Assembly (NCBI GenBank): GCA_900318865.1
Contig: ONMF01000009.1
Location: 25,042-89,041, forward strand
Origin: an uncultured Prevotellaceae bacterium
Lineage (GTDB): Bacteria; Bacteroidota; Bacteroidia; Bacteroidales; Muribaculaceae
Direction: 5' to 3'
DNA length: 64,000 nt
A model generated the notes under the pieces. That model had not been told where the DNA came from, did not search any database, and saw only the letters and a program-made list of their open reading frames with translations. Below, piece by piece: positions 1 through 64,000 of the stretch. Made by a program: the position numbers and the translations under genes. Positions within the stretch are counted from its first letter, which is position 1. The number at the start of each line of letters is the position of its first letter.

Positions 1-853
1 CACCTCCATGTCGCTCATGCAGCAGGCTCTGCCCGGACGCACGTTCGATGTGGGCATCAGCGAGGGGCACGCCGTGACGTTTGCCGGAGGGTTGGCCAAG
101 GAAGGATTAAAGCCCTTTGTGGCCATCTACAGCTCGTTCTTGCAGCGTGCCTACGACGAGATAATACACGATGTGGCCATCGCGCAGTTGCCGGTCACCT
201 TCTGCATCGACCGCGGCGGCCTGGTGGGCGAGGATGGTGTGACGCACCACGGCTTGTTCGACCTGGCCTATCTGCGCTGCATTCCCGGCATGGTGGTGGC
301 GGCGCCCAGCAACGAGCACGACTTGCGTAACCTCATGTACACATCACAACTGCCCGACTGCCGTGTGCCATTTGCCATTCGCTATCCACGTGGTCGCGGG
401 GTGCTCAAGAACTGGCAGAATCCAATGCAGGAACTACCCATCGGCCGCGGCCGCAAATTATGCGATGGCCGGCGGGTGGCCATCCTTTCACTGGGACATA
501 TTACCAACATCGCAGCCCAGGCCGTGGAACAGTTGCGGGACCAGGGAATCGAGGTGGCTCACTACGACATGATTTTCCTCAAGCCCCTCGACGACGGCAT
601 CATGAGCCATGTGGCCGGCGCCTTCCAGCACGTGGTCACCGTGGAAGATGGTACCACCGTGGGCGGGCTGGGCAGCGCTGTGGGCGAGTGGATTACAGCT
701 CACGGCACGCCGTTGCCGGTAACCCGGCTGGGTGTCCCCGACCGTTTCATCGACCAGGGCACCGTGGCGCAGCAACAAGCCGAATGTGGCATTGACGCAG
801 CGTCCATAGTGGCCGCTATTCAACAAATCATCAACACCTTGCCACCATCATGA
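1..853 (+). CDS. dxs: 1-deoxy-D-xylulose-5-phosphate synthase, C-terminal part (5' end outside window)
   Basis: Transketolase-like pyrimidine-binding and C-terminal motifs DVGISEGHAVTFAGGLA, DRGGLVGEDGVTHHG and IRYPRG; the frame is open to the window edge. Confidence 0.93.
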   Translation, partial: TSMSLMQQALPGRTFDVGISEGHAVTFAGGLAKEGLKPFVAIYSSFLQRAYDEIIHDVAIAQLPVTFCIDRGGLVGEDGVTHHGLFDLAYLRCIPGMVVAAPSNEHDLRNLMYTSQLPDCRVPFAIRYPRGRGVLKNWQNPMQELPIGRGRKLCDGRRVAILSLGHITNIAAQAVEQLRDQGIEVAHYDMIFLKPLDDGIMSHVAGAFQHVVTVEDGTTVGGLGSAVGEWITAHGTPLPVTRLGVPDRFIDQGTVAQQQAECGIDAASIVAAIQQIINTLPPS

Positions 854-2181
854 AGATAGTCATCGCCGGAGCTGGAGAAGTGGGCTCGCACCTGGCCAAG
901 ATGCTCAGCAACGAGGAGCAGGACATCGTCATTATCGACAGCGATGCCCGCAAACTCGTGAGTTTGGAGAATTATAACCTGATGACCTATCAGGGCAATG
1001 CCACCTCGTTTCGCGACCTGAAGAGTGTGCGCATCGGCAGTGCCGATTTGTTTATCGCCGTCACGCCCTATGAGACCACTAATGTGCTTGCCTGCTCCAT
1101 TGCCAAGAGGCTGGGGACCAAGACCACTGTGGCACGCATCGACAATTTTGAGTTTCTTTCCAAGGAACATCAGGAGTTCTTTGCGCAGATGGGGGTGGAC
1201 GACCTTATCTACCCGGAATATCTGGCCGCCGAGGAGATGCGTAACGCACTGCATCGCACCTGGGTGCGCAACTGGTTCGAGCTGATGGACGGCGAGCTGG
1301 TGGTCGTGGGAGTGAAATTGCGGGAAAACTCGCGCATCGTGGGGCACCATCTGCGCGAAATCACCCACGATGCACGCACCTTCCACGTGGCAGCCATCAA
1401 GCGCAACCGCGAAACGATTATTCCGCGTGGCGACGACCGCATCCTGGCCAACGACATTGCCTACATAGCCACTACACACGAGCATATTGACGAAGTGGCC
1501 GAAGCTTGCGGCAAAGTGAACGTGAAGGTGGAGAAGGTGCTGGTGGTGGGTGGCAACACCATCGCCGAGCAGCTGGCGCTGCTTTTGGGCAAGGACTACC
1601 GAATCAAAGTGATTGAGGAGAATCTGGAACGCTGCGAGGAATTGGCTGCGCGTCTGCCCGACACCAGCGTGGTGCACGGCTCGGCGCGCGACATCGACCT
1701 GCTCGAGGAGGAGGGCATCGGCGACTACGACTTGTTTGTGGCCCTCACGCCCAGCAGTGAAGCCAATATTCTGGGGTGCATGATGGCCAAGGAACACGGC
1801 GTGCCCAAAACGATCGCCGAGGTAGAGGATTTGCAGTACATCAACGAGGCCGAAGCACTCAATATCGGCACAATCATCAACAAGAAGCTGCTGGCATCGA
1901 GCAAAATTTTCCAGATGATGCTCGACAAGGACAAGACCACATCGAAGTGCTTGGCTCTGGCCGATGCCGAAGTGGCCGAGCTGGTGGTCCAGGAAGGGTC
2001 GAAAGTGACCCGGGCCGCCGTGAAGGATGTGAAGTGGCCCCACGACATGACGCTGGCCGGGCTGGTGCGCGACGGCGAAGGCCAACTGGTGACCGGCGAC
2101 ACCCGGCTCAGGGCGGGCGACCACGTGGTGGTGTTCTGCCTGGCAGGTGCTATCAATAAAACCGAAAAAATGTTCAGCTGA
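850..2181 (+). CDS. trkA: Trk potassium uptake NAD-binding subunit
   Basis: MKIVIAGAGEVGSHLA start and two RCK_N/RCK_C pairs; the ATG overlaps the dxs stop codon. Confidence 0.95.
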   Translation: MKIVIAGAGEVGSHLAKMLSNEEQDIVIIDSDARKLVSLENYNLMTYQGNATSFRDLKSVRIGSADLFIAVTPYETTNVLACSIAKRLGTKTTVARIDNFEFLSKEHQEFFAQMGVDDLIYPEYLAAEEMRNALHRTWVRNWFELMDGELVVVGVKLRENSRIVGHHLREITHDARTFHVAAIKRNRETIIPRGDDRILANDIAYIATTHEHIDEVAEACGKVNVKVEKVLVVGGNTIAEQLALLLGKDYRIKVIEENLERCEELAARLPDTSVVHGSARDIDLLEEEGIGDYDLFVALTPSSEANILGCMMAKEHGVPKTIAEVEDLQYINEAEALNIGTIINKKLLASSKIFQMMLDKDKTTSKCLALADAEVAELVVQEGSKVTRAAVKDVKWPHDMTLAGLVRDGEGQLVTGDTRLRAGDHVVVFCLAGAINKTEKMFS

Positions 2182-2182
2182 A

Positions 2183-3661
2183 ATGCGCCACACACTCACA
2201 CGCAAGGTCAATTATCCCATCGTGCTGCGCATGCTGGGATGGCTGCTGATGGTCGAAGCATTGTTCATGTTTTTGCCGGCGCTCGTATCGTGGTATTACC
2301 GCGAAATCGGCACCGTGGTGGCATTTTTGGGCACGGCATTTCCGGCGCTGATTATCGGGGCGCTGATGGCCTATCGCATCAAGCCTTCCAGCTCGTCGAT
2401 GAACAAGCGCGAGGGCTTGTTGCTCACTTCATCGGTGTGGGTGTTTTTCTCCTTGTTCGGGATGGTACCTTTCTTGGTCACCGGTTCACTGAATACGGTC
2501 ACCGACGCTTTTTTTGAGACCATTGCCGCTTTCACCACCACCGGGAGCACCATTGTTCAAGATGTGGAGGTGTTGCCTCACGGCATCCTGTTCTGGCGCT
2601 CACTGATGCAGTGGCTCGGAGGCATGGGAATCATTCTGTTCACGCTGGCGGTGCTGCCCATGCTCAACTATAAGGGAGGCATCACACTGTTCAATGCCGA
2701 GGTGACCGGTATCACCCACGAGCGATTGCGCCCGCGCGTGAACCAGACGGCCAAGGACCTGTGGCTGGTCTATTTGGGCTTGACGGTGCTGCTCACGCTG
2801 CTGCTGTTGCCTGCCATGGGCGGATTTGACGCTGTGTGTCACTCGATGTCGACCATGTCGACAGGAGGCTTTTCAACGAAGAATGACAGCGTGGGTTTTT
2901 GGCGTTCGCCCTACATAGCTTTCGTTCTCATGCTGTTCATGTTCCTGGGCGGTGTGAATTTCTCGCTCATCTACATGGCCATCAGCGGCAAGTTCAAGAA
3001 AGTGTGGCAATCCGACGTGTTCAAGTGGTACGTCCGCTTGATAATCATCTGTTCGGCAGTGGTGTTTGTGCGCATGGTCATTGTCAAGTTCCCCGGCACG
3101 AATTTGGAGCGGGCCATCTTCTCGGTATTCGATGTGCTGTCGGCCATGACCTCAACGGGCTTCCCGCCCATGAGCGTGGAACCACAGGGCGAATTCATCG
3201 GCATGGTTCTCATGGTTCTCATGTTTTTTGGCGGCATGGCGGGTTCCACGTCGGGTGGGGCAAAAATCGACCGCTTGATAGTGCTGATTAAAAATGCCAA
3301 AAACGAGCTGTACCGCGTGCTGCATCCCAACACGGTGACCACGGTGCGCATCGATGGAAAGGCCCTGCCGTTCAACCGCGTGAGCACAGTCATCGCATTC
3401 CTGTCGATGTATGTTATCATTGTTATTGTGGTGGCGTTGCTGCTGGTGATGATGAACATCCCCATGTTTGATGCGCTCTACACATCCCTTTCGGCGCTGA
3501 GCAATCTGGGCGTGGGGTATGGCATCACCGGTGCCGATGGCTCGTGGGCAGTTCTGCCCGATGCCGCCAAGTGGCTGCTGGCGTTGGAGATGCTGGTGGG
3601 ACGTTTGGAGTTGTTCACCGTGCTGGTGTTGTTCACGTCCACGTTCTGGCTGCGCGACTAA
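2183..3661 (+). CDS. trkH: Trk potassium uptake membrane subunit
   Basis: Multi-TM protein with selectivity-loop motifs (AFTTTGST, MSTGGFS, SAMTSTG, GGMAGSTSGGAKIDR, LVGRLE); start set to the ATG 1 nt after the trkA stop. Confidence 0.93.
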   Translation: MRHTLTRKVNYPIVLRMLGWLLMVEALFMFLPALVSWYYREIGTVVAFLGTAFPALIIGALMAYRIKPSSSSMNKREGLLLTSSVWVFFSLFGMVPFLVTGSLNTVTDAFFETIAAFTTTGSTIVQDVEVLPHGILFWRSLMQWLGGMGIILFTLAVLPMLNYKGGITLFNAEVTGITHERLRPRVNQTAKDLWLVYLGLTVLLTLLLLPAMGGFDAVCHSMSTMSTGGFSTKNDSVGFWRSPYIAFVLMLFMFLGGVNFSLIYMAISGKFKKVWQSDVFKWYVRLIIICSAVVFVRMVIVKFPGTNLERAIFSVFDVLSAMTSTGFPPMSVEPQGEFIGMVLMVLMFFGGMAGSTSGGAKIDRLIVLIKNAKNELYRVLHPNTVTTVRIDGKALPFNRVSTVIAFLSMYVIIVIVVALLLVMMNIPMFDALYTSLSALSNLGVGYGITGADGSWAVLPDAAKWLLALEMLVGRLELFTVLVLFTSTFWLRD

Positions 3662-3751
3662 GTGAAGAGAGGAATAATTTACTTTCGCGAATTTTTTCGG
3701 CCGAAAATTGTTTACAATTGAAAATTTAGTTGTAATTTTATCGGCTAATTA

Positions 3752-6259
3752 ATGATTTGCAGAAATATGTCAAAAAATATGAACAAAGAACCGCTCAATC
3801 CCGACATCAGTAATATCACCGAAAGTGAGGAGTACCGACGGCATGTGGAGGAGCAAGTTGCTATCGAAAATGGCAAACTAACTCGCTGGCAGCGATTTAC
3901 GACCTTCTTTAAAAATGGCCGCACTCGTTTTGCCATGGGTGTAATTTTGTTATTTTTGGGCTTTTACCTGCTCATCAGCTTTGTGTCGTTTTTCTCGGGG
4001 GCCGGTGCCACCGACCAAAATTATGTCGACACGCAGACGGTGATTGAAAATGCTCAGCACCCCGACCGTACGAAGAACGCCGGAGCGGTGGTGGGTGCAA
4101 AGGTGAGCGACCTGCTCATTGCCGATGGCGTGGGTGTGGCGGCTTTTATCTTGGTGCTCTGGTGCTGCACCATCGGGTGGCGCATGGTGCGCAAAGGCAG
4201 GAAAACCCATTTCTTTTCCTATACGCTCGTGTCGTTGTTCAGCATCTTCACGGTGTCGATGGTGGTGGGTGCCTGCACCTATGGCATGAATCTGACATTC
4301 TTCCCGCTGGGAGGCGGGTTTGGATATTTTGCCAATAAATGGCTGCTGGGGCTGGTGGGTATGTACGGCATGATTGCGGTGAACATTATTGTGGTGATGC
4401 TCTGGGTGATGCTTTGCTACAACACCATCAAGGCACTCATTGAGCAAGCGCGCAAGCGCATGCCCGCGCGGCGCAATTTCCAAGGCGACGAGGTGGGGCG
4501 GGAAGCCGACAAGCGCAGCGGCGACTTGGCCGAATTGTTGAGCAATGTGCGTCGTCATGGCGCACATGACGAGCAACATGAAGATGCCGAAAAACGCCAT
4601 CAAGCCGAAGCCGAGAAGCCTCGCCAGCAGCGGCAACCGCGTCAGCAGCAAGTAGCCGCCGCCACTGGTGCCACCTCGACCGATGCGCCGGCTCAAATCA
4701 AGGCCATTGAAAAAGGCGTGCTGAGTAATCCGCATGACCCCACGGGCGAATACATCCATTACAAATTTCCCACGCTCGACCTCTTGCAGGACATCAAGAT
4801 GCGCAACAGCGTGGATAAAGAAGAGCAGGAGGCCAACAAACAGCGAATCACCGAGACGCTGGGAAAATATGGCATAGAAATCAAGCAAATCGAGGTGCAT
4901 GTAGGCCCTACGGTAACGCTGTTTGAGATTATTCCGCAAGACGGCGTGCGAATCAGCAAGATTCGCGGTCTTGAGGACGACATCGCCCTGAGCCTCGCCG
5001 CTCTGGGCATCCGCATCATTGCGCCCATGCCGGGCCGCGGCACCATCGGCATCGAGGTGCCTAACCGCGACCCGCAGGTGGTGCCCATGCGCCAGGTCAT
5101 CGAGTCGAAGGCCTTCCAGGAAAGCAAGGCCGAGTTGCCCATGTGCCTGGGATGCACGGTGAGCAACGAAGTGTTTGTGGCCGACCTCACCAAAATGCCG
5201 CACCTGCTCGTGGCCGGTGCCACAGGTAAAGGAAAGTCGGTGGGTCTGAACGCCATCATCACGTCGCTGCTCTACAAGAAGGGTCCCAGTGAGCTCAAGT
5301 TGGTGCTCATCGACCCCAAGAGGGTGGAGTTCAGCGTGTATGCCGACATCGAGAAATATTATTTTGCCAAGGTTGACGGCGAGGACCGTGCCATCGTCAC
5401 CGACACGCAAAAGGTGGTGCGCACGCTCAACAGCCTGGTGCAAGAGATGGAAGACCGCTATACCATCCTCGAGGAGGTGAAGGAGCGCAACATCAAGGAT
5501 TACAACAAGAAGTGGCGTACTGAACTGAAGGAAATCCGCGATGAGCACGGCGACAAGAAATATCACTTCATGCCCTACATTGTGGCCGTTGTCGATGAGT
5601 TTTCCGACATGATCATGACGGCAGGCAAAGAGGTAGAGGGCCCCATTGTGCGCATTGCCCAGAAAGCCCGTGCGGTGGGTATCCACATGATTATCGCCAC
5701 ACAGCGCCCCAGCGCCAACGTCATCACCGGCCTGATCAAGGGAAACTTCCCCGGCCGCATCGCTTTCGCCGTGTCGCAGATGATGGACAGCCGCATCATC
5801 ATCGACCGCTCAGGCGCCCAGCAGCTCATTGGCCGCGGCGACATGCTTTTCTCCATCGACGGCGACATCACCCGGCTGCAATGCCCGTTTGTCGACACGC
5901 CCGACATCGAGCGCATCTGCAACTTTATCAAGGAGCAGGAGGACAACGACAAGAACATCGACCACGATGTGCTCATTCTGCCTGATTACGTGGCACCCGC
6001 CGATGCCTCGGGCGGTGGCTCGACGGGAACGACCAACCTCAAGGAGCGCGACCCGCTTTTCGAGGAGGCGGTCAAGTGGATTGTGCAGGGCGATGTGGCC
6101 TCCACGTCCTCGCTGCAGCGCCGTTACGAGATAGGCTACAACCGTGCCGGCCGCATCATGGACCAGATGCAGCAAGCCGGCATCGTGGGGCCTTCGGTGG
6201 GCGGCAAGCCCCGCAAGGTGTTGCTCACACCGCTCGAGGTGGACCAGCTGTTCTCCTGA
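3752..6259 (+). CDS. ftsK: DNA translocase FtsK/SpoIIIE
   Basis: N-terminal TM helices, HLLVAGATGKGKS Walker A, VVDEFSD Walker B, ATQRPS, and the gamma-domain motif STSSLQRRYEIGYNRAGRIMDQ. The true start may be a slightly later ATG. Confidence 0.95.
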   Translation: MICRNMSKNMNKEPLNPDISNITESEEYRRHVEEQVAIENGKLTRWQRFTTFFKNGRTRFAMGVILLFLGFYLLISFVSFFSGAGATDQNYVDTQTVIENAQHPDRTKNAGAVVGAKVSDLLIADGVGVAAFILVLWCCTIGWRMVRKGRKTHFFSYTLVSLFSIFTVSMVVGACTYGMNLTFFPLGGGFGYFANKWLLGLVGMYGMIAVNIIVVMLWVMLCYNTIKALIEQARKRMPARRNFQGDEVGREADKRSGDLAELLSNVRRHGAHDEQHEDAEKRHQAEAEKPRQQRQPRQQQVAAATGATSTDAPAQIKAIEKGVLSNPHDPTGEYIHYKFPTLDLLQDIKMRNSVDKEEQEANKQRITETLGKYGIEIKQIEVHVGPTVTLFEIIPQDGVRISKIRGLEDDIALSLAALGIRIIAPMPGRGTIGIEVPNRDPQVVPMRQVIESKAFQESKAELPMCLGCTVSNEVFVADLTKMPHLLVAGATGKGKSVGLNAIITSLLYKKGPSELKLVLIDPKRVEFSVYADIEKYYFAKVDGEDRAIVTDTQKVVRTLNSLVQEMEDRYTILEEVKERNIKDYNKKWRTELKEIRDEHGDKKYHFMPYIVAVVDEFSDMIMTAGKEVEGPIVRIAQKARAVGIHMIIATQRPSANVITGLIKGNFPGRIAFAVSQMMDSRIIIDRSGAQQLIGRGDMLFSIDGDITRLQCPFVDTPDIERICNFIKEQEDNDKNIDHDVLILPDYVAPADASGGGSTGTTNLKERDPLFEEAVKWIVQGDVASTSSLQRRYEIGYNRAGRIMDQMQQAGIVGPSVGGKPRKVLLTPLEVDQLFS

Positions 6260-6298
6260 CAACGGTTTGGCATAAAGTTTGCAAGATTTTAACTCGAT

Positions 6299-6910
6299 AT
6301 GAAACGAATTGCATCCATCATCATCCTAATGCTCGCGGTCGCCACAATGGCATCGGCGCAGACGCCGGCCGCCGTGCTCGACCAGGCGGTGGCGGCACTG
6401 CGCGGCGCCGGCATGGTGACTGCCACCTACAAGTTGACCTCCGGCCAAGGCAACTCGGCGGGCACCATTGTGCTCAGTGGCGACAAGTTCAGGCTCATAT
6501 CACCTGATATGAAGACATGGTTTGACGGCACCACGCAATGGACCTTTTCCACGGCGACGGGCGAGGTCAATATCACCACCCCGACGGCCAGCGATTTGCA
6601 GATGCTCAATCCCTATGCAGCCGTGCAAGGCTTTAAGAAAAACTGCAATATGTGGAAGGCCGCCGGCCAGATTCCCGGTTGCTATGCCATCATGCTACGC
6701 CCCAAAACCAAGAGCGACATCAGTCAGATGTGGCTATATGTGTCGTCCAGTACGCATATGCTGCAAAATGCCCACTTCAAGATGACTAACGGGCAGACGT
6801 TCACCATCAGCTTGAGCGGCTACAAAACCCATCAGTCGCTGCCGGCATCCACCTTTACCTTCGATGCCTCGATGGTTCCACCCGGCACCGAGGTCGTCGA
6901 CTTGCGATAA
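6299..6910 (+). CDS. lolA: LolA-like outer-membrane lipoprotein carrier
   Basis: Signal peptide, the WFDGTTQW motif and a TFTFD...EVVDLR C-terminus; ftsK-lolA-trxB order is typical of Bacteroidales. Confidence 0.75.
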   Translation: MKRIASIIILMLAVATMASAQTPAAVLDQAVAALRGAGMVTATYKLTSGQGNSAGTIVLSGDKFRLISPDMKTWFDGTTQWTFSTATGEVNITTPTASDLQMLNPYAAVQGFKKNCNMWKAAGQIPGCYAIMLRPKTKSDISQMWLYVSSSTHMLQNAHFKMTNGQTFTISLSGYKTHQSLPASTFTFDASMVPPGTEVVDLR

Positions 6911-6946
6911 GAACATTATACACTCATTCTGTCACACTTTTTACTT

Positions 6947-7882
6947 ATGACCACCACACGTTGCTTAATCATCGGCTCTGGCCCCGCAGGCTACACCGCT
7001 TCGATCTACACCACGCGCGCCGGCATCAACAGTATCCTCGTGGAGGGGTTGCAGCCCGGCGGACAACTGACCCAAACCACCACCATCGAGAATTTTCCGG
7101 GATTCCCCGACGGCATCGACGGCAACGAACTCATGGACCGCATGAGGCAGCAGGCCATCGGTTTGGGCGCCACCGTCAAGCCCGACATTGTGAAAAGCAT
7201 CGATTTGAGCCGGCGGCCATTTGTGGCCCTGCTCGATGGCGGTGACACCATTGAGGCCGACACCGTGATTGTGGCTACCGGTGCCAGCGCCAAATATTTA
7301 GGGCTGGAAGATGAGAAACGTTATGCCGGCATGGGTGTCTCGGCCTGTGCCACCTGCGACGGCTTCTTCTATCGCAAGAAAGTGGTGGCCGTGGTGGGAG
7401 GCGGCGACACGGCCTGTGAGGAGGCTCACTATTTGAGCCACTTGGCAAGCAAAGTCTACATGATAGTGCGCAAGGACTATCTGCGTGCGTCGGCCGCCAT
7501 GCAGCAGCGTGTGAATGACACCCCTAACATTGAGATTCTTTATAACACCAACACCGTGGGCCTCTTTGGCGACAACGGAGTGCAGGGTGCGCACTTGGTG
7601 CGTTTCAAAGGCACCGGGCAAGAGCAGTTCTTCGACATCGATATCGACGGCTTCTTCCTTGCCATCGGGCATAAGCCGAACACCGATTTCCTGGGCGGTC
7701 AGATCGACCTCGACGAAGGGGGATACATCAAGACCGACGGCACGACTACCGCTACCAGCGTGCCCGGAGTTTTTGCCGCTGGCGATGTGGCCGACCCGCG
7801 TTATCGCCAAGCCATAGCGGCCGCCGGCACCGGATGCCGTGCGGCACTCGATGCCGAGAAATTCTTGGCAGCGAACGGTTGA
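6947..7882 (+). CDS. trxB: Thioredoxin-disulfide reductase
   Basis: IIGSGPAGYTA, CATCDGFF redox motif, VVGGGDTA and FAAGDV. Confidence 0.96.
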   Translation: MTTTRCLIIGSGPAGYTASIYTTRAGINSILVEGLQPGGQLTQTTTIENFPGFPDGIDGNELMDRMRQQAIGLGATVKPDIVKSIDLSRRPFVALLDGGDTIEADTVIVATGASAKYLGLEDEKRYAGMGVSACATCDGFFYRKKVVAVVGGGDTACEEAHYLSHLASKVYMIVRKDYLRASAAMQQRVNDTPNIEILYNTNTVGLFGDNGVQGAHLVRFKGTGQEQFFDIDIDGFFLAIGHKPNTDFLGGQIDLDEGGYIKTDGTTTATSVPGVFAAGDVADPRYRQAIAAAGTGCRAALDAEKFLAANG

Positions 7883-7891
7883 TAATTGGCG

Positions 7892-8317
7892 TTATTCGGT
7901 TTCTACCTCTTCCGGTTCTACTTCTACTGGTTCAACTTCTATCCGAGTGGTGTCGGTGGTTTCGTCGATGCTGCTGTCTCCATCCACCATTTCGATGACC
8001 ACCTCTTCATCTTCCACGGGTTTTGGGGGTCGGTATTGGCCTGCAGCGAGCATGACAATCAGGAAAACGCCGCTCACTGCAAGCCCTATGAGCACACCCA
8101 GCGTGGGCAGCAACCTCGGCTTGATGAACAGGCCGGCAATGCACAGCAAAAAACCTGCCGCACCGGCCAAGAATGCCGCCTCGGGGAGGATGACGAGCAG
8201 GGGCAATGCCAATAACTGGAGCCCCAGCCCGATGGCACCGGGCTTGTTTCGCAGCAGCCACGGTTCACGGGGCGGCTCGGGCTGTGGTACAGGGGGCATG
8301 GAATAGTTCTCGTTCAT
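7892..8317 (-). CDS. Hypothetical membrane protein (about 3 TM segments, acidic tail)
   Basis: Hydrophobic core with a Glu/Asp-rich C-terminus; TAnnTTTG-like promoter context upstream. Confidence 0.65.
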   Translation of the reverse strand: MNENYSMPPVPQPEPPREPWLLRNKPGAIGLGLQLLALPLLVILPEAAFLAGAAGFLLCIAGLFIKPRLLPTLGVLIGLAVSGVFLIVMLAAGQYRPPKPVEDEEVVIEMVDGDSSIDETTDTTRIEVEPVEVEPEEVETE

Positions 8318-8421
8318 GATGTGTGGTGTATTGGTCTTCGTTTCGCAAATTTAGGCAAAAAATCTCGATTTATAAATCGGTAGAAATAAAAACAGAAAAT
8401 AAATGTCTTGATAAAAGATGT

Positions 8422-8447
8422 GAGGGACGCCCATCAGGGCGTCCCTC
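8422..8447 (-). terminator. Intrinsic terminator after the PD40 gene
   Basis: Perfect 11-bp stem GAGGGACGCCC-ATCA-GGGCGTCCCTC. Confidence 0.7.
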
Positions 8448-8472
8448 GGTCATTTTTTGTAGTGACAGGAAT

Positions 8473-9453
8473 TTACTCGTCGAGCTTGAATCGCCAGATT
8501 TGGTAATTCTCCTTCTTGTTGCCGCGGTCGCTCACAAAGTAGACAAAGCCGTCTTGGCTCCAGTAAGGCTGTCCGTCGTACGATTTGTTGACGGTGAGTT
8601 GCACCAGATTGTTGCCATCAATGTCGATGATGTAGAGGTCGGTGTCCTTCTTGTCCTTCTTGTATGCGTCGAAGATGATGTGCTTGCCGTCGGGGCTCCA
8701 GCAGGGGTTGAAAGCGTAGCCTTTCTTGGCGTCGGTGATTTGCACCTGGTTGCCTCCGTCGAGGTCCATTGTCCAGATGGAGCAGCTCTTGGCATCGGAT
8801 GAATATTTCACATAGGCAATGCTCTTGCCGTCGGGGCTGAAGCGTGGTGTGTAGCCACCCGAAAGCAGCACATTCTCGCCAGTCTTGAGGTTGCGCAGCC
8901 ACACTTCACTGTGCTCCACAGCCACGGTGGTTCCGCCAAAGCCGAAGAGCGACCAGAAATTCAGTTTCTTGTAGAATGAATAGGACTGCTTGTCGTAGAT
9001 GAGGTATTGTCCATCAGGACTGAAGCTGGGATGTCCTTCGAAAGCGTCGGGCGACTCGGTGATGGCTTGCAGGGTTTTTCCCTTGGTGTTGTTCATCATG
9101 AAAATGTCGCTCGTGGCGCTGCCCTCATTCTGGCATCGGAAAGCAATTTTGTCGAGCACTTCGCTGTAAGCGGGAGCCCAGTTGAAGTTTTTGCCACTGG
9201 TTTTCTGGCTCATGGCAGTGGAGAAGACGTTCTCCTTCTTGTAAATGTTCCAGTACTTTTTGTTTTCACGGGCGGCAAAAAACAGGTTCAGTCCCATGTT
9301 GCCACCATAGGGATTCATGCAGGGTTCCTCGTTGTCGGTTACCTTGGTGAGGGTCATCAAGTTTTCGCCGCTGGTGGTGATTTCAAAGTTTTTTCCAGCC
9401 CAGCTGGTGAGTGTCGCGCAAGCGACAAGCGTCAGGGATAGTACTTTTCTCAT
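8473..9453 (-). CDS. Secreted TolB-like PD40 beta-propeller protein
   Basis: Signal peptide and repeated PsFSPDG/WSPDG motifs. Confidence 0.85.
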   Translation of the reverse strand: MRKVLSLTLVACATLTSWAGKNFEITTSGENLMTLTKVTDNEEPCMNPYGGNMGLNLFFAARENKKYWNIYKKENVFSTAMSQKTSGKNFNWAPAYSEVLDKIAFRCQNEGSATSDIFMMNNTKGKTLQAITESPDAFEGHPSFSPDGQYLIYDKQSYSFYKKLNFWSLFGFGGTTVAVEHSEVWLRNLKTGENVLLSGGYTPRFSPDGKSIAYVKYSSDAKSCSIWTMDLDGGNQVQITDAKKGYAFNPCWSPDGKHIIFDAYKKDKKDTDLYIIDIDGNNLVQLTVNKSYDGQPYWSQDGFVYFVSDRGNKKENYQIWRFKLDE

Positions 9454-9546
9454 ATAGGTTGATTTTAATGGATTATTAGTCGTGGTGTCAAAGAGTTTTC
9501 ACAAAGATAATGATAATTTTTAAAAAAATGAGGACTTTAGTGGGAT

Positions 9547-9894
9547 TTATTGAGGCATTGAGTCGAATGCTTGTTGCAGTTCCTTGAGTTGGGCGCGGAT
9601 GCTTTTGAGCCTGTCCACCACTTCGAAGCGCTTGTCCACACCATCGCGGTTGGCACGGATTTGCGCTTGTGCCGCCTCCAGCTTGATGCCTTTGTCCTTG
9701 ACCAAATAGTGGATTTTCTTGATGGTCTCAATGTCGGCCGGTGTGTAGAAGCGCGTGCCCTTGTCGTTGCGCTTGGGCTTGAGAATGGTGAGCTGCGACT
9801 CCCAGAAACGCAGGGTTGTCACCGGGATGCCCAAAATTTGGGCCACATCGCCGATACGATAGTATTTTTTGTCAAACTCTTGCATGGTGGGCAT
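9547..9894 (-). CDS. MerR-family transcriptional regulator
   Basis: YYRIGDVAQILGIPVTTLRFWE HTH followed by GTRFYT. Confidence 0.88.
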   Translation of the reverse strand: MPTMQEFDKKYYRIGDVAQILGIPVTTLRFWESQLTILKPKRNDKGTRFYTPADIETIKKIHYLVKDKGIKLEAAQAQIRANRDGVDKRFEVVDRLKSIRAQLKELQQAFDSMPQ

Positions 9895-9906
9895 GAAAAA
9901 CGGTTG

Positions 9907-11922
9907 TTAGTGAGTGAATGTGGGCGGAAACTCAACGTCGCTGTCGATGGTGGTGGGGTCGGAATTGTCGGGCTTCTCTTTGTCGCCGGCATCCATGAGC
10001 TCGTCGTTTCTCGATTTCCACTGGCGTGGGCCGAAAATGCGCATTGCGTCCTCGGTGTAAATGACTTCGCGCTGCTGCAGCAAGTCGGCGAGCTGGTGAT
10101 GGCCGTCGGTGTAGAGTGTGAGCAATTCGCGTGCGCGCTCGTACTGCGAGTCGATGATTTTCTGCACCTCGTTGTCGATGGCGCGTGCGCGTTCTTCGCT
10201 GTAGGGTTTTGTGAATCCGTAGGTCGACTGGTCGGCGTCGTAGTAGGAGATGTTGGGTAGCTGGTCGCTCATGCCGTAGTAGGTGACCATGGCATAGGCG
10301 ATGCGGGTGGAGCGTTCCAGGTCGTTGAGCGCGCCGGTGTCGGTAAGTCCCAGAAACATCTCCTCGGCCACGCGGCCAGCGAGCAGCGAGCAAATTTTGT
10401 CGAGCAAGGCTTGCTTGGGTTCGATTTGGCGCTCTTCGGGCAGATACCATGCGGCTCCCAACGCTTTGCCTCGAGGCACGATGGTGACCTTGATGAGCGG
10501 GTCGGCGTACTGGAGATGCCAGCTCACGGTGGCGTGCCCGGCCTCGTGCACGGCAATGGAGCGGCGCTCCTCGTCGGTGATGACTTTCGAGCGCTTTTCC
10601 AGGCCGCCGATGATGCGGTCCACGGCATCCATGAAGTCTTGACGCTGCACGGCCTGTTTTTTGCGGCGTGCGGCAATCAGGGCAGCCTCGTTACACACGT
10701 TGGCAATGTCGGCTCCCGAGAATCCGGGCGTCTGTCGTGCCAGCAGGTCGAGGTCGACACTGCCGTCGGTCTTCACATCGCGCAGGTGAACAGCGAAAAT
10801 TTCCTTGCGGTCGCTCAGTTCGGGCAGTTCCACATAGATTTGCCGGTCGAAACGTCCGGCTCGCAACAAAGCTTTGTCCAGGATGTCGGCACGGTTGGTG
10901 GCGGCCAGAATAATCACCCCGCTATTGCTGCCGAAACCGTCCATCTCGGTGAGCAGCTGGTTGAGCGTGCTCTCGCGTTCGTCGTTTCCACCCATGTTGG
11001 GATTTTTGCCGCGTGCGCGTCCCACGGCGTCGATTTCGTCGATGAAAACGATGCAGGGGCTTTTTTCTTTGGCTTGGCGGAACAGGTCGCGGACGCGCGA
11101 TGCTCCCACCCCGACAAACATTTCCACAAAGTCGGACCCCGACATGGAGAAGAAAGGCACATTGGCCTCGCCGGCCACCGCCTTGGCCAGCAGCGTCTTG
11201 CCGGTTCCCGGAGGCCCTACGAGCAGAGCGCCTTTAGGGATTTTTCCGCCCAGCTCGGTGTAGTGCTGCGGATTTTTCAGGAAGTCGACAATCTCGGCCA
11301 CTTCCACCTTGGCCTCGGCCAAGCCGGCCACATCCTTGAAGGTGACTTTGTTCTTATCGTTCTGGTCGAAGAGCGTGGCTTTTGAACGGCCCACGTTGAA
11401 GATGCCTCCCATTCCACCTCCGGCATTGCCCATGCGGCGCATCATGAAGAAGTAGAAGGCGATGAGCAGCAAGAAGGGGCCGAAGTACCAGAAGATGTTG
11501 CCCAGGTCGCTTCCTTTTTCATAGGCCACCTCGCCCTTGAACGTGCCAGCTTGCCGCCACTGCTCCACTTTTTCCTCAAGTTTGTCGGTCGACGGGATTT
11601 GAGTTTCGATATGCGCCTTGGTGCTCTTGGAAAGCTTGCCTTGCAGCTGGCCCTTGAACACCACGCTGGCCAGCGAGTCGGAGAGCAGGCCTTGCGCTTC
11701 GTTGCTGTTGGTAATGACGGTGATTTTGGTCACACCGCCCTTGTTGACCCATGTTTCAAATTCCGACCAGCTCACTTTTTGTGAAAGAGAGTTGTCGTTG
11801 AAAAAGTAAGAGGCCACGATGATGAGTGTTATCAGTCCATACATCCAGAAGATGTTGAACTTAAACCCTTTGGGCGATTTGTTGCCACCGCCGGTGTTGT
11901 TATTGCTGTTGTTGGTTGCCAT
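9907..11922 (-). CDS. ftsH: ATP-dependent zinc metalloprotease FtsH
   Basis: Two TM segments, [18 protein letters not shown], the SRH motif ATNRADILD and the HEAGH zinc motif. Confidence 0.97.
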
Positions 11923-11952
11923 GTGGTTGTAATTGACAGTCTGCTGCGGGGC

Positions 11953-12312
11953 TTAGTCGAGGTCGGGTATTTCGCTCACCTTGGCATCGGCCCACAATTG
12001 TTCCAGATTGTAACGCTCGCGGAACTCGGGCAAAAAGATGTGTACATAAATCGTGCCATAATCGATGACAATCCACTGCGAGTTTTGATATCCGTCGTAA
12101 TTGAACGGCCTCACTCCGATTGTCTTCTCCACATATTCGCGCACGCTGTCGGCCACGGCATCGACTTGGATGGGTGTGTTGCCCTCGGCGATGACAAATC
12201 CCTGTGCTGCAGCATATTCGATGTCGCTCAGGTCGACGGTGGTGATGTGGTGTCCTTTCTTTTCCTGGATTCCTTCGATAATGGTGTTGACTAATTTTTC
12301 GATTTCTGTCAT
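11953..12312 (-). CDS. rsfS: Ribosome silencing factor
   Basis: WIVIDYGTIYVHIF and RERYNLEQLWADA motifs. Confidence 0.93.
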   Translation of the reverse strand: MTEIEKLVNTIIEGIQEKKGHHITTVDLSDIEYAAAQGFVIAEGNTPIQVDAVADSVREYVEKTIGVRPFNYDGYQNSQWIVIDYGTIYVHIFLPEFRERYNLEQLWADAKVSEIPDLD

Positions 12313-12474
12313 GTTAAGTTTTTAATAATGTGTACTGAAAGGCAAAGTTAATAATTTATTCTCAATGCGCAACTCATTGCTGCCATTTTTACAGCAAAAA
12401 GATTTGTGGCCAATGACATTTTTTACTAATTTTGCACTCAATAGCAATCAATCAAAAAACGATAAACATTCATT

Positions 12475-12897
12475 ATGGAAGTAACAGGAAAAATCATTCA
12501 GAAGCTGGAACCCGTGAGTGGAACGTCCAAGGCGGGCACGCAGTGGAGTAAACAAGAATACGTGCTTGAGACCATCGGCGACGCATATCCCAAAAAAGTG
12601 TTTTTTGACTTTTTCGGGGAGCGTGCCCAGCAGTACTCTTGGATTGAGGTGGGCCAGGAAATAACGCTCAGTTTCGACATTGAGAGTCGTGAATACAACG
12701 GCCGGTGGTACACCAACATCCGCGGCTGGAAAGCAGAGCGCTATGTGCCCACGGCACAGCAAGGCCAGGCCGGCGAGCCTCCTTATCAGGCCGCTCCCGC
12801 CGCTCCTGCTCCGGCTCCCGCCGCTGCTCCTGCCGGCGGTGCCGACGCATTGCCCGATTTCAACCGCTCGAGCGAAGACGACGAGTTACCCTTCTGA
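12475..12897 (+). CDS. DUF3127 protein (SSB-like OB fold)
   Basis: MEVTGKIIQ..W.KQEY..SFDIESREYNGRWY core and an acidic DELPF tail. Confidence 0.85.
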   Translation: MEVTGKIIQKLEPVSGTSKAGTQWSKQEYVLETIGDAYPKKVFFDFFGERAQQYSWIEVGQEITLSFDIESREYNGRWYTNIRGWKAERYVPTAQQGQAGEPPYQAAPAAPAPAPAAAPAGGADALPDFNRSSEDDELPF

Positions 12898-12931
12898 AAA
12901 AAAGGGCCCTCGCAGTTGCCCCGCAGATACA

Positions 12932-12972
12932 CCGAACCGCCCATTGTGCCGCAAGGCCGATGGGCGGTTCGA
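12932..12972. terminator. Bidirectional terminator between DUF3127 and lpdA
   Basis: Inverted repeat CGAACCGCCCAT...ATGGGCGGTTCG between convergent genes. Confidence 0.6.
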
Positions 12973-12987
12973 TGATCATGTGGGGCG

Positions 12988-14328
12988 TCAGAACTGGCGT
13001 GCCACAGCTTGCAGCACTTCGCTCAGGGTGGGGTGGCCGTGGATGGCACTTGCCATGTCGTCGACCGTGGCGCCGCAGCACATGGTCATGGACACTTCCT
13101 GGATGAGGTCGGCCGCATGAGCGCCGCAGATGTGGCATCCCACAATTTGACGCGTGGCCGAATCGACAATCATTTTCACCAGTCCATCGGTCTCGCCCAT
13201 GGCCAAAGCCTTGCCGTTGCTGCGGAAGAATGATTTTTTCACTTCCACCTCCCGGTTCTGCTCGGCGCATTGCTCCTCGGTGAGGCCCACCATGGCCAGT
13301 TCAGGGGTTGTGAAAACGGCGCTGGGTATAATGCTCAGGTCGATGTTGCAGGGTTTTCCCAGAATGTGATGCAACGCCACCATGCCCTGTGCCGATGCGG
13401 CGTGGGCCAGCATGCACAGGCCGTTCACGTCGCCGATGGCGTATACGCCCGGTTCGCGCGTGAGCATGTGCTCATCGACGGCGATGCCGCGGCGTGTGAC
13501 CTCCACGGCAGTGTGCTCCAGCCCGGCGGGAAGCACGGGCTGCCGGCCTACCGACAGTAGCACGGCATCGGCCGTGACCGTGATTTCCTTACCCTTGGCA
13601 TCGTAAGCGACGACAATGCCGTCGTCACTGCGGGTGAGCGACTTCACGGCCGCTTGTGTCACCATTTTCACACCTCGCTTGCTCATCACGCTGCGCAGTC
13701 GCTTGGCAATGTCCTTGTCGAAGGGGGGGAGAATCTCCTTGCAGTATTCCACCACGGTCACGTCTACGCCGTAAGCAGCGAAAATACCGGCAAATTCCAT
13801 TCCGATGACTCCGCCGCCCACCACACACAGCCTGCCAGGCAGGGTGGTGGCGGCCAGCAACTCGTCGCTGCTGATGGCCAGCTCGGCTCCCTCGATGGGT
13901 AGGCCGCGCGGTGCCGAACCGGTGGCGATGACCACGTGGGGGGCAGTGAGCGTGTCGTCACCCACACCGATGGTGTGGGCATCGACAAATCGTGCCTCGC
14001 CTTGCACCACAGTGACACCGCCTTGCTGCATGAGCGTCGACACGCCGTCGCGCAGCTGACTCACCACCTGGTCCTTGCGGGCCACGGCGGCGGCATAGTC
14101 CACCGTCATCTCGCCTGTGGTTACCCCCCAGGCTTGCGCCTGGCGCACGGTGCTCACCACCTCGGCACTGCGGCACAGAGCCTTGGTGGGAATGCAGCCG
14201 CGGTTCAGGCAGGTGCCGCCCAGGTGGTCGCGTTCCACCAGAGCCACTTTCAGGCCTGCGGCGGCAGCGGCGGCAGCCATTTCGTAGCCGCCGGGTCCGC
14301 CGCCGATGATAATCAGGTCGTAGGTCAT
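12988..14328 (-). CDS. lpdA: Dihydrolipoyl dehydrogenase (glycine cleavage L protein)
   Basis: IIGGGPGGY, GGTCLNRGCIP disulfide motif, VVGGGVIGME and HPTLSE. Confidence 0.95.
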   Translation of the reverse strand: MTYDLIIIGGGPGGYEMAAAAAAAGLKVALVERDHLGGTCLNRGCIPTKALCRSAEVVSTVRQAQAWGVTTGEMTVDYAAAVARKDQVVSQLRDGVSTLMQQGGVTVVQGEARFVDAHTIGVGDDTLTAPHVVIATGSAPRGLPIEGAELAISSDELLAATTLPGRLCVVGGGVIGMEFAGIFAAYGVDVTVVEYCKEILPPFDKDIAKRLRSVMSKRGVKMVTQAAVKSLTRSDDGIVVAYDAKGKEITVTADAVLLSVGRQPVLPAGLEHTAVEVTRRGIAVDEHMLTREPGVYAIGDVNGLCMLAHAASAQGMVALHHILGKPCNIDLSIIPSAVFTTPELAMVGLTEEQCAEQNREVEVKKSFFRSNGKALAMGETDGLVKMIVDSATRQIVGCHICGAHAADLIQEVSMTMCCGATVDDMASAIHGHPTLSEVLQAVARQF

Positions 14329-15791
14329 TGCGCCAGTTCTTTAAAGGTGACAATGGGGTGCAGGGCAGCCTGCGTGTCGTCGAGCCTGCGCACGGGGGTG
14401 TGGTGCGGAGCTTCTTTCACCACCTGGGGATGGGTAGCCGCCTCTTGGGCAATGCGGCGCATCACATCGATGAAAGCATCGAGCGTCTCGCGGCTCTCAT
14501 TCTCGGTGGGCTCAATCATCAATGCCTGATGGAAGAGCAGCGGGAAATAGATGGTGGGGGCATGGAAGCCGTTGTCGAGCAGGCGCTTGGCCACATCGAG
14601 TGTGGTGACGCCGGTGCTCTTGTCTTTGAGCCCGTCGAATACAAATTCGTGTTTGCAGATGCCCTCAATGGGAAGTTCATAGCAGTCTTTCAGCGATTCC
14701 TTCACATAATTGGCGTTGAGCGTGGCCAGCGGGCCCACCATCTTCAGATGCTCATTGCCCAGCGTGAGGATGTAGGCCAGAGCGCGCATGATGACCCCGA
14801 AGTTGCCCAGAAAACCGGAGATCGAGCCCAGCGACTCGTCGGTGAAGAGGATGTCGTAGTTACCGGCCTCGTCCATCGTGACGCGGGGATTGGGAAGGAA
14901 CTGCTCCAAGCCTGCGCGCACACCCACGGGGCCACTGCCCGGGCCACCGCCTCCGTGAGGCGTGGAGAAAGTTTTGTGCAGGTTGATGTGCATGATGTCG
15001 AATCCCAGGTCGCCCGGGCGGCAACGTCCCAGCAGCGGGTTGAGGTTGGCCCCGTCGTAATACATGAGTCCACCACATTCATGCACCAGCGATGCAATCT
15101 GGCCGATGCGCTGCTCAAAGATGCCCAGCGTGTTGGGGTTGGTCATCATCATGCCGGCCACGGTGTCGTCGAGCAAGGGCTTCAGGTCGTCCACATCCAC
15201 GGTGCCGTCGGGCAAGCTCTTCACTTGCACCACTTCCAGGCCGCACACGGCGGCACTGGCAGGGTTGGTGCCGTGGGCACTGTCGGGGACAATGATTTTC
15301 TTGCGTTTCTCGTCGCCGCGGCTCATGTGGTAGCTGCGCATCACCATCAGGCCCGTGAGCTCGCCGTGAGCTCCGGCAAAGGGGTTGAGCGTGAACTCAC
15401 TCATGCCGGCAATTTCCGACAGGCATTCTTGCAGCGTGTAGTACACAGCCAGTGCCCCCTGCACGCTGTCGACGGGCTGCCAGGGATGCAGGCCCGTGAA
15501 GTCGCGGTGAGAGGCGATTTCCTCGTTGATTTTGGGATTATACTTCATCGTGCACGACCCCAGCGGGTAGAAGCCCGTGTCGACACCGAAGTTGTTGTTG
15601 CTCATGTTGGTGTAGTGGCGAACCACCGTGAGCTCGTCGACTTGGGGCAGGGCAGGAGCACAGCCGCGCAGCAAGTGTGCGGGCATCGACTCCAGGCTGT
15701 ATTCACTCAACTCATTGTCGGGAAGAGTGTATCCACAACGTCCTTCTTGCGACAACTCAAAAATGAGTTTTCCGTAATATGTGTTGTTCAT
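14325..15791 (-). CDS. gcvPB: Glycine dehydrogenase subunit 2 (P-protein beta)
   Basis: YPLGSCTMKYNP, AHGTNPASA, YYDGAN and the PLP-lysine motif HINLHKTFSTPHGGGGPG. Confidence 0.95.
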   Translation of the reverse strand: MNNTYYGKLIFELSQEGRCGYTLPDNELSEYSLESMPAHLLRGCAPALPQVDELTVVRHYTNMSNNNFGVDTGFYPLGSCTMKYNPKINEEIASHRDFTGLHPWQPVDSVQGALAVYYTLQECLSEIAGMSEFTLNPFAGAHGELTGLMVMRSYHMSRGDEKRKKIIVPDSAHGTNPASAAVCGLEVVQVKSLPDGTVDVDDLKPLLDDTVAGMMMTNPNTLGIFEQRIGQIASLVHECGGLMYYDGANLNPLLGRCRPGDLGFDIMHINLHKTFSTPHGGGGPGSGPVGVRAGLEQFLPNPRVTMDEAGNYDILFTDESLGSISGFLGNFGVIMRALAYILTLGNEHLKMVGPLATLNANYVKESLKDCYELPIEGICKHEFVFDGLKDKSTGVTTLDVAKRLLDNGFHAPTIYFPLLFHQALMIEPTENESRETLDAFIDVMRRIAQEAATHPQVVKEAPHHTPVRRLDDTQAALHPIVTFKELAQ

Positions 15792-15812
15792 ATCGTTTCT
15801 CCTCCTTCGTGT

Positions 15813-17135
15813 TTAGTGGGTTAAAATGTCGACCATGTTGTCAATCTCTTCGCGCGTGCGCATTTCGGTGACGCACAGCAGCAGGGTGTCGGAGCCCACG
15901 CGCACACCCGCATGGATGCCGTCCTGGGCGCACTCTTGCTGCAGAGCATCGATGTCGAGCTTGGTGCGTACCACAAATTCGTTGAGGAAGGGCTTGTCGG
16001 GGTAGGCCAGGGCCCACTTTCCACTCTTGACCAGCTGGTCGGCAAGGTAGTGCGCGCCGCTGTAGCCCATCTCGTTCACCTGCCGCAGTCCCCGGCTTCC
16101 CATCAGTGCCATGTACATGGTCACATACAGAGCCATCAAGCTCTGGTTCGAGCAGATGTTGCTGGTGGCTTTCTCGCGGCGGATGTGCTGCTCGCGTGCC
16201 TGCAGGGTGAGGACAAAAGTGCACTTGCCGTCGACATCGGTCGTGGCGCCCACAATGCGTCCGGGCATCTTGCGGATGAGTTTCTTGCTGGTGCACAGGA
16301 ATCCCAGTCCCGGGCCACCAAAGTTCATGGGAATGCCCAGGCTCTGTCCGTCGCCCACAGCAATGTCGGCTCCCCACTCGCCGGGTGTCTTGAGCACGCC
16401 CAGCGTGCTGGCGACGCAAGTGGTGATGAACAGCGCTTTGTTGGCGTGGCAGGTATCGGCCCAGCCTGTGTAGTCCTCCACGATGCCGAAGAAGTTGGGG
16501 ATGGCCACAATCACGCCCGCTACGTCGGGCTGTGCCACCTTCTGTTCAAAGTCGGCGCGTGATGTCACACCGCCTTCTTGCTCAATGATTTCAATGGCCA
16601 CGCCATGAAATTTGGCATAGGTCTCAATGACGCGCACCATCATGGGATTGAGGGTGGCGCTGATTAAGATGCGGTTACGCTTTTTACCGGCAGCCACAGC
16701 CATCATCATGGCTTCGGCGGTGGCGGTGGCACCGTCGTACATCGATGCGTTCGACACTTCCATGCCGGTGAGTTCCGACATCATGCTCTGGTACTCAAAA
16801 ATGTATTGAAGGGTACCTTGCGAGATTTCGGCCTGATAGGGTGTGTAGCTGGTGAGGAACTCGCTGCGGCGCATCATGTCCTGCACCACCGAGGGCGAGT
16901 AGTGGTCGTAGGTGCCGGCTCCGGCAAAGCATGTGAGCGTGTTGTTCAGTGAGCCCAGTGTGTCGAAGAAGCGCCTCAGCTCCACCTCGCTCATGGCAGG
17001 TGGCAGGTCGTAGTCGCGATGAAACTGGAGTTCATCGGGGATGTCGGTGTACAGGTCGTCGAGCGAGCGGAGTCCGCAGCGCTGCAGCATGGCCTGCACA
17101 TCGGCATCGGTGTGCGGGAAATATTTGTAGGTCAT
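15813..17135 (-). CDS. gcvPA: Glycine dehydrogenase subunit 1 (P-protein alpha)
   Basis: YFPHT..D..AML start, YTPYQAEISQGTLQ, NASMYDGATA and REQHIRREKATSNIC. Confidence 0.95.
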   Translation of the reverse strand: MTYKYFPHTDADVQAMLQRCGLRSLDDLYTDIPDELQFHRDYDLPPAMSEVELRRFFDTLGSLNNTLTCFAGAGTYDHYSPSVVQDMMRRSEFLTSYTPYQAEISQGTLQYIFEYQSMMSELTGMEVSNASMYDGATATAEAMMMAVAAGKKRNRILISATLNPMMVRVIETYAKFHGVAIEIIEQEGGVTSRADFEQKVAQPDVAGVIVAIPNFFGIVEDYTGWADTCHANKALFITTCVASTLGVLKTPGEWGADIAVGDGQSLGIPMNFGGPGLGFLCTSKKLIRKMPGRIVGATTDVDGKCTFVLTLQAREQHIRREKATSNICSNQSLMALYVTMYMALMGSRGLRQVNEMGYSGAHYLADQLVKSGKWALAYPDKPFLNEFVVRTKLDIDALQQECAQDGIHAGVRVGSDTLLLCVTEMRTREEIDNMVDILTH

Positions 17136-17158
17136 TTCGGCTGAGATAGATGTGACAA

Positions 17159-17539
17159 TCACTCGCCAATGAAGGCCTTGTAACTCTCGGCGGTCATCAG
17201 GTTGTCGAGTTCACCGGGATCGCTCAGCTGCACCTTGATAATCCAGTTTTCGAAAGCATCCTTGTTGATGAGTCCGGGCTCGTCGTCGAGTGCGGCATTT
17301 GTTTCCACCACCGTTCCGCTCACCGGCGAAATGAGGTCGCTGGCAGCTTTCACGCTCTCCACGGCTCCGAATTCTTCACCGGCGGCCACTTCATCGTCCT
17401 CTTCGGGCATGTCGACATAGACCACATTGCCCAGCTCGTGCTGCGCGAAGTCGGTGATGCCGATGTAACCAAACTCTCCTTCCACTCTCACATACTCATG
17501 ACTCTCGCTGTAATAGAGTCCCTCCAGAATTTTACTCAT
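17159..17539 (-). CDS. gcvH: Glycine cleavage H protein
   Basis: YSESHEYV, GITDFAQHELG and the lipoyl-lysine motif VESVKAASD. Confidence 0.96.
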   Translation of the reverse strand: MSKILEGLYYSESHEYVRVEGEFGYIGITDFAQHELGNVVYVDMPEEDDEVAAGEEFGAVESVKAASDLISPVSGTVVETNAALDDEPGLINKDAFENWIIKVQLSDPGELDNLMTAESYKAFIGE

Positions 17540-17589
17540 GATTGTATTTGTTTAAGTTGTTTGAAATATTCTTGTTTGCTGTTGGGGTG

Positions 17590-18684
17590 TCATTTTTTAT
17601 AGGATTTTTTGTAAAACCGTTTTTTCACCACCACTGCCGGAAACACTTTCTTGCGGATGCGCACACTCAACTCGGTGTCGAGTGCGCCCGCTTCGCGGTC
17701 GACCAGGGCAACGGCCAGACTCTTGTCGACTGAGATGCCCCGGTAGCCCGTGGTGACGTAACCCACCACGCGGTCGCCTTGCAGCACGTCGTAGCCGTGC
17801 CGTGCTATGGCTTTGTCCTTCAGTTCCAGGCCCACTAGCTTTTTGGGGCTGCCCTCGGCTTTTTGCCGCGCGCAGGCATCCTTGCCGATGAAGTCACCTT
17901 CCTTGTCGAGTTTGACAAACATGCCCAGCGTGGCCGTGATGGGTGAAATCTCGGGACTGAGTTCATCGCCGTAGAGCGGCAACCCCACCTCAAAGCGCAG
18001 CGTGTCGCGGCATCCCAGTCCGCAAGGCTGCACGCCGGCATCTATCAGCCGGTCCCACATGGTGCGGATTGTGTCGTGCGAGGCGTAAATCTCGAAGCCG
18101 TCCTCACCGGTATAGCCCGTGCGGCTCACAATCACACAGTCGCCGTCCACATCCACTGTTTTGAATGAATAGAACACCAGGTCGGCCACATCGAGGTGCA
18201 GCACGTGGGCCACGGTGCTCTCCGAATCGGGTCCCTGCACGGCCAGCTGGCCATAGTGCTCGCTCTCATTGGCCACGGTTACATCGAATTGTGCGGCATG
18301 CTTCTGAATCCAGTCCACATCCTTGTCGATGTTGGCGGCGTTGATGACCAGGAAAAACTCGGTGGTGCTCACTTTATACACCAGCAGGTCGTCGACGGTG
18401 CCACCGTCGGGGTAAAGCATCATGCCGTACAGGATTTTGCCACACTCGAGCGGGGCCACGTCGTTGGTGAAAATATAGTTGACAAAGCGCTCGGCTTCAG
18501 GGCCGGTGACGCGCACCTCGCCCATGTGCGACACATCGAACACACCCACCCGGTTGCGCACTGCGTTGTGTTCTTCGACGATGCCTGCATACTGGATGGG
18601 CATGTCAAAACCGCCAAATGGGCTCATCAGTGCGCCCAGGGCCACATGCTTGTCATGAAGACAGGTTTCTTTAAATTCGGTCAT
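17590..18684 (-). CDS. gcvT: Glycine cleavage aminomethyltransferase T
   Basis: [19 protein letters not shown] and [11 protein letters not shown]. Confidence 0.96.
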
Positions 18685-18697
18685 ACTCTCAATGGTT

Positions 18698-19675
18698 TTA
18701 TGGGTTAATCAATAAGTTAATGAATTGTTCGTTACTCAGGTTCAGCACAATGCCGCTGATGTCCACGCCGGCAAGGGCCTCGGTGACGGCCTGGCGCGTG
18801 AACGGCACTCCATGCAGCCGCTCGAGCACTTGGCCGTCGAGATCGGCCAGGACAAAGAAATCGCCGGCCATGTCGATGTGCTGAATCTTGTTGTGGCTCA
18901 CCTCCATGCTCACTGTGAACTCGCCGGCCCCTTCGATGCGGGCATGTCGCTCCACGTTGCAGCGCGGGTTGTGCCCGTAGATGAATTCCGGTTTGAGATA
19001 GCTGGCGGTGATGAGCTCGATTTGCTCCACATCGGCCTGTGAAAGCTCTATTTCGCCCGAGCAAAGCGCTTGCCGTGCATGGGCTTTGAAATCCTCGATG
19101 TCCAGGGCGATGTGGCGGCTCAGCGTGGTGATGCGGCTCGGAACGCTGGCTACACCTTTCGACTCCAGTTTCGTTTGCGACGGCGTGATGGCCTGCATCA
19201 TGTGGGCCATGTGGGTGTCGTAGAGCATCGTGCCGTGCACAATGCTGCGTCCGGGCAAGTGGTAGAACGCGTTGCCGCTCACTTTGAGCCCGTCAATCAG
19301 AATGTCGTTGCGGCCATTGTCGGTGGCGTTCAGGCCCAGCTGGCGGAGCATGGCCACTACGGCTTGTGTGTAGCGGGAATAGGTCAATGCCACGTTGTCG
19401 CCAGCGGTGATGTAGCTGAACATGATGTTCGAGCGGTCGGCATACACGCATCCGCCACCGCTCTTGCGGCGATAGACGGCAATGCCGTGCTTGCGGCAAT
19501 AATCCAGATTCACCTCGTTGTCGATGAGCTGATTGCGGCCGAAAATCACAGTGGGCTCCACCTGCCACATGAAGAAGATGTCCTCGCTTCCCATGATGCG
19601 TGCCGCATATTCCTCCATTGCCAGATAAAATGGAAGAATGTGGGCCGTTTCGTCGGGAAGTTTAAGGTATTTCAT
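18698..19675 (-). CDS. lplA: Lipoate-protein ligase A
   Basis: LAMEEY, FGRNQ, RRKSGGGCVY, GRNDILIDGLKVSGNA and HGTMLYD. Confidence 0.92.
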   Translation of the reverse strand: MKYLKLPDETAHILPFYLAMEEYAARIMGSEDIFFMWQVEPTVIFGRNQLIDNEVNLDYCRKHGIAVYRRKSGGGCVYADRSNIMFSYITAGDNVALTYSRYTQAVVAMLRQLGLNATDNGRNDILIDGLKVSGNAFYHLPGRSIVHGTMLYDTHMAHMMQAITPSQTKLESKGVASVPSRITTLSRHIALDIEDFKAHARQALCSGEIELSQADVEQIELITASYLKPEFIYGHNPRCNVERHARIEGAGEFTVSMEVSHNKIQHIDMAGDFFVLADLDGQVLERLHGVPFTRQAVTEALAGVDISGIVLNLSNEQFINLLINP

Positions 19676-19785
19676 GCCATGGTGGTTAATAGGGCGAAAT
19701 TAAGCATTTTTTCTCAATTGTGCAAGTGGGTGCGCAGTTTCCACCCGGCCACCATCTTAAAATGTGGGTTTACATGAATAAGACA

Positions 19786-20781
19786 TTATCGGGGCTTGGC
19801 CTGCATGAAGCGTGCTGTGCGCAGTGCAATATTGTCACGCAACTGATTGCGGTAGAACCAAATCTCGCGGGAATGATAGCAGCCTTCCTTGCCAATCAAG
19901 GGCAGCACATAGTCGGTGCCGGTGACACCGTCGACCAGCAGCAGACGCGTGGCCGGGTCGAGATGGACCGAGAGCGAGTCGAGCGATTGCCCGGCAGGTG
20001 GAAGCAAGGGTGATGGCACGGTGACGAGTGAGGCAGGCGTGGCATCGGTGTGCCAGTTCACGGGGTTGATGGCAAACGCGTTGCCCTTTCCCATGATGGC
20101 ACAGCCGGTGTCGCGCACCGAATTGTAGCAAATGGTGACTCCGGTGTCGTCGGGGCCTGTGGCGGCCTTGATGCGTGGCGAGGCAGCCGCCATCTGCGGG
20201 GTGATGGTGCAGCCCAGGGCATAGACGGCCACCAGGCGGCCATAGGTGGCATCGTCCATCTCGCTTAGCAGCTGCAGGGCAATCATGGCCCCCTGGCTGA
20301 ATCCTGCCAGCACAAATGGCCGGCCCTGGTTGAAGTGCTCAAGATAGTGCTTGAAGGCTCGGCGCACATCGCCTGTGGCAACGTCCAGACGCATGGCGGT
20401 GCTGTCGCCGGCAAACGACTGCAGCGAGCACTGGCGGTAGTAAGGCGAGTAGAAGTTCAGCGTGCCGCTTATCAGCGTGTCCACGCCCACCATCTCGGCC
20501 TGCATCGGGAGCCGTGTACTGTCGCTATAGGTGTCGGCATAGTGGCAAATGGTGCCGCCGGGCAAGGCATAGTCGCCTGTTTCGGTCGAAATGATGTAGA
20601 ACACGTCGGCCGGCGCCCGCCGGTCATCGACGAGCCATTGGCTGGCCAGCCGGTAGTCGGGAACCTCCGGAAGGACATCGCCATCGGGGGCCTTGTCGCC
20701 ACTTCGGCATTGCGCGGCAATGCAGATAAGCATGCCCAGAGCCAGCCAATGAAAAGCAGCGCGCATCATGGCACAATCCAT
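19786..20781 (-). CDS. DUF3089 alpha/beta-hydrolase, probably exported
   Basis: ADVFYI, YSPYYRQ, DVRRAF..YL..FNQGRPFVLAGFSQG nucleophile elbow and INPVNW. Confidence 0.82.
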   Translation of the reverse strand: MDCAMMRAAFHWLALGMLICIAAQCRSGDKAPDGDVLPEVPDYRLASQWLVDDRRAPADVFYIISTETGDYALPGGTICHYADTYSDSTRLPMQAEMVGVDTLISGTLNFYSPYYRQCSLQSFAGDSTAMRLDVATGDVRRAFKHYLEHFNQGRPFVLAGFSQGAMIALQLLSEMDDATYGRLVAVYALGCTITPQMAAASPRIKAATGPDDTGVTICYNSVRDTGCAIMGKGNAFAINPVNWHTDATPASLVTVPSPLLPPAGQSLDSLSVHLDPATRLLLVDGVTGTDYVLPLIGKEGCYHSREIWFYRNQLRDNIALRTARFMQAKPR

Positions 20782-20787
20782 CCAGTG

Positions 20788-23208
20788 TTATTCGACAAGT
20801 AACCCCACCAGCGTCGTGACATCGGCAATGCTGGTCTCGCCGTCGCCATTGACATCGCTGCGTGGATTGGATGATTCGCTCATCAGCAAGTTCACCAGCA
20901 TGGTCACGTCGGCAATGCTCACCTCGCCATCTCCATTGACATCACCCTTGATGGAGAAGGGCATTAACTCAAACGGTACCCTGTCGCCCCAAATAGTGTA
21001 ACTGTTGGGATAGTTCAGGTTGCGCAAGCACATTCGGTAGACGAAACCCGGAGTGCCCTCGAAGGGCGAAAGAATCTGAACATTGACCGCACGGCCGGCC
21101 GGGATGTGCACAATGGGGCTATTGGCGTGGGTGAGGACCAGCGTCGCCTCATCGTTGATGATCATGTAAGGAATGGGGCCCACGTAGTCGCCCTGCCCAT
21201 TGTTGGCGATGACCGCTTTCGCGCTCACTTTGCCCTGAGGCATAAGATAGTTGTCGACCTTCAGCTGCGACTGGATAACGAGATCGTAGCCCGTGCTTTC
21301 CATCACCTTGAAGTTCACGGGGCCGCCAATGGCGTTGTTGCCGGCGTCCACAATCATCAGTTGATAGTCGCCCGGTGTTGCCGGAGCGGTGAACGAGCCC
21401 TTGATAAGTACCTCGCCATTGGTTGCCACATCGATGCGGCTGCCTTGCTCAAGGCTTATTTGCCGGCCGTTTTGGACAACTGCATAGTTCAGTATGTCGT
21501 AATATTCTTCCCCATCGTTGTGGACGACGGCGCTCAGTTCCACTGTGTTGCCGGTGCCTACGGTGGTCGGGACAGTGAGATTGGATGCCGTGAGGTGGCC
21601 TGTGAGGGAAGTGTCGGTGTCGAAATACATCACGCCTCCGGCCACGCGGACGTTGATGTAACCACTGGTGAGCGGGCTGTGGTCGTACACGACGTAGTTG
21701 CTCACGCCGGCCGTGGGAATGGCATACATGAACAGCAGGTGGTAGTTGCCGTCGGCCAACGATGTGGACGGTGTGTAACTGATGCATTGCCTACTGGACG
21801 TGTCGAGTTCCCGGAAGCGATAGGTGCTACCCACCTGGAGCGAAAAATAGCGAATATTCGACGCATTGTATTGCTCGGCATCATTACCATTTTCATCGGT
21901 CAGCCAGAGGGCCATGTACACATTCAGCTTGGGGTAGTAGCCGTTGCCTGCCAGCGTCAACCGGTCGAGAATCATGGGCGCTGGATTGCCGAGATTCACC
22001 TGACTGACTCCCGGAGCGAACGTCTCGACGGTCAGCTCGACCGATTTTTCAGGAGCCGTTCCGCCCTGGTCGGGCATGATGCCCACAATCATCTCCTGGC
22101 CGCTGTTGTAGCCGCCCTCATATGAACCGATGCCTTGTGAGGTGGGGTTCAAAGCCGTCACGAGAAAATATCCGTTGCTCTTTCCTCCCCATCCCCAGTT
22201 GATGTGGTAGTAGCCGTTGGCATCGCGGCCGTCGAACACGAAGGCGTGTCCTCCGTTGGGAGTGTAGCCTGAATAGAGAATGGGCCGCCGGTTGGCCAGC
22301 TCGTTGTCGATGGCGGCTATCCAATCGGTGATGCCCATCTTGGCGCGTTTCATATAGGACATGCCCTTGTCGTAGCCGAAGTAGTTGCGCAGAGCTTCCT
22401 TGGTAGAATAGATGCTCATTCCGCTGGTGGCCCCATATTTCATCTCGCCGCCCACGCCCACGTGATACATCAGGGTGGCCACGGCATTGGCTTGGGCATC
22501 GGTGTAGCCATGGGCATAGTCATTGAGCATCATGTCCCATTCGTAGGTGGTGTTGCCAAAGTCGGCGCTCAACGTCTTGGTGGTGCCGGCGTTGTTCACG
22601 TTGCATGAATACGAATGTGAACCGGTTCCCTTCACGGGCCAGCGATGGTAGTACATGATTTGAGCCGTGGCAGTGGCCACGCATCCAGTCACTGAAGTTG
22701 TGGTGCCGTTGCTGCTGTTGTAGGTAGGGCACAGGTTGTTATAAGGATTGTTTTGATTCCAATTAGTCGTCAGCATGGGGGTTATCACCTGGCCCGATGT
22801 CCTTCGTGGCGCGGCTTTGGCGGCTTGGGGCTGGCTGCGCATGAACTGGATTTCTTGCCGATAGGTGTCGAGCATATATTGTAAGCCGTCGGGCACATCG
22901 GCGGGATTGAAGGTGCCTTCGTCGCTGTAGCCCAGCACGGCGGGGGCAAGGTCATCTCCTGCCACCACTACATAGCCATCCATGCCTGTGTTAAACACAT
23001 AGTAGTCGGCAGCCTCGGCCATGTCGGTGGCTTTGGCCGAGAGAGCCAGGGTGAGAGCCGGCGCGTGGCCGGGTGCATTGTGGCGCGAGGAGACAGTGCG
23101 GAGATGCTCGGCGGCAATGGCGCGTGCGCGTTCTTGACTCACCGGGCCGGCTTGGGCTAATTGAGAAAAGGCCAGAAAAGCAGTGATGCAAAAGATGATG
23201 TGTTTCAT
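20788..23208 (-). CDS. Secreted C10 (streptopain/interpain-like) cysteine peptidase with C-terminal dockerin
   Basis: Signal peptide, Spi-like propeptide, WNQNNPYN, catalytic TGCVATA, GHAFVFDG, HINWGWGG, Ig-like domains and twin GDVNGDGEVSIADV repeats; start set at MKHIIF. Confidence 0.9.
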   Translation of the reverse strand: MKHIIFCITAFLAFSQLAQAGPVSQERARAIAAEHLRTVSSRHNAPGHAPALTLALSAKATDMAEAADYYVFNTGMDGYVVVAGDDLAPAVLGYSDEGTFNPADVPDGLQYMLDTYRQEIQFMRSQPQAAKAAPRRTSGQVITPMLTTNWNQNNPYNNLCPTYNSSNGTTTSVTGCVATATAQIMYYHRWPVKGTGSHSYSCNVNNAGTTKTLSADFGNTTYEWDMMLNDYAHGYTDAQANAVATLMYHVGVGGEMKYGATSGMSIYSTKEALRNYFGYDKGMSYMKRAKMGITDWIAAIDNELANRRPILYSGYTPNGGHAFVFDGRDANGYYHINWGWGGKSNGYFLVTALNPTSQGIGSYEGGYNSGQEMIVGIMPDQGGTAPEKSVELTVETFAPGVSQVNLGNPAPMILDRLTLAGNGYYPKLNVYMALWLTDENGNDAEQYNASNIRYFSLQVGSTYRFRELDTSSRQCISYTPSTSLADGNYHLLFMYAIPTAGVSNYVVYDHSPLTSGYINVRVAGGVMYFDTDTSLTGHLTASNLTVPTTVGTGNTVELSAVVHNDGEEYYDILNYAVVQNGRQISLEQGSRIDVATNGEVLIKGSFTAPATPGDYQLMIVDAGNNAIGGPVNFKVMESTGYDLVIQSQLKVDNYLMPQGKVSAKAVIANNGQGDYVGPIPYMIINDEATLVLTHANSPIVHIPAGRAVNVQILSPFEGTPGFVYRMCLRNLNYPNSYTIWGDRVPFELMPFSIKGDVNGDGEVSIADVTMLVNLLMSESSNPRSDVNGDGETSIADVTTLVGLLVE

Positions 23209-23335
23209 GAGATTGGGGTGATTAGTTTCAGTTTGTAAAATTAGTTCAAAGTGATTGAATAGCAAAATTTTCCACGTTTTTTTCTCGATGTGTGGGGCAA
23301 AATGGCCAAAATGGGTTCAGTGTGGCCGATAAATC

Positions 23336-23370
23336 AAGCCGCCTGAAAGCGGAATTTTTTCAGGCGGCTT
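23336..23370 (-). terminator. Terminator after the GDPD gene
   Basis: 13-bp stem AAGCCGCCTGAAA...TTTCAGGCGGCTT. Confidence 0.65.
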
Positions 23371-23401
23371 GTTTTCGTGTAGGGGAAGGGATGGTGGTGT
23401 G

Positions 23402-25330
23402 TCAACGAATCACCTTCGTGGCACGCGTGGTGCCATTGTCGTAGCGGGTGACAACGATGTTCACGCCACTGTGAGGCTGTGTCGAAGCCTGGCCCATGAT
23501 GTTGTAGTAGGTCTTGCTCACTTCCTTGCCGGTTTGTGTGCCGATGCCCGTCTCGCTGATGGCCGTGTAGGGCTGGTCGAGATAGAGCTGATAGGCGGCA
23601 TATCCATTGCCCATGCAGTACTCATAGAGCATCACATGCGTGTCGTCGAGTTTCTCGGCGCGGAAGAATGCGCCCACCGAGGGGTTGGCACCGTAGCCGC
23701 CATTGCCCATGGGATCGATGGTGAGGATAGGCTCGGCCTTGGCAGTCATGTCCCTGATGGTGAATCCACCGTTATAATTGCTGCCCGACGAGTGGAGGAA
23801 GAGTTCGTGTCCGTCCATGGTGAAGTAGGCACCGCCCACGCTCGAGTTGCGGTTGGGAGGTGTGGTGCTGGCCGAGCCGGCCACATATCCGCCCTTGTCA
23901 CCGTTGTCGTAGAGGTAGTAGCCGTTGTTGCGCACTTGATAGATGAACTTGTTGGGGTCGTTGTTGATGGGATACACCACACCGGCAGTGGAGCCGGCAA
24001 TCGATAGCGTCTTGCTGGCGGTCACCTCCACGAGCCTGCCCTCGGCAATCTTCACCACGTTCACCACATTCTGGGTGTTGGGGAAGAAGTAAACGTAGCC
24101 ACCTTCTTTGGAGAACACATCGCCGCTGGCGCTGATGAAATGCACGCGTCCCGGGTTGAGCAGCGTAAAGTCCACTTCCACGGGTGTGATGCTCCCGTTT
24201 TGATAGAGCACCATTTTGTTGGGCGAGTTCTCTGTCGCCCCGTCGTTGCGCAGAATGAGGTTGCCCGCGTCGTCACAGGTCACCCCCTGTGCTTTACCTC
24301 CCGCGATGCCGCTGTCCTGCTCACCCTCGGCATCAAATGCCAGCAGGGTGCTGGTTCGGTAGTCATTGGGATAGAACATGCCTCCGCACATGGCAGCCAT
24401 CTGTGCGGTGTTGTATTTCGACTCATCGGTCAATCCCGAGGGGAAATTCTCGGGCAGATTGCCGCGGAAGCGGCTGAATTTAAAAACCGTGTCACATTTC
24501 AGTTCCAAAGGCTGGACCGGCTCGACGACGGCATCCCAGTCGATTTCGTCAAGCTCGGGCATGGCGCTGGGCATGAGTGAGTTGCAAGTCATCATTTTCA
24601 CGCCCATGGCCCCGATGGATTTGTAGCTGGCCTCGGTGTCGACCACCCAGCAAGCCACATCCAGCCCCAGATTGCGGAATTTCTTCACCGTGTAGATGTC
24701 GAAGTTGCCGGTTGAGATGCTGGGCTCCAGGTTCCACTGCTTGCACCACGGTTCGTTGTCCTTCCAGTTGGCGTTGCACAGCCACTGGCACTTCAGTGCC
24801 GGATAATTGGTGCGCACATACTCCAGCGAGTTTTTCATCGATGTGAGGATGATGGCCTTGTCGGTGAGTCCTTTTTGCTCAATCAATGCAGCCAGCCCCG
24901 GGAATTTGCTCATGTCGTTGTTGTTGATTCCGGTGGTCCACTTGAGCTCAATCACGGGGAACACGCCTTTTTCAACACAAATGTCGAGATACTCGGCCAT
25001 GGTGCAGATTTTGCCGGTGTAGGTGACGCCGCTGCGCGTCTGAGTGTAGTTCTCGGCTTGCAGCTGGGCCAGCGTGGCACTTGCTACGGTGAGGTTGCCT
25101 CCCACGCGCTCGGTCGTCTCGTCGTGGCTGATGACGTATTGGTTGTCGCTTGTGACGCGCACGTCGCACTCCAATCCGTCGTAGCCGTAATAGTCCACTC
25201 CGTTGCGATAAGCCTCAACGGTGTTTTCCACGCCGCGGTTGCATCCGCGGTGCCCCACAAACAAGGGCTTCCATGCACTGGCTTGCGCCACGGCCGCCAG
25301 GCAAAGCATCAAGGTAAAGATTTTTTTCAT
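23402..25330 (-). CDS. Secreted glycerophosphodiester phosphodiesterase-family protein with extra C-terminal domain and T9SS-like tail
   Basis: Signal peptide, VGHRG, ENTVEAY, ECDVRVTSD..VISHD and IELK; ends with YYNIMGQ...VNIV...KVIR. Confidence 0.82.
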   Translation of the reverse strand: MKKIFTLMLCLAAVAQASAWKPLFVGHRGCNRGVENTVEAYRNGVDYYGYDGLECDVRVTSDNQYVISHDETTERVGGNLTVASATLAQLQAENYTQTRSGVTYTGKICTMAEYLDICVEKGVFPVIELKWTTGINNNDMSKFPGLAALIEQKGLTDKAIILTSMKNSLEYVRTNYPALKCQWLCNANWKDNEPWCKQWNLEPSISTGNFDIYTVKKFRNLGLDVACWVVDTEASYKSIGAMGVKMMTCNSLMPSAMPELDEIDWDAVVEPVQPLELKCDTVFKFSRFRGNLPENFPSGLTDESKYNTAQMAAMCGGMFYPNDYRTSTLLAFDAEGEQDSGIAGGKAQGVTCDDAGNLILRNDGATENSPNKMVLYQNGSITPVEVDFTLLNPGRVHFISASGDVFSKEGGYVYFFPNTQNVVNVVKIAEGRLVEVTASKTLSIAGSTAGVVYPINNDPNKFIYQVRNNGYYLYDNGDKGGYVAGSASTTPPNRNSSVGGAYFTMDGHELFLHSSGSNYNGGFTIRDMTAKAEPILTIDPMGNGGYGANPSVGAFFRAEKLDDTHVMLYEYCMGNGYAAYQLYLDQPYTAISETGIGTQTGKEVSKTYYNIMGQASTQPHSGVNIVVTRYDNGTTRATKVIR

Positions 25331-25487
25331 GTTAGTTTTTGGTTTACGTTAATAAAAAAGGAATTGATTCAATTATGCAAATATATGAAAATAAAAGTGA
25401 AAATACAAATGAAATTCTTTTTTATTTGAGAAATTGTGAGCGGGAGGTCGATGGGTGTGGAGCCGAAATAGCAGCTTTTGCGCGCCG

Positions 25488-25595
25488 ATACGCATCGGCA
25501 AGCAAAAAAAGGGTAACGTTGGCTCTGCCCAAGTTACTTTCGCTCGGAAAACCTCAAACGAGTTTGGGTTTTCGCTCGCTTATTCGTAACTTTGC
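25488..25595. repeat. Composite palindromic repeat overlapping the ygiQ promoter
   Basis: Minus-strand GCAGAGCCAA...TGCCGATGCGTA unit followed by the hairpin AAGTTAC...AAAACCTCAAAC-GA-GTTTGGGTTTT...GTAACTT, whose 3' arm contains TAACTTTG. Confidence 0.6.
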
Positions 25596-25600
25596 AAACG

Positions 25601-27475
25601 ATGCAAAAAAACAAGCAACAACCCAGCCACAAGGTGGAGGGACAATGGCTGCCGACCACCCGCAAGGAAATGGACCATCTGGGGTGGGAACAGGCCGACG
25701 TGATTCTCTTCACCGGCGATGCCTACATCGACCACCCTTCGATGGGCACAGCTGTCATAGGCCGTGTGCTGGAGGCTCACGGCTATAAGGTGGCCATTGT
25801 GCCACAGCCCAACTGGCGCGACGACCTGCGCGACTTCCGCAAGCTGGGCCGGCCCCGGCTCTTTTTCGGCGTGAGTGCCGGCGCCATGGACTCGATGGTG
25901 AATCACTACACGGCCGCCCGCCGGCGGCGCAGCGACGATGCCTATACGCCCGGCGGGCGGCCCGGTGCACGCCCCGACTATCCCACCATCGTCTACAGTG
26001 ATATCCTCAAGAAACTGTGGCCCGATGTGCCCGTGGTGGCCGGAGGCATTGAGGCATCGATGCGCCGGCTGGCCCACTATGACTACTGGCAGGACCGCAT
26101 CAAACCGTCCATTCTGGCCGAGTGCCGCGCCGATGTCCTGGTCTATGGCATGGGCGAAAAGCCCAATCTTCAGATAGCCGATGCGCTGGCCGCCGGGCTG
26201 CCCATCGACCAGATTACCGACGTGCCGCAAACGGTGGTGCGCCGCCCCCTGCGTGAAATGCCCGCCGCCTCCACGTCCACCGACGTCGTGCTCCACAGCT
26301 ATGAGGAGTGCCTCGGCTCGAAGCGGGCCCATGCGGCCAATTTCAAGGTGATAGAGGAGGAGAGTAACCTGTGGCACGGTCACAACCTGTGGCAAGCCAC
26401 GGGCGACATGGCCGTGAAGGTGAACCGCACCAATGAGCCGATGACAACCGAGGAAATCGACGCGTCGTTCGATTTGCCCTACACTCGCCTGCCGCATCCG
26501 CGCTATCAGGGAAAGCGCATTCCAGCCTATGAGATGATTCGCCACTCGGTGTGCTTGCACCGTGGCTGCTTCGGAGGCTGCGCATTTTGCACCATCAGCG
26601 CCCATCAGGGAAAATTCATTGCGTCGCGCAGCAAGGAGTCGATTCTGCGTGAAGTGCGGCAAGTGACGCACATGGATGACTTCAAGGGCTACATCTCCGA
26701 CCTGGGCGGCCCCAGCGCCAACATGTACGCCATGCACGGCCGCGACCTCACGCTGTGCCAGGTGTGCCGCCGTCCGTCGTGCCTGCACCCCAAGCCTTGC
26801 CGCAATCTCAACACCGACCATAGTGCGCTGCTCGATATCTATCATGCGGTCGATGCGCTGCCCGAAGTGAAAAAGTCGTTCATAGGCAGCGGTGTGCGCT
26901 ACGACCTGTCGATGCACCGCACGGGCGACGAGCGGGTGGACCGCATCAATGCCCAGTATAACGAGGAACTCATCCGCTTCCATGTGTCGGGGCGCCTGAA
27001 GGTAGCCCCCGAGCATACCAGCGACCGCGTGCTGCAGCTCATGCGCAAGCCGTCGTTCGACCTGTTCAGGCGCTTCAAGGCCTTGTTCGACAGGCTGAAC
27101 GCCCGTTACGACCTGCATCAGCAGATTATCCCTTACTTCATCTCGTCGCACCCCGGTTGCACCGATGAGGACATGGCCGAGCTGGCCGCCATCACGCGTG
27201 AACTCGACTTTCACCTGGAGCAAGTGCAAGATTTCACCCCCACGCCCATGACGGTGAGCACCGAGACTTACTGCACCGGCTTGGCCCCTTATACGCTGCA
27301 ACCCGTGTATTCGGCTCACGACAAGCAAGAAAAGCTGGGCCAGCGCAAGTTCTTCTTTTGGTACGACAAAGCCTACAAGCGCGACATCGAGGCGTCGCTG
27401 CGGCGGATGCACCGTCCCGATTTGCTGCGTCGCCTGTACGGCCCTTCAGTGTCGCCCAAAAAGCCCATTAAATAA
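25601..27475 (+). CDS. ygiQ: YgiQ (UPF0313) radical SAM protein
   Basis: LPTT, DAYIDHPS, GCFGGCAFC (CxxxCxxC), SDLGGPSANMY, LKVAPEH, YFISSHPG and EQVQDFTPTP. Confidence 0.9.
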   Translation: MQKNKQQPSHKVEGQWLPTTRKEMDHLGWEQADVILFTGDAYIDHPSMGTAVIGRVLEAHGYKVAIVPQPNWRDDLRDFRKLGRPRLFFGVSAGAMDSMVNHYTAARRRRSDDAYTPGGRPGARPDYPTIVYSDILKKLWPDVPVVAGGIEASMRRLAHYDYWQDRIKPSILAECRADVLVYGMGEKPNLQIADALAAGLPIDQITDVPQTVVRRPLREMPAASTSTDVVLHSYEECLGSKRAHAANFKVIEEESNLWHGHNLWQATGDMAVKVNRTNEPMTTEEIDASFDLPYTRLPHPRYQGKRIPAYEMIRHSVCLHRGCFGGCAFCTISAHQGKFIASRSKESILREVRQVTHMDDFKGYISDLGGPSANMYAMHGRDLTLCQVCRRPSCLHPKPCRNLNTDHSALLDIYHAVDALPEVKKSFIGSGVRYDLSMHRTGDERVDRINAQYNEELIRFHVSGRLKVAPEHTSDRVLQLMRKPSFDLFRRFKALFDRLNARYDLHQQIIPYFISSHPGCTDEDMAELAAITRELDFHLEQVQDFTPTPMTVSTETYCTGLAPYTLQPVYSAHDKQEKLGQRKFFFWYDKAYKRDIEASLRRMHRPDLLRRLYGPSVSPKKPIK

Positions 27476-27635
27476 TCTTAACAAGGCATAAAAAGGGCCA
27501 TGTGTGAACATTGGGCATGCCGGAAACAGCAGAATAACACAGAAAATGGCTGAAAAGTCACATTTTTTTATTTATATTAAGATTTTATTTTGTATTTTTG
27601 CAGACTGATAAAAACACAACGCAACGTATAACCTC

Positions 27636-28823
27636 ATGAAGTTATTACAAGAAAAGTTAGCTAAATACCAAGTGCCGCAGCAAGCCAAGGCCGCCGGCAT
27701 TTATCCTTATTTCCGTGCCATCTCCAGCGAGCAGGACACCGAAGTGATTATCAAGGGGAAAAAGGTGCTGATGTTCGGCTCGAACTGCTATAGCGGGCTG
27801 GTCAATCATCCCAAAATCAAGCAAGCGGCTATCGAAGCCACCAAGAAGTACGGCACGGGCTGTGCCGGTTCACCTTTCCTCAACGGCACGCTCGACATTC
27901 ACAAGCAGCTGGAGCGGCGGCTGGCCGACTATGTGGGAAAGGAAGACGCCATGATTTACAGTACGGGTTTCGGTGTAAACCTGGGTGTGGTGTCGACCTT
28001 GACCGGTCGTGAGGACTACATCCTTTGGGATGAGCAAGACCATGCCTCCATCATCGAGGGGCGTCGCTTGTCGTTCTCCAATTCGCTCAAGTACAAGCAT
28101 AACGATATGGACTCGCTGGAGAAGCAGCTTCAGAAGTGCGAGCCCGACCGTGTGAAACTCATTGTCACCGATGGCGTGTTCTCGATGGAGGGCGACGTGT
28201 GCAAGCTGCCCGAAATCGTTGACTTGGCCCGCAAGTACAAGGCCAGCATTATGGTCGACGAAGCTCACGGCATCGGCGTGTTTGGCCGCGGCGGCCGTGG
28301 TGTTTGCGACCACTTCGGCCTGGCCGACGAGGTGGACCTCATCATGGGCACATTCAGCAAGTCGTTTGCCTCACTGGGCGGCTTCATCGCCACCGATGAG
28401 GTGATAACAAATTATCTGCGCCATCACTCGCGCAGCTACATTTTCACTGCCAGCATCACGCCGGCTTCGACGGCTGCCGTGGGTGCCGCGCTCGACATCA
28501 TGGAGAGCGAGCCTGAGCGCCAGCAGCACTTGTGGGACATCACCCGCTATGCGCTGAACGGCTTCCGTGAGATGGGCTGCGAGATTGGCGCCACCGAGAC
28601 GCCCATCATCCCGCTCTTCATCCGCGACAACAACAAGACGTTTGCCATCACGCGCGACCTGCTGGAAGAGGGCATTTTCGTCAATCCCGTGGTGTCGCCT
28701 GCCGTGGCACCGACCGACACGCTTATCCGCTTCAGCCTGATGGCCACCCACACCAAGGAGCAGGTGACCACGGCTTTGGAGAAAATCCAGAAGGTGTTCC
28801 GCAGCTACGGCCTCATTCCCTGA
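27636..28823 (+). CDS. spt: Serine palmitoyltransferase (AOS family, PLP-dependent)
   Basis: MKLLQEKLAKY...GIYPYFR N-terminus as in Bacteroides SPT, MFGSNCYSGL, GCAGSPFLNGT, DEAHGIG and MGTFSKS. Confidence 0.85.
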   Translation: MKLLQEKLAKYQVPQQAKAAGIYPYFRAISSEQDTEVIIKGKKVLMFGSNCYSGLVNHPKIKQAAIEATKKYGTGCAGSPFLNGTLDIHKQLERRLADYVGKEDAMIYSTGFGVNLGVVSTLTGREDYILWDEQDHASIIEGRRLSFSNSLKYKHNDMDSLEKQLQKCEPDRVKLIVTDGVFSMEGDVCKLPEIVDLARKYKASIMVDEAHGIGVFGRGGRGVCDHFGLADEVDLIMGTFSKSFASLGGFIATDEVITNYLRHHSRSYIFTASITPASTAAVGAALDIMESEPERQQHLWDITRYALNGFREMGCEIGATETPIIPLFIRDNNKTFAITRDLLEEGIFVNPVVSPAVAPTDTLIRFSLMATHTKEQVTTALEKIQKVFRSYGLIP

Positions 28824-28858
28824 GCCGGGCGCCACACTGGGAGAACAACTGCAATAAA

Positions 28859-28902
28859 GAAAGGCATCAGGCCGGCCTCGCCGCCGCAAGATGCCTTTTT
28901 TT
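28859..28902 (+). terminator. Terminator after spt
   Basis: AAAGGCATC...GATGCCTTT followed by a T-run. Confidence 0.6.
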
Positions 28903-29175
28903 GTGAGGTGGTCGCTCGCACAAATCATCATCGCGCGCGTGCGCGAATCATTACTTATAGTCGTCTTTAGCTGCAGAGCCGTCATGTGCCCCCACCGTGG
29001 CGGCAATAAAAAGTTTTGCGAGCAGTGATTTTTCTTGCCGAAACACTTGCACAAAATATTTTTTTTGCTTGTTCAAAAAAAAATTGCCAAAAATGCTTGC
29101 CTAAAGATTTTTATTACTAATTTCGCAGCGTGATATAACAGAACATACATTAAACAGACACGATACAATTTTATT

Positions 29176-29721
29176 ATGGTTTACAAATTTCTTGTAGGAT
29201 CGGAAGAGGCTGAGAATTTTAAACTTGAAATCGCCATCGACTCGGAGGACACGTTCTTGCGGCTGCGCAATGCCATCCTCGATGCCGCCGGGTATTCCAA
29301 GGACCAGATGGATTCGTTCTACATCTGCGACGAAGACTGGGTGAAAGAAAAAGAAGTGACTTTCATCGACATGGGTACCGACAGCGACGAGGATATCTGG
29401 CTGATGGAAGATACACCGCTGGCCGAGCTCATCGAGGACGAGGGGCAGAAACTTAAATTTGTGTTCGATTATGTGACTGAGCGCTATTTCTTCATGAAGC
29501 TGAACGAGGTGGTTCCCGGCAAAACGCTTCACGACCCCCTGTGCCAGCGCAAGGAAGGAAAGGCCCCGAAGGAGAACATCGACTTTGAGACTTTCAGCCC
29601 GGCAGCTGTGAAGGTTGTCGACACGAGTCTCGATGACCTTGACGCCGAGTTCTATGGCGAGGATGAGTTCGACGAAGAAGAAATCAGCGATTTCGGCGAG
29701 CTCGAAGACGGCATCCAGTGA
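29176..29721 (+). CDS. Conserved Bacteroidales protein of the pRiA4b ORF-3/TnpR-like fold with acidic tail
   Basis: F.LEIAIDSEDTF..L..AILDA.GY, SFYICDEDW and KLKFVFDY motifs. Confidence 0.75.
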   Translation: MVYKFLVGSEEAENFKLEIAIDSEDTFLRLRNAILDAAGYSKDQMDSFYICDEDWVKEKEVTFIDMGTDSDEDIWLMEDTPLAELIEDEGQKLKFVFDYVTERYFFMKLNEVVPGKTLHDPLCQRKEGKAPKENIDFETFSPAAVKVVDTSLDDLDAEFYGEDEFDEEEISDFGELEDGIQ

Positions 29722-29776
29722 TACCGTTGTCGCTCTGGATTCATCGACCGATTGTTATTTGATTAACGTTATAGCT

Positions 29777-29812
29777 AAGGCGGCCGCTTCTCTGTATGAG
29801 GGCGGCCGCCTT
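29777..29812. terminator. Bidirectional terminator
   Basis: AAGGCGGCCGC...GCGGCCGCCTT between convergent genes. Confidence 0.7.
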
Positions 29813-29848
29813 ATTTTGTGCTTTCGGTGGGACGTTACGGTGTGCCAC

Positions 29849-30703
29849 TCAGCGGGGCAGGGTGGTGCGGTCGAGCATGAGCACGATGCGGCCCTTGTGG
29901 TCGAGCAGCGCCACTTGCGCATCGTTGATGCGCTTGCAGCTCTCGGTTTGTTCGAGAGCCACGAGGATAGCCGTCTCGGTGGCCATGTCGTCGCACACGT
30001 TGCCTGTGGTGTGAATGTCCTCGAACTGAATGGCATGGTCCTTGCTGGCGTCGATGTGGATGATGCCGTTAATGATGTTGCAGCCGGTGTTGCCATGCAG
30101 GGTCTGCATGGTGGCGTCGATAACCATCCTGACGTTTTTGTCGCGCACGTTCACGCCGTCGGCCTCGCGCACAATCCACACCCCGTTCATTAAGTCGAGG
30201 TTGTGGTGCTTGAGCACCATGATAACTTGTCCCTTGCTGTTCATCAGGTTGAGGTACTCGATGTTGTACTGCGTGCTCATGGTCATGCGCTGCACCTCGG
30301 CGAGCGCTTTGAGGATGTCGCGCTCACGGGTGGCGCTGTGGCAGGCACGCTCGGTGGTGATAAAGTCCTTGAAATTGATGTTGGTCCCGGATTGCTGGAA
30401 GCGCCCGTTCAGGTCGTTGCAGCCGGTGCTGCCGTAGACTTTGAAATTTTTGAAGTCAAGATATAGGTACGCGCGGTCGGGCGTGGAGACCGGTTTCTTG
30501 CGCAGCGTCACAATGTCCCATTCGCCTTCGAGCTGTTTCTTGGCGTTGGTGATGGTGACGGGTGTCATGGGTTGCTCCACGGGCTTGGAGTTGTTAAGAC
30601 TGACCTCGGTCTTGGCATATTTTTTTTGTTTCTTCTTGCCATGCATGGTGGCCGGGCACAAAGAGAGGGCCGCCACAAGGCTCAAGATGACGATATTCTT
30701 CAT
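29849..30703 (-). CDS. Secreted tandem META (HslJ-like) domain protein
   Basis: Signal peptide and two GEW.I...G.TGCN..NG..F..T..C domains. Confidence 0.85.
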   Translation of the reverse strand: MKNIVILSLVAALSLCPATMHGKKKQKKYAKTEVSLNNSKPVEQPMTPVTITNAKKQLEGEWDIVTLRKKPVSTPDRAYLYLDFKNFKVYGSTGCNDLNGRFQQSGTNINFKDFITTERACHSATRERDILKALAEVQRMTMSTQYNIEYLNLMNSKGQVIMVLKHHNLDLMNGVWIVREADGVNVRDKNVRMVIDATMQTLHGNTGCNIINGIIHIDASKDHAIQFEDIHTTGNVCDDMATETAILVALEQTESCKRINDAQVALLDHKGRIVLMLDRTTLPR

Positions 30704-30825
30704 GAAAATGCGGTGTCAATGATAAATAAACCTTCAAATTTCGCTATTTTTCTTAAATGATGCAAATTGTTTCGGCACTTTTAAGTTTTTATAGTTATTT
30801 TTGTTTCACTTTCATAAAGCAAGTG

Positions 30826-32901
30826 ATGAAGACGAAGGCAAGAAACAGACTGATGTGCGTCGTGGCGATGGTGGCCCTGGCCTGGGGCGCCGCATGGTCG
30901 CAAATCAATACCGACCAGGTGATGGCCATCGGTCGCAATGCGCTTTACTTTGAGGATTACATCCTGTCGATTCAATATTTTAATCAGGTGATTAAAGCCA
31001 AGCCGTTTCTTGCCGAGCCTTATTTCTACCGTGCCGTGGCTAAAATCAACCTCGAGGATTACAATGGTGCCGAGCAAGACGCCACGCTGGCCATCGAGCG
31101 CAACCCCTTCATCGTGGACGCCTATCAGGTGCGCGGTGTGGCACGCCAGAACCGTCGCGACTTTGCCGGCGCGGTGGCCGACTACGCCGAGGGCCTGCGG
31201 CTTATGCCCGAGGAGAAGGTGTTCATGATGAACTCGGCGGTGTGCTACGGCGAGTTGCACGACTACGAGGCGGCGCAGCGTGCCTACGACCGCTTGCTGT
31301 CGGTCGACCCGAACAATGACCGGGCACAACTGGGCCTGGCGCATCTGTACCTGATGCGCAAAGACACCGTGGAGGCGCTCAAGCATGTGGACCGCTCGCT
31401 GGAACTGTCGAAAAACAATGCCGGTGCCTATGTGATGCGTGCCGCCATCGCCACGCGCTCGCGCGGCGACTACGAGCAGGCCCTGGCCGATATGGACGAG
31501 GCCATCAAGCTCGAGCCGCATCAGGCCGGTTACTTCATCAACCGCGCGTTCATCAAGTACAACCTCGACGATTATTTCGGCGCGATGGCCGATTATGACT
31601 ATGCCGTGGGCCTGGACCCGGCGAGCATCGAGGCGCACTTCAACCGTGGGCTGCTGCTGGCCGAGGTGGGGGAGAACAACAAGGCCATCAATGATTTTGA
31701 CTTTGTGCTGCAGAGTGATTCGCACAATTTTATGGCACTTTATAACCGTGCCATGCTTTACTTCCGCACGGGGCAGTACCGGCAAGCCGTGCGCGACTAC
31801 GACGAGGTGCTCAAGAAATACCCCAATTTCGAGGCCGGCTTCATGGCCCGCGGCGAGGCGAAGCGTCGCATGGGCGACATGCGTGGCAGCAATGCCGACT
31901 ATGAGCACGCTTTGTCGCTGTTCAAACGCAAGAAAACCCATGTTTCCGACTTCAATCCGGCCGAAATAGAAGTGAACGCCGCCATCCGCAAGCGTGAACA
32001 GCAGGAACTCACCGGGCAGTCCGAGCCCGAGACCGAAGAAGAAATCATGAACCGCTTCAACACACTGCTCACGGTGGCACCCGAAAATCCCATCAAGCCC
32101 GAGTATGCCAACAAGCAGCGCGGCCGCATTCAGAACACCAACGTCGAGATAGAGCCCGAGCCGATGATGCTGCTCACCTATTATACGCGCGATAACAAGC
32201 TCAACGGCAAGACGTACTACCTGCGGGAGATAACCGAGCTCAACGAGTCGCGGCTGCTGCCAGCCACGCTGGCCCTGGTGAGTGGCGAACAACGCCTCAA
32301 CGAGGACGAGATTAAGCGCCACTTTGCCAGCATCGAGTACTACGACGGCCTGCTGGCAACGGCCAAGCCCCGGTCGGTCGACTATTTTGCGCGAGCGATG
32401 GACTACCTGCTGGTGAAGAATCCCGCCGCAGCCGTGGCCGATGCCGACCGCGCCATCGCCATGAGTCCCAAATTTGCCATGGCGTATCTGCTGCGCGCCT
32501 GCGCGCACTATATGCTCTACCAGATGGGGCACAGCGCCATGGCTGCCGATGGCGACGCGACGACCGACACCCAGACGCGCGCCATGCTGCGCCAGCGTGA
32601 GGACGCCGCAGCCCTGCAGCAGGTGCTCAACGACATCGACTCCCTGCTGACACTGTCGCCCAAGAACGTGTACGCCTACTACGACAAGGGGAACGCCTGC
32701 ATGCTCCAGGCCGACTACACCAGCGCCATCAGCTGCTACACGAAGGCCATCGAGCTCAAGCCCGACCTGGGCGAGGCTTATTACAACCGTGGCCTGATGT
32801 ACCTCAGGCTGGGTAATAAAGAGCGCGGGGTGGCCGACTTGAGCCAAGCCGGCGAGCTGGGCATCCTGCCCAGTTACAACGTGCTCAAGCGGATGCAGTG
32901 A
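30826..32901 (+). CDS. Secreted tetratricopeptide-repeat protein
   Basis: Signal peptide and many TPR units (AYFNRG, YNRAML, AYYNRG); start set at MKTKAR. Confidence 0.9.
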   Translation: MKTKARNRLMCVVAMVALAWGAAWSQINTDQVMAIGRNALYFEDYILSIQYFNQVIKAKPFLAEPYFYRAVAKINLEDYNGAEQDATLAIERNPFIVDAYQVRGVARQNRRDFAGAVADYAEGLRLMPEEKVFMMNSAVCYGELHDYEAAQRAYDRLLSVDPNNDRAQLGLAHLYLMRKDTVEALKHVDRSLELSKNNAGAYVMRAAIATRSRGDYEQALADMDEAIKLEPHQAGYFINRAFIKYNLDDYFGAMADYDYAVGLDPASIEAHFNRGLLLAEVGENNKAINDFDFVLQSDSHNFMALYNRAMLYFRTGQYRQAVRDYDEVLKKYPNFEAGFMARGEAKRRMGDMRGSNADYEHALSLFKRKKTHVSDFNPAEIEVNAAIRKREQQELTGQSEPETEEEIMNRFNTLLTVAPENPIKPEYANKQRGRIQNTNVEIEPEPMMLLTYYTRDNKLNGKTYYLREITELNESRLLPATLALVSGEQRLNEDEIKRHFASIEYYDGLLATAKPRSVDYFARAMDYLLVKNPAAAVADADRAIAMSPKFAMAYLLRACAHYMLYQMGHSAMAADGDATTDTQTRAMLRQREDAAALQQVLNDIDSLLTLSPKNVYAYYDKGNACMLQADYTSAISCYTKAIELKPDLGEAYYNRGLMYLRLGNKERGVADLSQAGELGILPSYNVLKRMQ

Positions 32902-33046
32902 CGATTGCCGGAAGTGTGTGTGCGGCGCCTCCTCGCCGTGCATTTCGGGCCGGCTTTTCCCGGTCCGGGGGAGCTCCGGGGCATGGGCGACAAGGTGATA
33001 GCTCAAATAATCAAGGCATTTCGCACAACTTGCACCATTTTTTTAT

Positions 33047-33054
33047 TATCTTTG
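33047..33054 (+). promoter_or_regulatory. Bacteroidetes -7 promoter element for thrS
   Basis: TATCTTTG matches TAnnTTTG. Similar elements lie upstream of infC, the TMEM43 gene, the ncRNA (38001), the SPOR gene and the tRNAs (50341). Confidence 0.7.
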
Positions 33055-33070
33055 CGGGTGATTTACAAAT

Positions 33071-33098
33071 CGCCGTCGTGTTGTTGTAGGACACGGCG
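33071..33098 (+). promoter_or_regulatory. Candidate thrS translational operator hairpin with Thr-anticodon-like loop
   Basis: CGCC(GUC)GUGUU-GUUGUAG-GACACGGCG; the 7-nt loop carries U-UGU-A and ends 23 nt before the ATG. Confidence 0.5.
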
Positions 33099-33121
33099 CA
33101 AAACATTTTATATATAGCATT

Positions 33122-35062
33122 ATGATTAACATTACTTTTCCAGATGGAAACGTGAAGCAATTTGAGAGTGGAACGACGCCCTATCAGATTGCCGAGAGCA
33201 TCAGCGCCGGGCTGGCTCGTAACATCCTGGCCGCTAAGTTGAACGACGAGGAGTGGGACATCTCCCGCCCCGTCACAAGCGATGGCAGCATCCAGTTCTT
33301 CAAGTGGGAAGACCCCGAGGGCAAGCACGCCTTCTGGCACACCAGCGCCCACTTGCTGGCCGAGGCATTGCAAGAGCTGTATCCGGGCGTGCAGTTCGGA
33401 ATAGGACCCGCCATCGAGAACGGGTTTTACTACGACATCGACCCGGGTGAGCACCAAATCACCAGTGCCGACTTCGACAAGATTGAGAAAAAGATGGCCG
33501 AGCTCGTGGCCCGCAAAGAGGCCGTGGTGCGCCATGACATCAGCAAGGCCGACGCACTGAAGTTCTTCGGCGACGGCGGGCAGACGCTCAAGTGCGAGCT
33601 CATCAGCGAGCTTGAGGACGGCCACATCTCCACATACACACAGGGCCGGTTCACCGACCTGTGCCGCGGCCCGCACATTCCCAGCACCGAGCCCATCAAG
33701 GCCGTGAAAATCCTGTCGCTGGCCGGTGCCTACTGGCGCGGCGACGAGAAACGTCCGCAACTGGTGCGCGTGTACGGCATCTCCTTCCCCAAGAAGAAGA
33801 TGCTCGACGAGTATCTGGTGATGCTCGAGGAGGCCAAAAAGCGCGACCACCGCAAGATTGGCAAGGAAATGGAGTTGTTCGCCTTCTCGCAGAATGTGGG
33901 TGCCGGTCTGCCGTTGTGGCTGCCCAAGGGTGCCGCTCTTCGCAACCGTCTTCAGGACTTCCTGGCCAAGATACAAAAGAAATACGGCTACCAGCAGGTG
34001 GTGACCCCGCACATCGGCAACAAGATGCTGTACGTCACCAGCGGGCACTATGCCAAGTACGGCAAAGATTCGTTCCAGCCCATCCACACGCCCGAGGAGG
34101 GAGAAGAATACCTGCTCAAGCCCATGAACTGCCCGCACCACTGCGAGATTTACCGCACGGCACCCCGCAGCTACCGCGACCTGCCGCTTCGCTTCGCCGA
34201 GTTCGGCACGGTCTACCGCTATGAGCAGAGTGGCGAACTCCACGGGCTCACACGCGTTCGCTGCTTCTGTCAGGACGATGCCCACTTGTTCTGCACCCCC
34301 GACCAGCTGAAGCAGGAGTTCCTGGGCGTGATGGACATCATTTCGTTCATTTTCAGCATCTTCGGGTTTGACTATGAGGCTCAAATCTCGCTGCGCGATC
34401 CCAACCATCCCGAGAAATACGTGGGCAGCGACGAGAATTGGGAGAAGGCCGAGCGTGCCATCATCGAGGCGTGTGAGGAGAAGGGACTCAAGGCCCGCCA
34501 GGAGACCGGCGAGGCAGCCTTCTATGGACCGAAGCTCGACTTCATGGTGAAGGACGCCCTGGGCCGCCGCTGGCAGCTGGGCACCATCCAGGTCGACTAC
34601 AACCTTCCTGAGCGCTTCGGGCTGGAATACACCGGTGCCGACAATCTCAAGCACCGCCCGGTGATGATTCACCGCGCGCCATTCGGCTCGCTGGAGCGCT
34701 TCATCGCCGTGCTGCTCGAGCACACTGCCGGCAAGCTTCCGCTGTGGCTGGTGCCCGACCAGTGCGTGGTGCTTCCCATCAGCGAGAAATACAACGACTA
34801 TGCTCACCGCGTGATGAATGAGCTCAACGCGCTCGATGTGCGCGCCACCATCGACGAGCGAAACGAGAAAATCGGTCGCAAAATCCGTGACAATGAGCTC
34901 AAACGCATCCCCTATCTGCTCATCGTGGGCGAAAAAGAAGAAGCTTCGGGCGAAGTTTCTGTAAGAAAACAGGGCGAAGGTGATAAAGGTTCGAAAAAAA
35001 TTGCTATCTTTGCAGCCGAAATAAATGACGAAGTGGCCCGGATGACGAATTTTAATGTCTGA
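33122..35062 (+). CDS. thrS: Threonyl-tRNA synthetase
   Basis: TGS domain, [52 protein letters not shown] and [13 protein letters not shown]. Confidence 0.98.
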
Positions 35063-35102
35063 TGGGGCTACGTTGTCGTGTACTGATAACTATTAAAATT
35101 AC

Positions 35103-35762
35103 TTGATGGACAAGAAACCATTTTGGAGCGGACCCAAGCGTCCGGCAGGCCCTCCGGGCCCACGCCCCAAGCGCGACCGCAACCAGCCCGCGGGCAAGAA
35201 AGACAAAGACACACATGCCGTGAACGAGCAAATCAGGGCACGGGAAGTGCGCCTTGTGGGTGACAATGTGACCGAGGGAATCTACCCCCTGTCGCAAGCA
35301 CTCAAGATTGCCGATGAGCTGGAGCTCGATCTCATCGAAATCGCGCCCCAGGCGCAGCCCCCGGTGTGCCGTGTGATGGACTACCAGAAGTTCCAGTTCC
35401 AGCAGCGCAAGCGGCTCAAGGAGCAGAAGGCCAAGTCGACCAAGATTGTGGTGAAGGAAATACGGTTCGGACCGCAGACCGACGACCACGACTACAACTT
35501 CAAGCTCAAGCACGCCATCGCCTTCCTCAAGGAGGGTGCCAAGGTGAAGAGCTATGTGTTCTTCAAGGGCCGTTCGATTCTCTTCAAGGAGCAAGGCGAA
35601 GTGCTGCTGCTCAGGTTTGCCAACGACCTGGAGGAATATGGCAAGGTGGAGCAGATGCCCGTGCTCGAAGGCAAGCGCATGACCATCATGCTCTCGCCCA
35701 AGAAGCCCGGTCAGGCCAAGAAGAAAGACGATGCCGCGGCGGCTCCTGCCGAGGACAAGTGA
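35103..35762 (+). CDS. infC: Translation initiation factor IF-3
   Basis: [35 protein letters not shown]; the start is TTG 35103 or ATG 35106. Confidence 0.96.
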
Positions 35763-35877
35763 ACCTGGTGGCCGGCCGAATATCAGCGCACGAAAACGAA
35801 CAGAGAGAAAAGGGGCATCAGGCTTGTAAGTGCCTGGTCCTCGATTAGTTAATAATTTTTTTAAACAAATTTACAAA

Positions 35878-36072
35878 ATGCCAAAAGTTAAGACTAATTC
35901 CGGTGCCAAAAAAAGGTTTACCTTTACCGGAACAGGGAAGATTAAAAGAAAACATGCTTACAAGAGTCACATCTTGACCAAGAAGAGCAAAAAGCGTAAG
36001 AGAAACCTCACCCACGTGAGCATCGTTGACAAGGCCAACCTGAATCAGGTGCGCACGCTGCTGGTGAAGTAA
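35878..36072 (+). CDS. rpmI: 50S ribosomal protein L35
   Basis: [27 protein letters not shown]. Confidence 0.97.
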
Positions 36073-36194
36073 TCCGAGCCAACCAACGTTTTCATCACAA
36101 ATTTTAATCTTTAAGAGATTTTTATCATTTTTACTAACCGGATGCGTAGCTCAAAGCGCGACTTCGCCGCTCACATCCAAAACAATTTAAAAAA

Positions 36195-36545
36195 ATGCCA
36201 AGATCAGTAAATCACGTAGCTTCACGAGCTAAACGAAAGAAAATCTTAAAACTTACACGCGGTTACTTCGGAGCACGCAAAAACGTGTGGACCGTTGCCA
36301 AGAACACCTGGGAGAAGGGTTTGACCTATGCCTATGCCGACCGTAAGAAGAAAAAACGCAACTTCCGCGCTCTCTGGATTCAGCGTATCAATGCCGCTGC
36401 CCGTCTGGAGGATCTCTCTTACAGCAAGCTCATGGGCCTCATCCACAAGGCTGGCATCGAGATTAACCGCAAGGTGCTTGCCGACCTGGCCATGAACAAT
36501 CCCGAGGCCTTCAAGGCTATCGTGGAGAAGGCCAAGAACGCCTGA
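36195..36545 (+). CDS. rplT: 50S ribosomal protein L20
   Basis: [16 protein letters not shown]...[14 protein letters not shown]...[10 protein letters not shown]. Confidence 0.98.
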
Positions 36546-36593
36546 CACCACTTCCCCACGGAATGACTGTGCCCTGAGGCACAGGCCGATTCG

Positions 36594-36630
36594 TAAAAGC
36601 GGACCCCGCAATCATGCAGGGCCCGCTTTT
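36594..36630 (+). terminator. Terminator after rplT
   Basis: AAAAGCGGACCC...GGGCCCGCTTTTT. Confidence 0.65.
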
Positions 36631-36728
36631 TGAGGTGCCTGCCTTGACTGTTTGTTGAATTGTGAGAAAATCACTATCTTTGTCACAATCACTTGGAAAC
36701 ACTAACCGACTTTAATAATGAAGGAATT

Positions 36729-37922
36729 ATGTTCGGCTTTTTGAAAAAAGCGGGAGGCGTGGCAATCATGGTGTCGGCCATGGCGCTGCTGGCGTGGAAC
36801 GAGAGCCATTCGTTTCATGCGCACAACCTGTTTGCAGAGGCGGCCTCCAAGCTCACTATCGTGGACGATACCACGACCGTGAACCCCGCCAACGAGGGGC
36901 GCCTGCTTTTCATGAACGTGTGGGCGCACCTGGGCGATGAGGCTGTGGACCCGCTCTACGGCATCGGGGGGCAATGCCTCTCGGTGGAGCGGCAGGTGCG
37001 GTATTATCAGTGGCAGGAGAGAGCTATTGAGACCAGTCATCGGACCGCTGATGGCACCCGCACCTCGAGCACCCGGTACGAGTATTACCACGTCTGGAGT
37101 GATAAGATCATTGACCCTGCCAAGTTCTCGGGCCCGCGGGCGAGCGGGTACGACAACACACCCGTGGTGCAGATCGAGCCGCTCAAGACCTATTCACGCG
37201 GTGCTAAGCTCGGCCCTTACCTGATGACCACCGAACTTGTTGACAGCATGCCGGCGCTCAAGAGCAATATAGCCGACGGCAGCGGCACACGCAATCGGCA
37301 ACTTGCCGCCGCCATCGACTCTACCTCGCGAGGTGGCACGGTTCCCACCCATCAGGTCGACAATTTCATCTTTTATGGCGACAACCCCGCCAAACCCATT
37401 GTGGGCGATGTGCGCGTGTCGTTCGTGCGCCGCGTGCCGGCCAAGATGTGGGTGCTGGCGCAGGCCCATGCCGACAGCATCCGCCCCTTTGTGGGCTCGG
37501 AGCATTACTGGCTCACCTATTCGCGAGTGAGCACCCAGCAGTTCGACCCTCAGGAGGAGATAGATACCGAAACGTGGGGCTTCGATGTGCTGGTGTGGGT
37601 GCTGCGCGTGATAGGGTGGCTGCTCATGGTGTGGGGCATCAAGTGGGCACTCGAAATCTTCACGTCGCTGCTGGCCGGTGTGCCCGTGGTGGGGGTGGTG
37701 GCCACCGCCGCCGCTTCGCTGGTGAGCTGGGCGCTGGGTACGGCGCTGAGCCTGCTGGTGATAGCACTGGCTTTCTTGGTGATACGTCCTGTGGTGAGCC
37801 TGTGCGTGCTCGGTGGGATGGCCATCGTGGCCGTGGCCGGCTGGTACTTGCACCGCTCGCGCACCGCCCGGTCCAAGCAATCGCTTCCCCCGCCATTGCC
37901 CCCGCCATTGCCCCCGCAATGA
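36729..37922 (+). CDS. TMEM43 (LUMA/DUF1625)-family membrane protein
   Basis: N-terminal TM ending LAWNE, NEGRL, DPLYG, R.VRYYQWQE, GDVRVSF, then four C-terminal TM helices (WVLRVIGWLLM, VPVVG, LVIALA..IRP). Confidence 0.75.
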   Translation: MFGFLKKAGGVAIMVSAMALLAWNESHSFHAHNLFAEAASKLTIVDDTTTVNPANEGRLLFMNVWAHLGDEAVDPLYGIGGQCLSVERQVRYYQWQERAIETSHRTADGTRTSSTRYEYYHVWSDKIIDPAKFSGPRASGYDNTPVVQIEPLKTYSRGAKLGPYLMTTELVDSMPALKSNIADGSGTRNRQLAAAIDSTSRGGTVPTHQVDNFIFYGDNPAKPIVGDVRVSFVRRVPAKMWVLAQAHADSIRPFVGSEHYWLTYSRVSTQQFDPQEEIDTETWGFDVLVWVLRVIGWLLMVWGIKWALEIFTSLLAGVPVVGVVATAAASLVSWALGTALSLLVIALAFLVIRPVVSLCVLGGMAIVAVAGWYLHRSRTARSKQSLPPPLPPPLPPQ

Positions 37923-38015
37923 CCGGAATAGAATCAAATAAAAAATGGTGGAATTACCGAAAAAAGTGGCACCACGCCTTGTTATGTCGGGATATTTTTG
38001 TATCTTTGTGCAGAT

Positions 38016-38260
38016 GAAAGTTCTTTGAAAAATTGTCCACATCAAAGTAGATCGGGATACTCTTCAATTATATTATGAAATGCCGAGACAAGCATTGCAG
38101 TCAATGGCGGGCCTCGACCGAAAGGTGCAGCCCAGCGCTGCCGGAGGATTACAAAGATGCGATGCCCTCAAAACTTGTTTTTATCGGAGTTTCATCACAT
38201 CCTTTGGTGTGGCTTCTTATAGCGGGGTGCTTCACATTGCAGTGGGGCACCCTTTGTTTT
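38016..38260 (+). ncRNA. Bacteroidales-1 motif / putative 6S-like RNA
   Basis: Own TATCTTTG promoter (38001-38008) and terminator (38225-38262), no credible ORF. Long rod pairing: CCACATCAAAG/CTTTGGTGTGG, ATGAAA..CCGA..GACAAG/CTTGTT..TCGG..TTTCAT, GCATTGCA/TGCGATGC, apical GAAA loop. Lies downstream of rplT. Confidence 0.7.
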
Positions 38261-38312
38261 TTGTGCGAAAATAGTTAACTTTGTGGCTCAAACCAATACA
38301 GAACAAGCAACG

Positions 38313-38864
38313 ATGAACAATACCAGCGAGCAATTCGACCAAGTGGTGGCGCGGTGCCGCAGGCTGTACCAGATGAAGATGCAGGACTACGGCCCGTCGT
38401 GGCGCATCTTGCGCCCCAGTTCGCTCACCGACCAGATTTTTATCAAAGCCAAGCGCATTCGCACGCTCGAAATCAACGGGCAGAGCCGGGTGGGCGAGGA
38501 TATCTGGGGCGAGTTTGTGGGTATCATCAATTATGGCATCATCGGGCTGATTCAGCTCGACTATGGCTACAGCGACGTGGTAGACATGACGCGTGAGCGC
38601 GCCCTGGAACTGTATGACCACTATATGGAGCAGACCAAGGCGTTGATGATGGCCAAGAACACCGACTACGGCGAGGCCTGGCGCGACATGCGCATCTCGA
38701 GCTACACCGACTTGATTCTGTCGAAAATCCAGCGTACGAAGGAAATCGAGAACCACGACGGCCACACGCTGGTGAGCGAAGGCATTGCCGCCAACTATCA
38801 AGACATGATTAACTACGCCGTGTTTGCCCTAATCAAGCACGACGAGAACGACGAGGCACAGTGA
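38313..38864 (+). CDS. DUF1599 (nucleotide modification-associated) protein
   Basis: Duplicated K..DYG..WR...SS.TD.I..K..R motif. Confidence 0.85.
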   Translation: MNNTSEQFDQVVARCRRLYQMKMQDYGPSWRILRPSSLTDQIFIKAKRIRTLEINGQSRVGEDIWGEFVGIINYGIIGLIQLDYGYSDVVDMTRERALELYDHYMEQTKALMMAKNTDYGEAWRDMRISSYTDLILSKIQRTKEIENHDGHTLVSEGIAANYQDMINYAVFALIKHDENDEAQ

Positions 38865-40165
38865 GCGCGACGGCCAGCCAGCGGCGATGGAACATCACGC
38901 TGCCCATGGTGGTGACACTGCTTGTGCGCCTGGCCGTGGGCGGGGTGTTCATTTTCTCGGGTTTTGTCAAGGCTGTCGACCCCTGGGGAACCTATTACAA
39001 GGTGAGCGAATACATGCTGGCGATGGGGCTCACCGAGATGGTGTCGCTATCGCTCTTCACGGCCATGGCCCTGCCGGTGCTGGAAATGATGCTGGGCGTG
39101 CTGACTGCCGTGGGAGCCTATCGGCGCTCGGTGCCATGGCTCATGCTGGTTTTCATGCTGGTGATGACTCCCATCACGCTGTGGCTGGCTGTGACTAACG
39201 CCGTGCCCGACTGTGGGTGCTTCGGCGATGTGCTGCACCTGAGCAACTGGGCCACTTTCGGCAAGAACTTGCTGCTGCTGGCCGGTGTGATTTATCTGAT
39301 TCTGTTCAATCGCCGGCTGCCGTCGATTTACGGTCCGGCGGTGCAATGGGTGGCCGCGGCGCTGGTGTTTGCCTATGTCATGATGCTGGTCGTTCCGAGC
39401 TATTTTGTGCAGCCGCTCATCGACTTCCGCCCTTATGAAGTGGGAACACGGCTGACGTCGGCCGCGGCATCGACGGCCAGTGTCGACGAGGACGACTATG
39501 TGTTCATTTACGAGCGCAACGGCGAGCAGCGTGAATTTACCATTGACAACGCGCCCGACGAGGGCGAGGGCTGGACTTTCGTTGACCGGCGCATGATTAA
39601 GAAGCCCGCCGCCCAGTCACGCCCGGTGCCGGCTCATTCCATCGCCATCCGTGACAACGGCCTGGATGTGAGTGATGCCGTGCTTGACCCGTCAGGTGAC
39701 CAACTGTTGTTTTTGTTCCCCGACCTGCCCGAAGTGAGCGTCCCCCATACGTTCCTGCTCAATAACCTGAACGACTTTGCCACTGAGCGCGGTGCGGCCA
39801 TCTACGGACTGACATCGGCCTCCGAGCAGCAGATGCTCGACTGGGAAGATATCGCCATGTCATCCTATCCGCTCTATACGGCCGATGATACCGAAATCAA
39901 GATGCTGGCGCGGGGCAATCCTGCAGTGGTCTATGTTCAGAAAGGAATCATTCGCTGGAAGCGCACCCTCACCTCAATCGACGCCTCCAAGCTGCGCAAC
40001 CCCGAGCAAACGCTCACGACGCTCAACGATGACAATGACGACCCCGACGGCGATTTGATGAGTGCTTTCTACTTCTTGATGGCGGGCTTGGCCTTGCTGC
40101 TGGTGGTGAACAGGACTCACCTGCTGGTGTTGTCGGCCTGGCGCCGGTGGCGCAAGGCCAAGTGA
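38861..40165 (+). CDS. DoxX/MauE-like membrane protein (BT_3928 family)
   Basis: GVFIFSGFVKAVDP, VPDCGCFGD and the periplasmic PLIDFRPYEVG motif; GTG start overlaps the DUF1599 stop. Confidence 0.8.
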   Translation: MSATASQRRWNITLPMVVTLLVRLAVGGVFIFSGFVKAVDPWGTYYKVSEYMLAMGLTEMVSLSLFTAMALPVLEMMLGVLTAVGAYRRSVPWLMLVFMLVMTPITLWLAVTNAVPDCGCFGDVLHLSNWATFGKNLLLLAGVIYLILFNRRLPSIYGPAVQWVAAALVFAYVMMLVVPSYFVQPLIDFRPYEVGTRLTSAAASTASVDEDDYVFIYERNGEQREFTIDNAPDEGEGWTFVDRRMIKKPAAQSRPVPAHSIAIRDNGLDVSDAVLDPSGDQLLFLFPDLPEVSVPHTFLLNNLNDFATERGAAIYGLTSASEQQMLDWEDIAMSSYPLYTADDTEIKMLARGNPAVVYVQKGIIRWKRTLTSIDASKLRNPEQTLTTLNDDNDDPDGDLMSAFYFLMAGLALLLVVNRTHLLVLSAWRRWRKAK

Positions 40166-41256
40166 GAAAGGCGTCGGCGCACCGGCAGGTCATAGCACTT
40201 CATCGTGGCCCAGGCCAGCGCTATGCTTGCCAGCGGCAGGCACACCGCTACTGGCCACACCCGATTCAGCACCTCGATGGGCACGAGGTTGCCATCGAAG
40301 CCGATGTGGGCATAAAACAGATACATCAGCGGATAATGCACGGCGTAGAGCGGATAGCTCAAGTCGCCCAGCATGCAACTCACACGCCGGGTAAGCGTGC
40401 TGCAATGGGCTTCTGATGCCCCGAGCCACACCACTGCCGGGAACAGGAACAGGACGCACGCGGCGTCGTAGGCACCGTTGCACCATGCGGGCATGGCGGG
40501 CAAGGCCAGTGGCAGGCACGCTACCGCCACAATGAGCGCGGCGCACTTCCAGAAAGCGTGACGCACAGCCGCCGGGCGGAACACACGTGCCAAGAGCATT
40601 CCCATGGAGTAGGGGAAGAGCATGCGCACCATGCCGGTCCAGAGGCCGCCGTCGGCCATCGACCATCCCACGCCCAGAAATCCGTCGTGAAGCGATATTG
40701 CGGTGAGAGCCGCACCCAGCATGCAGGTGACCACGGCCAGCGCGCGGGTGGAAAGCCTGCGCAGGAGCAACGCGTAGAAGATGTTGCCCAGATACTCAAA
40801 AAACAGCGACCAGTTGGGGCCGTTGAGCGGGAACAACTCGCCATTGCCCCGCACATCGGGCCTCGCACCCACGGGCAGGGGCACCATGAACACGTTGAGC
40901 AGCAAGGCTATCATCACCATCGATGTGGCCACTTTCTGCCCGCTCCAGGTGACATTTCCCTGAATGAAGAAGCACACCGCACCCAGCACCGCTCCGGCAA
41001 TGACCATGGGATGCAGGCGGATGAGGCGCCTCATGAAAAACCTGGGTGTGGTCAAGCCCTGACTCCAACGGTCGTCGTAGGCATAACCGATAACAAAACC
41101 TGAAAGTACAAAAAAGAAGTCGACCGACAGGTAGCCGTGGGGCAGGGGAGTCCAGTCGAAACATTCAAACACGTGGTACACGATGACAACCAGCGCGGCT
41201 ACACCACGCAGCCCGTCGAGGGTGTGGTAATGGGGTTTTGTTTGGAATAATGCCAT
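40117..41256 (-). CDS. Acyltransferase family 3 membrane protein
   Basis: LDGLRGVAAL..I.YH, VDFFFVLSGF, RRLIRLHP, WSLFFEY and GDLSYPLYAVH. Confidence 0.88.
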   Translation of the reverse strand: MALFQTKPHYHTLDGLRGVAALVVIVYHVFECFDWTPLPHGYLSVDFFFVLSGFVIGYAYDDRWSQGLTTPRFFMRRLIRLHPMVIAGAVLGAVCFFIQGNVTWSGQKVATSMVMIALLLNVFMVPLPVGARPDVRGNGELFPLNGPNWSLFFEYLGNIFYALLLRRLSTRALAVVTCMLGAALTAISLHDGFLGVGWSMADGGLWTGMVRMLFPYSMGMLLARVFRPAAVRHAFWKCAALIVAVACLPLALPAMPAWCNGAYDAACVLFLFPAVVWLGASEAHCSTLTRRVSCMLGDLSYPLYAVHYPLMYLFYAHIGFDGNLVPIEVLNRVWPVAVCLPLASIALAWATMKCYDLPVRRRLSHLALRHRRQADNTSR

Positions 41257-41323
41257 AACTTGCGCAAAGATAATCAATCACGTCCGTTCACGCAATAACC
41301 ATGCGGCAATACCACCAAAAAAG

Positions 41324-41353
41324 AGCCGGCGCATGCATGGTGCGCCAGCTCTC
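41324..41353 (-). terminator. Terminator after 41386-42879
   Basis: GAGCCGGCGCA...TGCGCCAGCTC followed by a T-run on the minus strand. Confidence 0.6.
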
Positions 41354-41385
41354 GTTAGTCATTTAGGCAATAGGCCGGTGTGATA

Positions 41386-42879
41386 TTATTTCACAAATTT
41401 CTGGCCATTTTGAATCACGATGCCGCGGTAGTCGGCATTGACGCGCTGCCCCATCACGTTAAACATGGGCTGGGCGGGGTCAAAGCCCTTTTTAGCGGTC
41501 GAGATTTCGGTGACACCAGTGGGAAGGGGATTTACAAAGTAGGCGTTGCCCACAATGAACGATTCGGTGCCATCGCCGTTGGCAAAGCCGTCGACCTGCC
41601 CGGCGGCGCCCTCGGCCACCACTTTGCTCACATATTTCATTTGCCACAACTGGGCCATGTTCAGACCTTTGTCAATCAGGTCCTGAACGGAAATTTCGAA
41701 GGCGTTCCACTGCCCGCCGGTGAGCGAGTGCTGGGAGCCCTTCTCAGGAGCGTTGCGGGTGATGGGCACGATGGCCAGCGTCATGTCCTGCATGGGATAG
41801 ATGTCGTAGTGCAGGGTGGAGAATTCGGTGGCATCCACATCGGTAAATTGCGACCCGAAATAATGGAAATTGCTGATCATGTAGCCTTCCTTGCCCTGAA
41901 TGTTGATAATGTTGCCGCTACCGCCGCCCCAGCTGTCAAAGAAATAGCCACCGGCATTGCCGATGTAGGGCGAGAATAGGCTCAGGTATTCCCCTTTCAC
42001 GGGCTCGGGAATGGCGGGAATCTCCTCGGTGGTGAATGGCAGGCGTGTGGCTTCCGACGCATTGTCCTTCTCGTCGACTGCAACCACGTTCACGGTGTAG
42101 GCTGTACCGGTAGCCAGCCCGGTGAGTTCCAGGGAAACCTCGGCACCATTGGCTGCCGTTTTGCGCCACGAGTTTCCAGTGGCGGGATCGGTCACGGTGA
42201 AGTAGATGTTCTCGCTCAGGTTGTCGGTGGCCTTGAGTGTGAGGGTGGCGCTTGTGGCGGTCACGGCATCCACTTGAGCGGTGACAATCACGGGCGCTTC
42301 GTTATCGTCGTACTGGGCGGTCTCCTTGTAGAAGTACACGTTGCCCACGATAAAGGTTTCGGAGCCGTTGCCGTTGGCAAAGCCGTCGGGCTGCCCAGCA
42401 GCGCCCTCGGCCACCACCTTGCTCACATATTTAATTTGGAAGACGTTGGCCATGTTGGCCCCTTTGTCCACAAAGGTTGAGACCGACAGGTCGAAAGAGT
42501 TCCATTGTCCGCCTGTGAGCGACTGCTGGAGGCCCTTCTCGGCCGCGCCGGTGATGGGCACGATGGCCAGGGTCATGTCCTGCATGGGATAGATGTCGAA
42601 GTGCAGATAGTCCATGGCTGTGGCATCAATGGCCGCGAAGCCCGAGCCAAAGTAGGCGAAGTTGCTGATTTGGTAGGCTTGCTTGCCCTGGATGTCGATG
42701 TATTGTCCGGTACCGCCGCCCCAGCTGTCGAAGGCATAGCCCTCGGCGTTGCCCAAAGCTGCAGAATAGACGGTTTGATAATTGGTGACATCAGGCACCG
42801 GAATGGCGCTGATTTCTTGCGCGCTTGCAGACCATGCTCCAGCGAGCAACATGGCTGCCATGATAATGGTTTTCTTCAT
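41386..42879 (-). CDS. Secreted protein with two copies of an unnamed ~170-aa CBM-like domain, a central FN3/Ig domain and a T9SS-like tail
   Basis: Duplicated FDSWGGG..ISNF.YFGS..DIYPMQDMTLAIVP..SLTGGQWN..KYVSKVVAEGAAGQ.DGFANG; ends FNVMGQRV...GIVIQNGQKFVK. Confidence 0.8.
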   Translation of the reverse strand: MKKTIIMAAMLLAGAWSASAQEISAIPVPDVTNYQTVYSAALGNAEGYAFDSWGGGTGQYIDIQGKQAYQISNFAYFGSGFAAIDATAMDYLHFDIYPMQDMTLAIVPITGAAEKGLQQSLTGGQWNSFDLSVSTFVDKGANMANVFQIKYVSKVVAEGAAGQPDGFANGNGSETFIVGNVYFYKETAQYDDNEAPVIVTAQVDAVTATSATLTLKATDNLSENIYFTVTDPATGNSWRKTAANGAEVSLELTGLATGTAYTVNVVAVDEKDNASEATRLPFTTEEIPAIPEPVKGEYLSLFSPYIGNAGGYFFDSWGGGSGNIINIQGKEGYMISNFHYFGSQFTDVDATEFSTLHYDIYPMQDMTLAIVPITRNAPEKGSQHSLTGGQWNAFEISVQDLIDKGLNMAQLWQMKYVSKVVAEGAAGQVDGFANGDGTESFIVGNAYFVNPLPTGVTEISTAKKGFDPAQPMFNVMGQRVNADYRGIVIQNGQKFVK

Positions 42880-42928
42880 TGTTTTGTTAGTTTTTTTGAT
42901 GATTGGTTAATGTGTTGAGTTATGAAAA

Positions 42929-45900
42929 TCATTCTTGTTCCATAAGGATGTTGACCAGTGCCGTGATGTCGGCCACGGAAACCTCGCCGTCCTTGTTGAC
43001 ATCGGCCGAGGGATAGTCCTCGACCGAGGGCGCTTCGTTTTCCAAGATGATGTTGACCAGTGCTGTGACATCGGCCACGGAAACCTCACTGTCGTTGTTG
43101 ACATCGCCCAGCAGCGAGGTGGGAGGAATGGCGTCCTTGCGATAGAAGAACACGGCATCGAGGCTCACGTTCACGCCCTGATTTCCGCCGCTGAGCAAGG
43201 CGATGGCGTTGTCGAGATAGTTGCCGGCATTGTCAAAAATGGGATTGGCAAACTCTTGGAGCTTGCTCACGGGGATGTCGAAATTGTACCACTTGCCGTC
43301 GCGATAGAAGTCGCCCAGCAGGCCGTAGAGGGTGCCATTGTCGTTGAAGGCCGCCCGTCCCAGTGAGAACTTGGCGCTACCCGCCCAGATGGCGTGCGAC
43401 ACATGCTGTGCATCGTCGCCCTTGATGGCGAAGTGCAGGTAGTAGCTGTCGTCAATCATCGACAGGTCTTTACCGGTTCCGGTGCCGCCCGTCGAGGCGA
43501 AGCCCAGTCCCGACCATGAGCCGTTGGCCACTTTCACGGCGGTATACTCCTCCTCGTAACCCATGGAGTTCACTCCCTGGCTGGCAGTGCTTTGGTAGGT
43601 TCCTTCCCAGATGTAGAGGAAGTTGCTCGTGTCGTTGGGGCGATAGTCGGCCAGCGTCAGCGCCTTGATTTGCTGGGCTTCTTCCTCACCCAGGGCGATG
43701 AGCACATAGTCGCGGCCTGCCGTCAAGTCGAATGTGGCGTGCCCGTCGTCGTCGAGAGCCGGACTGCCGTAGCGGCCCAGCACGGGGTCGATGTCTTCGG
43801 CCGTGCCATCGTCACTGTGGCGCTTGTAGAAGAACACATTGTCAAATTGCAACTCTGTGCCCGTGGCGCCGCCGCTCAGGAACGAAATCACGTTGCCCTT
43901 GAAGGCGTTCTGACCGCCATCGCCGGTAAACATCTCTCCGTAGAGCGAGCGCAGTTCGGCCAGCGGAATGTCGAAGCTGTACCACTGTCCGTCGCGGCGG
44001 TAGTCGCCCAGCATGATGGGCCCCGATGAACTATTGCCAATCACAAACTGCGCACTGCCCACGCCCACGGTGTGGCTGGCATGGCGCACCACATCGTTGC
44101 CTTTCATGGCAAAGTGCAGGTAGTATCCATCTTCGGCCAGCATCGACAGGTCTTTGCCGGCTCCGGTGCCGCCCGTCGAGGCATAGCCCAGTCCCGACCA
44201 TCCCACGGAGTTCACCACAAAGTGATTGAACGCCTCATTGAGGCCGAAGGAGTTGAGACCCTCGCTGTCCACGCTGGTGTAGGTTTTTTCCCAAATGTAG
44301 AGGAAGTTGTTCTCATCGTCCACGCTGTAGTCGGCACGCACGCGGTCGCCCATCTGGTCGATGACACCCTGGCTGGCCCCGATCACCACGTAGTCGTAGC
44401 CGTCGGCGAAATCGAAGGTTGACTGGCCGTTGTCGTCGAGCGAGCGTTGCGCGTATTGTCCTATTTGGGTGTCGGTGTCGTCGGTGGGGGGCTCGGTGTC
44501 GACTTGCGGATTCTTATAGAAGAACACGTTGTCGAATTGCAACTCGGCACCGGCAATACCGCCGCTGAGGAAGTAGAGCACGTTGTCCTTGCGGTTACTC
44601 GCGTCGGTGTAGAGCGGGTCGCTCAGGCTCTTGAGTACCGACACCGGAATGTCGAACGAGCACCACCGCCCGTCGCGTTTGAAGTCGCCCAGCACAGGAA
44701 GTGCCTTGCCGTTGTCGTTGAACGGCGACGCACCGATTGTGAATGCCGCCGACCCGACATACACGGCGTGAGCCGTGTGCATCAGCGGGTCGGTGCCGCG
44801 CATGGCAAAGTGCAGGATGTAGCCATCCTCATCGAGCATCGACAGGTCTTTGCCGGCTCCGGTGCCGCCCGTCGAGGCATAGCCCAGCCCCGACCATCCC
44901 ACGGAGTTGACGATGAAGCGGTTGTATTCTTCCTCAAGCCCAAAGGAGTTGACTCCTTCAGAGGGCTTGGCGGTGTAGGTTTTTTCCCAAATGTAGAGGA
45001 AGTTGTTCTCGTCGTCCACGCTGTAGTCGGCACGCACGCGGTCGCCCATCTGGTCGATGACGCCCTGGCTGGCCCCAATCACCACAAAGTCGGTGGCATT
45101 GGTGAAATCGAAGGTGGAGCTGCCACTCTCGTCGAGCGATAGGCTGCCGTAGCGTCCCAGCTGTGTGGTGGTGTCTTCTTCTATCTCGCCCGGCCCGTCA
45201 TCGCCTTCGCTGCCATCGGGGGTGAAGTAGTTCTTCTCGTCGGCCTTCTGGTAGACGCGCACATAGTCCACTTCCATCGTCTGCTCACCGCCGTTCAGCG
45301 CAGTGATTCCACCCGGGTCCAGAATGCCGGGAATGTTGCCGCCCACGGCCACATTCAGCAGCAGGAAAAACTGCTTGTGGAAATAGTTGCCGGCCGAGTT
45401 TTGCTGCGACGTGTCGTTGATGTTCATCTCGAAATAAGGCTCGGTGTCGTCGTCGAGGTACATCGAGATTTTCTGCTGGTCCCACATCATGGTGTAGGTG
45501 TGGAACTGGCCGTCTTGCAGGCTGTAGCTTGCGGTGGTGGTGCGCGAGTACATGGGGTGTTGTCCGTTCTGATAGGGTCCCCAGTGCAGTGCGCTCACGA
45601 AAAAGCGTTCCTGTGTGCCCTCGGTGATGCCTTGGCTGCCACCGGCTTCCAGCACATCGATTTCACCGCAATAAGGCCAGCTCGTGCCCGAATTCAGGTC
45701 ATTGCCCATGAGCCAGAAGGCCGGCCACAAGCCGTTGGCCGTGCGCGGCAACTTGATGCTGGCCTGCACCATGCCGTGCTTGAATGCCACCTTGCCCATG
45801 GTGTTGATGCGGCCCGATGTGAATGACTTGCCGCCATAGCTCTGTCGCCGGGCTGTGATGACCAGGTGCCCGTTGGCCACGCTCACATTGCTCGGCAGGT

Positions 45901-46102
45901 AGTACTGCAACTCCTGGTTGCCGCCGCCATCACCGTTCGACTCGGTGTTCCACACGCGGGTGTCGAGTGCTGTGCCGTTGAATTCATCGGCAAACACCTG
46001 CTCATAGCCCTCGGGGACAGCCGGTTGTGCGTTGGCCGCAAGCCCCATGGTCAGAAGCGCGGCAAGAGCCAGTGCTTTTTTGGTAAAAGTAGTGTGTGTC
46101 AT
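42929..46102 (-). CDS. GH16 beta-1,3-glucanase (laminarinase-like) with three tandem unnamed domains and C-terminal dockerin
   Basis: FADEFNG, NQELQYY, SFTSGRI, GLWPAFWLMG, catalytic WPYCGEIDVLE and VDYVRVYQ; three ~220-aa repeats; twin GDVN.D.EVSVAD repeats. Confidence 0.9.
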   Translation of the reverse strand: MTHTTFTKKALALAALLTMGLAANAQPAVPEGYEQVFADEFNGTALDTRVWNTESNGDGGGNQELQYYLPSNVSVANGHLVITARRQSYGGKSFTSGRINTMGKVAFKHGMVQASIKLPRTANGLWPAFWLMGNDLNSGTSWPYCGEIDVLEAGGSQGITEGTQERFFVSALHWGPYQNGQHPMYSRTTTASYSLQDGQFHTYTMMWDQQKISMYLDDDTEPYFEMNINDTSQQNSAGNYFHKQFFLLLNVAVGGNIPGILDPGGITALNGGEQTMEVDYVRVYQKADEKNYFTPDGSEGDDGPGEIEEDTTTQLGRYGSLSLDESGSSTFDFTNATDFVVIGASQGVIDQMGDRVRADYSVDDENNFLYIWEKTYTAKPSEGVNSFGLEEEYNRFIVNSVGWSGLGYASTGGTGAGKDLSMLDEDGYILHFAMRGTDPLMHTAHAVYVGSAAFTIGASPFNDNGKALPVLGDFKRDGRWCSFDIPVSVLKSLSDPLYTDASNRKDNVLYFLSGGIAGAELQFDNVFFYKNPQVDTEPPTDDTDTQIGQYAQRSLDDNGQSTFDFADGYDYVVIGASQGVIDQMGDRVRADYSVDDENNFLYIWEKTYTSVDSEGLNSFGLNEAFNHFVVNSVGWSGLGYASTGGTGAGKDLSMLAEDGYYLHFAMKGNDVVRHASHTVGVGSAQFVIGNSSSGPIMLGDYRRDGQWYSFDIPLAELRSLYGEMFTGDGGQNAFKGNVISFLSGGATGTELQFDNVFFYKRHSDDGTAEDIDPVLGRYGSPALDDDGHATFDLTAGRDYVLIALGEEEAQQIKALTLADYRPNDTSNFLYIWEGTYQSTASQGVNSMGYEEEYTAVKVANGSWSGLGFASTGGTGTGKDLSMIDDSYYLHFAIKGDDAQHVSHAIWAGSAKFSLGRAAFNDNGTLYGLLGDFYRDGKWYNFDIPVSKLQEFANPIFDNAGNYLDNAIALLSGGNQGVNVSLDAVFFYRKDAIPPTSLLGDVNNDSEVSVADVTALVNIILENEAPSVEDYPSADVNKDGEVSVADITALVNILMEQE

Positions 46103-46314
46103 AGTTTTCAGGGTTGTTAAGGAATAAAACTAAGTTTACTGTGACAAAGATACAATTAAAATCCGAAAAAAACGCCATCACCTCCTTGAATCTGCCAAAA
46201 TGTTGGCCGTAGCTGCCATCCCGCTCGTTTGGCCCGAACATTTGTGGAATTAGTAATTATTTTGTAATTTTGTGGTCGGAATAGAAAACAAACTTTTAAT
46301 TTATATTTCAGACA

Positions 46315-47073
46315 ATGAGAAAGAATATTGTTGCCGGGAACTGGAAAATGAACACAACTGTTCCCGAGGGTGTGAAACTGGCCGAGGATGTGAACGCTGC
46401 AGTGAACGCTGCGGGTGAGCTCAAATGCGATGTGGTGGTGGGCGTGCCCTTCACGCATCTCACAGCTGTGAAGGCTGTGCTGGATGGCGGCAAGGTGGGT
46501 CTGGCTGCCGAAAACTGCGCGGCCAAGGCCAGCGGTGCCTACACCGGCGAGGTGAGTGCTGCCATGGTGGCGTCGACGGGAGCTCAGTATGTGATTTTGG
46601 GTCACAGCGAGCGCCGCGAGTACTTCTGTGAGAGCAACGAGATGCTGAAGGAGAAAGTTGACCTGGCTCTGGCCAATGGGCTGAAGGTGATTTTCTGCTG
46701 CGGCGAGAGCTTGGAGCTTCGCGAGGCAGGAAACTATGCCGACTTTATCGCAGCCGAGATCAGCGAGTCGCTCTTCCACCTCACGGCTGAGCAATGGGCC
46801 AACATCGTGATTGCCTACGAGCCTATCTGGGCTATCGGAACGGGCAAGACGGCCACGAGCGACCAGGCTCAGGAGGTGCACGCCATGATTCGCAAGCTGA
46901 TTGCCGGCAAGTACGGCGAGAAGCTGGCCGATGACACGACCATCCTGTACGGTGGCAGCTGCAAGCCGAGCAACGCGCCCGAGCTGTTTGCCAAGCCCGA
47001 CATCGACGGTGGTCTCATTGGCGGCGCATCGCTCAAGGCAGCCGACTTCATGGGCATCGTTACCGCGTTCTGA
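46315..47073 (+). CDS. tpiA: Triosephosphate isomerase
   Basis: [36 protein letters not shown] and LIGGASL. Confidence 0.98.
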
Positions 47074-47181
47074 AAACACCACGGGGCGACACAATCTACC
47101 ACGATTTTATGACATGCTTGCGCCCTTCTGCTGGACAGCGACGACGGGCCGCAAGCACGTTTTTCAAGACAGGGCAAGGCT

Positions 47182-48090
47182 ATGAACAAAAAGGCAGTTG
47201 TGGTGACTGTGGTGGGCGGGGTGAATGTCGACATCTCGGCCGCGCTGGCATCGACATTCGTTCACGGTGACAGCATCCCGGGCCATGTGGCCGTGGGCTA
47301 CGGCGGTGTGGCGCGAAACATGGCGCACAACTTGCTGTTGCTGGGCCATGAGGTGCGGCTGGTGACGCTATTCGGCGGCGACGCGTTCGGCGCGATGTGC
47401 CGCGAGGAGTGCCGGCGACTGGGCATGGACTTGTCGATGGCCGAGTGCCGCAGCGACTTGCGCAATGGCCTCTATATGTGTGTGAACGACCAAACGGGCG
47501 ACATGATTGTGGCCGTGGCCGACACCGACATCATTGAGCAACTTTCGCCTGCGTTCCTGGCCGAGCGCATCGAGGTGTTGAACGCTTCGGCGGCTGTTGT
47601 GGCCGACGCCAACCTGAGCACCGCTGCCCTGGCCTACCTCATGGACAACTGCCGCGTGCCACTCATGGTGGATGCAGTGAGCACTGCCAAGGCAGCGCGT
47701 GTGGTGGAGGCTCTGGACGAAAAAACCTCGCGGTGCCTTCACACCCTCAAGCTCAACCGCATCGAGGCGCTCACTGCCACCGGTACAAGCAGCGTGGAGC
47801 ATGCCGCGCAAGCCTTGCTGGCCCGTGGGGTGGGGCGCGTTTATGTGACCCTGGGTGCCGGTGGTGTGTTGTGCTGCGACAGGCAGCACATGGTCTATTA
47901 TCCGTCGCAGCCCGTGGATGTGGTTAATACCACCGGGGCCGGCGACGCCTTTTTGGCGGCCGTGGCTCATGCGCAGCTGGCCGGCGTTTCTTTTCCACAA
48001 CTGGCCATCTATGCACAGCGCGTGGCACGTGCCACCCTGGCCGTGGAGCAATCGGTCAACCCCGAAATTATGAATATTTCTTTCACTTAA
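47182..48090 (+). CDS. psuK: PfkB-family kinase, likely pseudouridine kinase
   Basis: VGGVNVDI, GGVARNMAHNL, LKLNRIEA, VTLGAGG and VNTTGAGDAF; adjacent to psuG. Confidence 0.75.
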   Translation: MNKKAVVVTVVGGVNVDISAALASTFVHGDSIPGHVAVGYGGVARNMAHNLLLLGHEVRLVTLFGGDAFGAMCREECRRLGMDLSMAECRSDLRNGLYMCVNDQTGDMIVAVADTDIIEQLSPAFLAERIEVLNASAAVVADANLSTAALAYLMDNCRVPLMVDAVSTAKAARVVEALDEKTSRCLHTLKLNRIEALTATGTSSVEHAAQALLARGVGRVYVTLGAGGVLCCDRQHMVYYPSQPVDVVNTTGAGDAFLAAVAHAQLAGVSFPQLAIYAQRVARATLAVEQSVNPEIMNISFT

Positions 48091-48100
48091 CCCTTCTATC

Positions 48101-49018
48101 ATGAATCAATATCTGTCAATCTCGCCACAGGTGCAGCAAGCGTTGCAGCAAGGGCAGCCCGTTGTGGCCCTGGAATCGACTATCATCTCACACGGCATGC
48201 CGTATCCGCAAAATGTGCAGACGGCCATGCGCGTGGAGCAAACCATTCGCGATAATGGCGCTGTGCCGGCCACGATAGCCATTATCGGCGGCCGCCTCAA
48301 GGCCGGATGCACCGCCGAGGAAATTGAATACCTGGGCCGCCAGGGGCAAGCCGTGACAAAGGCTTCGCGGCGCGACCTGCCTGTGCTCGTGGCGCGCGGC
48401 CTCGATGGAGCCACCACCGTTACCACCACCATGATTATTGCTGCCATGGCCGGCATCAAGGTGTTTGCCACGGGAGGCATTGGCGGTGTTCACCGCGGCG
48501 CCGAAACTACGATGGACATCTCGGCCGACCTTGAAGAGTTGGCACAGACACCTGTGATGGTGATTTGCGCTGGAGCCAAGTCGATTCTTGACCTGGGACT
48601 CACACTCGAATACCTTGAGACAAAGGGTGTGCCCGTGATTGGCTATGGCACCGACGAGTTGCCGGCCTTCTACACGCGCACCAGTGGACACAAGGTGGAC
48701 TATCGCATCGACACCCCCGAGGAACTCGCTCAAGCTTTCATTGCCAAGATGGCCATGGGGCTCAAGGGCGGAATGCTGGTCACCAACCCCATCCCCGAGC
48801 AGTACTCAATGCCACACGACGTGATTGACCGTGCCATCGACCAGGCTATCGCCGAGGCCACCGAGCAGGGCATCAAGGGCAAGCAGACCACACCCTTCCT
48901 GCTGGCGCGGGTCAAGGAACTCACTGGCGGTGACAGCCTGGATGCCAACATCCAGCTTGTGCTCAACAATGCACGGCTGGCAGCCCTCACAGCACGGGCC
49001 ATTGCCACGCTGCAGTGA
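48101..49018 (+). CDS. psuG: Pseudouridine-5'-phosphate glycosidase
   Basis: VVALESTIISHGMPYPQN, KASRRD, GATTV, FATGGIGGVHR, DISADL and TPFLL. Confidence 0.95.
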   Translation: MNQYLSISPQVQQALQQGQPVVALESTIISHGMPYPQNVQTAMRVEQTIRDNGAVPATIAIIGGRLKAGCTAEEIEYLGRQGQAVTKASRRDLPVLVARGLDGATTVTTTMIIAAMAGIKVFATGGIGGVHRGAETTMDISADLEELAQTPVMVICAGAKSILDLGLTLEYLETKGVPVIGYGTDELPAFYTRTSGHKVDYRIDTPEELAQAFIAKMAMGLKGGMLVTNPIPEQYSMPHDVIDRAIDQAIAEATEQGIKGKQTTPFLLARVKELTGGDSLDANIQLVLNNARLAALTARAIATLQ

Positions 49019-49136
49019 GCTGTAACATAGGGCGAGAGCGGCACCGGAATGCAAAAAAACAATTGTTTATGCATTGCAATTCACCGATTTGCACTATCTT
49101 TGCAGGCGAGTTAAAACAATTAAAGTAGAATTACTC

Positions 49137-49709
49137 ATGTTGATACATCATCTCACAAGGCGGATGCTCATGATGGCGGCCACCACTGTCGTGGCACTGA
49201 TAGCTGTGGCTCAGAAGCCCGACATCGTGAATCACATCACGGCCGGCGGAAAGGTGACCGTGGAGGCCCCGCAAGGGCTCACCACCCGATCCAACGAGGC
49301 CGCCAAGTCGTCGAAAAACGACGACGGCACAAGCGACGACGAAACCGACAAGAATAAAGACAAAGATAAGAAAAGCGAGGATGCCAATCGGCCGGTGAAG
49401 CGCACTCACACCACCCAGCAAACCATTCAGTCGCGCGGCGTGGGCTATCGCATCCAGGCTTATAACGACAACAATCCCAGCACCGGAAAGATCAATGTGC
49501 AGAAACGCGCGCGGGCCATTGCCATGCGCTTCCCGCAATATCGTTCCTATATCTCCTATAATGCGCCCGCTTGGCGGCTCAGAATAGGTGATTTCAAAAG
49601 CCAGGCCGATGCACAGGCGGCGTTGTCACGCATCCGCAGCGTCTTTCCGCAATATGCGCGCGAGATGAGCGTCGTGCGCGACAAAGTTAACGTTTGGAGT
49701 AATGATTAA
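49137..49709 (+). CDS. SPOR-domain protein
   Basis: Signal-like N-terminus and C-terminal GYRIQ...YNAPAWRLRIGDF SPOR domain; start placed downstream of the TATCTTTG promoter at 49095. Confidence 0.82.
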   Translation: MLIHHLTRRMLMMAATTVVALIAVAQKPDIVNHITAGGKVTVEAPQGLTTRSNEAAKSSKNDDGTSDDETDKNKDKDKKSEDANRPVKRTHTTQQTIQSRGVGYRIQAYNDNNPSTGKINVQKRARAIAMRFPQYRSYISYNAPAWRLRIGDFKSQADAQAALSRIRSVFPQYAREMSVVRDKVNVWSND

Positions 49710-50295
49710 GAAATTCTTTGATAAAGACGACCAGCAACTCATCGCCAAGCTGGCCGAGCACTACCGAGCCATCATTGAGCTCATAGGCGAAGACCCCGAC
49801 CGCGAAGGACTTCTCAAAACACCCGAGAGAGCGGCCAAAGCCCTAATCGAGAACACCATGGGTTACTCCCAGGACGCCGAGGCCGTGGTGCGTAGCGCCA
49901 TTTTCGAGCACCCCGGAAGCGAAATTGTTGTGGTCAAGGACATTGAGTTTTACTCGCTGTGCGAGCACCACATTCTTCCTTTCTTCGGAACCGTTTCCAT
50001 CGGATACATACCCGATGGGAGCATCGTAGGCCTGAGCAAACTGGCACGCGTGGTCGAGACCTATGCACGGCGCCTGCAAGTACAAGAACGCATGACCGAC
50101 GAGATTTGCCAGCTGCTCACTCGTGTGCTCTCGTCGCAAGGCGTCATTGTGGTGACCAAGGCACAGCATATGTGCATGATGATGCGCGGTGTGGAGAAAC
50201 AGCACTCGGCCACAGTCACCATGCAGTACAGCGGTGCTTTTCAGGATGTTAATATGAGAGCCGAATTCTTCAGAATGCTCGAAGCACAAAAATAA
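49702..50295 (+). CDS. folE: GTP cyclohydrolase I
   Basis: REGLLKTPERAAKA, FYSLCEHHILPFFG, GLSKLAR, RRLQVQER and HMCMMMRGV. Confidence 0.97.
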   Translation: MIKKFFDKDDQQLIAKLAEHYRAIIELIGEDPDREGLLKTPERAAKALIENTMGYSQDAEAVVRSAIFEHPGSEIVVVKDIEFYSLCEHHILPFFGTVSIGYIPDGSIVGLSKLARVVETYARRLQVQERMTDEICQLLTRVLSSQGVIVVTKAQHMCMMMRGVEKQHSATVTMQYSGAFQDVNMRAEFFRMLEAQK

Positions 50296-50380
50296 ATTGA
50301 TTTTTTTCAGCAAAAATTTTGTCAGTTCCACAAATAGCACTATCTTTGTACCCGCAATAAGGTGAACCACCTTTGCGAAT

Positions 50381-50453
50381 GCGACAATAGCTCAGTTGGT
50401 AGAGCGCGACCTTGCCAAGGTCGAGGTCGCGGGTCCGAGTCCCGTTTGTCGCT
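50381..50453 (+). tRNA. tRNA-Gly (GCC)
   Basis: Cloverleaf GCGACAA/TTGTCGC with anticodon loop TTGCCAA; CCA not encoded. Confidence 0.96.
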
Positions 50454-50463
50454 CAACCCAAAT

Positions 50464-50550
50464 GTCCAGGTGGCGGAATTGGTAGACGCGCTACTTTGAG
50501 GGGGTAGTGCCCGTTCGGGCGTGTGAGTTCGAGTCTCATCTTGGACACCA
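50464..50550 (+). tRNA. tRNA-Leu (GAG)
   Basis: GTCCAGG/CTTGGAC acceptor stem, anticodon loop TTGAGGG, long variable arm and encoded CCA. Confidence 0.96.
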
Positions 50551-50557
50551 ATTTTTA

Positions 50558-50588
50558 AAGCAAGTCGCTGAAATTCAGCGACTTGCTT
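50558..50588 (+). terminator. Perfect 14-bp inverted repeat right after tRNA-Leu (terminator and/or att-arm site)
   Basis: AAGCAAGTCGCTGA-AAT-TCAGCGACTTGCTT. Confidence 0.65.
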
Positions 50589-50980
50589 GTTTTATACCCC
50601 TATTTCTGCGCCGATTTTGCACCGAAGATTGTTATCAACACAGTTTCAGCAGACCGCTGCCGTTCTCGGGCGACAGTGGTCTGCGCTTTAATAATATGAA
50701 CTGATGTATATTCTAATCTGACAACTATAGTCATTAACCCATTCATCAATATGTTTCTGAAATTTATATAAGCAATAATACCCTTGTAATTGGTTCCCAA
50801 AAGTAACCATACGTTTTCCTCTCATATCTTCTTGATAAAATGGACTTACACATACTATAATGTTGTTATGTGTCACATCATTCTTGAGAATTTCAGCTTA
50901 GTTTGATTCATAGATTTTATTTTAGCATGGGCTTGTTGAAGGATTTTGCCAAATGTAAGTGTGTTTTTCATCGTTAGTGT

Positions 50981-51949
50981 TTAATATATTATGGTTTCTG
51001 AATGTGGGTTATGCCGTTCAAGATTATAGGAGGCAGATAGGGGTGATGTGTTGGCATAACAATACTTGCAACCATGTGCACATGTGTTATAACTGCCAAT
51101 GTCTTTTGCCAGAATGCATCCGCACATCTTGCGTTGGCCGGTGTCCTTTCTTGCTGAATAGAGGAACTGTTGCAATGCCGCATCGTCGGGTGAGAGACGT
51201 GCTATGAGCTCGGGATCAATGCAACGGTTATGCTCGATGCCATACTGTTCCAGCGCTATCTCCTCGGCACATGTGGCAAGCGTCAAGTTCCACTTATCTC
51301 GATTCAGCGCGCTTAGTTTTTGAGCAAAATCGTTCATTGCTGTCGCGTCCCATTCAAGATAATTCACATGACATTGCTGCAAGTTTCGTTTCACTCTTGG
51401 GTATGTGGCTATATCGGCGAAACTGAAAACCAACTTCTCTGTATATCTGTGAAGTTGCTCTCCGATATAATAAATTCTTTCAAGCAATTTGTCGGTAGAT
51501 ATTTCATCAGTGAGCAAGAGTGGGTCAAAACGCCAAATCACACCGCCTTTTCCCAATTGCTCCACCAATTTTTTAAAACTCTCTATGCGCTCGTCCAAAG
51601 CTGGAACATTTGGCTCTATTCCCTCGGCCTCATAGTCGTTAAGCGTGAACTGGATGTAGCACCCAATCCCTCGCTCTTTGAGCTTATCGAGAAAAGGGAG
51701 GAGAGGCTTAGGATTCTTCGACCAGAAGACAATGAATCGCGTGTTGGCAAATGAAACATAACTATCTGCTCCATTAAACGGGTTGCGCCACCGTGCGTAG
51801 CCCTTTTCAAGCCGATTAAAGAACCAATCGCTATAGAATGCCGGCACATCGGTAGCCCGGCTTGCCGAGATGATGACGGGAGCCTGAGCCTTGACCCTCT
51901 CTCTGCCAGCTGTGACGATTTCGATATGTAGATGCTTTGATGCTGCCAT
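50981..51949 (-). CDS. DUF1848 family protein
   Basis: IISASRATDVPAFYSDWF, IVFWSKNP, QFTLNDY, WRFDP and C-terminal DIGSYNTCAHGCKYCYAN. Confidence 0.9.
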   Translation of the reverse strand: MAASKHLHIEIVTAGRERVKAQAPVIISASRATDVPAFYSDWFFNRLEKGYARWRNPFNGADSYVSFANTRFIVFWSKNPKPLLPFLDKLKERGIGCYIQFTLNDYEAEGIEPNVPALDERIESFKKLVEQLGKGGVIWRFDPLLLTDEISTDKLLERIYYIGEQLHRYTEKLVFSFADIATYPRVKRNLQQCHVNYLEWDATAMNDFAQKLSALNRDKWNLTLATCAEEIALEQYGIEHNRCIDPELIARLSPDDAALQQFLYSARKDTGQRKMCGCILAKDIGSYNTCAHGCKYCYANTSPLSASYNLERHNPHSETIIY

Positions 51950-52195
51950 AGGATATGTTGCAAAAGTACAATATTATCATGATAAAACGTTTCATTTTCC
52001 ATGCTAATCTTTATTTTGGTGCAAAATTAATGAATGAAGAAATCATTGTCAATGCCAAAAAAGAGTTTTGTTCTTATGCGTAGTAGGCTTATTAACAGAT
52101 AGATATAAAACTGCCGGAATCGAGATGCTTATGTAATATGCTGATAATTAATAATATGATGTCGCCGAATTTAACATATAGGTATAGGCGCTCTT

Positions 52196-52522
52196 GTCGT
52201 GGGTGGATTCAAGCACCGACTTCCATTCGCAGAAGATATTGAACGCGCCCATAAGCAGCGTGAAGAACGGTGCCGACAGCACGAACGATGTCAGCACGTC
52301 GATGCAGGAAAGACACAGCATGGGGAGAAAGTATTTGGTGGCTTTCTCCGTGGTCATTTTCAATGCCCTGCTGGTTGTGACTTTCCCTGCGAGTTTGGCC
52401 TTGCGCAGTCCGGCGATGAAATCGACGGCCATTGCCAGAATGACGGCGATGTAGGCGATTGCGAGCCACACGGCATGAATGTGCAGTGAGGCGTTTTTGA
52501 GTGTTTCGACTAAAAATTCCAT
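52196..52522 (-). pseudogene. 3'-truncated phage holin-like gene
   Basis: AMAVDFIAGLRKAK..G...SRALKMT..KA.KYF..L....ID...CEWKSV.E pattern of Bacteroidales phage holins; coding-like GC ends abruptly after ESTHDK and runs into AT-rich sequence. Confidence 0.6.
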
Positions 52523-52531
52523 AGAATTTGA

Positions 52532-52559
52532 TGAGTGATTAGTGGTGAGTGATGAGTGA
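52532..52559. repeat. 4 x 7-bp tandem repeat in the holin 5' UTR
   Basis: TGAGTGA TTAGTGG TGAGTGA TGAGTGA. Confidence 0.75.
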
Positions 52560-52568
52560 TTTTTGTCA

Positions 52569-52604
52569 CAAAGGTCACTCAAAGAAACCAGACTACAAAA
52601 GACA
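52569..52604 (-). promoter_or_regulatory. Island promoter motif copy 1 (TGTCTTTT-N20-GACCTTTG)
   Basis: Exact 20-nt spacing, upstream of the holin stub. Confidence 0.6.
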
Positions 52605-52605
52605 A

Positions 52606-52636
52606 GAAAAACGCACCTCCCGAAAGAGATGCGTCC
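52606..52636 (-). terminator. Terminator of the ECF/beta-barrel cassette
   Basis: GACGCATCTC-TTTCG-GGAGGTGCGT-TTTTT, running directly into the TGTCTTTT motif. Confidence 0.65.
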
Positions 52637-52658
52637 TCAAAATGTATGTGAAGCAGGG

Positions 52659-54809
52659 TCAATAGGAGCGGTTGGATTCTCGCTCTTTGGTGTCGCGATA
52701 GACGTTGTTCACTTTGTTGCTACCGAATGAGTAGGAAACACGCAGCGAGACTGCATGGCTGTGGATGTTATTACGGGCATAGATGCTATAGCCGTTATAC
52801 AGAGCGGTTGATTTCGTGATGTTCCACCCGAAGGGGTCGCTAACGGCGGCTGTAAGCGTCAGACGATTGTCGAGGAGCATATAGCGTAGCTCAAAGCTTA
52901 TCAACGACATGGACTCAAACCGCAACATGCGCTCATGATAGGGGAAATAATGGCTGAACCGGGCGTTGAAGATAAGCGTCTTTGCGCGATTGAGCATCCA
53001 TGACGAGTTAAGCTCAATCTTGCCGCTCCAACTGCTGTCGTCGCCATCTTTGAAATCGGCGATTTTTGATTTTGCCTGTGTGTTGAATACCTCGCCACCT
53101 GCATTCACGTTCCACCAATCGAAGATTGAACGGTAGTAGGAAGCGTAAAGTCCCACTTTGTTGTTGTCGATGCAGTTCTCGGGAATTGAGTGTTGTGAGC
53201 CATCTGTATTGAACCGCGTTACATAAGCAATCGAATTGCGATTATAGGAGTTGTACAGCACTGCATAGAAGCCCTTGAAGCTATAGCTCAGCTCGGCGTT
53301 GTGTGCAATACTTGGCTTAAGGTCGGGATTGCCCGACACATAGTCGCTCGTCGTGGTGTGATAGCGGAAAGGATTGAGGTCGCCGAAGTTCGGCCGAGTG
53401 ATGCCCATAGAATATGACAATGAGAAACGCCCAATGCGTTGATTGTTCCAACTGATGTTCAGCGAAGGGAACAGATAGCCGTAATTGTTGTTATGCTTCT
53501 CATCGCCCATTAACTGACGCCCTTTCACATTGGTATGCTCGTAACGTAATCCGAGTTTTCCGAAAAATGAGTTACTAAAACTCTTTTCGGCACTGGCGTA
53601 AGCTGCAATGGTGTTCTCTTTGTAGTCAAAGGCGTTGCTCTGCGATGGATCGTAAGCCCATCGCGAACCATTGTAAGTCCCGGCGGTCATGGCTGTGTTA
53701 TTACCGATTGTGGTGTAAACCATGCCGGTTTCCATCTTGAATGCGTCGAATGGTAGGGTGGCATCCAGTTTCACAGAATGGATGTGATACTTGTTGTGCC
53801 CGTCATTAGTCAAGCGTGTCGAGCCTCCATCCCAAGTCGTGGTCACATCAGAGAACGACTTGGTTGACTTGTTGAACCAGTTGTAGGTGAGGCTTAATAT
53901 CTTGCCCTTTTCATCAAGTTGCCAATCGGCAAAAGTCGTCAATGTGACGGCATTGTTGGGCCGTGACGGCGAATCATTGTTTGAACTGAATATGTGACCA
54001 TTGTCGTTAGTGACATCGCTTAATTTGCTGTTCATTCTGCTCGTGCTGAAATTGGCTATGCCCCCCACCGCAATTCGGTCGGTGAATTTGTACTTAAAAA
54101 GTCCGTTCAAGCCAAATGCGCGATTGGTGAAATGCGTACTTCGCTTTGAGGCCTTAACATGATCGCTGAAAGTGAAAGTGCGGTCAAGGTCGTTTATGCC
54201 TCGGTTGTCATTCCAGTTTGCGTCAACCGAAAGTTCAACTTTGCGATTGGTATGCGACAAACTGCCCCCCAGCATGTAGCTGAAGTCCTCACGTGCGATG
54301 CCGCGCCCCCACACGTTGCCCCGCGTGCCGAGCGACTCATTGCGCGTGGTGATGCTGATGAACGCCACATTGGTCGCGGCGGCATATTTCGCCGGTGGAG
54401 TGGTGAGCACCTCAATCTTCTCGATGCCCGTTGCTTGTAAGTTCTTCAGCTGCATGGCAATGGCATCGTCGGGCATCTCCAAAAGGCGACCGTCGACGAT
54501 GTAGCGCACCGACGACTTGCCGGCAACAGTCACGGCGTCGCCTTCGACCGTAACACGGGGAATGCGGTCAAGCACCTCGATGCCGTTCAACCCCTTGACG
54601 AACTCGTCATTCTTGGTGAGATAGACGATGCGGTCGGGGGCCTGCTTGAGCACCGTGCGGTGCCCTACTACCACCACTTCGTTCAATTCCAGCACTTTAT
54701 CCCAGTAGTTGGCAATGGAGTCAATGGCTGTTGAGTCATTGTTTTCCTGTGCAAAAAGGGACGTAGGAAGTATAGCCATCAACAAGATGGCTTTCAATGG
54801 TTTGTTCAT
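52659..54809 (-). CDS. Outer-membrane beta-barrel (TonB-dependent receptor-like, OMP_b-brl_3 type)
   Basis: Signal peptide, LNEVVVVGHR, plug motif LDRIPRVTV..IEKIEVLTTPPAKY.A, RP.FGDLNPF, GNPDLKP and C-terminal RVSYSFG. Confidence 0.85.
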   Translation of the reverse strand: MNKPLKAILLMAILPTSLFAQENNDSTAIDSIANYWDKVLELNEVVVVGHRTVLKQAPDRIVYLTKNDEFVKGLNGIEVLDRIPRVTVEGDAVTVAGKSSVRYIVDGRLLEMPDDAIAMQLKNLQATGIEKIEVLTTPPAKYAAATNVAFISITTRNESLGTRGNVWGRGIAREDFSYMLGGSLSHTNRKVELSVDANWNDNRGINDLDRTFTFSDHVKASKRSTHFTNRAFGLNGLFKYKFTDRIAVGGIANFSTSRMNSKLSDVTNDNGHIFSSNNDSPSRPNNAVTLTTFADWQLDEKGKILSLTYNWFNKSTKSFSDVTTTWDGGSTRLTNDGHNKYHIHSVKLDATLPFDAFKMETGMVYTTIGNNTAMTAGTYNGSRWAYDPSQSNAFDYKENTIAAYASAEKSFSNSFFGKLGLRYEHTNVKGRQLMGDEKHNNNYGYLFPSLNISWNNQRIGRFSLSYSMGITRPNFGDLNPFRYHTTTSDYVSGNPDLKPSIAHNAELSYSFKGFYAVLYNSYNRNSIAYVTRFNTDGSQHSIPENCIDNNKVGLYASYYRSIFDWWNVNAGGEVFNTQAKSKIADFKDGDDSSWSGKIELNSSWMLNRAKTLIFNARFSHYFPYHERMLRFESMSLISFELRYMLLDNRLTLTAAVSDPFGWNITKSTALYNGYSIYARNNIHSHAVSLRVSYSFGSNKVNNVYRDTKERESNRSY

Positions 54810-54826
54810 AATGATTTATTGATTAG

Positions 54827-55210
54827 TTATTTGAATGCTTTTTCTTTGCCTTGAATGAAGAAGAAAGCTCCGCCATGCTTGTCGCGTTGCAGGCCAATGT
54901 AGATGAGTTCGCCGTTGTTGACAATCTGGAGCGACATGTACTGCCCGTCAGCTCCATTGTAATCAGAGTATTCTTTTGCTTTTGGCGCATCTTTCGAGAT
55001 GGCTTCAGCAATTTTCTTGACAATACCAGGGTTGTTCTTTACTGTCAGTCCGCGATAGTAGTTGCCATTGTTTTTGTAGATTGAAATGGTGACACTCTTG
55101 TTGTCGTTGTATCGGCCATCAAACAGGCTCTCAACGTTCAGCTTCGGTGGGTTGGCATAGACCGCCAAAGCTGTAACTATGCACGTGATTATGATGATTA
55201 AACGTTTCAT
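54827..55210 (-). CDS. Small secreted hypothetical protein
   Basis: Signal peptide; the start overlaps the upstream stop codon (TAATG). Confidence 0.75.
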   Translation of the reverse strand: MKRLIIIITCIVTALAVYANPPKLNVESLFDGRYNDNKSVTISIYKNNGNYYRGLTVKNNPGIVKKIAEAISKDAPKAKEYSDYNGADGQYMSLQIVNNGELIYIGLQRDKHGGAFFFIQGKEKAFK

Positions 55211-55602
55211 TACTGTTGGGATTTATGTTGCATGAATTGATTTACTTTCTCTTGTTCAGAGGCATTTTGCTGTGCCACAGTGCGCATGAATTGCTCCATC
55301 CTTGCGACATCGGCTTCGGCAATCGACTGCGCTTCATCGCCACTGGTTTTCTGCCCTGCGACATATACGACACACTCGCGGCCGCACGATGTGGCAACAG
55401 CCCCTTTGCCATTGAAAAGCATTGCCGCTCCAACAATCAGCACTATGCAAGCTGCCGCCGCGGCACTCCGAAACCAGATTGTGCCCTTGTGTTTTTGAGC
55501 AGAGACGGCGCGGACTCGTTGGCGCAGCGCCAGTGACGCGCCGATTGAACGTCTCGGCCTCAATAATTCTTTTATGTCTTGATATTCATCCATATCGGTC
55601 AT
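55210..55602 (-). CDS. Putative single-pass anti-sigma factor
   Basis: Short cytoplasmic N-terminus and one TM (AAAAACIVLIVGAAMLF); ATGA-coupled to the ECF sigma gene. Confidence 0.65.
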   Translation of the reverse strand: MTDMDEYQDIKELLRPRRSIGASLALRQRVRAVSAQKHKGTIWFRSAAAAACIVLIVGAAMLFNGKGAVATSCGRECVVYVAGQKTSGDEAQSIAEADVARMEQFMRTVAQQNASEQEKVNQFMQHKSQQ

Positions 55603-56102
55603 TGATTATTGGTGAAATACTTTTCTCGCAGCTTTTTCATTCCCGCATAAAACCGTGATTTTGCTGTTGATTGTGGCAGACTGAGTATGTGGCTTATCTC
55701 CACAAACGAGAGTTCGTCAACCACTTTCATTCTCACAATCTCGGCCTCATTAGGCGGCAAGTCGTCCAGCAGGTTGTTGATGCGGTCAATCTCCTCTTGT
55801 TCAAGTCGCTCATCCGGCTCGTCGGCCAACTCAATGCTGTCAAGAGGGACAGTTGGGAGACGCTTTCTCCTGAACTCATCCCGGCACAAGTTGTAAACGA
55901 TTTTGAACAAGTAGCACCTCGTAGCGTTAACCTTTTCTCTGTTTTCAAGCAGGCGCACCACGGCCTCACACACAATATCTTCTGCCATAGGGCGGTCGCA
56001 CGTGCGGAAGTAGGCAAACCTTACCAGCGCGTCAAGGTTCGCCTCAATCACTTCGTCAATATGTCTACGTCTGCTGCCAAACATAATCTCCTGAACACTC
56101 AT
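55599..56102 (-). CDS. ECF-type RNA polymerase sigma factor
   Basis: Region 2 (AEDIV.EA..RL...YLFKIVYNLCRD) and region 4 (LP..EAEIV.M....ELSF.EIS.IL..P.ST.KSR). Confidence 0.9.
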   Translation of the reverse strand: MSVQEIMFGSRRRHIDEVIEANLDALVRFAYFRTCDRPMAEDIVCEAVVRLLENREKVNATRCYLFKIVYNLCRDEFRRKRLPTVPLDSIELADEPDERLEQEEIDRINNLLDDLPPNEAEIVRMKVVDELSFVEISHILSLPQSTAKSRFYAGMKKLREKYFTNNQ

Positions 56103-56225
56103 TCGGCGTTCCACTATATAAGACGCAAAAATACGAAAATCGCCGAAAAGAAGTGAGGAAAAATCTGTCGCGAGGTATTATGTCGCTTAATATTTGAAAA
56201 TTTGCAACCAGAAAACGAACAGATT

Positions 56226-56336
56226 ATGGCAGATCAGATTAACAACGAATTAGTGAGCGGTGGTGAATATTCGCTGTTCCGCGACGACATATTGAAACGC
56301 ATCCGCAGTGCCCAATATGAGGCCTTGCGTGCGGCT
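56226..56336 (+). pseudogene. N-terminal stub of a DUF1016 (YhcG/PDDEXK) gene
   Basis: EYSLFRDDILKRIRSAQYEALRA matches the DUF1016 N-terminal helix; similarity ends at about codon 37. Confidence 0.6.
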
Positions 56337-56380
56337 TTCTTCTTGTGTGCGCTCTCCTGCGCTCTCGCTCGGCTCATCGC

Positions 56381-56445
56381 AACAATCGTGCAAACCGAAT
56401 GCAGAGTCAAGCTTGCTTGAACTATGCTAAGAGGCGCAGCCGATT
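56381..56445 (+). repeat. Short palindromic dispersed repeat (REP/MITE-like)
   Basis: AAC[AATCGTGCAAACCGAATGCAGAGTCAAGCTTGCTTGAACTATGCTAAGAGGCGCAGCCGATT]AAC: AATCG/CGATT ends, internal hairpin and a possible AAC direct repeat. Confidence 0.6.
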
Positions 56446-56463
56446 AACGCGAAATTTATTTCG

Positions 56464-56499
56464 CAAGAGTAGATTGCTACGGTGGCTCGGCAAAAGACA
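56464..56499 (-). promoter_or_regulatory. Island promoter motif copy 2 (TGTCTTTT-N20-TACTCTTG)
   Basis: Exact 20-nt spacing, just downstream of the DUF3667 stop. Confidence 0.55.
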
Positions 56500-56517
56500 C
56501 CGTTTACTTCATGATTT

Positions 56518-57546
56518 TCACGGATGCTGTGTTTCGTGAGGCTCGTCCGCTTGATTCACAGTGGAAGTGGCGGGCTTGGAGCGTCGATGGTCAATGTGCC
56601 ATGCTATCGGCAGCCCAATGCCGACTAGCACCAGGATGAACAAGCCGAAGGCGATGGCGCCAAGCACCTGGTTGCTCATGGCTTTTGTCGTCCATAGCCT
56701 GTGTCCAACCAATTCGATAATCAAGGCTGAGAACATCAATAGCACCCCGTTCCACCACACCGCAACTATTCGCCACAATGTGCCCCACACGCTGTAGCCA
56801 AATAGCTGATAATAACTGCGAAACCACACCAGCCCCAGCATTATCAGCAAGATCAATGTCATCGATGCCGGGTGACCGTTGGGCAACACGACCGAGGTCA
56901 GCAATCGCCATACGCTCATCTGCACGCCTATAAACACCTGGATGAAAAAGCTCTCGGGCAGCGTGTGGCGGTTGCATCGTGGCGACTCGCGACAGATGAG
57001 GTAGGTGGGAACGATGAAAAACGAGAGCATAATCAACGTTGCCCATGCAGGATTATCTTTAAGCCAGTTGATGGTGATGACGGTGATGTTAAAAATACTG
57101 ATACTGTCGTCACTGATGTCGATCTTAGTCTCTGCTTGCGTGACGCCAAAGATGTTCTCAACCAGCAGGATGATGACGGTGACGAAAAACAACATCTTGA
57201 CTGGCGGAAAACTCACCTGCCGCTTTCCGCTGATGTAGTCGGCAATGAAGTAGCCCGGTCGCAGCATCAGTTGCCAGATGGAGTAAGGCATGGAGCGTGT
57301 GCCCATGCCCCAAAGGTCGAGCGCGCTCTCGCGCACGGCGCCCCAGGTGATATGTTGCTGGCCGGTCTTCTGGCCGCACACAGGGCAGTAGTTGCCCTCG
57401 TACTCGTAGCCGCAGCATGCACAGGTGTGGCCGGTCGACTCCTTGACCTTGAACTCGGAACCATTCTGCTTCCAAGATTGAAAGCGCATGTAGTGTTCTT
57501 TGATGGTTGGTTGTAAGCGTGTGTATCGTTCTTTGATATTTGACAT
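56518..57546 (-). CDS. DUF3667 membrane protein
   Basis: C..CG..YEGNYCP.CGQK zinc knuckle, LMLRPG..I.DYISGKR..FPPVKM and multiple TM helices. Confidence 0.85.
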   Translation of the reverse strand: MSNIKERYTRLQPTIKEHYMRFQSWKQNGSEFKVKESTGHTCACCGYEYEGNYCPVCGQKTGQQHITWGAVRESALDLWGMGTRSMPYSIWQLMLRPGYFIADYISGKRQVSFPPVKMLFFVTVIILLVENIFGVTQAETKIDISDDSISIFNITVITINWLKDNPAWATLIMLSFFIVPTYLICRESPRCNRHTLPESFFIQVFIGVQMSVWRLLTSVVLPNGHPASMTLILLIMLGLVWFRSYYQLFGYSVWGTLWRIVAVWWNGVLLMFSALIIELVGHRLWTTKAMSNQVLGAIAFGLFILVLVGIGLPIAWHIDHRRSKPATSTVNQADEPHETQHP

Positions 57547-57636
57547 AAAACAATCAATTTTGAGCTACAAAAATAATATTTTTTTGCCAACTCACGCGCA
57601 GTACCCCGTGCTGCAAACTTTGTCGAGCTGAAGGTT

Positions 57637-57712
57637 CGGGCGAGATGGACTCCTTTTCAGTCTCGACCCGGAAAGCGGAAACGAGTGCTGATAGTTAGTT
57701 GGTATCAATCAT
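57637..57712 (-). pseudogene. Short phage-gene stub with an internal stop (MIDTN*LSALVSAFRVETEKESISPE)
   Basis: ATG directly downstream of promoter motif copy 3. Resemblance to Bacteroidales prophage protein N-termini is from recall, not searched. Confidence 0.4.
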
Positions 57713-57740
57713 AAGAATGTAGTTTTGCTGAATTGCTGTG

Positions 57741-57776
57741 CAAAACTACATTGATTGAGTGGTAGAGCAAAAGACA
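57741..57776 (-). promoter_or_regulatory. Island promoter motif copy 3 (TGTCTTTT-N20-TAGTTTTG)
   Basis: Exact 20-nt spacing, fused to the preceding terminator. Confidence 0.62.
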
Positions 57777-57781
57777 AGAAA

Positions 57782-57805
57782 AAAGCCCACCCAAAGGTGA
57801 GCTTT
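57782..57805 (-). terminator. Terminator of the 57824-58402 cassette
   Basis: AAAGCTCACC-TTTG-GGTGGGCTTT-TTT. Confidence 0.7.
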
Positions 57806-57823
57806 ATTCTGATGATGCGTTAA

Positions 57824-58402
57824 TTATAAGTCATCCATCGCGGCATTATTCATTATAGCACCATTAATACCATCTATATATGCCAAGATCACATAGCATT
57901 TACTAACACCCTCATGGGCTAGAGACAAAGCAATCCGCCCCTTTTCAGTGTCGAAGATAGTTTTATAAGTACATCTATCAAACTTTAATTCATATAGTTT
58001 ATCACTATCATTTCTTGGTTGCACCATAGATTGAAAATTTTCTACGACCTCACTTGGTTCACCATATTTCGTTGTAAGCATTTTTTTGAGTTTAGTATAA
58101 TTCGCCTCCAACAATCCCCATTGGTCTAGTGCTGGGAACATTACGCCAACCAGATAGACTAAATCTTTTTGGTCGACAGAACTTACAAACACATAGCAGT
58201 CTTTATATCCAGCGAAATCACCTGTTAGCATGGCTTGACCATTTTCGCTTCCTAGTTTTATGAAGCCTTTTTGAGTCAGTTGCGAACTAAATTGACGAAG
58301 TGTACCATCAATTGGAATACCCTTAAATGTAAGATGCTCACTTTGAGCAAATATAGTTATGGGTAATAATAACAATATGAGAAATAATAATTTAGCTTTC
58401 AT
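57824..58402 (-). CDS. AT-rich secreted hypothetical protein (moron-like)
   Basis: Signal peptide MKAKLLFLILLLLPITIFA then QSEHLTFKGIPIDG; own TACCTTTG promoter. Confidence 0.8.
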   Translation of the reverse strand: MKAKLLFLILLLLPITIFAQSEHLTFKGIPIDGTLRQFSSQLTQKGFIKLGSENGQAMLTGDFAGYKDCYVFVSSVDQKDLVYLVGVMFPALDQWGLLEANYTKLKKMLTTKYGEPSEVVENFQSMVQPRNDSDKLYELKFDRCTYKTIFDTEKGRIALSLAHEGVSKCYVILAYIDGINGAIMNNAAMDDL

Positions 58403-58456
58403 ATTATTGGAATTATTAAATTCAGATAGTGCAAAGGTACTATAATTTTCGTAACC

Positions 58457-58868
58457 TCAGCTACTTCTCCCGAAATTTTTATCGAGGGCGTTGCTCAAAA
58501 TGCCCGTGAAAGTGGCCCCGATATTATCCTCATAGAACTCCTTGATTCGCATTGCCGAGGCGTAATACTTGCGCGAGAACCAACGGCGGCGTTTGCTTGC
58601 CGTGCCGCCAAGCCCAGTCGTTATTGCCGTAGCGGTGCAGGACTTTCAGCCCTGCCCAGCGGCAGAGGCAATAGGCTTTGACATCGGTTGCGGTGTAGCC
58701 CTGCGCGAGCAAGACGAAAACGTACCGAAGCTGCTTGTCCGATAAATCCGCGGTTTAGCGAGAGCAGAAAGAATAACGTTTTTTCTTTTTGCCAAGCGTG
58801 AGCGGATTATCTAAATCTTCCCATCTGGTGGGAAGTTTGAGGTCGATGGAGATTTTGTCTTGTTGCAT
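58457..58868 (-). pseudogene. Fusion of two phage-like gene fragments, interrupted by a 69-bp insertion
   Basis: Reconstructed N-terminal fragment MQQDKISIDLKLPTRWEDLSDKQLRYVFVLLAQGY...HGKQ joins out of frame to the C-terminal fragment KRRRWFSRKYYASAMRIKEFYEDNIGATFTGILSNALDKNFGRSS*. Confidence 0.55.
58743..58817 (+). mobile_element. 63-bp MITE/REP-like insertion flanked by a TAAATC direct repeat
   Basis: TAAATC at 58743-58748 and 58812-58817; internal AATCCGC/GCGGATT inverted repeat. Removing 58749-58817 restores the frame W-E-D-L-S-D-K-Q. Confidence 0.72.
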
Positions 58869-58890
58869 AGAAAAAGCGGTTATCGTACTG

Positions 58891-58926
58891 CGAAGGTACG
58901 GTAACCGCTTCTATGCGTAAAAGACA
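58891..58926 (-). promoter_or_regulatory. Island promoter motif copy 4 (TGTCTTTT-N20-TACCTTCG), embedded in a long inverted repeat (58865-58916)
   Basis: Exact 20-nt spacing; GCATAG..AAGCGGTTA.CGTAC/GTACG.TAACCGCTT.CTATGC. Confidence 0.58.
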
Positions 58927-59420
58927 ACGATTTGTGCCTTATCTCACAATCATGTTGAGCATCGCTCTAACTCGTTCACGCTCGGCAATGCTCATGCAAG
59001 CATGGCGTTGCTCTCACTTAATCACTCGTTTTTTGCCGTCTTCGATGACGATGCCCTTGTAGTCCTTGCCTACGGGTTGGCCCATGAGGTTGTAACGCTG
59101 GCCGCTCTTTGCGGGCGCCACGTTGATGTCCTCAACACCGGTAGCGATGGCCTCCCTGAAGGTGGCGGTCACTGCCACGGGAGCAGCCGGCATCTGGAAG
59201 GTGTAAGTGCCATTCTCACCAGGAGTGAGCTCCAATGAGCCGCCGCGCAGACGCAAGGGTGCGCCGCTCGGCTCGCCGTCGACGGTGGTCACGGTGAGGT
59301 TTTCCAACTCATAACCATCATCGGGTGTCACGGTCAGCGTCACGGTCTCGCCCTCGGCGGCGGTAGTCTTATCACATTCCACTGTGCCGTGCTCAAACGA
59401 TTCGGGCAGACTGATGGCGA
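58913..59420. repeat. ~500-bp direct repeat, copy 1 (3' coding module plus 3' UTR of the surface-protein cassette)
   Basis: Near-identical to 60992-61499 at offset 2079. Confidence 0.92.
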
Positions 59421-60633
59421 ACTGAGGCGACACCACGTTCAGATGCATGACTGACATACCAGGCATATCAGGATTGCCTGAAGCCTTGACGGTATAGGTG
59501 ACACCAGCCTCCAGATTGATCGTGAAATCCAAATTTGAACTGACGTTAAAATATCTGCTAATCAAATTTTCTCCCAGATATATTTCAATAGCGGGACGTA
59601 TTTCAGCATCGCCAGTTGTGTAGAACCTATAATCACCGCTCTCTGTAGGCGTGAATAAATAATCGAAGGAGTTACCATATGGAACGTCAATCACATTCTT
59701 GCCCACAGTGAGGGGGGGGAGTTCGAGTTTGGCGATGTTAAAGATCACGCCCTCGAGTACGTCTTCTACTTGAGCCATCGGCACGACGTAGTAAGTCTCA
59801 TTTGCCTCAAGCATGGCTCCTACCTTGACCGTTTCACCCGCAGGAGCATAACCAGAACCTTTAAGGTCGTTGTTTTTAAGAAGCAGTACTTGCGCTATGG
59901 CGCCGCAGTTCATCGAGAAAACGTAGGCTCCACTTTCTTCGGGCACAAAGGCATATTGTGTGCCATCGTAACTCAAATCTATCTCATTGTCGCCCATTTG
60001 GAGCGATGGCATCTCGTATGACCCGCTGATGACGACATCGGCTGCGGGCATGGTGAATGTGTAAACCATTCCAGATTCATCGACTGTCATGGCGACAGGC
60101 TGGCCGCCGCTGGTGGCCGTCAGACCAGAAATAGTCACTCCTGGACTCACCGTTAGTTTGACTTCTTGTCCCTCGTAGGCCACAACAGGCAGTGGTCCCA
60201 TCACATTTGAGAGTTCGGCACACTCGGGGTCGGGGATGATGATGTGGCCTGGGCGTATCACAACCTGGGCAGAAACACTTGTAGTTAATTCATTATTAGG
60301 TAACAGCCGCATGATATAGGTGGTGCCGGCGTAAAGCTTGTTCGGATAGCCACAGTGGCTGACGTGCGTCTGTAGGAGTGCATCCGGCTCGGACCAGGCA
60401 TAGTACAGAGAGTCGCTCCACAGGTTTAAAGCCATGGAATGCGATTCGGCGCATGTTGTGCTTATCACATAATAACCGGTCTCCTCGGGAGTGAACGACA
60501 GATAGCCCTTGTCACTGTCATTAGAGCCTAACTCAATTCCATTGTTCTCTCCCATTTGGAGCGGGATGAACTCTTGTGCCCACACCGTGGCGGTGGTGAG
60601 CAGTGCGAAAAGAAATAGTAATACTTTTTTCAT
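59014..60633 (-). CDS. Secreted modular surface protein A (three PPC-like beta-sandwich repeats, InlB-B-like repeats, T9SS-like tail)
   Basis: Signal peptide; repeated L..G.N.I...F.P.ESG.Y.F; GETVTLTVTPDDGYEL; YNLMGQPV...KGIVIEDGKK. Confidence 0.82.
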   Translation of the reverse strand: MKKVLLFLFALLTTATVWAQEFIPLQMGENNGIELGSNDSDKGYLSFTPEETGYYVISTTCAESHSMALNLWSDSLYYAWSEPDALLQTHVSHCGYPNKLYAGTTYIMRLLPNNELTTSVSAQVVIRPGHIIIPDPECAELSNVMGPLPVVAYEGQEVKLTVSPGVTISGLTATSGGQPVAMTVDESGMVYTFTMPAADVVISGSYEMPSLQMGDNEIDLSYDGTQYAFVPEESGAYVFSMNCGAIAQVLLLKNNDLKGSGYAPAGETVKVGAMLEANETYYVVPMAQVEDVLEGVIFNIAKLELPPLTVGKNVIDVPYGNSFDYLFTPTESGDYRFYTTGDAEIRPAIEIYLGENLISRYFNVSSNLDFTINLEAGVTYTVKASGNPDMPGMSVMHLNVVSPQFAISLPESFEHGTVECDKTTAAEGETVTLTVTPDDGYELENLTVTTVDGEPSGAPLRLRGGSLELTPGENGTYTFQMPAAPVAVTATFREAIATGVEDINVAPAKSGQRYNLMGQPVGKDYKGIVIEDGKKRVIK

Positions 60634-60673
60634 ACGCGTATGGTTTTAAAAGTGAATAAATGAGTTATACAAT

Positions 60674-60743
60674 CAAAGCGGCACACTCAAGCCGAAGCAT
60701 GAATGTGCCGTATGAGGTTGTTTATAAGAAACCAGTCCTACAA
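60674..60743 (-). promoter_or_regulatory. Conserved 70-nt 5' leader, copy 1
   Basis: Identical to 63251-63320, both 40 nt upstream of the ATG; contains a cUUCGg-capped hairpin. Confidence 0.75.
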
Positions 60744-60991
60744 AATCTGAGTGGCAATAATACACTAACAATCAAAGACTTATGCGTGTTATGCAAGTCA
60801 AATATCCTTTGGGCTGATATGTTAGCGATTGCAATCATTATCTTTATTACCCTTGTTTGAAATACAAATGTATAGCTAATATTTAACATGGCAATCACCA
60901 AACGGCTGAAATTTCAAGAAATCTACGAATTTTGCCGAATGAGAAGGGCTTTTGAGCCGCCAAAGTTCACGACACATCGGTTGGCGGTGTG

Positions 60992-61499
60992 ATGCGTAAA
61001 AGACAACGATTTGTGCCTTATCTCACAATCATGTTGAGCATCGCTCTAACTCGTTCACGTTCGGCAATGCTCATGCAAGCAAGGCGTTGCTCTCACTTAA
61101 TCACTCGTTTCTTGCCGTTCTCGATGACGATGCCCTTGTAATCCTTGCCTACGGGCTGGCCCATGAGGTTGTAACGCTGGCCGCGCTTGGCGGTAGCCAC
61201 GTTGATGTCCTCAACACCGGTAGCGATGGCCTCCCTGAAGGTGGCGGTCACTGCCACGGGAGCCGCCGGCATCTGGAAGGTGTAAGTGCCATTCTCACCA
61301 GGAGTGAGCTCCAATGAGCCGCCGCGCAGACGCAAGGGTGCACCGCTTGGCTCGACGTCAACAGTAGCCACGGTTAGCGTTTCCAACTCGTAGCCGTCGT
61401 CGGGGGTCACGGTCAGCGTCACGGTCTCACCCTCGGCGGCTTCAGTCTTGTCGCAAGTCACCGAGCCATTCTCAAACGATTCGGGCAGCGTAATAGCAA
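60992..61499. repeat. ~500-bp direct repeat, copy 2
   Basis: Near-identical to 58913-59420. Confidence 0.92.
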
Positions 61500-63210
61500 A
61501 TGGCTGATATTCTACGATGGGCATCATCTGGGGTGTGTCGGTGACCGGCGGCAGGGCGAGGAACGCCTCGTTCTGCGGCATCATGTCGCCCAAGTAGCGG
61601 TAGTAGCCCACACCGTAGTTGTTGCCCAGCAAGTAGAAGGTATGCTCTGGGTAGTTTACAGCTGTCCAGTTGGGGATGTATCTGGGGGCGTTCTCGGCGT
61701 GCAGCTCGTTAGCCCGCGTGTCGCTGCTTGTGTCGGTGGTGCGGTTCAGTTGCACGAAATTGTTGCTCTTGCCCGTCTTCAGCACCACCGCCGTTCCAGC
61801 ATTCACTATCTTGTCTTTCACCTCGGTCAACACCACCTTACCGTCTGCCACCGTGGCTTTATAGACCTTCGCCGCTCCCTGCGCCTTGAAGTTGGCGTAG
61901 TCGTTGTAGAACGTCGTCCAACTCGCGTCGTCCCAGTTATTCGTCCTTGGCTTCAATACCAGCGTCGTTGCGTCGGGAAAGGCTTGCGCTCCCATCGTTG
62001 GATTGCCGCTGATGGTGACCGAGTTCAGGGCGTTACATTCGTTGAATGCTTTATTCCCGATGCTCGTCAAGCTGCTCGGGAGGGTGATGCTTGTCAGGGC
62101 GTCACAATTGAAGAATGCCATCGTCCCGATGCTCGTCAGGCCAGACGGGAATGTGACGCTCGTCAGGGCGTAACAATTGAAGAAGGCTTCATTCCCAATG
62201 CTCGTCAGGCCAGACGGGAATGTGACGTTCGTCAAGTGGATGCAAGAATAGAAGGCGTTGTTGCCAATGCTCGTTACATTGGGCATCTTGAGGGTCTCAA
62301 GTTTGGTCCAGATGAATGCTCCGTCAGCGATGCTCGTGACGGAGGCAGGTAGTTCATCTTCCTTTATCTTTATGCCGCTGTTGTCCACGATATGGACATT
62401 CTTTAAAAATCTGCACTGATTGGCCGACGGTATCGTGCTGGCGTCATAGTCTTGGCTGAAGTATATCGTTCTGAGCTCGCTGAAATCTGAGAAGTTCATG
62501 CCCGTTATTCCTACCACTGCTGCGCCGTCGATGATGGCGGGGAAGGCTAATATGTCGCTTTTCGGTAAGCCAAAAGAAGAGAGTCCCGTGACGTGGCATT
62601 GAGAGCCGTCGCTGCTCTTCTGGATATCCCAACCTGGCGCAGCGTTGGATTCGCAGTGCATATAGATGTAGTCCCCACCGGCACCATCGTTCAGGTCGTA
62701 GCCCGTGGCTGCACTAAAGGTGTATATGCCACCGCTCTGCGTCGCGTTGAAGGTGATTTGGCTGACTGCTTCCATATTTTCCATTATTTCCGTGGTGTAG
62801 TAGAGGTGGATGTCGTCACCGCCGGCATTGCTGTTCAGGTCGCCCTTCTTCTGCTTGAAGTGGTCGCCGCCGTCATAGGGCACCAGCTTAAAGCGATGGC
62901 CGTAGGCGTCACGGGTGTCGGGGGCAGTGCCAGAGGCGTCGCTGATAAGGAAACGCGTGACGAAGGTGTGGTTGGGCGATGCCGTACTTCCCTCTTTGTA
63001 GAGCAGATAGATGTAGTCGCTCGACGAGCCGCAGCCCGCATTCAGGTCCTGGTCGATGACCGTCCAGCCTTGGTCAGTGTAGGTATCCTTAAGCTCGTCG
63101 GTCTCGGTTTTGGTGCCTCCTATGAGCATCACCTCGGCGATGTACTTCGGCTCGGCCCACATCGAGAGACTGGCGAGCACAGCCACAAGTAAGAGTATAA
63201 ACTTTTTCAT
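61093..63210 (-). CDS. Secreted modular surface protein B (MABP/beta-prism-like DLNxGAGGDYIY repeats, BspA-type LRRs, InlB-B-like repeat, T9SS-like tail)
   Basis: Signal peptide; DLNAGCGSSSDYIY, DLNSNAGGDDIH and DLNDGAGGDYIY; TFPSGLTSIG..AF..C LRRs; C-terminal ~135 aa about 90% identical to protein A. Confidence 0.85.
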   Translation of the reverse strand: MKKFILLLVAVLASLSMWAEPKYIAEVMLIGGTKTETDELKDTYTDQGWTVIDQDLNAGCGSSSDYIYLLYKEGSTASPNHTFVTRFLISDASGTAPDTRDAYGHRFKLVPYDGGDHFKQKKGDLNSNAGGDDIHLYYTTEIMENMEAVSQITFNATQSGGIYTFSAATGYDLNDGAGGDYIYMHCESNAAPGWDIQKSSDGSQCHVTGLSSFGLPKSDILAFPAIIDGAAVVGITGMNFSDFSELRTIYFSQDYDASTIPSANQCRFLKNVHIVDNSGIKIKEDELPASVTSIADGAFIWTKLETLKMPNVTSIGNNAFYSCIHLTNVTFPSGLTSIGNEAFFNCYALTSVTFPSGLTSIGTMAFFNCDALTSITLPSSLTSIGNKAFNECNALNSVTISGNPTMGAQAFPDATTLVLKPRTNNWDDASWTTFYNDYANFKAQGAAKVYKATVADGKVVLTEVKDKIVNAGTAVVLKTGKSNNFVQLNRTTDTSSDTRANELHAENAPRYIPNWTAVNYPEHTFYLLGNNYGVGYYRYLGDMMPQNEAFLALPPVTDTPQMMPIVEYQPFAITLPESFENGSVTCDKTEAAEGETVTLTVTPDDGYELETLTVATVDVEPSGAPLRLRGGSLELTPGENGTYTFQMPAAPVAVTATFREAIATGVEDINVATAKRGQRYNLMGQPVGKDYKGIVIENGKKRVIK
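62040..62270. repeat. 69-bp tandem repeats encoding 23-aa BspA LRRs
   Basis: CCC(G/A)ATGCTCGTCAGGCCAGACGGGAATGTGACG recurs with a 69-bp period. Confidence 0.85.
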
Positions 63211-63250
63211 AAGCGGTAAGTTTTATGAGTGAATAATAAATTTCACGAAG

Positions 63251-63320
63251 CAAAGCGGCACACTCAAGCCGAAGCATGAATGTGCCGTATGAGGTTGTTT
63301 ATAAGAAACCAGTCCTACAA
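63251..63320 (-). promoter_or_regulatory. Conserved 70-nt 5' leader, copy 2
   Basis: Identical to 60674-60743. Confidence 0.75.
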
Positions 63321-63432
63321 TTTTTGGTGGGGTAAATGCGCTGGTTGTCTGCAATTTATGTAAATCACCTAAGCCGCAGTCACATTGAATGGTATATTGA
63401 CAATCGCGCATCATAAAGCATTAAGATAGTTC

Positions 63433-63471
63433 TCAACTTGGTCTGTCCTTATCTTTAGATTGCTCTCTCAT
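63433..63471 (-). pseudogene. 12-codon stub of the cognate HepT/DUF86 toxin gene
   Basis: MREQSKDKDRPS* overlaps the nucleotidyltransferase 3' end, as DUF86 starts usually do. Confidence 0.55.
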
Positions 63472-63754
63472 AGATTAATTGTCTATCGTAGTTTGCGTCC
63501 TCAGCAATCAGTGGACGCATGGTGCCGTCTTCAACAAGATCAACATCTCGACCAAGCTTCTCCTTTAACTCTCTCCACATTCGGGCGTAAGCTAAAAGTC
63601 CGATTGCCGTACTATGGTCAAATTCAACAAGGATGTCTACATCACTGTCGGGGGTCTCCTCGCCACGAGCGAAAGACCCAAACAGCCATGCTTTCAAGAC
63701 AGGTTGTGTCTTGAAATACTCGGCGATTGTCGTTTTGATGTCTTGCGTACTCAT
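63455..63754 (-). CDS. Minimal nucleotidyltransferase (MntA-type antitoxin)
   Basis: KAWLFGSFARGEETPDSDVDILVEF and LGRDVDLVE. Confidence 0.9.
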   Translation of the reverse strand: MSTQDIKTTIAEYFKTQPVLKAWLFGSFARGEETPDSDVDILVEFDHSTAIGLLAYARMWRELKEKLGRDVDLVEDGTMRPLIAEDANYDRQLIYERAI

Positions 63755-63871
63755 AAGCCAAAACCTAATATATCATAATGCAAAGATAAATAAATTTTCC
63801 AAATGGTAATCGAAATAGCCTAAAAATATTGAGGCTATTCCGATTTTTGACTGACTTTTGGTCAATGCCAA

Positions 63872-64000
63872 TCATGACAGCGACTTGTCGATGATGGTGG
63901 GCACCATATCGACATCCTCCTTGAACACCTTGCCCGAGTCCACCTGACCCTTTAGCCGTTCGAGCGTAGGCGAGAAAAACGCCGCCGAGGCGTTCAAGTG
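63872..64000 (-). CDS. C-terminal end of an unknown CDS (5' part outside window)
   Basis: Open frame HLNASAAFFSPTLERLKGQVDSGKVFKEDVDMVPTIIDKSLS* with GC-rich codon usage. Confidence 0.55.
   Translation of the reverse strand, partial: HLNASAAFFSPTLERLKGQVDSGKVFKEDVDMVPTIIDKSLS

Follow-up and report, generated by a model that had tools for sequence, protein, structure and literature searches.

A candidate threonyl-tRNA synthetase operator resembling the tRNA-Thr anticodon loop in thrS leaders of Muribaculaceae

The thrS locus and its leader hairpin

The window, which is the whole stretch of 64,000 nucleotides analysed here from a rumen Muribaculaceae bacterium, carries the gene for threonyl-tRNA synthetase (ThrRS), thrS, whose product contains the Pfam domains TGS, tRNA_SAD, tRNA-synt_2b, and HGTP_anticodon and, in a PDB sequence search, gives a full-length alignment to E. 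coli ThrRS (1QF6). According to the ORF list and Pfam, thrS is followed on the same strand by infC, which begins with an ordinary ATG at 35106, and then by rpmI and rplT, and the neighbor on the 5' side of its leader is a TPR gene that ends at 32901. A Bacteroidota-type promoter is predicted upstream of thrS, and transcription would start a few nucleotides past its −7 box, so that the leader would measure about 60 nt (Table 1). The spacer before the start codon (33099–33121), as read from the sequence, lacks a Shine–Dalgarno (SD) sequence, and no terminator or attenuator was found after the leader hairpin. When positions 32000–37500 were scanned against Rfam at E values up to 10, no genuine match emerged, the sole hit, to Hovlinc, being rejected as spurious. 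A small upstream hairpin at 33057–33074, with arms GGUGAUU/AAUCGCC closed by a UACA loop, extends across the predicted transcription start; it includes the word UACAA (33064–33068) and is confined to the closest relatives.

Table 1. Coordinates of the features of the thrS leader within the window
Feature	Position	Strand	Basis
Predicted Bacteroidota −7 promoter box, TATCTTTG	33047..33054	+	Sequence; consensus TAnnTTTG
Hairpin 5' arm, CGUCGUGUU	33074..33082	+	RNAfold; covariation on 93 genus hairpins
7-nt loop GUUGUAG	33083..33089	+	RNAfold; tRNA numbering G32 U33 U34 G35 U36 A37 G38
Anticodon-like UGU of the hairpin loop	33085-33087	+	RNAfold loop, tRNA numbering
Hairpin 3' arm, GACACGGCG	33090..33098	+	RNAfold; covariation
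AU-rich unstructured 23-nt spacer from hairpin to AUG	33099..33121	+	Sequence; presumed 30S landing region
thrS, threonyl-tRNA synthetase (regulated gene and proposed repressor)	33122..35062	+	Pfam, PDB search, ORF list

RNAfold and the sequence agree with the original prediction that the leader between promoter and ATG is mostly one hairpin, the dominant fold being a stem of 9 bp, including two U-G pairs, that closes a 7-nt loop with the predicted U33-UGU-A37 geometry. The stem length returned by the program is 8–9 bp (33074/5–33082 with 33090–33097/8). The hairpin had initially been placed at 33071–33098; its fold and 3' end stand, but its 5' limit was 3 nt too generous, corresponding to an alternative register. 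A pseudoknot between the loop (UUGUA) and a UACAA at 33064–33068 was considered and rejected, as no leaders but those of the closest relatives (L001, L002, and L111) contain UACAA. Folded alone, the 81-nt leader stretch has a modestly unusual energy (z = −2.2), and the significance of the hairpin therefore rests on comparison.

The genome has three genes for tRNA-Thr, with the anticodon loops UUGGUAA, UUUGUAA, and UUCGUAA, and from position 33 to 37 the hairpin loop is identical to that of tRNA-Thr(UGU), UUUGUAA. Positions 32 and 38 (G and G/U in the hairpin) are unlike those of the tRNA (U and A). The stem top, GUGCY/GGCAC, is likewise unlike the anticodon stems of the Thr tRNAs of the genome, and in the alignment of the genus it is more conserved than pairing alone demands; given these two properties, another partner for the hairpin is conceivable.

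Conservation within the genus and beyond

The thrS leaders of 98 species of the same genus were gathered, and a covariance model (R1) built from 17 of them detected the hairpin in 91. By eye, four of the seven leaders missed by the model keep a similar loop: GCCCGUAG in both L175 and L177, AUUCGUGU in L131, and, in L134, GUUGUAG closed by a stem made up of G-C pairs alone. None of the 58 distinct copies departs from G35, U36, or A37, and U33 does not vary either. At position 34, both U and C are found, in parallel with the free wobble position of the Thr tRNAs of the genome, and an additional C sometimes extends the loop to 8 nt. The loops accordingly read GUUGUAG, GUUGUAU, UUUGUAU, CUUGUAU, or 8-nt forms with CGUA, and some copies have a loop length of 8–9 nt. 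Thus, the anticodon nucleotides that confer threonine identity do not vary.

Covariation was computed on 93 aligned hairpins of the genus against 500 shuffles. In the aligned stems, 86.2% of the cells are paired, compared with 26–51% in slid registers, and cells changed on both sides number 50 versus 19.1 in the shuffles, none of which (0/500) reaches the observed score. Compensatory changes on both sides occur at six of the nine stem pairs, so that the check proposed beforehand, a fixed loop G-U on a covarying stem, came out positive in the genus; wholly different stems are seen in L127 (GUUCC/GGAAC) and L134. G-U accounts for 76 of the 515 pair cells (15%), and reading the alignment in antisense lowers the pairing from 86% to 71.5%. 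Read from the opposite strand, the G-U pairs become A-C mismatches, and the structure is therefore one of sense-strand RNA. A perfect stem is present in 77 leaders; in these, stem and AUG are a median of 27 nt apart, across a spacer that is 81% A+U, and the TAnnTTTG box, scored in 77 leaders, mostly lies 10–27 nt upstream of the hairpin.

The hairpin is linked exclusively to thrS. In the genome of the window, the model of the genus finds a single match, at 33072–33100 with 36.1 bits, the next best reaching 14.9 bits, and across 121 genomes of the genus no match with an E value below 6e-4 is found anywhere but immediately upstream of thrS; thrS is cut by the contig end in five of the assemblies, three of which were checked. 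No second copy was found in any genome of the genus searched with the model. Weaker R1 matches at second sites, two on an rpoN promoter and the others within coding regions, were rejected as chance. The rpoN-promoter matches lie immediately upstream of an rpoN-like (sigma-54-like) ORF in L191 and L192 (G100:C5 and G088:C30), where the −7 box lies in a 6-bp AU-rich palindrome, TTGTAA/TTACAA; this palindrome, in which the −7 box TAccTTTG is followed by TA, scores 27–28 bits with the thrS model, and two species share it. Counted by form alone, hairpins with a 7-nt N-U-N-G-U-A-N loop number 15 in 11.9 kb of thrS leaders, compared with 25 in the 928 kb that flank them.

Several species of the genus carry departures from the standard arrangement. 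Three of them (L125, L132, and L133) have tandem double hairpins, 14–25 nt apart, with anticodon-like loops, of which the first in L132 is GUUGUUG (A37 to U). In L197 and L198 (183–211; genomes G094 and G032), an intact hairpin lies about 124 nt from the ATG, past a repeat-rich insert of short tandem repeats made up of GTTAGCC/GTTAGTC units and then CATCTAA-like units. In L006 (genome G005), about 40–70 nt upstream of thrS, the loop is GUUGCAG (U36 to C), and what was the loop is now buried in a 10-bp stem, free of mismatches, formed with an upstream complement, so this leader may hold a decayed or rewired operator.

Outside the genus, R1 matched one leader, that of a Parabacteroides MAG (L059, E = 0.028), and gave nothing meaningful across the phylum sample; it does not transfer, and the genus-specific stem dominates its score. 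Other lineages were therefore surveyed with a plain hairpin descriptor written in Python. Stems of at least 6 bp closing 7–9-nt loops with Y-N-G-U-A gave 11 matches in 9.9 kb of non-genus leaders (10 of 90 loci) and 69 in 796 kb of flanks, an enrichment of about 13-fold in the leaders. Similarly, YGUA occurs in a hairpin loop in 17 of 121 non-genus Bacteroidia leaders versus 219 of 7088 control windows (Fisher p = 3e-7); the leader loci are not all independent, roughly ten lineages being counted. The most enriched loop 4-mer of all in the non-genus leaders is CGUA.

Loops with the YGUA core precede thrS in Duncaniella and other Muribaculaceae, the Parabacteroides MAG, Porphyromonas, and Dysgonomonas. 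In Alistipes, four species share an identical 21-nt inner part, and one outer-stem pair differs on both sides yet stays paired; in Paludibacter, the loop is AUUUGUAA or ACUCGUAA and lies 6–8 nt from the AUG. Another Bacteroidales family has a conserved two-hairpin form whose second hairpin abuts the AUG, and one genome from another order of Bacteroidia has a 6-bp stem with the loop UUCGUAU. The element is nonetheless patchy across Bacteroidales. Most thrS leaders of Bacteroides, Prevotella, Dysgonomonas, and the Flavobacteriales type lack a mimic hairpin, indicating that it is dispensable, and those of Bacteroides, Prevotella, and the Flavobacteriales-like group are mostly short and unstructured. 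Sister genera in Muribaculaceae mostly have other hairpins or none. Among other Muribaculaceae, L033, L035, L038, L039, L043, L048, and L051 carry GC-rich thrS-leader hairpins of 6–10 bp with loops that lack the G-U-A core; such hairpins may have taken the place of the mimic or have no relation to it. In 29 genomes from other classes of the phylum, the descriptor found no comparable thrS hairpin. ARAGORN placed a co-oriented tRNA-Val(GAC) gene directly upstream of thrS in eight of these 29 (L236, L237, L240, L242, L243, L249, L250, and L259).

A putative autoregulatory operator and its alternatives

The hairpin is probably an operator on the thrS mRNA through which ThrRS regulates its own synthesis, one that would have arisen by convergence and would not be a homologue of the E. 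coli element. This reading is favored because the loop is conserved, the stem compensates, the element is exclusive to thrS, and the loop recurs on unrelated stems; it is weakened because there is a single hairpin here and the E. coli operator uses two. Isolated domain 2 of the E. coli thrS operator binds more weakly. As far as sequence analysis goes, the autoregulatory operator put forward in the original prediction is supported by covariation in the genus, specificity for thrS, and recurrence elsewhere.

In such a mechanism, when free ThrRS is in excess of uncharged tRNA-Thr, the anticodon-binding domain of the enzyme would take the hairpin loop, making contact through the equivalents of G35 and U36 (33086–33087). 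The bulky ThrRS dimer would thereby be held 23 nt upstream of the AUG (23–27 nt in the genus) on a leader without an SD sequence, where it would hinder docking of the 30S subunit on the AU-rich spacer, and thrS translation would fall; the step blocked would be translation initiation rather than mRNA stability. Competition from tRNA-Thr for the same site would relieve repression. Bacteroidia initiate translation without SD pairing, and leader structure is known to tune initiation in them (PMC6847099, PMC7797042). The leaders L197 and L198 do not fit simple steric occlusion, given that their hairpin is about 124 nt from the AUG. The tandem hairpins of the three species and the two-hairpin form of the other family would suit a dimeric binder, and they echo domains 2 and 4 of the E. 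coli operator.

The main rival is that the hairpin serves some different purpose in the leader, as an mRNA stabilizer, a processing site, or the site of an RNA-binding protein other than ThrRS, for example, and that its likeness to the Thr loop is coincidental. It is unlikely, yet the conserved sequence of the stem top, the retention of the hairpin far from the AUG in two species, and the presence in several Muribaculaceae genera of GC-rich thrS-leader hairpins without a YGUA loop are what it would lead one to expect. Coincidence, however, would then need to account for the loop on unrelated stems in eight or more lineages, exclusively before thrS; the letters that do not vary are the identity nucleotides for threonine, and the one that does is the wobble position. 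No genome searched holds a second copy, and the hairpin begins at least 10 nt downstream of the predicted −7 box, in contrast to typical stabilizers of the 5' terminus.

Far less probable is an operator for L20, L35, or IF3 that mimics an rRNA site and controls the whole thrS-infC-rpmI-rplT cluster. The four genes do stand in one row on one strand, and operons of this kind are under L20 control in E. coli and Bacillus (PMC1865079). Known L20 sites, however, precede infC or rpmI and not thrS, the Rfam L20 leader model has no match in 32000–37500, nor has any other family, the model of the genus finds no similar hairpin elsewhere in the genome of the window, and the loop matches tRNA-Thr.

More improbable still is a role at the DNA level, with the hairpin sequence serving as a palindromic transcription-factor site immediately downstream of the promoter, as might be suspected from the position of the inverted repeat some 20 bp away from the −7 box: the G-U cells of the alignment (15%) would be unpaired on the other strand or as DNA, as the antisense drop in pairing reflects, and the invariant part is the asymmetric loop and not the arms. 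Firmicutes control thrS by T-box-type or attenuation-type sensing of tRNA-Thr, but a T-box or leader-peptide attenuator sensing tRNA-Thr charging is hardly credible here, for there is no Rfam T-box match at E values up to 10 and no terminator, the leader is only about 60 nt long, its loop holds the anticodon and not a Thr codon, and no small ORF is conserved, a candidate mini-ORF across the hairpin (GUG-NNN-UUG-UAG) being rejected because its GUG-UAG frame is missing in some copies.

If the operator reading holds, the hairpin would offer a simple one-hairpin, one-protein test system for the repression of translation initiation where ribosomes ignore SD sequences, and it would add to the catalog a cis-regulatory RNA family missing from Rfam. 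Natural variants would serve as ready-made controls, including U or C at position 34, 7- and 8-nt loops, tandem copies, the copy shifted by 124 nt, and the copy with U36 changed to C; L197 and L198 would be a natural test of whether the distance from hairpin to AUG matters. A broader view, for and against which the case is about evenly balanced, is that ThrRS anticodon-mimic operators arose repeatedly across Bacteroidia, in single and double forms and on unrelated stems, as a class of SD-independent translational operators. Such a class would open a natural route to understanding how initiation is stopped by a repressor on mRNAs that lack an SD sequence.

Comparison with known systems

Mimicry of tRNA as a means of ThrRS autoregulation has its place in textbooks, but the literature searched documents it only for E. 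coli. No paper on an anticodon-mimic hairpin of thrS in Bacteroidota was found, in line with the original prediction, which was aware of no such description. A non-homologous version in Bacteroidia would mean that the solution evolved more than once. Repeated origins across Bacteroidia would, in turn, help to mark thrS autoregulation by tRNA mimicry as a widespread convergent solution and no peculiarity of E. coli.

The remaining systems resemble the hairpin more distantly. Firmicute thrS/thrZ T-box leaders are likewise cis-acting leader RNAs that couple thrS expression to tRNA-Thr. A T-box, however, binds the tRNA itself via a codon in the specifier loop and acts on transcription termination, and its parts, namely a specifier loop with a Thr codon, the T-box sequence, and a terminator/antiterminator, are absent here. 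In yeast, anticodon mimics are found in the mRNAs of AspRS, HisRS, and others, and there, too, the synthetase is considered to recognize its own transcript at a replica of the anticodon loop of its tRNA; these elements are eukaryotic, otherwise placed, and serve other synthetases (PMC6542539, PMC9976931).

The closest counterpart is the E. coli thrS operator (domains 1–4; structure 1KOG), through whose anticodon-like hairpins ThrRS represses its own mRNA and in which altering the anticodon-like triplet shifts control to MetRS (PMC11088916, PMC9976931). Both elements lie in the 5' sense-strand leader of thrS and share the loop core U-(U/C)-G-U. In the leader of E. coli K-12, the upper stem of domain 2 (GUGAUC/GGUCAC, loop UUCGUGU) ends about 22 nt before the AUG, compared with 23 nt here, which bears out the similar distance from the start that had been predicted; the loop of domain 4 is AUUUGUUG. 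Position 37 differs, being kept as A here and G or U in the E. coli operator loops. The E. coli operator also has two mimics (domains 2 and 4) joined by the single-stranded linker of domain 3, in contrast to one hairpin and no linker here, and forms with two hairpins are confined to L125, L132, L133, and another Bacteroidales family. Directly 3' of the mimic, E. coli has the SD-containing domain 1, in whose place an AU-rich spacer without an SD sequence is found here. The stems are unrelated to those of the E. coli leader, the overall layout differs, the phylum is different, and no Rfam family is matched. Given that the two domains, the SD domain, and homology are all lacking, the element is not filed in the family of the E. 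coli operator; judged from its sequence, it most likely works like that operator while standing outside its family.

Follow-up and report, generated by a model that had tools for sequence, protein, structure and literature searches.

A probable cryptic prophage beside tRNA-Leu, decayed to ordered fragments around intact cargo genes in an uncultured gut Bacteroidales bacterium

Does the row of intact genes and short gene pieces that follows a tRNA-Leu gene in an uncultured Prevotellaceae bacterium (Muribaculaceae in GTDB) represent a prophage of which little but the cargo is left? The window analysed here is a stretch of 64,000 nucleotides from contig ONMF01000009.1, and its last part, past position 50550, was read in a first-pass annotation as the remnant of a phage whose core had been deleted while surface, signalling and defence genes stayed behind. 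This inference largely holds, in that the stubs are phage-derived and colinear with intact phages, and the cargo is intact, selected and fixed. The features concerned are as follows (coordinates, strand, description and basis).

50381-50454, tRNA-Gly(GCC), directly upstream of tRNA-Leu (ARAGORN, Rfam)
50464..50550, plus, tRNA-Leu(GAG), taken as the element boundary (ARAGORN, Rfam)
50981..51949, minus, DUF1848 gene, 322 aa, intact (Pfam PF08902, 2e-94; PADLOC RTasDUF1848, 6e-46)
52148..52522, minus, holin truncated at its 3' end (Pfam Phage_holin_4_1; phrog_20732 positions 8-114 of 157)
52659..56114, minus, intact four-gene ECF-OMP operon (Pfam, NCBIfam), consisting of the next four entries
52659-54809, minus, OMP_b-brl_3 outer-membrane barrel
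54827-55210, minus, DUF6108-like gene
55210-55602, minus, putative membrane anti-sigma, 130 aa
55599-56114, minus, ECF sigma factor
56226..56420, plus, DUF1016/YhcG stub (six-frame search within the genus)
56518..57546, minus, DUF3667 membrane protein, 342 aa, intact (Pfam PF12412)
57596..57714, minus, stub of a 498-aa phage protein, MIDTN* (nucleotide identity, tblastn, insert-bearing copies)
57824..58402, minus, 192-aa gene, intact, GC 0.37 (in the variable slot that separates the 142-aa from the 498-aa phage gene)
58463..58892, minus, two fused phage gene pieces (tblastn 8e-20 and 2e-21)
58913..63320, minus, two tandem BspA-like surface protein genes (Pfam, repeats)
59014-60633, minus, BspA-like copy 1, 539 aa
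61093-63210, minus, BspA-like copy 2, 705 aa, with LRR_5 and Flg_new_2 domains
63411..63471, minus, HepT toxin remnant (nucleotide alignment against intact MNT-HepT copies from other contigs)
63455..63754, minus, MNT/MntA nucleotidyltransferase antitoxin, intact (Pfam NTP_transf_2, 9e-17; NCBIfam MntA_antitoxin; PADLOC PDC-S09)
63875..64000, minus, portal-like stub, aa 3-45 of a 454-aa phage protein (tblastn)

The boundary at the tRNA is sharp. GC content falls from about 0.58 before tRNA-Leu to 0.41-0.50 immediately past it, and every credible gene from 50981 to 64000 lies on the minus strand, as had been claimed for the intact genes. Apart from the two tRNAs, an Rfam scan of the island found nothing; a scan of the ORF-poor phage stretch gave no match, nor did the tRNA region match any of five viral records. 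The order folE-tRNA-Gly-tRNA-Leu is conserved among relatives, and the genes that follow differ in all four relatives that retain sequence past the tRNA. The region is not syntenic core, since its post-tRNA genes are not common to these four and only 22 of the 81 genomes of the genus have the ECF-OMP operon, frequently close to tRNA-Ser. Independent metagenome assemblies agree with the window in their gene calls and carry the array at 99.6-100% identity; it is therefore not an assembly artefact, and it is fixed in the assemblies of this species.

The five stubs originally named (holin, DUF1016, MIDTN*, the fused fragments and HepT) were each tested by homology and are all real truncated genes; the phage-gene stubs among them have homologues in, and are colinear with, intact phages of one family. 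In the holin stub, residues 1-111 (about 52190-52522) are homologous to phage holins of 161-184 aa (tblastn 4e-68) and are followed by 13 unrelated residues and a stop. Its homologues in phages of Bacteroides and Phocaeicola carry a holin annotation, and an intact 161-aa holin on contig C19 of the same genome shares 90% nucleotide identity with it. The temperate phages LoVEphage, BI-TP1, PV4-TP1 and BS-TP2, from Bacteroides and Phocaeicola, encode holins 43-44% identical over 86-91% of the length but have no match to the 498-aa protein. The dN/dS of the truncated holin (0.07-0.16) does not clearly indicate relaxed selection. Judged by eye, its frame is open and three membrane helices are apparently retained.

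The stub of the 498-aa protein (about 57636-57714) comprises codons 1-26, with codon 6 changed from CAA to TAA, and is 90% identical in nucleotides to positions 4732-4810 of C19 (tblastn 1.6e-9). After these codons comes the left-hand part (40 bp) of a palindromic insert of 70 bp, and comparison with insert-bearing copies places the junction with the DUF3667 unit within that insert. The full protein found no match in the phage record collection and no useful match in PHROG, Pfam or NCBIfam, and its AlphaFold model has a mean pLDDT of 40.7. A complete genome (G090) was rejected as an intact reference, its copy being an orphan 340-aa gene among non-phage genes. In the fused stub, aa 9-93 of a 183-aa protein are joined at 58596-58624 to aa 98-141 of a 142-aa protein; nucleotide alignment to the intact genes places a hairpin insert of ~64 bp, with a GATTT duplication, within the 183-aa piece (58743-58817) and a deletion of ~1.0 kb between the two genes. 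Two further stubs were found. The portal-like N-terminus is homologous over 63875-63997, its gene start lying ~35 bp past the window end (tblastn 1e-9 within the window and 7e-11 once the adjoining piece is included); the full-length reference matches phrog_11226 (portal, 9e-6), and the stub is 93% identical in nucleotides to a complete provirus. Just past the window, a 77-aa gene is split by a 64-bp insert. Hairpin inserts of 64-70 bp break up three backbone fragments in all, and one of these inserts marks a junction. A high-copy mobile repeat as the cause of the junctions was rejected, as the hairpins have only 3-4 copies in this genome, almost all inside the region. They are irregular with respect to the borders of the cargo units, and none was found in ten viral loci.

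What remains of the backbone amounts to ~1.2 kb in six colinear fragments, which match a reference phage module and ten IMG/VR contigs (two rated 100% complete) and share their order and strand with intact IMG/VR viruses of 50-77 kb. The holin, the 498-aa, 142-aa and 183-aa proteins and the portal-like protein all have matches in intact viral contigs. The family is known only from metagenome contigs; ruminant-gut Bacteroidales MAGs, under the labels Muribaculaceae, Sodaliphilus or Prevotellaceae, carry it widely. Intact structural, packaging, endolysin and integrase genes are all absent from the stretch that runs from the tRNA to the last stub. One complete provirus of the family has tRNA-Pro and then the integrase at its tape-measure end, which corresponds to the tRNA-Leu end in the window; a second element in the same genome, on contig C3, likewise shows a tRNA-like match, then an integrase, then a tape-measure gene. 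The first-pass annotation had proposed a search beyond 64 kb for an integrase and a duplicated tRNA-Leu 3' end. Neither turned up: across the window and the next 10 kb of sister assemblies there was no integrase similarity and no tRNA-Leu 3' repeat longer than 11 nt, and the contig holds no tyrosine integrase. A serine recombinase beyond the window adjoins restriction-enzyme specificity pieces.

Two cargo modules have decayed as well. HepT is reduced to its first 10 codons (63442-63471), a 284-bp internal deletion with its junction at 63440/63441, and its last codons out of frame; identity is 97-99% on the MNT side of the junction and 76-94% past it, and intact copies are 114 aa long and match PF01934. 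With MNT intact and HepT internally deleted, the locus is not a type VII MNT-HepT toxin-antitoxin pair, and the antitoxin now stands without its toxin partner. In other contigs MNT-HepT comes directly after DUF6712. The DUF1016 stub retains homology over only ~35 N-terminal residues (56232-56336), after which its frame enters a hairpin repeat (56381-56445). These residues are 62-64% identical to the N-termini of genus ORFs of 347-376 aa (E 1e-10 to 3e-6); this N-terminus is common to both ORFs extracted, and the one scanned has the composition DUF1016_N plus YhcG_C. The stub itself was not recognised by hmmscan, and a distant YhcG used as query gave no significant match. A truncated DUF1016 likewise adjoins the ECF operon in another genome (G073).

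Where the intact cargo stands can be read against the variable slots of the intact phages, which lie between the 77-aa gene and the portal, DUF6712 and the 183-aa gene, and the 142-aa and 498-aa genes, and range from 0 to 3.5 kb (0.1 to 3.5 kb for the last). Sites of this kind, between conserved phage genes and variable among relatives, are held by MNT, the BspA genes, the 192-aa gene and an intact S41 peptidase gene that forms further cargo beyond the window; such a position is not clearly shown for DUF3667, ECF-OMP or DUF1848. The 192-aa gene gave no family match in profile searches that included Pfam, PHROG and PADLOC, and has a 29%-identical homologue beside the 498-aa stub in another genome (G062). 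The two BspA-like genes share their 3' ends with flank (497 bp, 92%) and their 5' leaders (166 bp, ~81%), and a variant in the same species has lost the 539-aa copy exactly through the 497-bp repeat. DUF1848, the cargo beside the tRNA, belongs to a family that is defence-associated in PADLOC, and its homologues occur in 13 viral contigs, all unrelated to the phage family of the window.

The ECF-OMP operon occupies the place where the body of the 498-aa gene would be, and 10 of 14 ECF-OMP loci lie near tRNA-Ser without stubs of this phage. DUF3667 is 81% and 79% identical in amino acids to the copies in G077 and G081, two other species in which it lies just upstream of the 498-aa stub, on the opposite side to that seen in the window. 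Because of this difference in position, the array is not the product of deletion alone; at least DUF3667, and likewise the DUF1016 stub together with ECF-OMP, look like imports by later recombination and not like simple deletion leftovers. Searches of the viral contigs in IMG/VR turned up nothing close to DUF3667, the OMP or the 192-aa gene, nor was the window's own cargo found in intact viral contigs of its phage family; this particular cargo may or may not have been phage-borne.

Most of these genes had also been said to carry their own promoter or terminator, a claim that stands in part. Five transcription units have the Bacteroidetes -7 motif TAnnTTTG at a distance of 19-37 nt upstream, and the motif shows a strand bias of 13:1 across the region. 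It is found at -19 and -80 for DUF1848, at -19 before the sigma gene (and nowhere else) in the ECF-OMP operon, and at -29, -37 and -34 for DUF3667, the 192-aa gene and MNT. Bacteroidetes-type promoters are predicted for accessory genes that were kept. Generic scans did not rise above chance, either for sigma-70 sites (25 promoter-like sites against 17.7 +/- 5.0 expected) or for terminators (12 against 14.2 +/- 3.1). Good terminators in the array number two; a hairpin terminator accompanies the ECF-OMP operon (52607-52638) and a terminator the 192-aa gene (57782-57805). For the BspA genes, neither the motif nor a good terminator was found.

The cargo is under purifying selection, with dN/dS of 0.03-0.40 overall, 0.03-0.19 for the ECF-OMP operon, 0.29-0.40 for DUF3667, and 0.10 for DUF1848 against the copy at the same tRNA site in G081. 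Taken together, the region is very probably a cryptic ("grounded") prophage whose backbone has decayed to ordered fragments with its accessory genes intact. A temperate tailed phage would have inserted at or beside tRNA-Leu, probably with its integrase end towards the tRNA; that it inserted at this tRNA is our inference, as neither a piece of an integrase nor a second tRNA-Leu 3' end was found in the window or the following 10 kb of sister assemblies. Comparison with intact relatives shows that deletions then took away the integrase-to-holin end (~13 kb in a complete relative), the body of the 498-aa gene, ~1 kb separating the 183-aa from the 142-aa gene, the portal body with the DUF6712 gene (~2 kb), and everything past the 77-aa gene (~50 kb). 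The S41 peptidase, MNT, the two BspA-like adhesins, the 192-aa gene, DUF3667, ECF-OMP and DUF1848 have stayed intact and are maintained by the host under purifying selection, part of them probably having come later by recombination with related phages or remnants.

Cryptic prophages as such are a known kind, of which this is a very clean example. In E. coli K-12 and elsewhere (reviewed in PMC6379469, modelled in PMC7744054) they likewise combine phage-derived DNA at a tRNA, the loss of lytic functions and the retention of host-useful accessory genes, and replication, packaging and release genes are lost preferentially (PMC7744054). The window differs in its extreme decay, with less than 2% of the backbone left in ordered fragments of 26-111 codons; in its host, an uncultured ruminant-gut Bacteroidales lineage; and in having no integrase, whereas integrases are enriched in incomplete prophages (PMC7744054). 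Several of its cargo genes resemble morons, independent transcription units between conserved phage genes (PMC3594210), in sitting at positions variable among related intact phages and in their deviant GC, and several have a candidate promoter motif and a predicted terminator. The particular cargo, however, was not found in intact phages, and ECF-OMP comprises four genes and is met with in non-phage settings as well. Fixed slots with changing accessory or defence-type genes, here MNT-HepT, DUF1016/YhcG and DUF1848, also recall P2-like phages and P4-like satellites, in which variable cargo hot spots are flanked by conserved core genes. Those belong to another phage family and another host phylum, and it is the slot borders of the type seen in the window that persist as chromosomal stubs, sometimes repeated in arrays.

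Less ordinary is how widely these stubs recur: numerous genomes of ruminant-gut Bacteroidales have cargo units bordered by them, some in repeated arrays. Conceivably, homology arms are provided by the conserved 3' end of the 142-aa gene and the conserved 5' end of the 498-aa gene, by which remnants in chromosomes and infecting phages of the same family exchange and stack cargo, in which case the window would hold one or two cargo units and not passive wreckage. About 15 loci do contain repeated units (142-aa-gene end, cargo, 498-aa-gene start), one of them three, and one viral contig has an extra 142-aa-gene end inside its slot. In one chromosomal array the cargo DNA matches the slot cargo of a complete provirus at 89-93.5% identity and that of a further viral contig at 78%, and a related element in the same genome as the window is 90% identical to it over the stubs. 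Across 80 ruminant-gut MAG loci, the 498-aa gene is represented by ~58 N-terminal pieces of at most 92 aa against 16 full copies, although the retrieval was anchored on an N-terminal peptide and over-counts such pieces. Fragments of the 142-aa gene tend to begin at aa 97-100. For the 498-aa gene, a concentration at aa 20-26 is due in large part to small inserts that split the alignment, not to breakpoints. A recombinase linked to the units is absent, the window's cargo was found in no phage, and repeated decay of tandem prophages under selection could produce the same pattern. Nor is this an integron-like cassette array, there being no tyrosine integrase on the contig and no regularity of the hairpins at unit borders. 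We regard such a platform as unlikely, and it is with the same reserve that we suggest the slot between the 142-aa and 498-aa genes to be a two-way exchange site, at which remnants stack units taken from successive phages and could return cargo to infecting relatives by homologous recombination.

It is improbable that no whole prophage was ever present and that an already decayed array, or pieces of one, came from a remnant in another genome into a tRNA-Leu hot spot. Such an import would fit stubs that are 89-96% identical to copies in other species when the folE flank reaches only 68-79%, although phage DNA is expected to be more alike between species than core DNA. It would also agree with the unrelated islands that occupy the same tRNA-Leu site in other species, with the DUF1848, 498-aa stub and DUF3667 of G081 at the same tRNA in a different order, and with the missing att repeat and integrase, but the six backbone fragments retain phage order, strand and the expected orientation to the tRNA. 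An active phage satellite or phage-derived machine is suggested by the compactness of the region beside a tRNA and by a related phage in the same genome that could act as helper; as intact integrase, replication, packaging, capsid, tail and endolysin genes are all missing from the region, and as the arrangement recurs near-identically in many independent assemblies, either this or an assembly chimera is hardly credible.

As a cryptic prophage, the locus offers a base-level picture of decay to cargo in poorly studied gut bacteria, with an intact relative as the reference for placing every junction. It also yields candidate host-benefit genes under selection in uncultured ruminant-gut Bacteroidales, namely the adhesin-like proteins, the ECF sigma/outer-membrane module, DUF3667 and DUF1848. 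Since a good number of related genomes show the same stub borders, this phage family may have left frequent, unannotated remnants there, which are possibly a path for cargo transfer between phages and chromosomes; if the two-way exchange were real, the window would be one small cargo array and not mere wreckage.

The source assembly has 30 contigs and 2.51 Mb; on contig C17 the window takes up positions 25042-89041, and C17 extends 312 bp past its end. Housekeeping genes lie upstream of two adjacent tRNA genes: a pfkB kinase and folE (NCBIfam), together with triose-phosphate isomerase, Indigoidine_A and SPOR-domain genes (Pfam notes, sister contigs). The folE-tRNA-Gly-tRNA-Leu block is kept in relatives. 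Directly past tRNA-Leu the GC content falls from ~0.58 to 0.41-0.50, and every credible gene from there on is on the minus strand, as the first-pass annotation had stated. tRNA-Leu is preceded by a varying number of tRNA-Gly(GCC) copies: one in the window, two in a same-species assembly (L026) and one to three in related species.

Features at tRNA-Leu; phage stubs are given with the residues matched to the module of locus L064.
50381-50454, tRNA-Gly(GCC)
50464-50550, tRNA-Leu(GAG)
50981-51949, minus, DUF1848
52148-52522, minus, holin-family ORF
52190-52522, holin stub, aa 1-111
52659-54809, minus, OMP_b-brl_3 barrel
54827-55210, minus, DUF6108-like gene
55210-55602, minus, 130-aa membrane protein
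55599-56114, minus, ECF sigma factor
56518-57546, minus, DUF3667
57623-57712, variable 498-aa protein stub, aa 1-30
57824-58402, minus, 192-aa unknown, GC 0.37
58463-58594, 142-aa protein stub, aa 98-141
58566-58892, 183-aa protein stub, aa 9-93
59014-60633 and 61093-63210, minus, two BspA-like protein genes
63455-63754, minus, MNT nucleotidyltransferase
63875-63997, portal-like protein stub, aa 3-45

The stubs named in the first-pass annotation (holin, the 498-aa gene or MIDTN*, the fused pieces, HepT and DUF1016) are true truncated genes, each matched to intact homologues. A 5-kb contig of the window's own genome, C19, aligns to 52193-52564 and to 57636-57714 with 90% identity. Encoded on it are a 498-aa protein (N-terminus MIDTNQLSALVSAFRVETEKESISPE) and a holin of 161 aa (phrog_20732), along with a pair of small paralogues and an endolysin amidase (phrog_435). 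Locus L064 of G060, from another species, is fuller than C19 and served as the reference module; it runs from a different 498-aa protein (possibly terminase) through 77-aa, 454-aa portal-like, DUF6712 and 183-aa genes, an Avd-like gene on the opposite strand, and the 142-aa, variable 498-aa and holin genes to the small paralogues and amidase. The window holin retains residues 1-111 before divergence and a stop, and the 498-aa gene retains codons 1-26, with codon 6 changed from CAA to TAA. DNA alignment of the 183-aa/142-aa fusion places a deletion of ~1.0 kb between the pieces (junction 58596-58624) and a hairpin insert of ~64 bp with a GATTT duplication inside the 183-aa piece. Compared with modules elsewhere that have an intact 114-aa HepT, identity is 97-99% over MNT and the first 10 HepT codons; 284 bp of HepT are absent from the window copy, and homology past the gap is 76-94%. 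Residues 3-37 of the DUF1016 stub show 62-64% identity to N-terminal segments of ORFs of 347-376 aa from the genus; two of these ORFs were extracted and have this N-terminus in common, and the one that was scanned contains DUF1016_N and YhcG_C.

An alignment of four 498-aa proteins, used as a query, retrieved ten IMG/VR loci. Their source contigs reach 76.7 kb, and two are proviruses rated 100% complete. Gene order is the same in all ten; past the amidase come genes for a lipoprotein and a tape-measure-like protein. The cargo of the window falls into gaps that are also variable in the intact phages:

77-aa gene to portal, 0 to 3.5 kb in intact phages; S41 peptidase in the window's array
portal to DUF6712, up to 1.7 kb in intact phages
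DUF6712 to 183-aa gene, up to 1.4 kb in intact phages; MNT-HepT and two BspA genes in the window
142-aa gene to 498-aa gene, 0.1 to 3.5 kb in intact phages; 192-aa gene in the window

The placement of MNT-HepT fits, since in two other contigs it directly follows a DUF6712 C-terminal fragment. One complete provirus starts with tRNA-Pro and a 511-aa integrase, and its tape-measure, lysis and 498-aa genes point toward the integrase end, the same orientation that the window stubs have relative to tRNA-Leu. By coordinate arithmetic against this provirus, the window element lacks ~13 kb toward the tRNA and ~50 kb on the far side, and keeps ~1.2 kb of phage backbone. A GC-rich stretch of 1.2-2.6 kb, free of credible ORFs, separates the lipoprotein and tape-measure genes of intact phages (L074:14249-16859; L073:15495-17324; L021:1-506) and gave no match in Rfam. 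The window's genome also holds a second element of the family, split between G000:C3:18291-26934 (in order, a tRNA-like match, an integrase with 69% identity to that of a complete provirus, and the tape-measure gene) and C19 (L021:1-5076, the 498-aa gene through the amidase); the assembly yielded no head genes to match.

Exact-protein look-up located many independent metagenome contigs (sister contigs) that carry the same array at 99.6-100% identity. In these the array continues from the portal stub to an S41 peptidase gene and the 77-aa phage gene, which is split by a 64-bp hairpin insert; past it the content is unrelated, with genes for a C69 peptidase and a serine recombinase and one large restriction-modification gene accompanied by loose pieces of specificity domains. 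The integration scars that the first-pass annotation proposed to look for were not recovered: the contig has no tyrosine integrase, and the search turned up neither an integrase remnant nor a tRNA-Leu 3'-end repeat exceeding 11 nt. At L029:1-5124 (same species, ~5-10 kb past the window end) the Eco57I/MmeI-like restriction-modification gene, called at 1057-1108 aa across assemblies, is adjoined by loose TaqI_C pieces and a 203-aa serine recombinase, and looks like a locus for specificity switching by inversion.

The remnants of the 77-aa, 183-aa and 498-aa genes are each broken up by hairpin elements of 64-70 bp, which fall into two types. These and related units (window 58743-58817, 57596-57635, 56381-56445, 58969-59015 and 61048-61094; L029:8203-8270), the latter following both BspA stop codons, are almost restricted to the island region within the genome, and none was found in the ten intact viral loci. 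The two BspA-like genes (58913-63320) match each other over 497 bp at the 3' end (92%) and over a 5' leader of 166 bp (~81%); in one same-species assembly (L033) the 539-aa BspA copy is lost exactly through the 497-bp repeat.

Some cargo does not seem to fit simple decay. A close-homologue search did not find the window cargo in viral contigs, except for DUF1848, which occurs in unrelated ones. As an accessory unit, the ECF-OMP operon is found in 22 of the 81 genus genomes; it lies near tRNA-Ser in 6 of the 14 loci examined, tRNA-Ser(GCT) being 0.3-3.6 kb away in six other species (L184, which is G060:C51, L181, L185, L188, L191 and L194). Phage traces adjoin it in two of the 14 (an integrase fragment in one, portal fragments in the other), and one carries a truncated DUF1016 beside it, as in the window. 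In one of the six tRNA-Ser species an integrase fragment sits between tRNA-Ser(GCT) and the operon. Two further loci, themselves retrieved via their 498-aa stubs, have the operon adjoining that stub. Relative to a 498-aa stub, DUF3667 is placed upstream in two species and downstream in the window, where its join falls within a 70-bp palindromic insert. Given these contexts elsewhere and the position of DUF3667 on the other side of the stub, we infer that at least the ECF-OMP (with DUF1016) and DUF3667 blocks look recombined in. L018 (G005:C53:305-553) holds an OMP fragment, matched over only the last 83 residues at 80% identity, ~5 kb from a tRNA-Gly/Leu cluster of another species, with a full OMP gene copy elsewhere on the same contig.

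The MAGs that supplied related loci are from ruminant guts and bear the labels Muribaculaceae, Sodaliphilus, Prevotellaceae or Bacteroidales. Among 80 such loci, N-terminal pieces of the 498-aa gene are far commoner than full copies, and 142-aa gene fragments often begin at aa 97-100. In ~15 loci a unit of 142-aa-gene end, cargo and 498-aa-gene start is repeated, and a cargo unit of one such chromosomal array has 89-93.5% DNA identity to slot cargo of a complete provirus. All these counts carry a bias, as retrieval was anchored on an N-terminal peptide and small inserts split many alignments. An active role of the stubs in exchange is possible but unproven. Longer arrays in other species (L060, G082:C47:10000-29000, and L119) alternate dockerin-like and BspA-like surface proteins, AAA ATPases and small paired genes with stub borders comprising up to four 142-aa-gene ends and up to three 498-aa-gene starts.

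Computed against orthologues from other species, dN/dS is 0.10 for DUF1848, 0.06-0.10 for the OMP barrel, 0.03-0.09 for the DUF6108-like gene, 0.10-0.19 for the 130-aa gene, 0.17 for the ECF sigma factor and 0.29-0.40 for DUF3667. The earlier suggestion that most genes carry their own promoter or terminator held in part: a generic scan was at chance level, but the Bacteroidetes -7 motif TAnnTTTG stands 19-37 nt ahead of five genes (DUF1848, the sigma gene, DUF3667, the 192-aa gene and MNT), with 13 occurrences on the minus strand and one on the plus. PADLOC places MNT, DUF1848 and full-length YhcG in candidate or accessory defence families, and two of the three defence-type modules in the window region are broken.

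Prophages are expected to lose lytic functions and retain host-useful genes (PMC7744054; PMC6379469; PMC3594210). Since this decay is already expected, the window array is a very clean, fresh example of it and not a new kind of element.

Follow-up and report, generated by a model that had tools for sequence, protein, structure and literature searches.

A probable promoter box at the -33 position heads late operons of Bacteroidales prophages and is retained in a decayed prophage beside tRNA-Leu

What is a promoter-like signature, repeated with exact spacing among cargo genes and phage-like gene stubs, doing in the chromosome of an uncultured Prevotellaceae bacterium? The window analysed here, a single stretch of 64,000 nt, contains exactly four matches to TGTCTTTT-N20-NANNNTNG, all on the minus strand (sites 1 to 4, Table 1), compared with a mean of 0.05 and a maximum of 1 in shuffled controls. 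These are the four sites, with 20 nt between the boxes, that a preliminary description of this DNA had listed. The bare 8-mer TGTCTTTT occurs six times in the window; five of the copies are minus-strand ones located at 52.6-61.0 kb, among them the isolated half-site that had also been noted (half-site 5). As described, all four sites follow the end of a cargo gene and three of them (sites 1, 3 and 4) precede a phage-like stub. The downstream -7 box is a fully canonical TAnnTTTG only at site 3; those of sites 1, 2 and 4 each differ from it by one base, so some of the window sites may be dead.

Each site has relatives elsewhere. The T tail of the preceding terminator merges into the 8-mer of site 1, and the arrangement of this site ahead of a holin gene recurs in another species of the same genus, with the box as GAACTTTG at N21. 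Only a non-coding leader lies downstream of site 2, and translated comparison gave no protein match there; promoters of tail-fibre-like genes in G098:C31 and G000:C19 have a spacer and leader homologous to those of this site. A near-identical counterpart of site 3 heads intact genes of 496-498 aa (G120:C24). The spacer and -7 box of site 4 lie inside a long palindrome (58855-58927), which is kept in the homologous promoters of genomes G120, G142 and G181 via changes on both arms. Half-site 5 has a different origin. Sites 4 and 5 are not independent because both lie at the end of a direct repeat of about 500 nt, whose copies are 91% identical over 509 nt, and the homology ends 6 nt past the 8-mer, so that site 5 is a truncated copy without a -7 box. 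Half-site 5 is a by-product of the tandem duplication of a BspA-type gene.

Table 1. Features of the prophage island and related composite sites (window coordinates unless stated otherwise)
Feature	Coordinates	Strand	Remarks
tRNA-Gly and tRNA-Leu	50381-50550	plus	Island edge; likely integration site
DUF1848 cargo gene	50981-51949	minus	Pfam
Two small-protein cargo genes	within 50981-63210	minus	Cargo between relics
Holin-family gene fragment	52148-52523	minus	PF05105; upstream lies site 1
Site 1	52569-52604	minus	TGTCTTTT at 52604-52597; -7-like GACCTTTG at 52576-52569; upstream of holin 5' fragment
Intrinsic terminator	52607-52638	minus	After OMP barrel gene; 14 pairs, tail CTTGTCTTTT
OMP beta-barrel cargo gene	52659-54809	minus	Pfam
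ECF sigma cargo gene	55599-56114	minus	Pfam
Site 2	56464-56499	minus	TGTCTTTT-N20-TACTCTTG; tail-fibre-type promoter, gene gone
DUF3667 cargo gene	56518-57546	minus	Pfam
Tail-fibre-like (MIDT...) gene stub	57624-57713	minus	30 codons, frameshifted
Site 3	57741-57776	minus	TGTCTTTT-N20-TAGTTTTG; sole fully canonical copy in window
Intrinsic terminator	57782-57805	minus	After 192-aa cargo gene; 10 pairs, tail TTTCTTGTCT; abuts site 3
192-aa protein cargo gene	57824-58402	minus	
150-aa late-gene family, C-terminal ~45 codons	58461-58619	minus	Fused to 252-aa stub by internal deletion
252-aa late-gene family stub	58558-58869	minus	Residues 1-80, broken by short insert
Site 4	58891-58926	minus	TGTCTTTT-N20-TACCTTCG; 252-aa-family promoter
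Direct repeat, copy 1	58913-59421	minus	3' end of 539-aa surface-protein gene, 3' flank, 8-mer
Two LRR/InlB-B-repeat surface-protein cargo genes	59014-60633, 61093-63210	minus	Pfam
Direct repeat, copy 2	60992-61500	minus	3' end of 705-aa BspA LRR gene, 3' flank, 8-mer
Half-site 5	60998-61005	minus	8-mer alone, from duplication of BspA-type gene 3' flank
Portal gene N-terminal stub	63876-64000	minus	Continues to 64036 outside window; promoter is site 6
Site 6	64092-64057 (C17 89133-89098)	minus	Portal stub promoter, 57 nt beyond window end
Composite match outside island	contig C19		Before 498-aa tail-fibre-like gene
Composite match outside island	contig C3		Before tape measure gene

The island that carries all window sites, on its minus strand, is low in GC (about 47% in the cargo region versus about 57% in the flank) and adjoins tRNA-Leu; on contig C3, a homologous tRNA adjoins a phage integrase. 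The stubs derive from portal, 252-aa, 150-aa, tail-fibre-like and holin genes and are ordered as in an intact phage. The first 111 codons of the holin fragment are 93% identical to an intact 161-aa holin on contig C19 and diverge afterwards, and at the nucleotide level the two relics are each 90% identical to that contig in the holin region (52194-52565 versus C19 2789-3156) and in the tail-fibre-like region (57637-57715 versus C19 4732-4810). The 252-aa stub was matched by blastx to G011 29012-29770 and its relatives. Neither the terminase, capsid and full portal genes nor the primase module of this lineage were found in the genome. With backbone fragments in conserved order, beside a tRNA gene and at lower GC, the island is a deletion-riddled prophage in which a promoter and a 5' stub are followed by cargo, and of which mostly cargo has been kept.

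The signature had been proposed to mark where cargo cassettes are gained or swapped. It does mark the border between variable upstream cargo and a conserved downstream phage gene, but the stubs are no evidence of a swapping mechanism: they are what ordinary deletions have left of a single prophage backbone, in conserved gene order. It is most improbable that the sites are junctions of the integron or att kind, where cassettes would be inserted or swapped by a recombinase. Such junctions would fit the location of the sites at cargo/backbone borders, the point at which the BspA duplication stops and the recurrence of promoter, stub and cargo arrays in genomes G161 and G098. However, no recombinase is linked to the arrays: none was found in the island or, as far as the contig extends, next to it, and the integrases on C3 and C25 are of ordinary phage type next to tRNA genes. 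The stubs, ordered as in the intact phage, are explained by internal deletions. A constant 20-nt distance from a -7 box is a property of promoters, and so is an ATG placed +1 or +12-20 relative to the predicted start. No attC-type palindrome with core sites at both cassette ends was found; only the asymmetric 8-mer and the -7 box are conserved, and palindromes are present in a minority of sites and vary with the class of promoter.

The signature had also been called element-specific, with its extension missing from those core promoters that had been read, and genome-wide scanning agrees on both counts. The 8-mer itself has 75 copies on both strands of the 2.51-Mb genome, and the composite gave seven matches to its loose form and four to its strict form, each of them next to phage genes or their stubs; five of the seven loose matches, including site 6, fall in this island. 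None of the 1,507 core-genome TAnnTTTG boxes carries the 8-mer at -28 to -21, and a one-mismatch version occurs there once. At nine prophage-bearing loci, the octamer at this position was identical in 27 cases and one base off in eight.

The canonical promoter of the Bacteroidota primary sigma factor is reportedly composed of a -33 TTTG and a -7 TAnnTTTG (described by Bayley et al. in 2000). Across 534 core promoters, the host TTTG is found at -24 to -21 relative to the T of TAnnTTTG, 20 nt before the TA in this genome's own promoters, and the TTTT of the 8-mer occupies the same position. The 8-mer thus lies where the extended -33 box had been placed, with GTC as its 5' extension. The -7 octamer, the preference for C after it (77% of sites), the distance between the elements and a start predicted a few bases past the -7 box are all shared with host promoters, although TAnnTTTG was itself used to define this class of sites. 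The upstream halves differ. The phage element is an invariant YGTCTTTT, with positions 2-8 conserved in at least 99% of sites versus 45-57% for the weakly conserved host -33, and the final G of TTTG is replaced by T in 99% of them. Its spacing is rigid, whereas that of the host ranges from 19 to 21 nt. Host promoters are also A/T-rich at -28 to -25, and their A/T-rich elements at -9 to -4 and -39 to -37 are missing from the phage sites, which belong to one phage lineage only. These sites carry a phage-specific box, fixed in phase, in place of the upstream promoter element or as an extension of it, as is typical of activator-dependent phage late promoters of the Mu C/Mor, T4 MotA and P2 Ogr types. 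An A is found at +12 in 76% of sites. In 31 sites an ATG lies 4 nt past the -7 box, so that its A coincides with the predicted start (leaderless); otherwise it lies 16-24 nt past the box.

Strict matches number about 200 in 79 of 201 Muribaculaceae genomes, compared with eight for a reversed control, and the N19 spacing variant gave only 25 matches there, all singletons. For a motif-independent test, 80 loci (1.19 Mb, at least five host families, GC 39-58%) were picked only by their portal homologue; their hosts include Muribaculaceae, Bacteroidaceae, Prevotella, Alistipes and Paludibacteraceae. YGTCTTTT-N20-TAnnTTTG was found 174 times on the strand of the portal and late genes and eight times on the opposite strand. 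Spacings of 19, 20 and 21 nt occurred 1, 174 and 1 times, respectively (174/176 at 20 nt), and Hamming distances from the box were bimodal, with 143 exact, 31 one-off (28 of which read CGTCTTTT), one two-off and 435 at three or more. Of the tail-fibre-like genes, 40 of 43 have the box upstream, as do 35 of 54 members of the 371-aa family, 29 of 60 portal genes and 11 of 54 members of the 252-aa family; the tape measure gene often has it too. In the gene-family survey, no adaptor, 170-aa, 150-aa or amidase gene was preceded by it, so that the box is confined to operon heads. What follows the box is a core late-family gene in 92% of cases, and in the intact prophage G011:C5, whose early region is free of the box, all seven copies fall in the structural region. 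In hundreds of related prophages, the box stands ahead of late operons, those for virion and lysis genes, and it is restricted to such operons.

The best explanation, which we regard as probable, is that the signature is the late-operon promoter of widespread, uncultured, temperate, siphovirus-like phages of Bacteroidales, decayed here. The downstream half is an ordinary primary-sigma -7 box with a predicted start about 5 nt past it, and the upstream half, at the host -33 position, reads TTTT after an invariant GTC at a distance fixed at 20 nt. Each late operon (protease/capsid; terminase; 371-aa; portal/adaptor; 252-aa; tail-fibre-like plus lysis; tape measure) has its own copy, usually right behind the terminator of the preceding operon, and accessory 'moron' genes accumulate in the gap upstream of the promoter. 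In the window, internal deletions have left the series of promoter, 5' stub and cargo next to tRNA-Leu in the original phage gene order. A phage-encoded factor made after induction may read the GTC, in the manner of a class II activator or of sigma appropriation, in which case the copies here would be orphans, silent unless a related phage provides the factor.

Must such a factor exist at all? Host sigma alone might fire these promoters because the 8-mer keeps a usable TTTT at -33. The box would then be a strong or optimal -33 variant for the primary sigma factor, with late timing set by genome copy number or by a repressor elsewhere, and relic copies would drive downstream cargo constitutively, explaining why promoter and stub are retained. 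The TTTT coincides with the host -33, T ranks second among the bases at host -21, both the -7 box and the C at +8 resemble those of the host, and promoter-plus-stub units before cargo recur in this genome and in G161. However, a supposedly optimal box is used by none of some 1,500 core -7 boxes, the A/T-rich host elements are missing, the box is confined to late operons, and constitutive firing ahead of holin and amidase operons would be lethal in a lysogen. We consider this reading unlikely. Less likely still, and rather improbable in our judgement, is that GTCTTTT is an operator, to which a phage repressor would bind and so shut off, at each late operon, a host-type promoter that is active by itself. 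A protein bound over the -33 would occlude RNA polymerase, near-invariance suits a sequence-specific DNA-binding protein, and palindromes that overlap the -7 box are commoner in phage sites than in core promoters (27% versus 4%). On the other hand, a single non-palindromic 7-8-mer in fixed phase to the -7 box is a typical contact of an activator or sigma factor rather than of a dimeric repressor, the sole repressor-like gene seen (an HTH_3 protein) is located at the early-region switch, and individual repression of seven or more late promoters would be unusual in temperate phages, as far as is generally known. The late-promoter model does not account for the -7-box palindromes, which about a quarter of sites carry. 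Late lysis genes of temperate phages have to be off in lysogens, and this need, the conservation of the box and the missing A/T-rich elements lead us to favour a dedicated factor, namely a phage activator, as the putative reader of the box.

Similar arrangements are known from other phages. The late promoters of phage Mu (lys, I, P and mom) are activated by protein C, and its Pm promoter by Mor. As in Mu, there are several separate late operons with one promoter each, and a phage-specific sequence replaces the normal upstream element ahead of a good downstream element; silence in the lysogen, predicted for the box promoters, would be a further likeness. However, Mu C binds as a dimer to a dyad centred near -43.5, whereas the box is an asymmetric 7-8-mer at about -40 to -33; no C or Mor homologue was found, and activator dependence of the box is putative. 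T4 middle promoters combine a MotA box at -30 with a host -10 element and rely on sigma appropriation by AsiA/MotA. They share with our sites a non-palindromic box of about 8-9 bp in place of the -35, set at a constant distance from the downstream element, which is of host type. The phages here differ in being temperate and in having hosts of another phylum, their mechanism is a proposal, and no MotA or AsiA homologue was present among the proteins tested. Lambdoid phages carry morons, as modelled by Juhala and Hendrix. Here too, the gaps that separate late operons contain accessory genes, which often have a terminator of their own and are directly followed by the next phage promoter, but in the window the backbone around the morons has been deleted and promoter-plus-stub relics remain. 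The nearest cultured phage is Polaribacter phage Leef_1 (Helgolandviridae), with a portal 24% identical over 88% of its length and a similar module order (primase, protease/capsid, terminase, portal/adaptor, tape measure, integrase). Leef_1 contains no YGTCTTTT-N20-TAnnTTTG site; therefore, the box is peculiar to the Bacteroidales branch.

A conserved 164-aa early protein is a candidate regulator only. It is the last conserved early gene ahead of the first late promoter in the seven phages with this region available. It has no Pfam or PHROG match, and its structure, confidently predicted as a novel fold, has no match in the PDB; the only structural relative of the protein is in Leef_1 (BFVD, E = 4e-4, TM 0.60-0.66). 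The protein co-occurs with the motif in 38 of 48 genomes, which is not discriminating because any gene of the lineage would co-occur, while 41 of 79 motif-bearing genomes are without it, and it is absent from the genome studied here. We tentatively suggest, as a somewhat doubtful proposal, that the invariant GTCTTTT and a phage protein whose fold has no solved relative (the 164-aa family or another early protein) form a self-contained regulatory pair that steers the host sigma-A polymerase to late operons in hundreds of gut Bacteroidales prophages and wires cargo behind orphan copies to phage infection. If so, orphan copies in host chromosomes would tie retained cargo to infection by related phages, and the cargo so wired here would include surface LRR proteins and the ECF-sigma/outer-membrane module.

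Temperate phages of gut Bacteroidales are abundant and, to our knowledge, almost nothing is known about the timing of their late genes. From sequence alone, the box, with seven near-invariant positions and a fixed phase from Muribaculaceae to Prevotella and Alistipes, flags late operons, prophage remnants and moron slots, and it frames a clear search for the protein that reads it. Should an activator prove to be involved, box and activator could be used together as an orthogonal switch in the engineering of Bacteroides and Muribaculaceae. Finally, with orphan copies ahead of cargo for surface and outer-membrane proteins, one may ask whether host genes respond when phages infect.

The motif of the island, the low-GC minus-strand stretch at the end of the window, is a lineage-specific bipartite element with host-type promoter geometry and rigid spacing, located at the heads of the late operons of a phage lineage. 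All four copies of TGTCTTTT-N20-NANNNTNG claimed in the preliminary description were found in the window on the minus strand, against a mean of 0.05 in dinucleotide-preserving shuffles of the window. These shuffles, together with a reversed-pattern control and a control with 19-nt spacing, ruled out chance or composition as the source of the motif. Of the six bare 8-mers in the window, five lie between 52.6 and 61.0 kb on the minus strand. The source genome (2.51 Mb in 30 contigs; the window is C17:25042-89041, and contig C17 ends 312 nt past it) contains 75 copies of the 8-mer on both strands and only seven copies of the loose composite, five in the island and one each on contigs C19 and C3. 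Among the four window sites, three have a -7 box one base away from the consensus. Two of these variants are found elsewhere: TTCG (site 4) in homologous promoters of the genomes G142 and G038, and GA (site 1) in a different species of the genus. As for the proposed fifth half-site, the 8-mer is present. A direct repeat of ~500 nt, which comprises the 3' ends of both surface-protein genes and their flank, is common to sites 4 and 5; its homology stops 6 nt past the 8-mer, which makes site 5 a truncated duplicate without a -7 box. The 8-mer being a mere terminator T tail was also ruled out: only at sites 1 and 3 does a strong intrinsic terminator of the preceding cargo gene adjoin the motif, and the 8-mer is invariant either way.

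Motif copies and phage remnants of the source genome, and motif-stub-cargo arrays of relatives (window coordinates unless a contig is named)
Feature	Position	Strand	Remark
Site 1	52604-52569	minus	
Site 2	56499-56464	minus	
Site 3	57776-57741	minus	
Site 4	58926-58891	minus	
Site 5 (half-site)	60998-61005		
Site 6	64092-64057		just outside the window; counted among the island's five loose composites
Portal N-terminus fragment	64036-63876	minus	homology to phage genes
252-aa family stub, first 80 codons	58869-58558	minus	
150-aa family, last ~45 codons	58619-58461	minus	joined to the 252-aa stub by deletion
Tail-fibre-like 'MIDT...' gene start, 30 codons, frameshifted	57713-57624	minus	
Holin, first 111 codons	52523-52191	minus	93% identical to the intact holin of C19
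Loose composite	C19 (contig of 5 kb)		1 copy
Loose composite	C3, near contig end		1 copy
Motif-stub-cargo arrays	G161:C23 9.6-18.2 kb; G161:C27 68.9-70.8 kb (loci L026, L027); G098:C31		

In 534 candidate promoters of the source genome's own genes, the host -33 TTTG is located at -24 to -21 from the T of TAnnTTTG with a conservation of 45-57%, and positions -28 to -25 are A/T-rich. Therefore, the 8-mer has its TTTT exactly where host promoters have the -33 element, and GTC forms a 5' extension, in line with the earlier suggestion of an extended -33 box. Core promoters were indeed without this extension: among the 1,507 TAnnTTTG boxes outside phage-related stretches of the genome, the octamer at -28 to -21 was never TGTCTTTT and came within one mismatch once. 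In nine prophage-bearing loci, the upstream octamer was identical to TGTCTTTT 27 times and one base off 8 times. Across 201 Muribaculaceae genomes, which are kin and not independent, the strict form YGTCTTTT-N20-TAnnTTTG gave ~200 matches in 79 genomes versus 8 for the reversed pattern, typically in same-strand clusters a few kb apart; a 19-nt spacer variant gave only 25 matches, all of them singletons with host-like A/T-rich spacers. A motif-independent test was based on 80 loci anchored on portal homologues in one-genome-per-species contigs (of 355 relatives), whose hosts include Muribaculaceae, Duncaniella, Bacteroidaceae, Prevotella, Xylanibacter, Alistipes and Paludibacteraceae (GC 39-58%). 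These loci contain 174 motif sites on the portal strand versus 8 on the opposite strand; spacings of 19, 20 and 21 nt were observed 1, 174 and 1 times, and those of 15-18 and 22-25 nt never. For the TAnnTTTG boxes of the portal strand as a whole, mismatches between TGTCTTTT and the upstream octamer have a bimodal distribution (none in 143, one in 31, two in 1 and three or more in 435), and 28 of the 31 one-off octamers are CGTCTTTT.

An intact related phage is present in another Muribaculaceae genome (G011:C5), where an HTH repressor, primase and ArdA are followed by a conserved 164-aa protein, head protease and capsid, a 171-aa gene through the large terminase, cargo (accessory, moron-like genes), a 371-aa gene, portal and DUF6712 adaptor, 252-aa, 170-aa and 150-aa genes, further cargo, a tail-fibre-like gene, tape measure and integrase. 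The strict motif is absent from its early region, and its seven copies precede the protease, 171-aa, 371-aa, portal, 252-aa, tail-fibre-like and tape measure genes. In the compared loci, the genes headed by the motif number at least 40 of 43 for the tail-fibre-like, 35 of 54 for the 371-aa, 29 of 60 for the portal and 11 of 54 for the 252-aa family, all of which are lower bounds because the ORF calls were simple and made by us; it was never found ahead of adaptor, 170-aa, 150-aa, 77-aa or amidase genes, which lie within the same operons. Common gene families account for 92% of the genes after the motif, and rare or intermediate ones for 69% of its upstream neighbours. Thus, the box separates variable cargo from the conserved head of the next operon.

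The -7 box is directly followed by C in 77% of sites, as in host promoters, and in 76% the fifth base after it, at +12, is A. In 31 sites, mainly of the 371-aa family (e.g., G011:C5 23534-23576), 4 nt separate the -7 box from the first ATG of a long frame, so that the A of this ATG is the predicted first transcribed base and a leaderless mRNA would result; the distance is 16-24 nt in most remaining sites. Leaderless mRNAs are thought to be uncommon in this phylum. Perfect stems of at least 7 bp overlap the -7 box in 27% of phage sites versus 4% of core promoters. In promoters of the 252-aa family, the spacer and -7 box lie inside a palindrome with a ~20-bp stem, followed by a T run (window 58855-58927; homologues in G120:C24, G142:C129 and G181, loci L028 and L039-L041), and the stem is kept despite changes on both arms (GCGGTTA/TAACCGC vs GGCTTTA/TAAAGCC). 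The palindrome may serve as an operator or as a terminator with which the next promoter overlaps.

The island extends from 50.55 kb to the contig end, directly after tRNA-Gly and tRNA-Leu, with a GC content of ~47% versus ~57% in the remaining window. Its minus-strand genes with Pfam assignments encode DUF1848, holin-family, OMP_b-brl_3 outer-membrane barrel and DUF3667 proteins, an ECF sigma factor with two small partners, and two LRR/InlB-B-repeat surface proteins; a 192-aa protein has no Pfam family. Every phage fragment has a motif copy directly upstream, as had been noted for some, but site 2 has no gene left; its spacer and leader are homologous to promoters before tail-fibre-like genes in G098:C31 and C19. 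The order of the window stubs is that of the intact phage of G011:C5 (portal, 252/150, tail-fibre-like, holin), which indicates that the island is a single prophage backbone eroded by internal deletions. The motif is unlikely to be an integron-like recombination site, because the arrays have no linked recombinase, what is conserved is typical of promoters, and deletions account for the stubs.

At 58743-58817, the match of the 252-aa stub to intact relatives is broken, which fits a separately noted small hairpin-bearing insert. The holin 5' leader (52525-52560, minus strand) is made of ATCACTC-like units (aatcactcatcactcaccactaatcactcatc); stretches of ~30 nt with 88-94% identity to it recur often in other genomes of the genus, some in tandem and 20 in one genome. 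Both surface-protein genes have in common an upstream block of ~170 nt (60578-60754 and 63155-63330, 80% identical), with remnants of holin codons 9-17 and of the spacer of a holin-type promoter (TTTTGTAGGACTGGTTTCTT); judging from these remnants, cargo leaders appear to be assembled from phage 5' regions. Arrays also occur in other species of the genus, where the motif and a tail-fibre-like stub of 50-90 codons are followed by unrelated cargo, such as a cation-efflux-like protein, an ABC transporter, an LRR protein and an IS. One genome contains five such stubs, and one array lies among ordinary chromosomal genes without other phage genes nearby. In the source genome, a further relic lies far from the other phage pieces (C16 92488-92837); it consists of TTGTCTTTT and, after it, the initial 92 codons of a tape measure gene. 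Another surface-protein gene of this genome (C5 102960-103160, locus L004) has C-terminal DNA 83% identical to that of both window genes. After it comes a perfect hairpin of 18 bp with homology to the palindrome of site 4, and TGCCTTTC occupies the place of the 8-mer there.

Among cultured phages, Polaribacter phage Leef_1 (Helgolandviridae) is the nearest; its modules are arranged similarly and its portal shares 24% identity. Neither Leef_1 nor Bacteroides phage B124-14 contains a copy of the strict motif. The 498-aa tail-fibre-like protein has no relatives in IMG/VR (pattern search) or in the deposited-phage collection, where the portal has matches of at most 29% identity. Among the papers searched, none describes the box or gives the 8-mer in a Bacteroides promoter context. 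The box is apparently very widespread. An engineered 'phage promoter', P_BfP1E6, is reported to be strongly constitutive in B. thetaiotaomicron (10.1101/2025.03.18.644028).

A promoter used by the host alone, with no phage factor, would share the host -33 position, and this reading appears improbable: the A/T-rich stretches of host promoters at -9 to -4 and -39 to -37 are missing at motif sites, and a seven-base block of the motif is conserved far beyond any host -33. That a repressor operator is located at -33 seems very improbable. Lysogens of a temperate phage are known to require that its holin and amidase operons be silent. Together with the missing A/T stretches and the invariant block, this argues for a phage protein, made after induction, that would read the box jointly with sigma-A. 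We consider such a reading somewhat probable; it takes as its model Mu C/Mor and T4 MotA/AsiA, in which a phage protein acts at the promoter. GTCT resembles the ECF -10, and an ECF-type reading was ruled out, with nothing conserved 16-17 nt upstream of the 8-mer. A 90-aa zinc-ribbon protein was ruled out as an Ogr-like activator; its matches are to endonuclease VII/HNH families, and it lacks conservation.

In all seven phages for which the region was available, no other conserved early gene stands between the 164-aa gene and the first late promoter; the 164-aa family is the only candidate reader of the box, albeit a rather doubtful one. The protein is present in 48 of the 201 family genomes, 38 of which have the strict motif; the link to the motif is weak because any gene of the lineage would show it and 41 motif-bearing genomes are without the protein. 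It belongs to no Pfam or PHROG family, and its confidently predicted fold (pLDDT 90) has no match in PDB; its sole BFVD relative is in Leef_1. The early family of 164-176 aa (L098:5415-5942 and homologues) is widespread in gut metagenomes, with 151 clusters in one search, one of which has 2,411 member sequences. The source genome contains no terminase, capsid, complete portal or early module of the phage lineage, and the 164-aa protein is absent from it. If the activator model holds, the motif copies in the window would be orphans.

Follow-up and report, generated by a model that had tools for sequence, protein, structure and literature searches.

How a segment of fewer than 80 bp, bounded on both sides by the hexamer TAAATC, came to lie within the reading frame of a phage gene, and whether it represents a copy of a repeat that moves, are the questions raised by positions 58743-58817 of the window (the whole 64,000-nucleotide stretch of DNA analyzed here). 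The elements of this locus are as follows.

58743-58748, plus strand: left word TAAATC, of which empty sites have a single copy; the AATC in it makes up the outer portion of stem P1
58745-58751 and 58802-58808: the two arms of stem P1, AATCCGC and GCGGATT
58749-58811, plus strand: inserted body of 63 bp, comprising CGC (inner P1), loop GGTTTAGCGAGA, hairpin P2 (58764-58792), loop CCAAGCGTGA, the 3' arm of P1 and the linker ATC
58812-58817, plus strand: right word TAAATC
58530-58868, minus strand: interrupted and truncated phage-gene stub (the intact gene encodes about 250-290 aa)

A precise insertion in a decayed phage gene

On the plus strand, the segment reads TAAATC-CGCGGTTTAGCGAGAGCAGAAAGAATAACGTTTTTTCTTTTTGCCAAGCGTGAGCGGATTATC-TAAATC, and the insertion itself occupies 58749-58817, i.e., 69 bp made up of the 63-bp body and the second TAAATC. 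The stub is read from the minus strand as an ORF that starts with the ATG at 58868 and gives MQQDKISIDLKLPTRWEDL-DNPLTLGKKKKRYSFCSR*-TADLSDKQLRY; in order of translation, MQQDKISIDLKLPTRWEDL is followed by 23 foreign codons ending in TAA and then by SDKQLRYVFVLLAQG, the stop codon (plus-strand TTA, 58755-58757) lying within the insert. The first-pass annotation had described a 63-bp unit with AATCCGC/GCGGATT ends between two TAAATC hexamers in a coding frame, whose removal restores WEDLSDKQ, and our analysis bears this out, coordinates included: the peptide is restored once the 69 bp are taken out, and 11 of 11 aligned homologous loci have an uninterrupted frame reading W(E/H)(D/E)L(S/T)(D/Q)KQLRY, without extra codons.

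The comparison of filled and empty sites points the same way. In nucleotide alignments, four homologues (L008 from genome G120, L010 from G161, and L060 and L061) have an empty site with one TAAATC, and the filled alleles are longer than these four by exactly 69 bases. Three metagenome contigs match the 24-mer to the left of the insert; L060 and L061 are empty, while L059 is filled and identical to the window. The empty locus of G161, which belongs to the same genus, also matches positions 58910-59109 beside the stub and is thus at least partly syntenic with the window. Because an independent metagenome contig (L059) has the identical filled site, the insertion is not an assembly artifact. That the insert should be such an artifact, or a chance resemblance, is hardly credible: the genome is admittedly a draft of 30 contigs, but the same insert is found in three other species (see below), and the pattern GAGAGCA-N10-40-TGCCRAGCGTGA, which matches twice in the window, has no match in 100 shuffles. 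The insertion at 58749-58817 is real and precise.

The interrupted gene matched no Pfam or PHROG family. Full-length relatives are encoded by 32 IMG/VR contigs, which marks it as a phage gene, and relatives of the stub's protein were found in 35 of 200 genomes of the same family by a six-frame search. The stub is also decayed elsewhere, with a further frameshift and truncation near 58540, and its region is taken to be a prophage remnant, a view supported by a holin-like ORF (Phage_holin_4_1; 52148-52582, minus strand) upstream of it. In G203 (contig C83, locus L063), the sequences neighboring window positions 58553-58823 are joined directly, so that about 271 bp, comprising most of the stub and the insertion site, are missing, owing to a separate deletion in this decaying prophage remnant. 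The window also contains a Bacteroidales-1 (6S-like) RNA and two tRNA genes (38035-38220; 50381-50547).

A simpler origin of the inserted DNA was considered and rejected. The insert could have been an inverted copy of the left flank of its target (GATAAATC versus GATTATC), but this resemblance is absent in G206, and the flank bases preexist in empty sites. A search of this genome with blastn-short found no second or near-identical donor copy of the 63 bp, which counts against the view of the insert as a mobile copy; its one 19-nt match to the insert was a signal-peptide coincidence.

Architecture and distribution of the repeat family

Units related to the insert are about 65-75 nt long (typically ~69 nt) and consist of two covarying helices around a near-invariant asymmetric internal loop, GAT-TAAGCGAGAGCA / TGCCGAGCGTGA (5' GAT-TAAGCGAGA, 3' CGAGCGTGA). 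The outer stem, P1, has 7 bp and differs in sequence from locus to locus while its complementarity is kept, the variable ends having the form A-N4-GC / GC-N4-T; the inner hairpin is also variable and has GCA/TGC as its closing pairs. In intergenic DNA, units are found alone or arrayed head to tail, and at least 12 different stem-arm sequences are found among the units listed. When one genome per species was scanned for the loop boxes alone (TTAGCGAGAGCA-N15-30-TGCCRAGCGTGAGC), 23 loci were found, almost all in MAGs labeled rumen-type Prevotella, Prevotellaceae or 'Bacteroidaceae'. Eighteen of the 22 distinct units picked in this way, i.e., by their boxes alone, have 6-7 of the 7 P1 pairs, exactly 3 nt outside the boxes, and they display 10 different stems, including ATGATGC/GCATCAT, AGTCTGC/GCAGACT, AAGATGC/GCATCTT, AAACTGC/GCAGTTT and AAATCGC/GCGATTT. 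In an alignment of 26 units, 86.7% of the cells pair, compared with 70.9% after shuffling and 32-45% with slid partners, and compensatory changes (on both sides) were found in 14 of 18 pairs. Folding of the insert as a single strand predicts the same two helices (z = -2.3). G:T and A:C mismatches number 18 and 14, a split that favors neither strand as the folded one and neither RNA nor DNA.

For many units (in L037, L038, L050, L054 and other loci), a mini-hairpin of the type C-GAA-G, GCGAAGC or CGAAAG lies just 3' of the unit, and it is often followed by the first 4-8 nt of a next unit. Sequences of this type form very stable DNA mini-hairpins.

The form that is canonical in this genome (family 1) reads CAAAGTTAC-GAATAAGCGAGCGCA-(AT-rich hairpin)-TGCCGAGCGTGA-GTAACTT-CGGCG(A/C)AGCCAAC and recurs in head-to-tail order every 74-87 bp. 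With an HMM trained on 28 units of family 1 alone, 53 matches were obtained in the genome at E<1e-3, grouped into 37 arrays. The window insert scored E=3e-3 against this model, and a second unit of the window, unit B, scored E=3.6e-4; by sequence alone, the membership of both is marginal, and it is the architecture that settles it. A covariance model, R1, was built from the 26 aligned units. The units of the window were part of its seed, so the 69 bits obtained for the insert (58743-58813), like the scores of the others, are high by construction.

Besides the insert, the window contains the following units.

25526-25594, minus strand: canonical family-1 unit, CAAAGTTAC-GAATAAGCGAGCGA-hairpin-TTCCGAGCGAAA-GTAACTT
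56388-56441, plus strand: diverged unit of a sister family (family 2), AATC-GTGCAAACCGAATGCA-hairpin-TGC...GCGCAGCC-GATT
58964-59032, minus strand: unit B, which begins in the stop codon of a 539-aa surface-protein gene; 5 of 7 stem positions are paired
61043-61111, minus strand: paralogous duplicate of unit B behind the gene of a 705-aa LRR surface protein, not counted as a separate insertion

This inventory changes the picture of the relatives that had been proposed for the insert from the window alone. Those placed at 58969-59015 and 61048-61094 do belong to the family, and unit B does start in a stop codon, but they amount to one sequence: between 58939-59045 and 61018-61124, near-identity extends through the flanks and exceeds 100 bp, and unit B and its duplicate were copied together with an ~500-bp 3' block of two paralogous surface-protein genes. 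The fold of unit B was not predicted for the single strand. The two genes (59014-60633 and 61093-63210, minus strand; InlB B-repeat; BspA LRR) share this near-identical 3' block as well as the downstream DNA that includes unit B, and relatives of the block are found in G203, G218 and G217 at 86-93% identity. The supposedly degenerate copy at 25488-25530 is indeed related, but it is not degenerate, being instead the tail of the full canonical unit at 25526-25594, which abuts the -7 box TAACTTTG of a gene starting at about 25602. At 56381-56445, by comparison, only the hairpin part of R1 is matched, and the build (GTGCAA...GCAGCC) is that of the sister family; the architecture of this sister family, AAATTA-GTGCAAG-NNGAGCGCA-hairpin-TGCC-TCNN-GCAGCC-TAATTT, gave 55 regular-expression matches in the genome.

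The genome-wide count of copies proposed at the outset gave at least 41 R1 matches in this genome at E up to 0.01, with 150 of ~1,200 candidates scored. Taking one genome per species, R1 matches are present in 97 of 133 genomes of the genus, at 0 to at least 38 each, and among the genomes without a match are a closed one of 3.3 Mb and several with 99% completeness. Elsewhere in the Bacteroidales, 15 of 150 genomes (one per family of the order) have matches, some of 60-70 bits, in which the same loop boxes are combined with new stems such as AAGATAC/GTATCTT. By a strict pattern, 17 matches were counted in this genome, compared with 0-4 per genome in 200 others of the family. At orthologous loci, the closest relative (G237, 78% complete) and this genome differ by four units versus a partial one, by three versus none, and by truncated units. 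We conclude that the motif is old and that recent bursts in particular lineages and rapid turnover have been superimposed on it. Phages carry units as well, as an R1-type unit (39.5 bits) lies outside the target gene at 6612-6678 of L188, a 69.8-kb IMG/VR viral contig; phages thus could move units between hosts.

In Rfam 15, no match overlapped any unit in the parts of the window, the arrays of this genome and the foreign loci that were searched, whether gathering thresholds were applied or E values of up to 1-10 were allowed on short stretches, and the literature consulted on REP, MITE and RAYT in Bacteroidales or Prevotella and on the box sequences yielded only unrelated families or primers. 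The repeat family is real, REP/MITE-like and apparently uncatalogued, and related copies occur at unrelated loci. To this extent, the proposal of an undescribed REP/MITE-like element of Bacteroidales is supported, but the family is much larger and older than had been thought.

Where the units lie with respect to genes deserves separate consideration. In this genome they are found mostly right upstream of gene starts, with a P1 arm falling on the -7 promoter box of Bacteroidetes: read in reverse complement, CAAAGTTA gives TAACTTTG, which we take to be a -7 box of the form TAnnTTTG. By a crude ORF call, the 5' end lies 7-119 bp from a divergent gene start in 29 of 36 scorable arrays. On the strand of the gene, the unit places TTTG, then 19-20 nt, then TAACTTTG, a spacing that presumably fits the Bacteroides -33/-7 promoter consensus. 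Units with AAGATAC-type stems in other genomes likewise lie near gene starts, and units with AATTTGC-type stems follow gene ends, some of them immediately behind a terminator hairpin, with its T-run serving as the stem arm; orientation is mixed in the MAG loci. We rejected the idea that the unit is itself an intrinsic terminator, as the insert lies inside an ORF and the family-1 hairpins are AT-rich and upstream of gene starts. A weak match to the FopS sRNA of Bacteroidetes (44 bits, against a gathering threshold of 56) was seen at G000:C12:49208-49279 (L002 409-480, minus strand), beside a two-unit family-1 array.

Such positions, with the promoter-like elements that the units offer on the strand of the gene, or with starts in stop codons and behind terminator hairpins, are what would be expected of a host cis-regulatory module, that is, a protein-binding structured DNA or RNA that spreads by local duplication and recombination and whose copies within genes are accidents. 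The conservation of the loop sequence across families of the order is also compatible with a host function instead of selfish spread. However, a range from 0 to at least 38 copies within one genus, with none in some complete genomes, is hard to square with an essential role; no Rfam family matches; in G237, the orthologous -7 box and start codon are present without an intact unit; and precise insertions into coding DNA are found in both orientations. On this evidence, we regard the regulatory explanation as unlikely.

Filled alleles of the phage gene and a proposed mode of insertion

BLAST searches revealed full-length relatives of the 71-nt unit in five other genomes of the genus. In three other species (G206, G253 and G299), the unit lies at the same codon of the homologous phage gene. 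The genes of G206 and G253 are full length (308 and 310 aa) and remain open through the extra 23 codons, and the stem in all three shows a compensatory change from AATCCGC/GCGGATT to AATTCGC/GCGAATT. The first-pass annotation had regarded the occurrence of these 23 codons in homologous genes as evidence against mobility. They do occur there, and mobility is nonetheless not refuted, because the filled alleles do not form one clade, every lineage but that of G206 has a closer empty relative, and the insert is more alike among them than the flanks. Across lineages, inserts are 78-90% identical, compared with 59-65% for the flanks (176 flanking columns). The window allele has its nearest relatives among empty alleles (82%); those of G253 and G299 are each as close to an empty relative (G181) as they are to each other (86-88%); and the nearest allele to that of G206 is an empty one that is only 67% identical. 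In a likelihood tree of the flanks, uniting the filled alleles costs 84 log-likelihood units and is rejected by the AU test; the tree requires at least two changes of state. The 48 and 63 nt beside the insert also resemble empty alleles most, and on this ground we rejected spread by homologous recombination in which the flanks are co-converted. The word is CAAATC in both of its copies in G206 and TAAATC in both in the window, as expected of separate insertions into slightly different targets.

The pattern at this first site is either repeated precise gain or one gain followed by several exact losses and accompanied by unusual conservation of the insert. The latter would mean one ancient insertion in the ancestor of this clade of phage genes, its structure kept by selection and the insert lost several times by slippage between the 6-bp repeats. 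The four in-gene copies do share a private hairpin (GAAAGAA...TTTCTTTT) and are closer to each other than to copies elsewhere, two of the host genes are open through the 23 codons, and direct repeats favor precise deletion. Yet at least three independent exact deletions would be needed, the insert would have to evolve two to three times slower than the coding DNA on either side of it, the differing word pairs of the window and G206 fit separate insertions, and a second, different unit is found at another AAATC word of the same gene. Taken together, these findings make an ancient insertion quite improbable in our estimation.

This second unit is present in four IMG/VR contigs. It has the stem AAATCG/CGATTT and the loop TGCCAACGAGAGCA ... 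TGCCGAGTGTAGC, and it is found some 15 codons farther along the gene, oriented the other way; here too the inserted length is exactly 69 nt, and the ORF of 267 aa remains open. Four alleles in IMG/VR are filled and eight are empty. Empty alleles read GACGAAATCAAG and filled alleles GACGAC-AAATCG...CGATTT-TGCTGGGAAG-AAATC-AAG, so that insertion takes the number of AAATC words from one to two; the upstream one is the outer stem arm, and its complement is inside the insert. The second site follows the same formula as the window insert. The TAAATC repeat does not appear to be an ordinary target duplication: the word itself forms the outer stem arm, its complement lies within the inserted DNA, and the arrangement recurs at the second site.

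Junctions at unrelated loci were compared with these two. A solo unit of the same sub-family in G219 is flanked by AAATC and AAATT, and in the arrays of G317 the junction between units, GATT-ATC(T/A)A-AATC (ATCTAAATC), is the same as the right junction in the window. For family 1, 73 bp at 25513-25585 look inserted between two GTAAC words relative to G237, which keeps TCGGCAAG-A-run-GTAACTTTGCAAACGATG without the family-1 unit; this intergenic alignment is less clean, and we consider the segment a probable third case of insertion, with GTAAC as the word. The direct repeats flanking inserts are thus 5-6 nt long, (T)AAATC at two sites and GTAAC for family 1, and are part of the stem. Among 54 solo or array-end units, 7 show the initial 5 nt of the stem again no more than 22 nt downstream, against 2.5 expected (p ~0.007 in a crude test), and most solo units in other genomes have no obvious flanking word repeat. 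Orthologues of the solo units at C5:5714 and C28:65549 gave no further filled/empty pair, as synteny ends. Promoter loci that are filled in G237 and empty in G000 exist, in intergenic DNA that is too diverged to fix their borders.

On balance, we lean toward the view that the 69 bp are one copy of a small, noncoding, structure-bearing mobile repeat whose insertion is matched to a word in the target. A unit would consist of body, linker and word, and would be placed beside a target word that pairs with its own 3' stem arm. A change in the stem would then retarget the element, which would explain why the stems covary yet are specific to the locus. A trans-acting protein presumably recognizes the invariant loop, and by analogy the logic most resembles the single-strand "peel and paste" of enzymes of the IS200/IS605 or REP-RAYT type.

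An extended version of this model is more tentative still, and we offer it as a possibility that is rather unlikely. It would make the unit a programmable mini-element in which the stem arm is the address: the 3' arm would pair with a target word of 5-7 nt, stem mutations would found new sub-families (including those addressed to the -7 box and to terminator T-tracts), insertions would supply fresh -33 boxes, phages would carry the units between hosts, and a protein would read the loop.

No enzyme was found to be linked to the units. A RAYT/TnpA-like or IS transposase acting in trans had been suggested, and the RAYT link is not supported by the data. The single Y1_Tnp gene of this genome (G000:C27:121342-121677) lies between inverted 88-nt GC-rich repeats, which belong to another family, and the only R1 match on that contig is near 24.7 kb. 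Y1 genes are present in 108 of 133 genomes of the genus without relation to unit counts: G268 and G255 have 11 and 8 Y1 matches, respectively, and no units, and G237, G258 and G264 have no Y1 match and 23-28 units, although some of these genomes are incomplete. The Y1 locus itself (G000:C27:120900-122400; L019 1073-2480) consists of the RAYT-like gene between the inverted 88-nt repeats, together with tandem 70-nt units in which the palindrome CTCCCCCTAAGTTAGGGGGAG is found, an arrangement typical of REPIN-RAYT systems and belonging to another repeat family. Several family-1 arrays likewise terminate in this palindrome.

Copying might also proceed without any dedicated enzyme, if a replicating strand switched template at a 5- to 6-nt word into a donor array, copied exactly one period and returned at the next word. 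Hairpin arrays are known to stall replication, and both inserts in coding sequence are exactly 69 nt long and bounded by the word that separates array units, as at the G317 junction. Template switching over 5 nt of homology seldom joins distant loci, however, and the fact that the same site was hit in three diverged gene lineages, as well as the good pairing of the stem in most copies, speaks for a directed process. We consider template switching the less probable, yet still a serious, alternative.

If the word-matched rule holds, dominant gut and rumen bacteria would possess a simple, sequence-addressed way to move ~70 nt of DNA. Promoters would be changed by it, as units sit on -7 boxes and bring a -33 TTTG, and genes would be broken or lengthened by exactly 23 codons. 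Were the programmable model to prove true, promoters would be rewired across the Bacteroidales through fresh -33 boxes. That assemblies are fragmented is indicated by the many unit matches at contig ends, and annotators gain a model with which a common repeat absent from Rfam can be recognized.

Comparison with known repeat systems

The units have much in common with the REP, BIME and REPIN-RAYT systems (Proteobacteria; Y1, HUH) in being short, extragenic, palindromic and high in copy number, in occurring singly or in arrays, and in being patchily distributed between relatives. As in REP-RAYT, a conserved sequence lies beside the hairpin, as expected for a protein recognition site. REP sequences are defined by a 20- to 40-nt imperfect palindrome with a conserved GTAG or CGTC head (PMC3733652). 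The unit described here, in contrast, is ~69 nt long, has two helices and a conserved internal loop, and has no GTAG or CGTC head; unlike REPINs, the units do not flank the RAYT-like gene of the genome, and their number does not track the presence of Y1 genes.

Elements of the IS200/IS605 group (IS608, ISDra2) are recognized through a hairpin and insert beside a 4- to 6-nt word that pairs with a guide inside the element. The working logic proposed here would be the same, and a change of guide would likewise retarget the element. The words behave as they do in that group: at two independent sites, AAATC is present once in empty alleles, and its complement, GATT(T), lies in the inserted DNA. The unit differs in having one hairpin and no distinct left and right ends, in using a plain Watson-Crick stem of 4-7 bp, and in that we found no association with TnpA.

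Correia/NEMIS elements of Neisseria, BOX, RUP and SPRITE of the pneumococcus, and ERIC are further examples of small repeats that can fold and that bring in or disrupt promoters and terminators. BOX, too, is modular, with tandem units, and insertions of such repeats can land in transcribed DNA. Compared with MITE-like repeats, the present family has no fixed terminal inverted repeats derived from a parent IS; its stem varies by locus, and the flanking repeat is sequence specific and part of the stem. No IS with ends matching the stem arms was seen in a search that was less than a full IS survey. Within the Bacteroidales, the described repeat families are PINSR of Prevotella intermedia and P. 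nigrescens, which is 188 bp long, has no inverted repeats and is confined to one clade (PMC4755523), and BrickBuilt of Porphyromonas gingivalis, which is described as a minisatellite inside a MITE (PMC4596501). Both are intergenic, amplified in particular lineages and without a known mobilizing enzyme, as are the units described here; they differ from our family in sequence and build, and the loop boxes are common to neither.

The attC sites of integrons offer a structural parallel, being folded single-strand sites with variable stems of kept geometry, unpaired central bases and a variable terminal hairpin. The core GTTRRRY and inverse core RYYYAAC of attC are absent from the units, which have no integrase context, and a conserved loop combined with a free stem is the reverse of what is found in attC. 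The element thus works like REP/BIME, BOX or Correia elements, yet each of these is defined by features that it does not share, and the rule by which it would choose its targets is potentially new.
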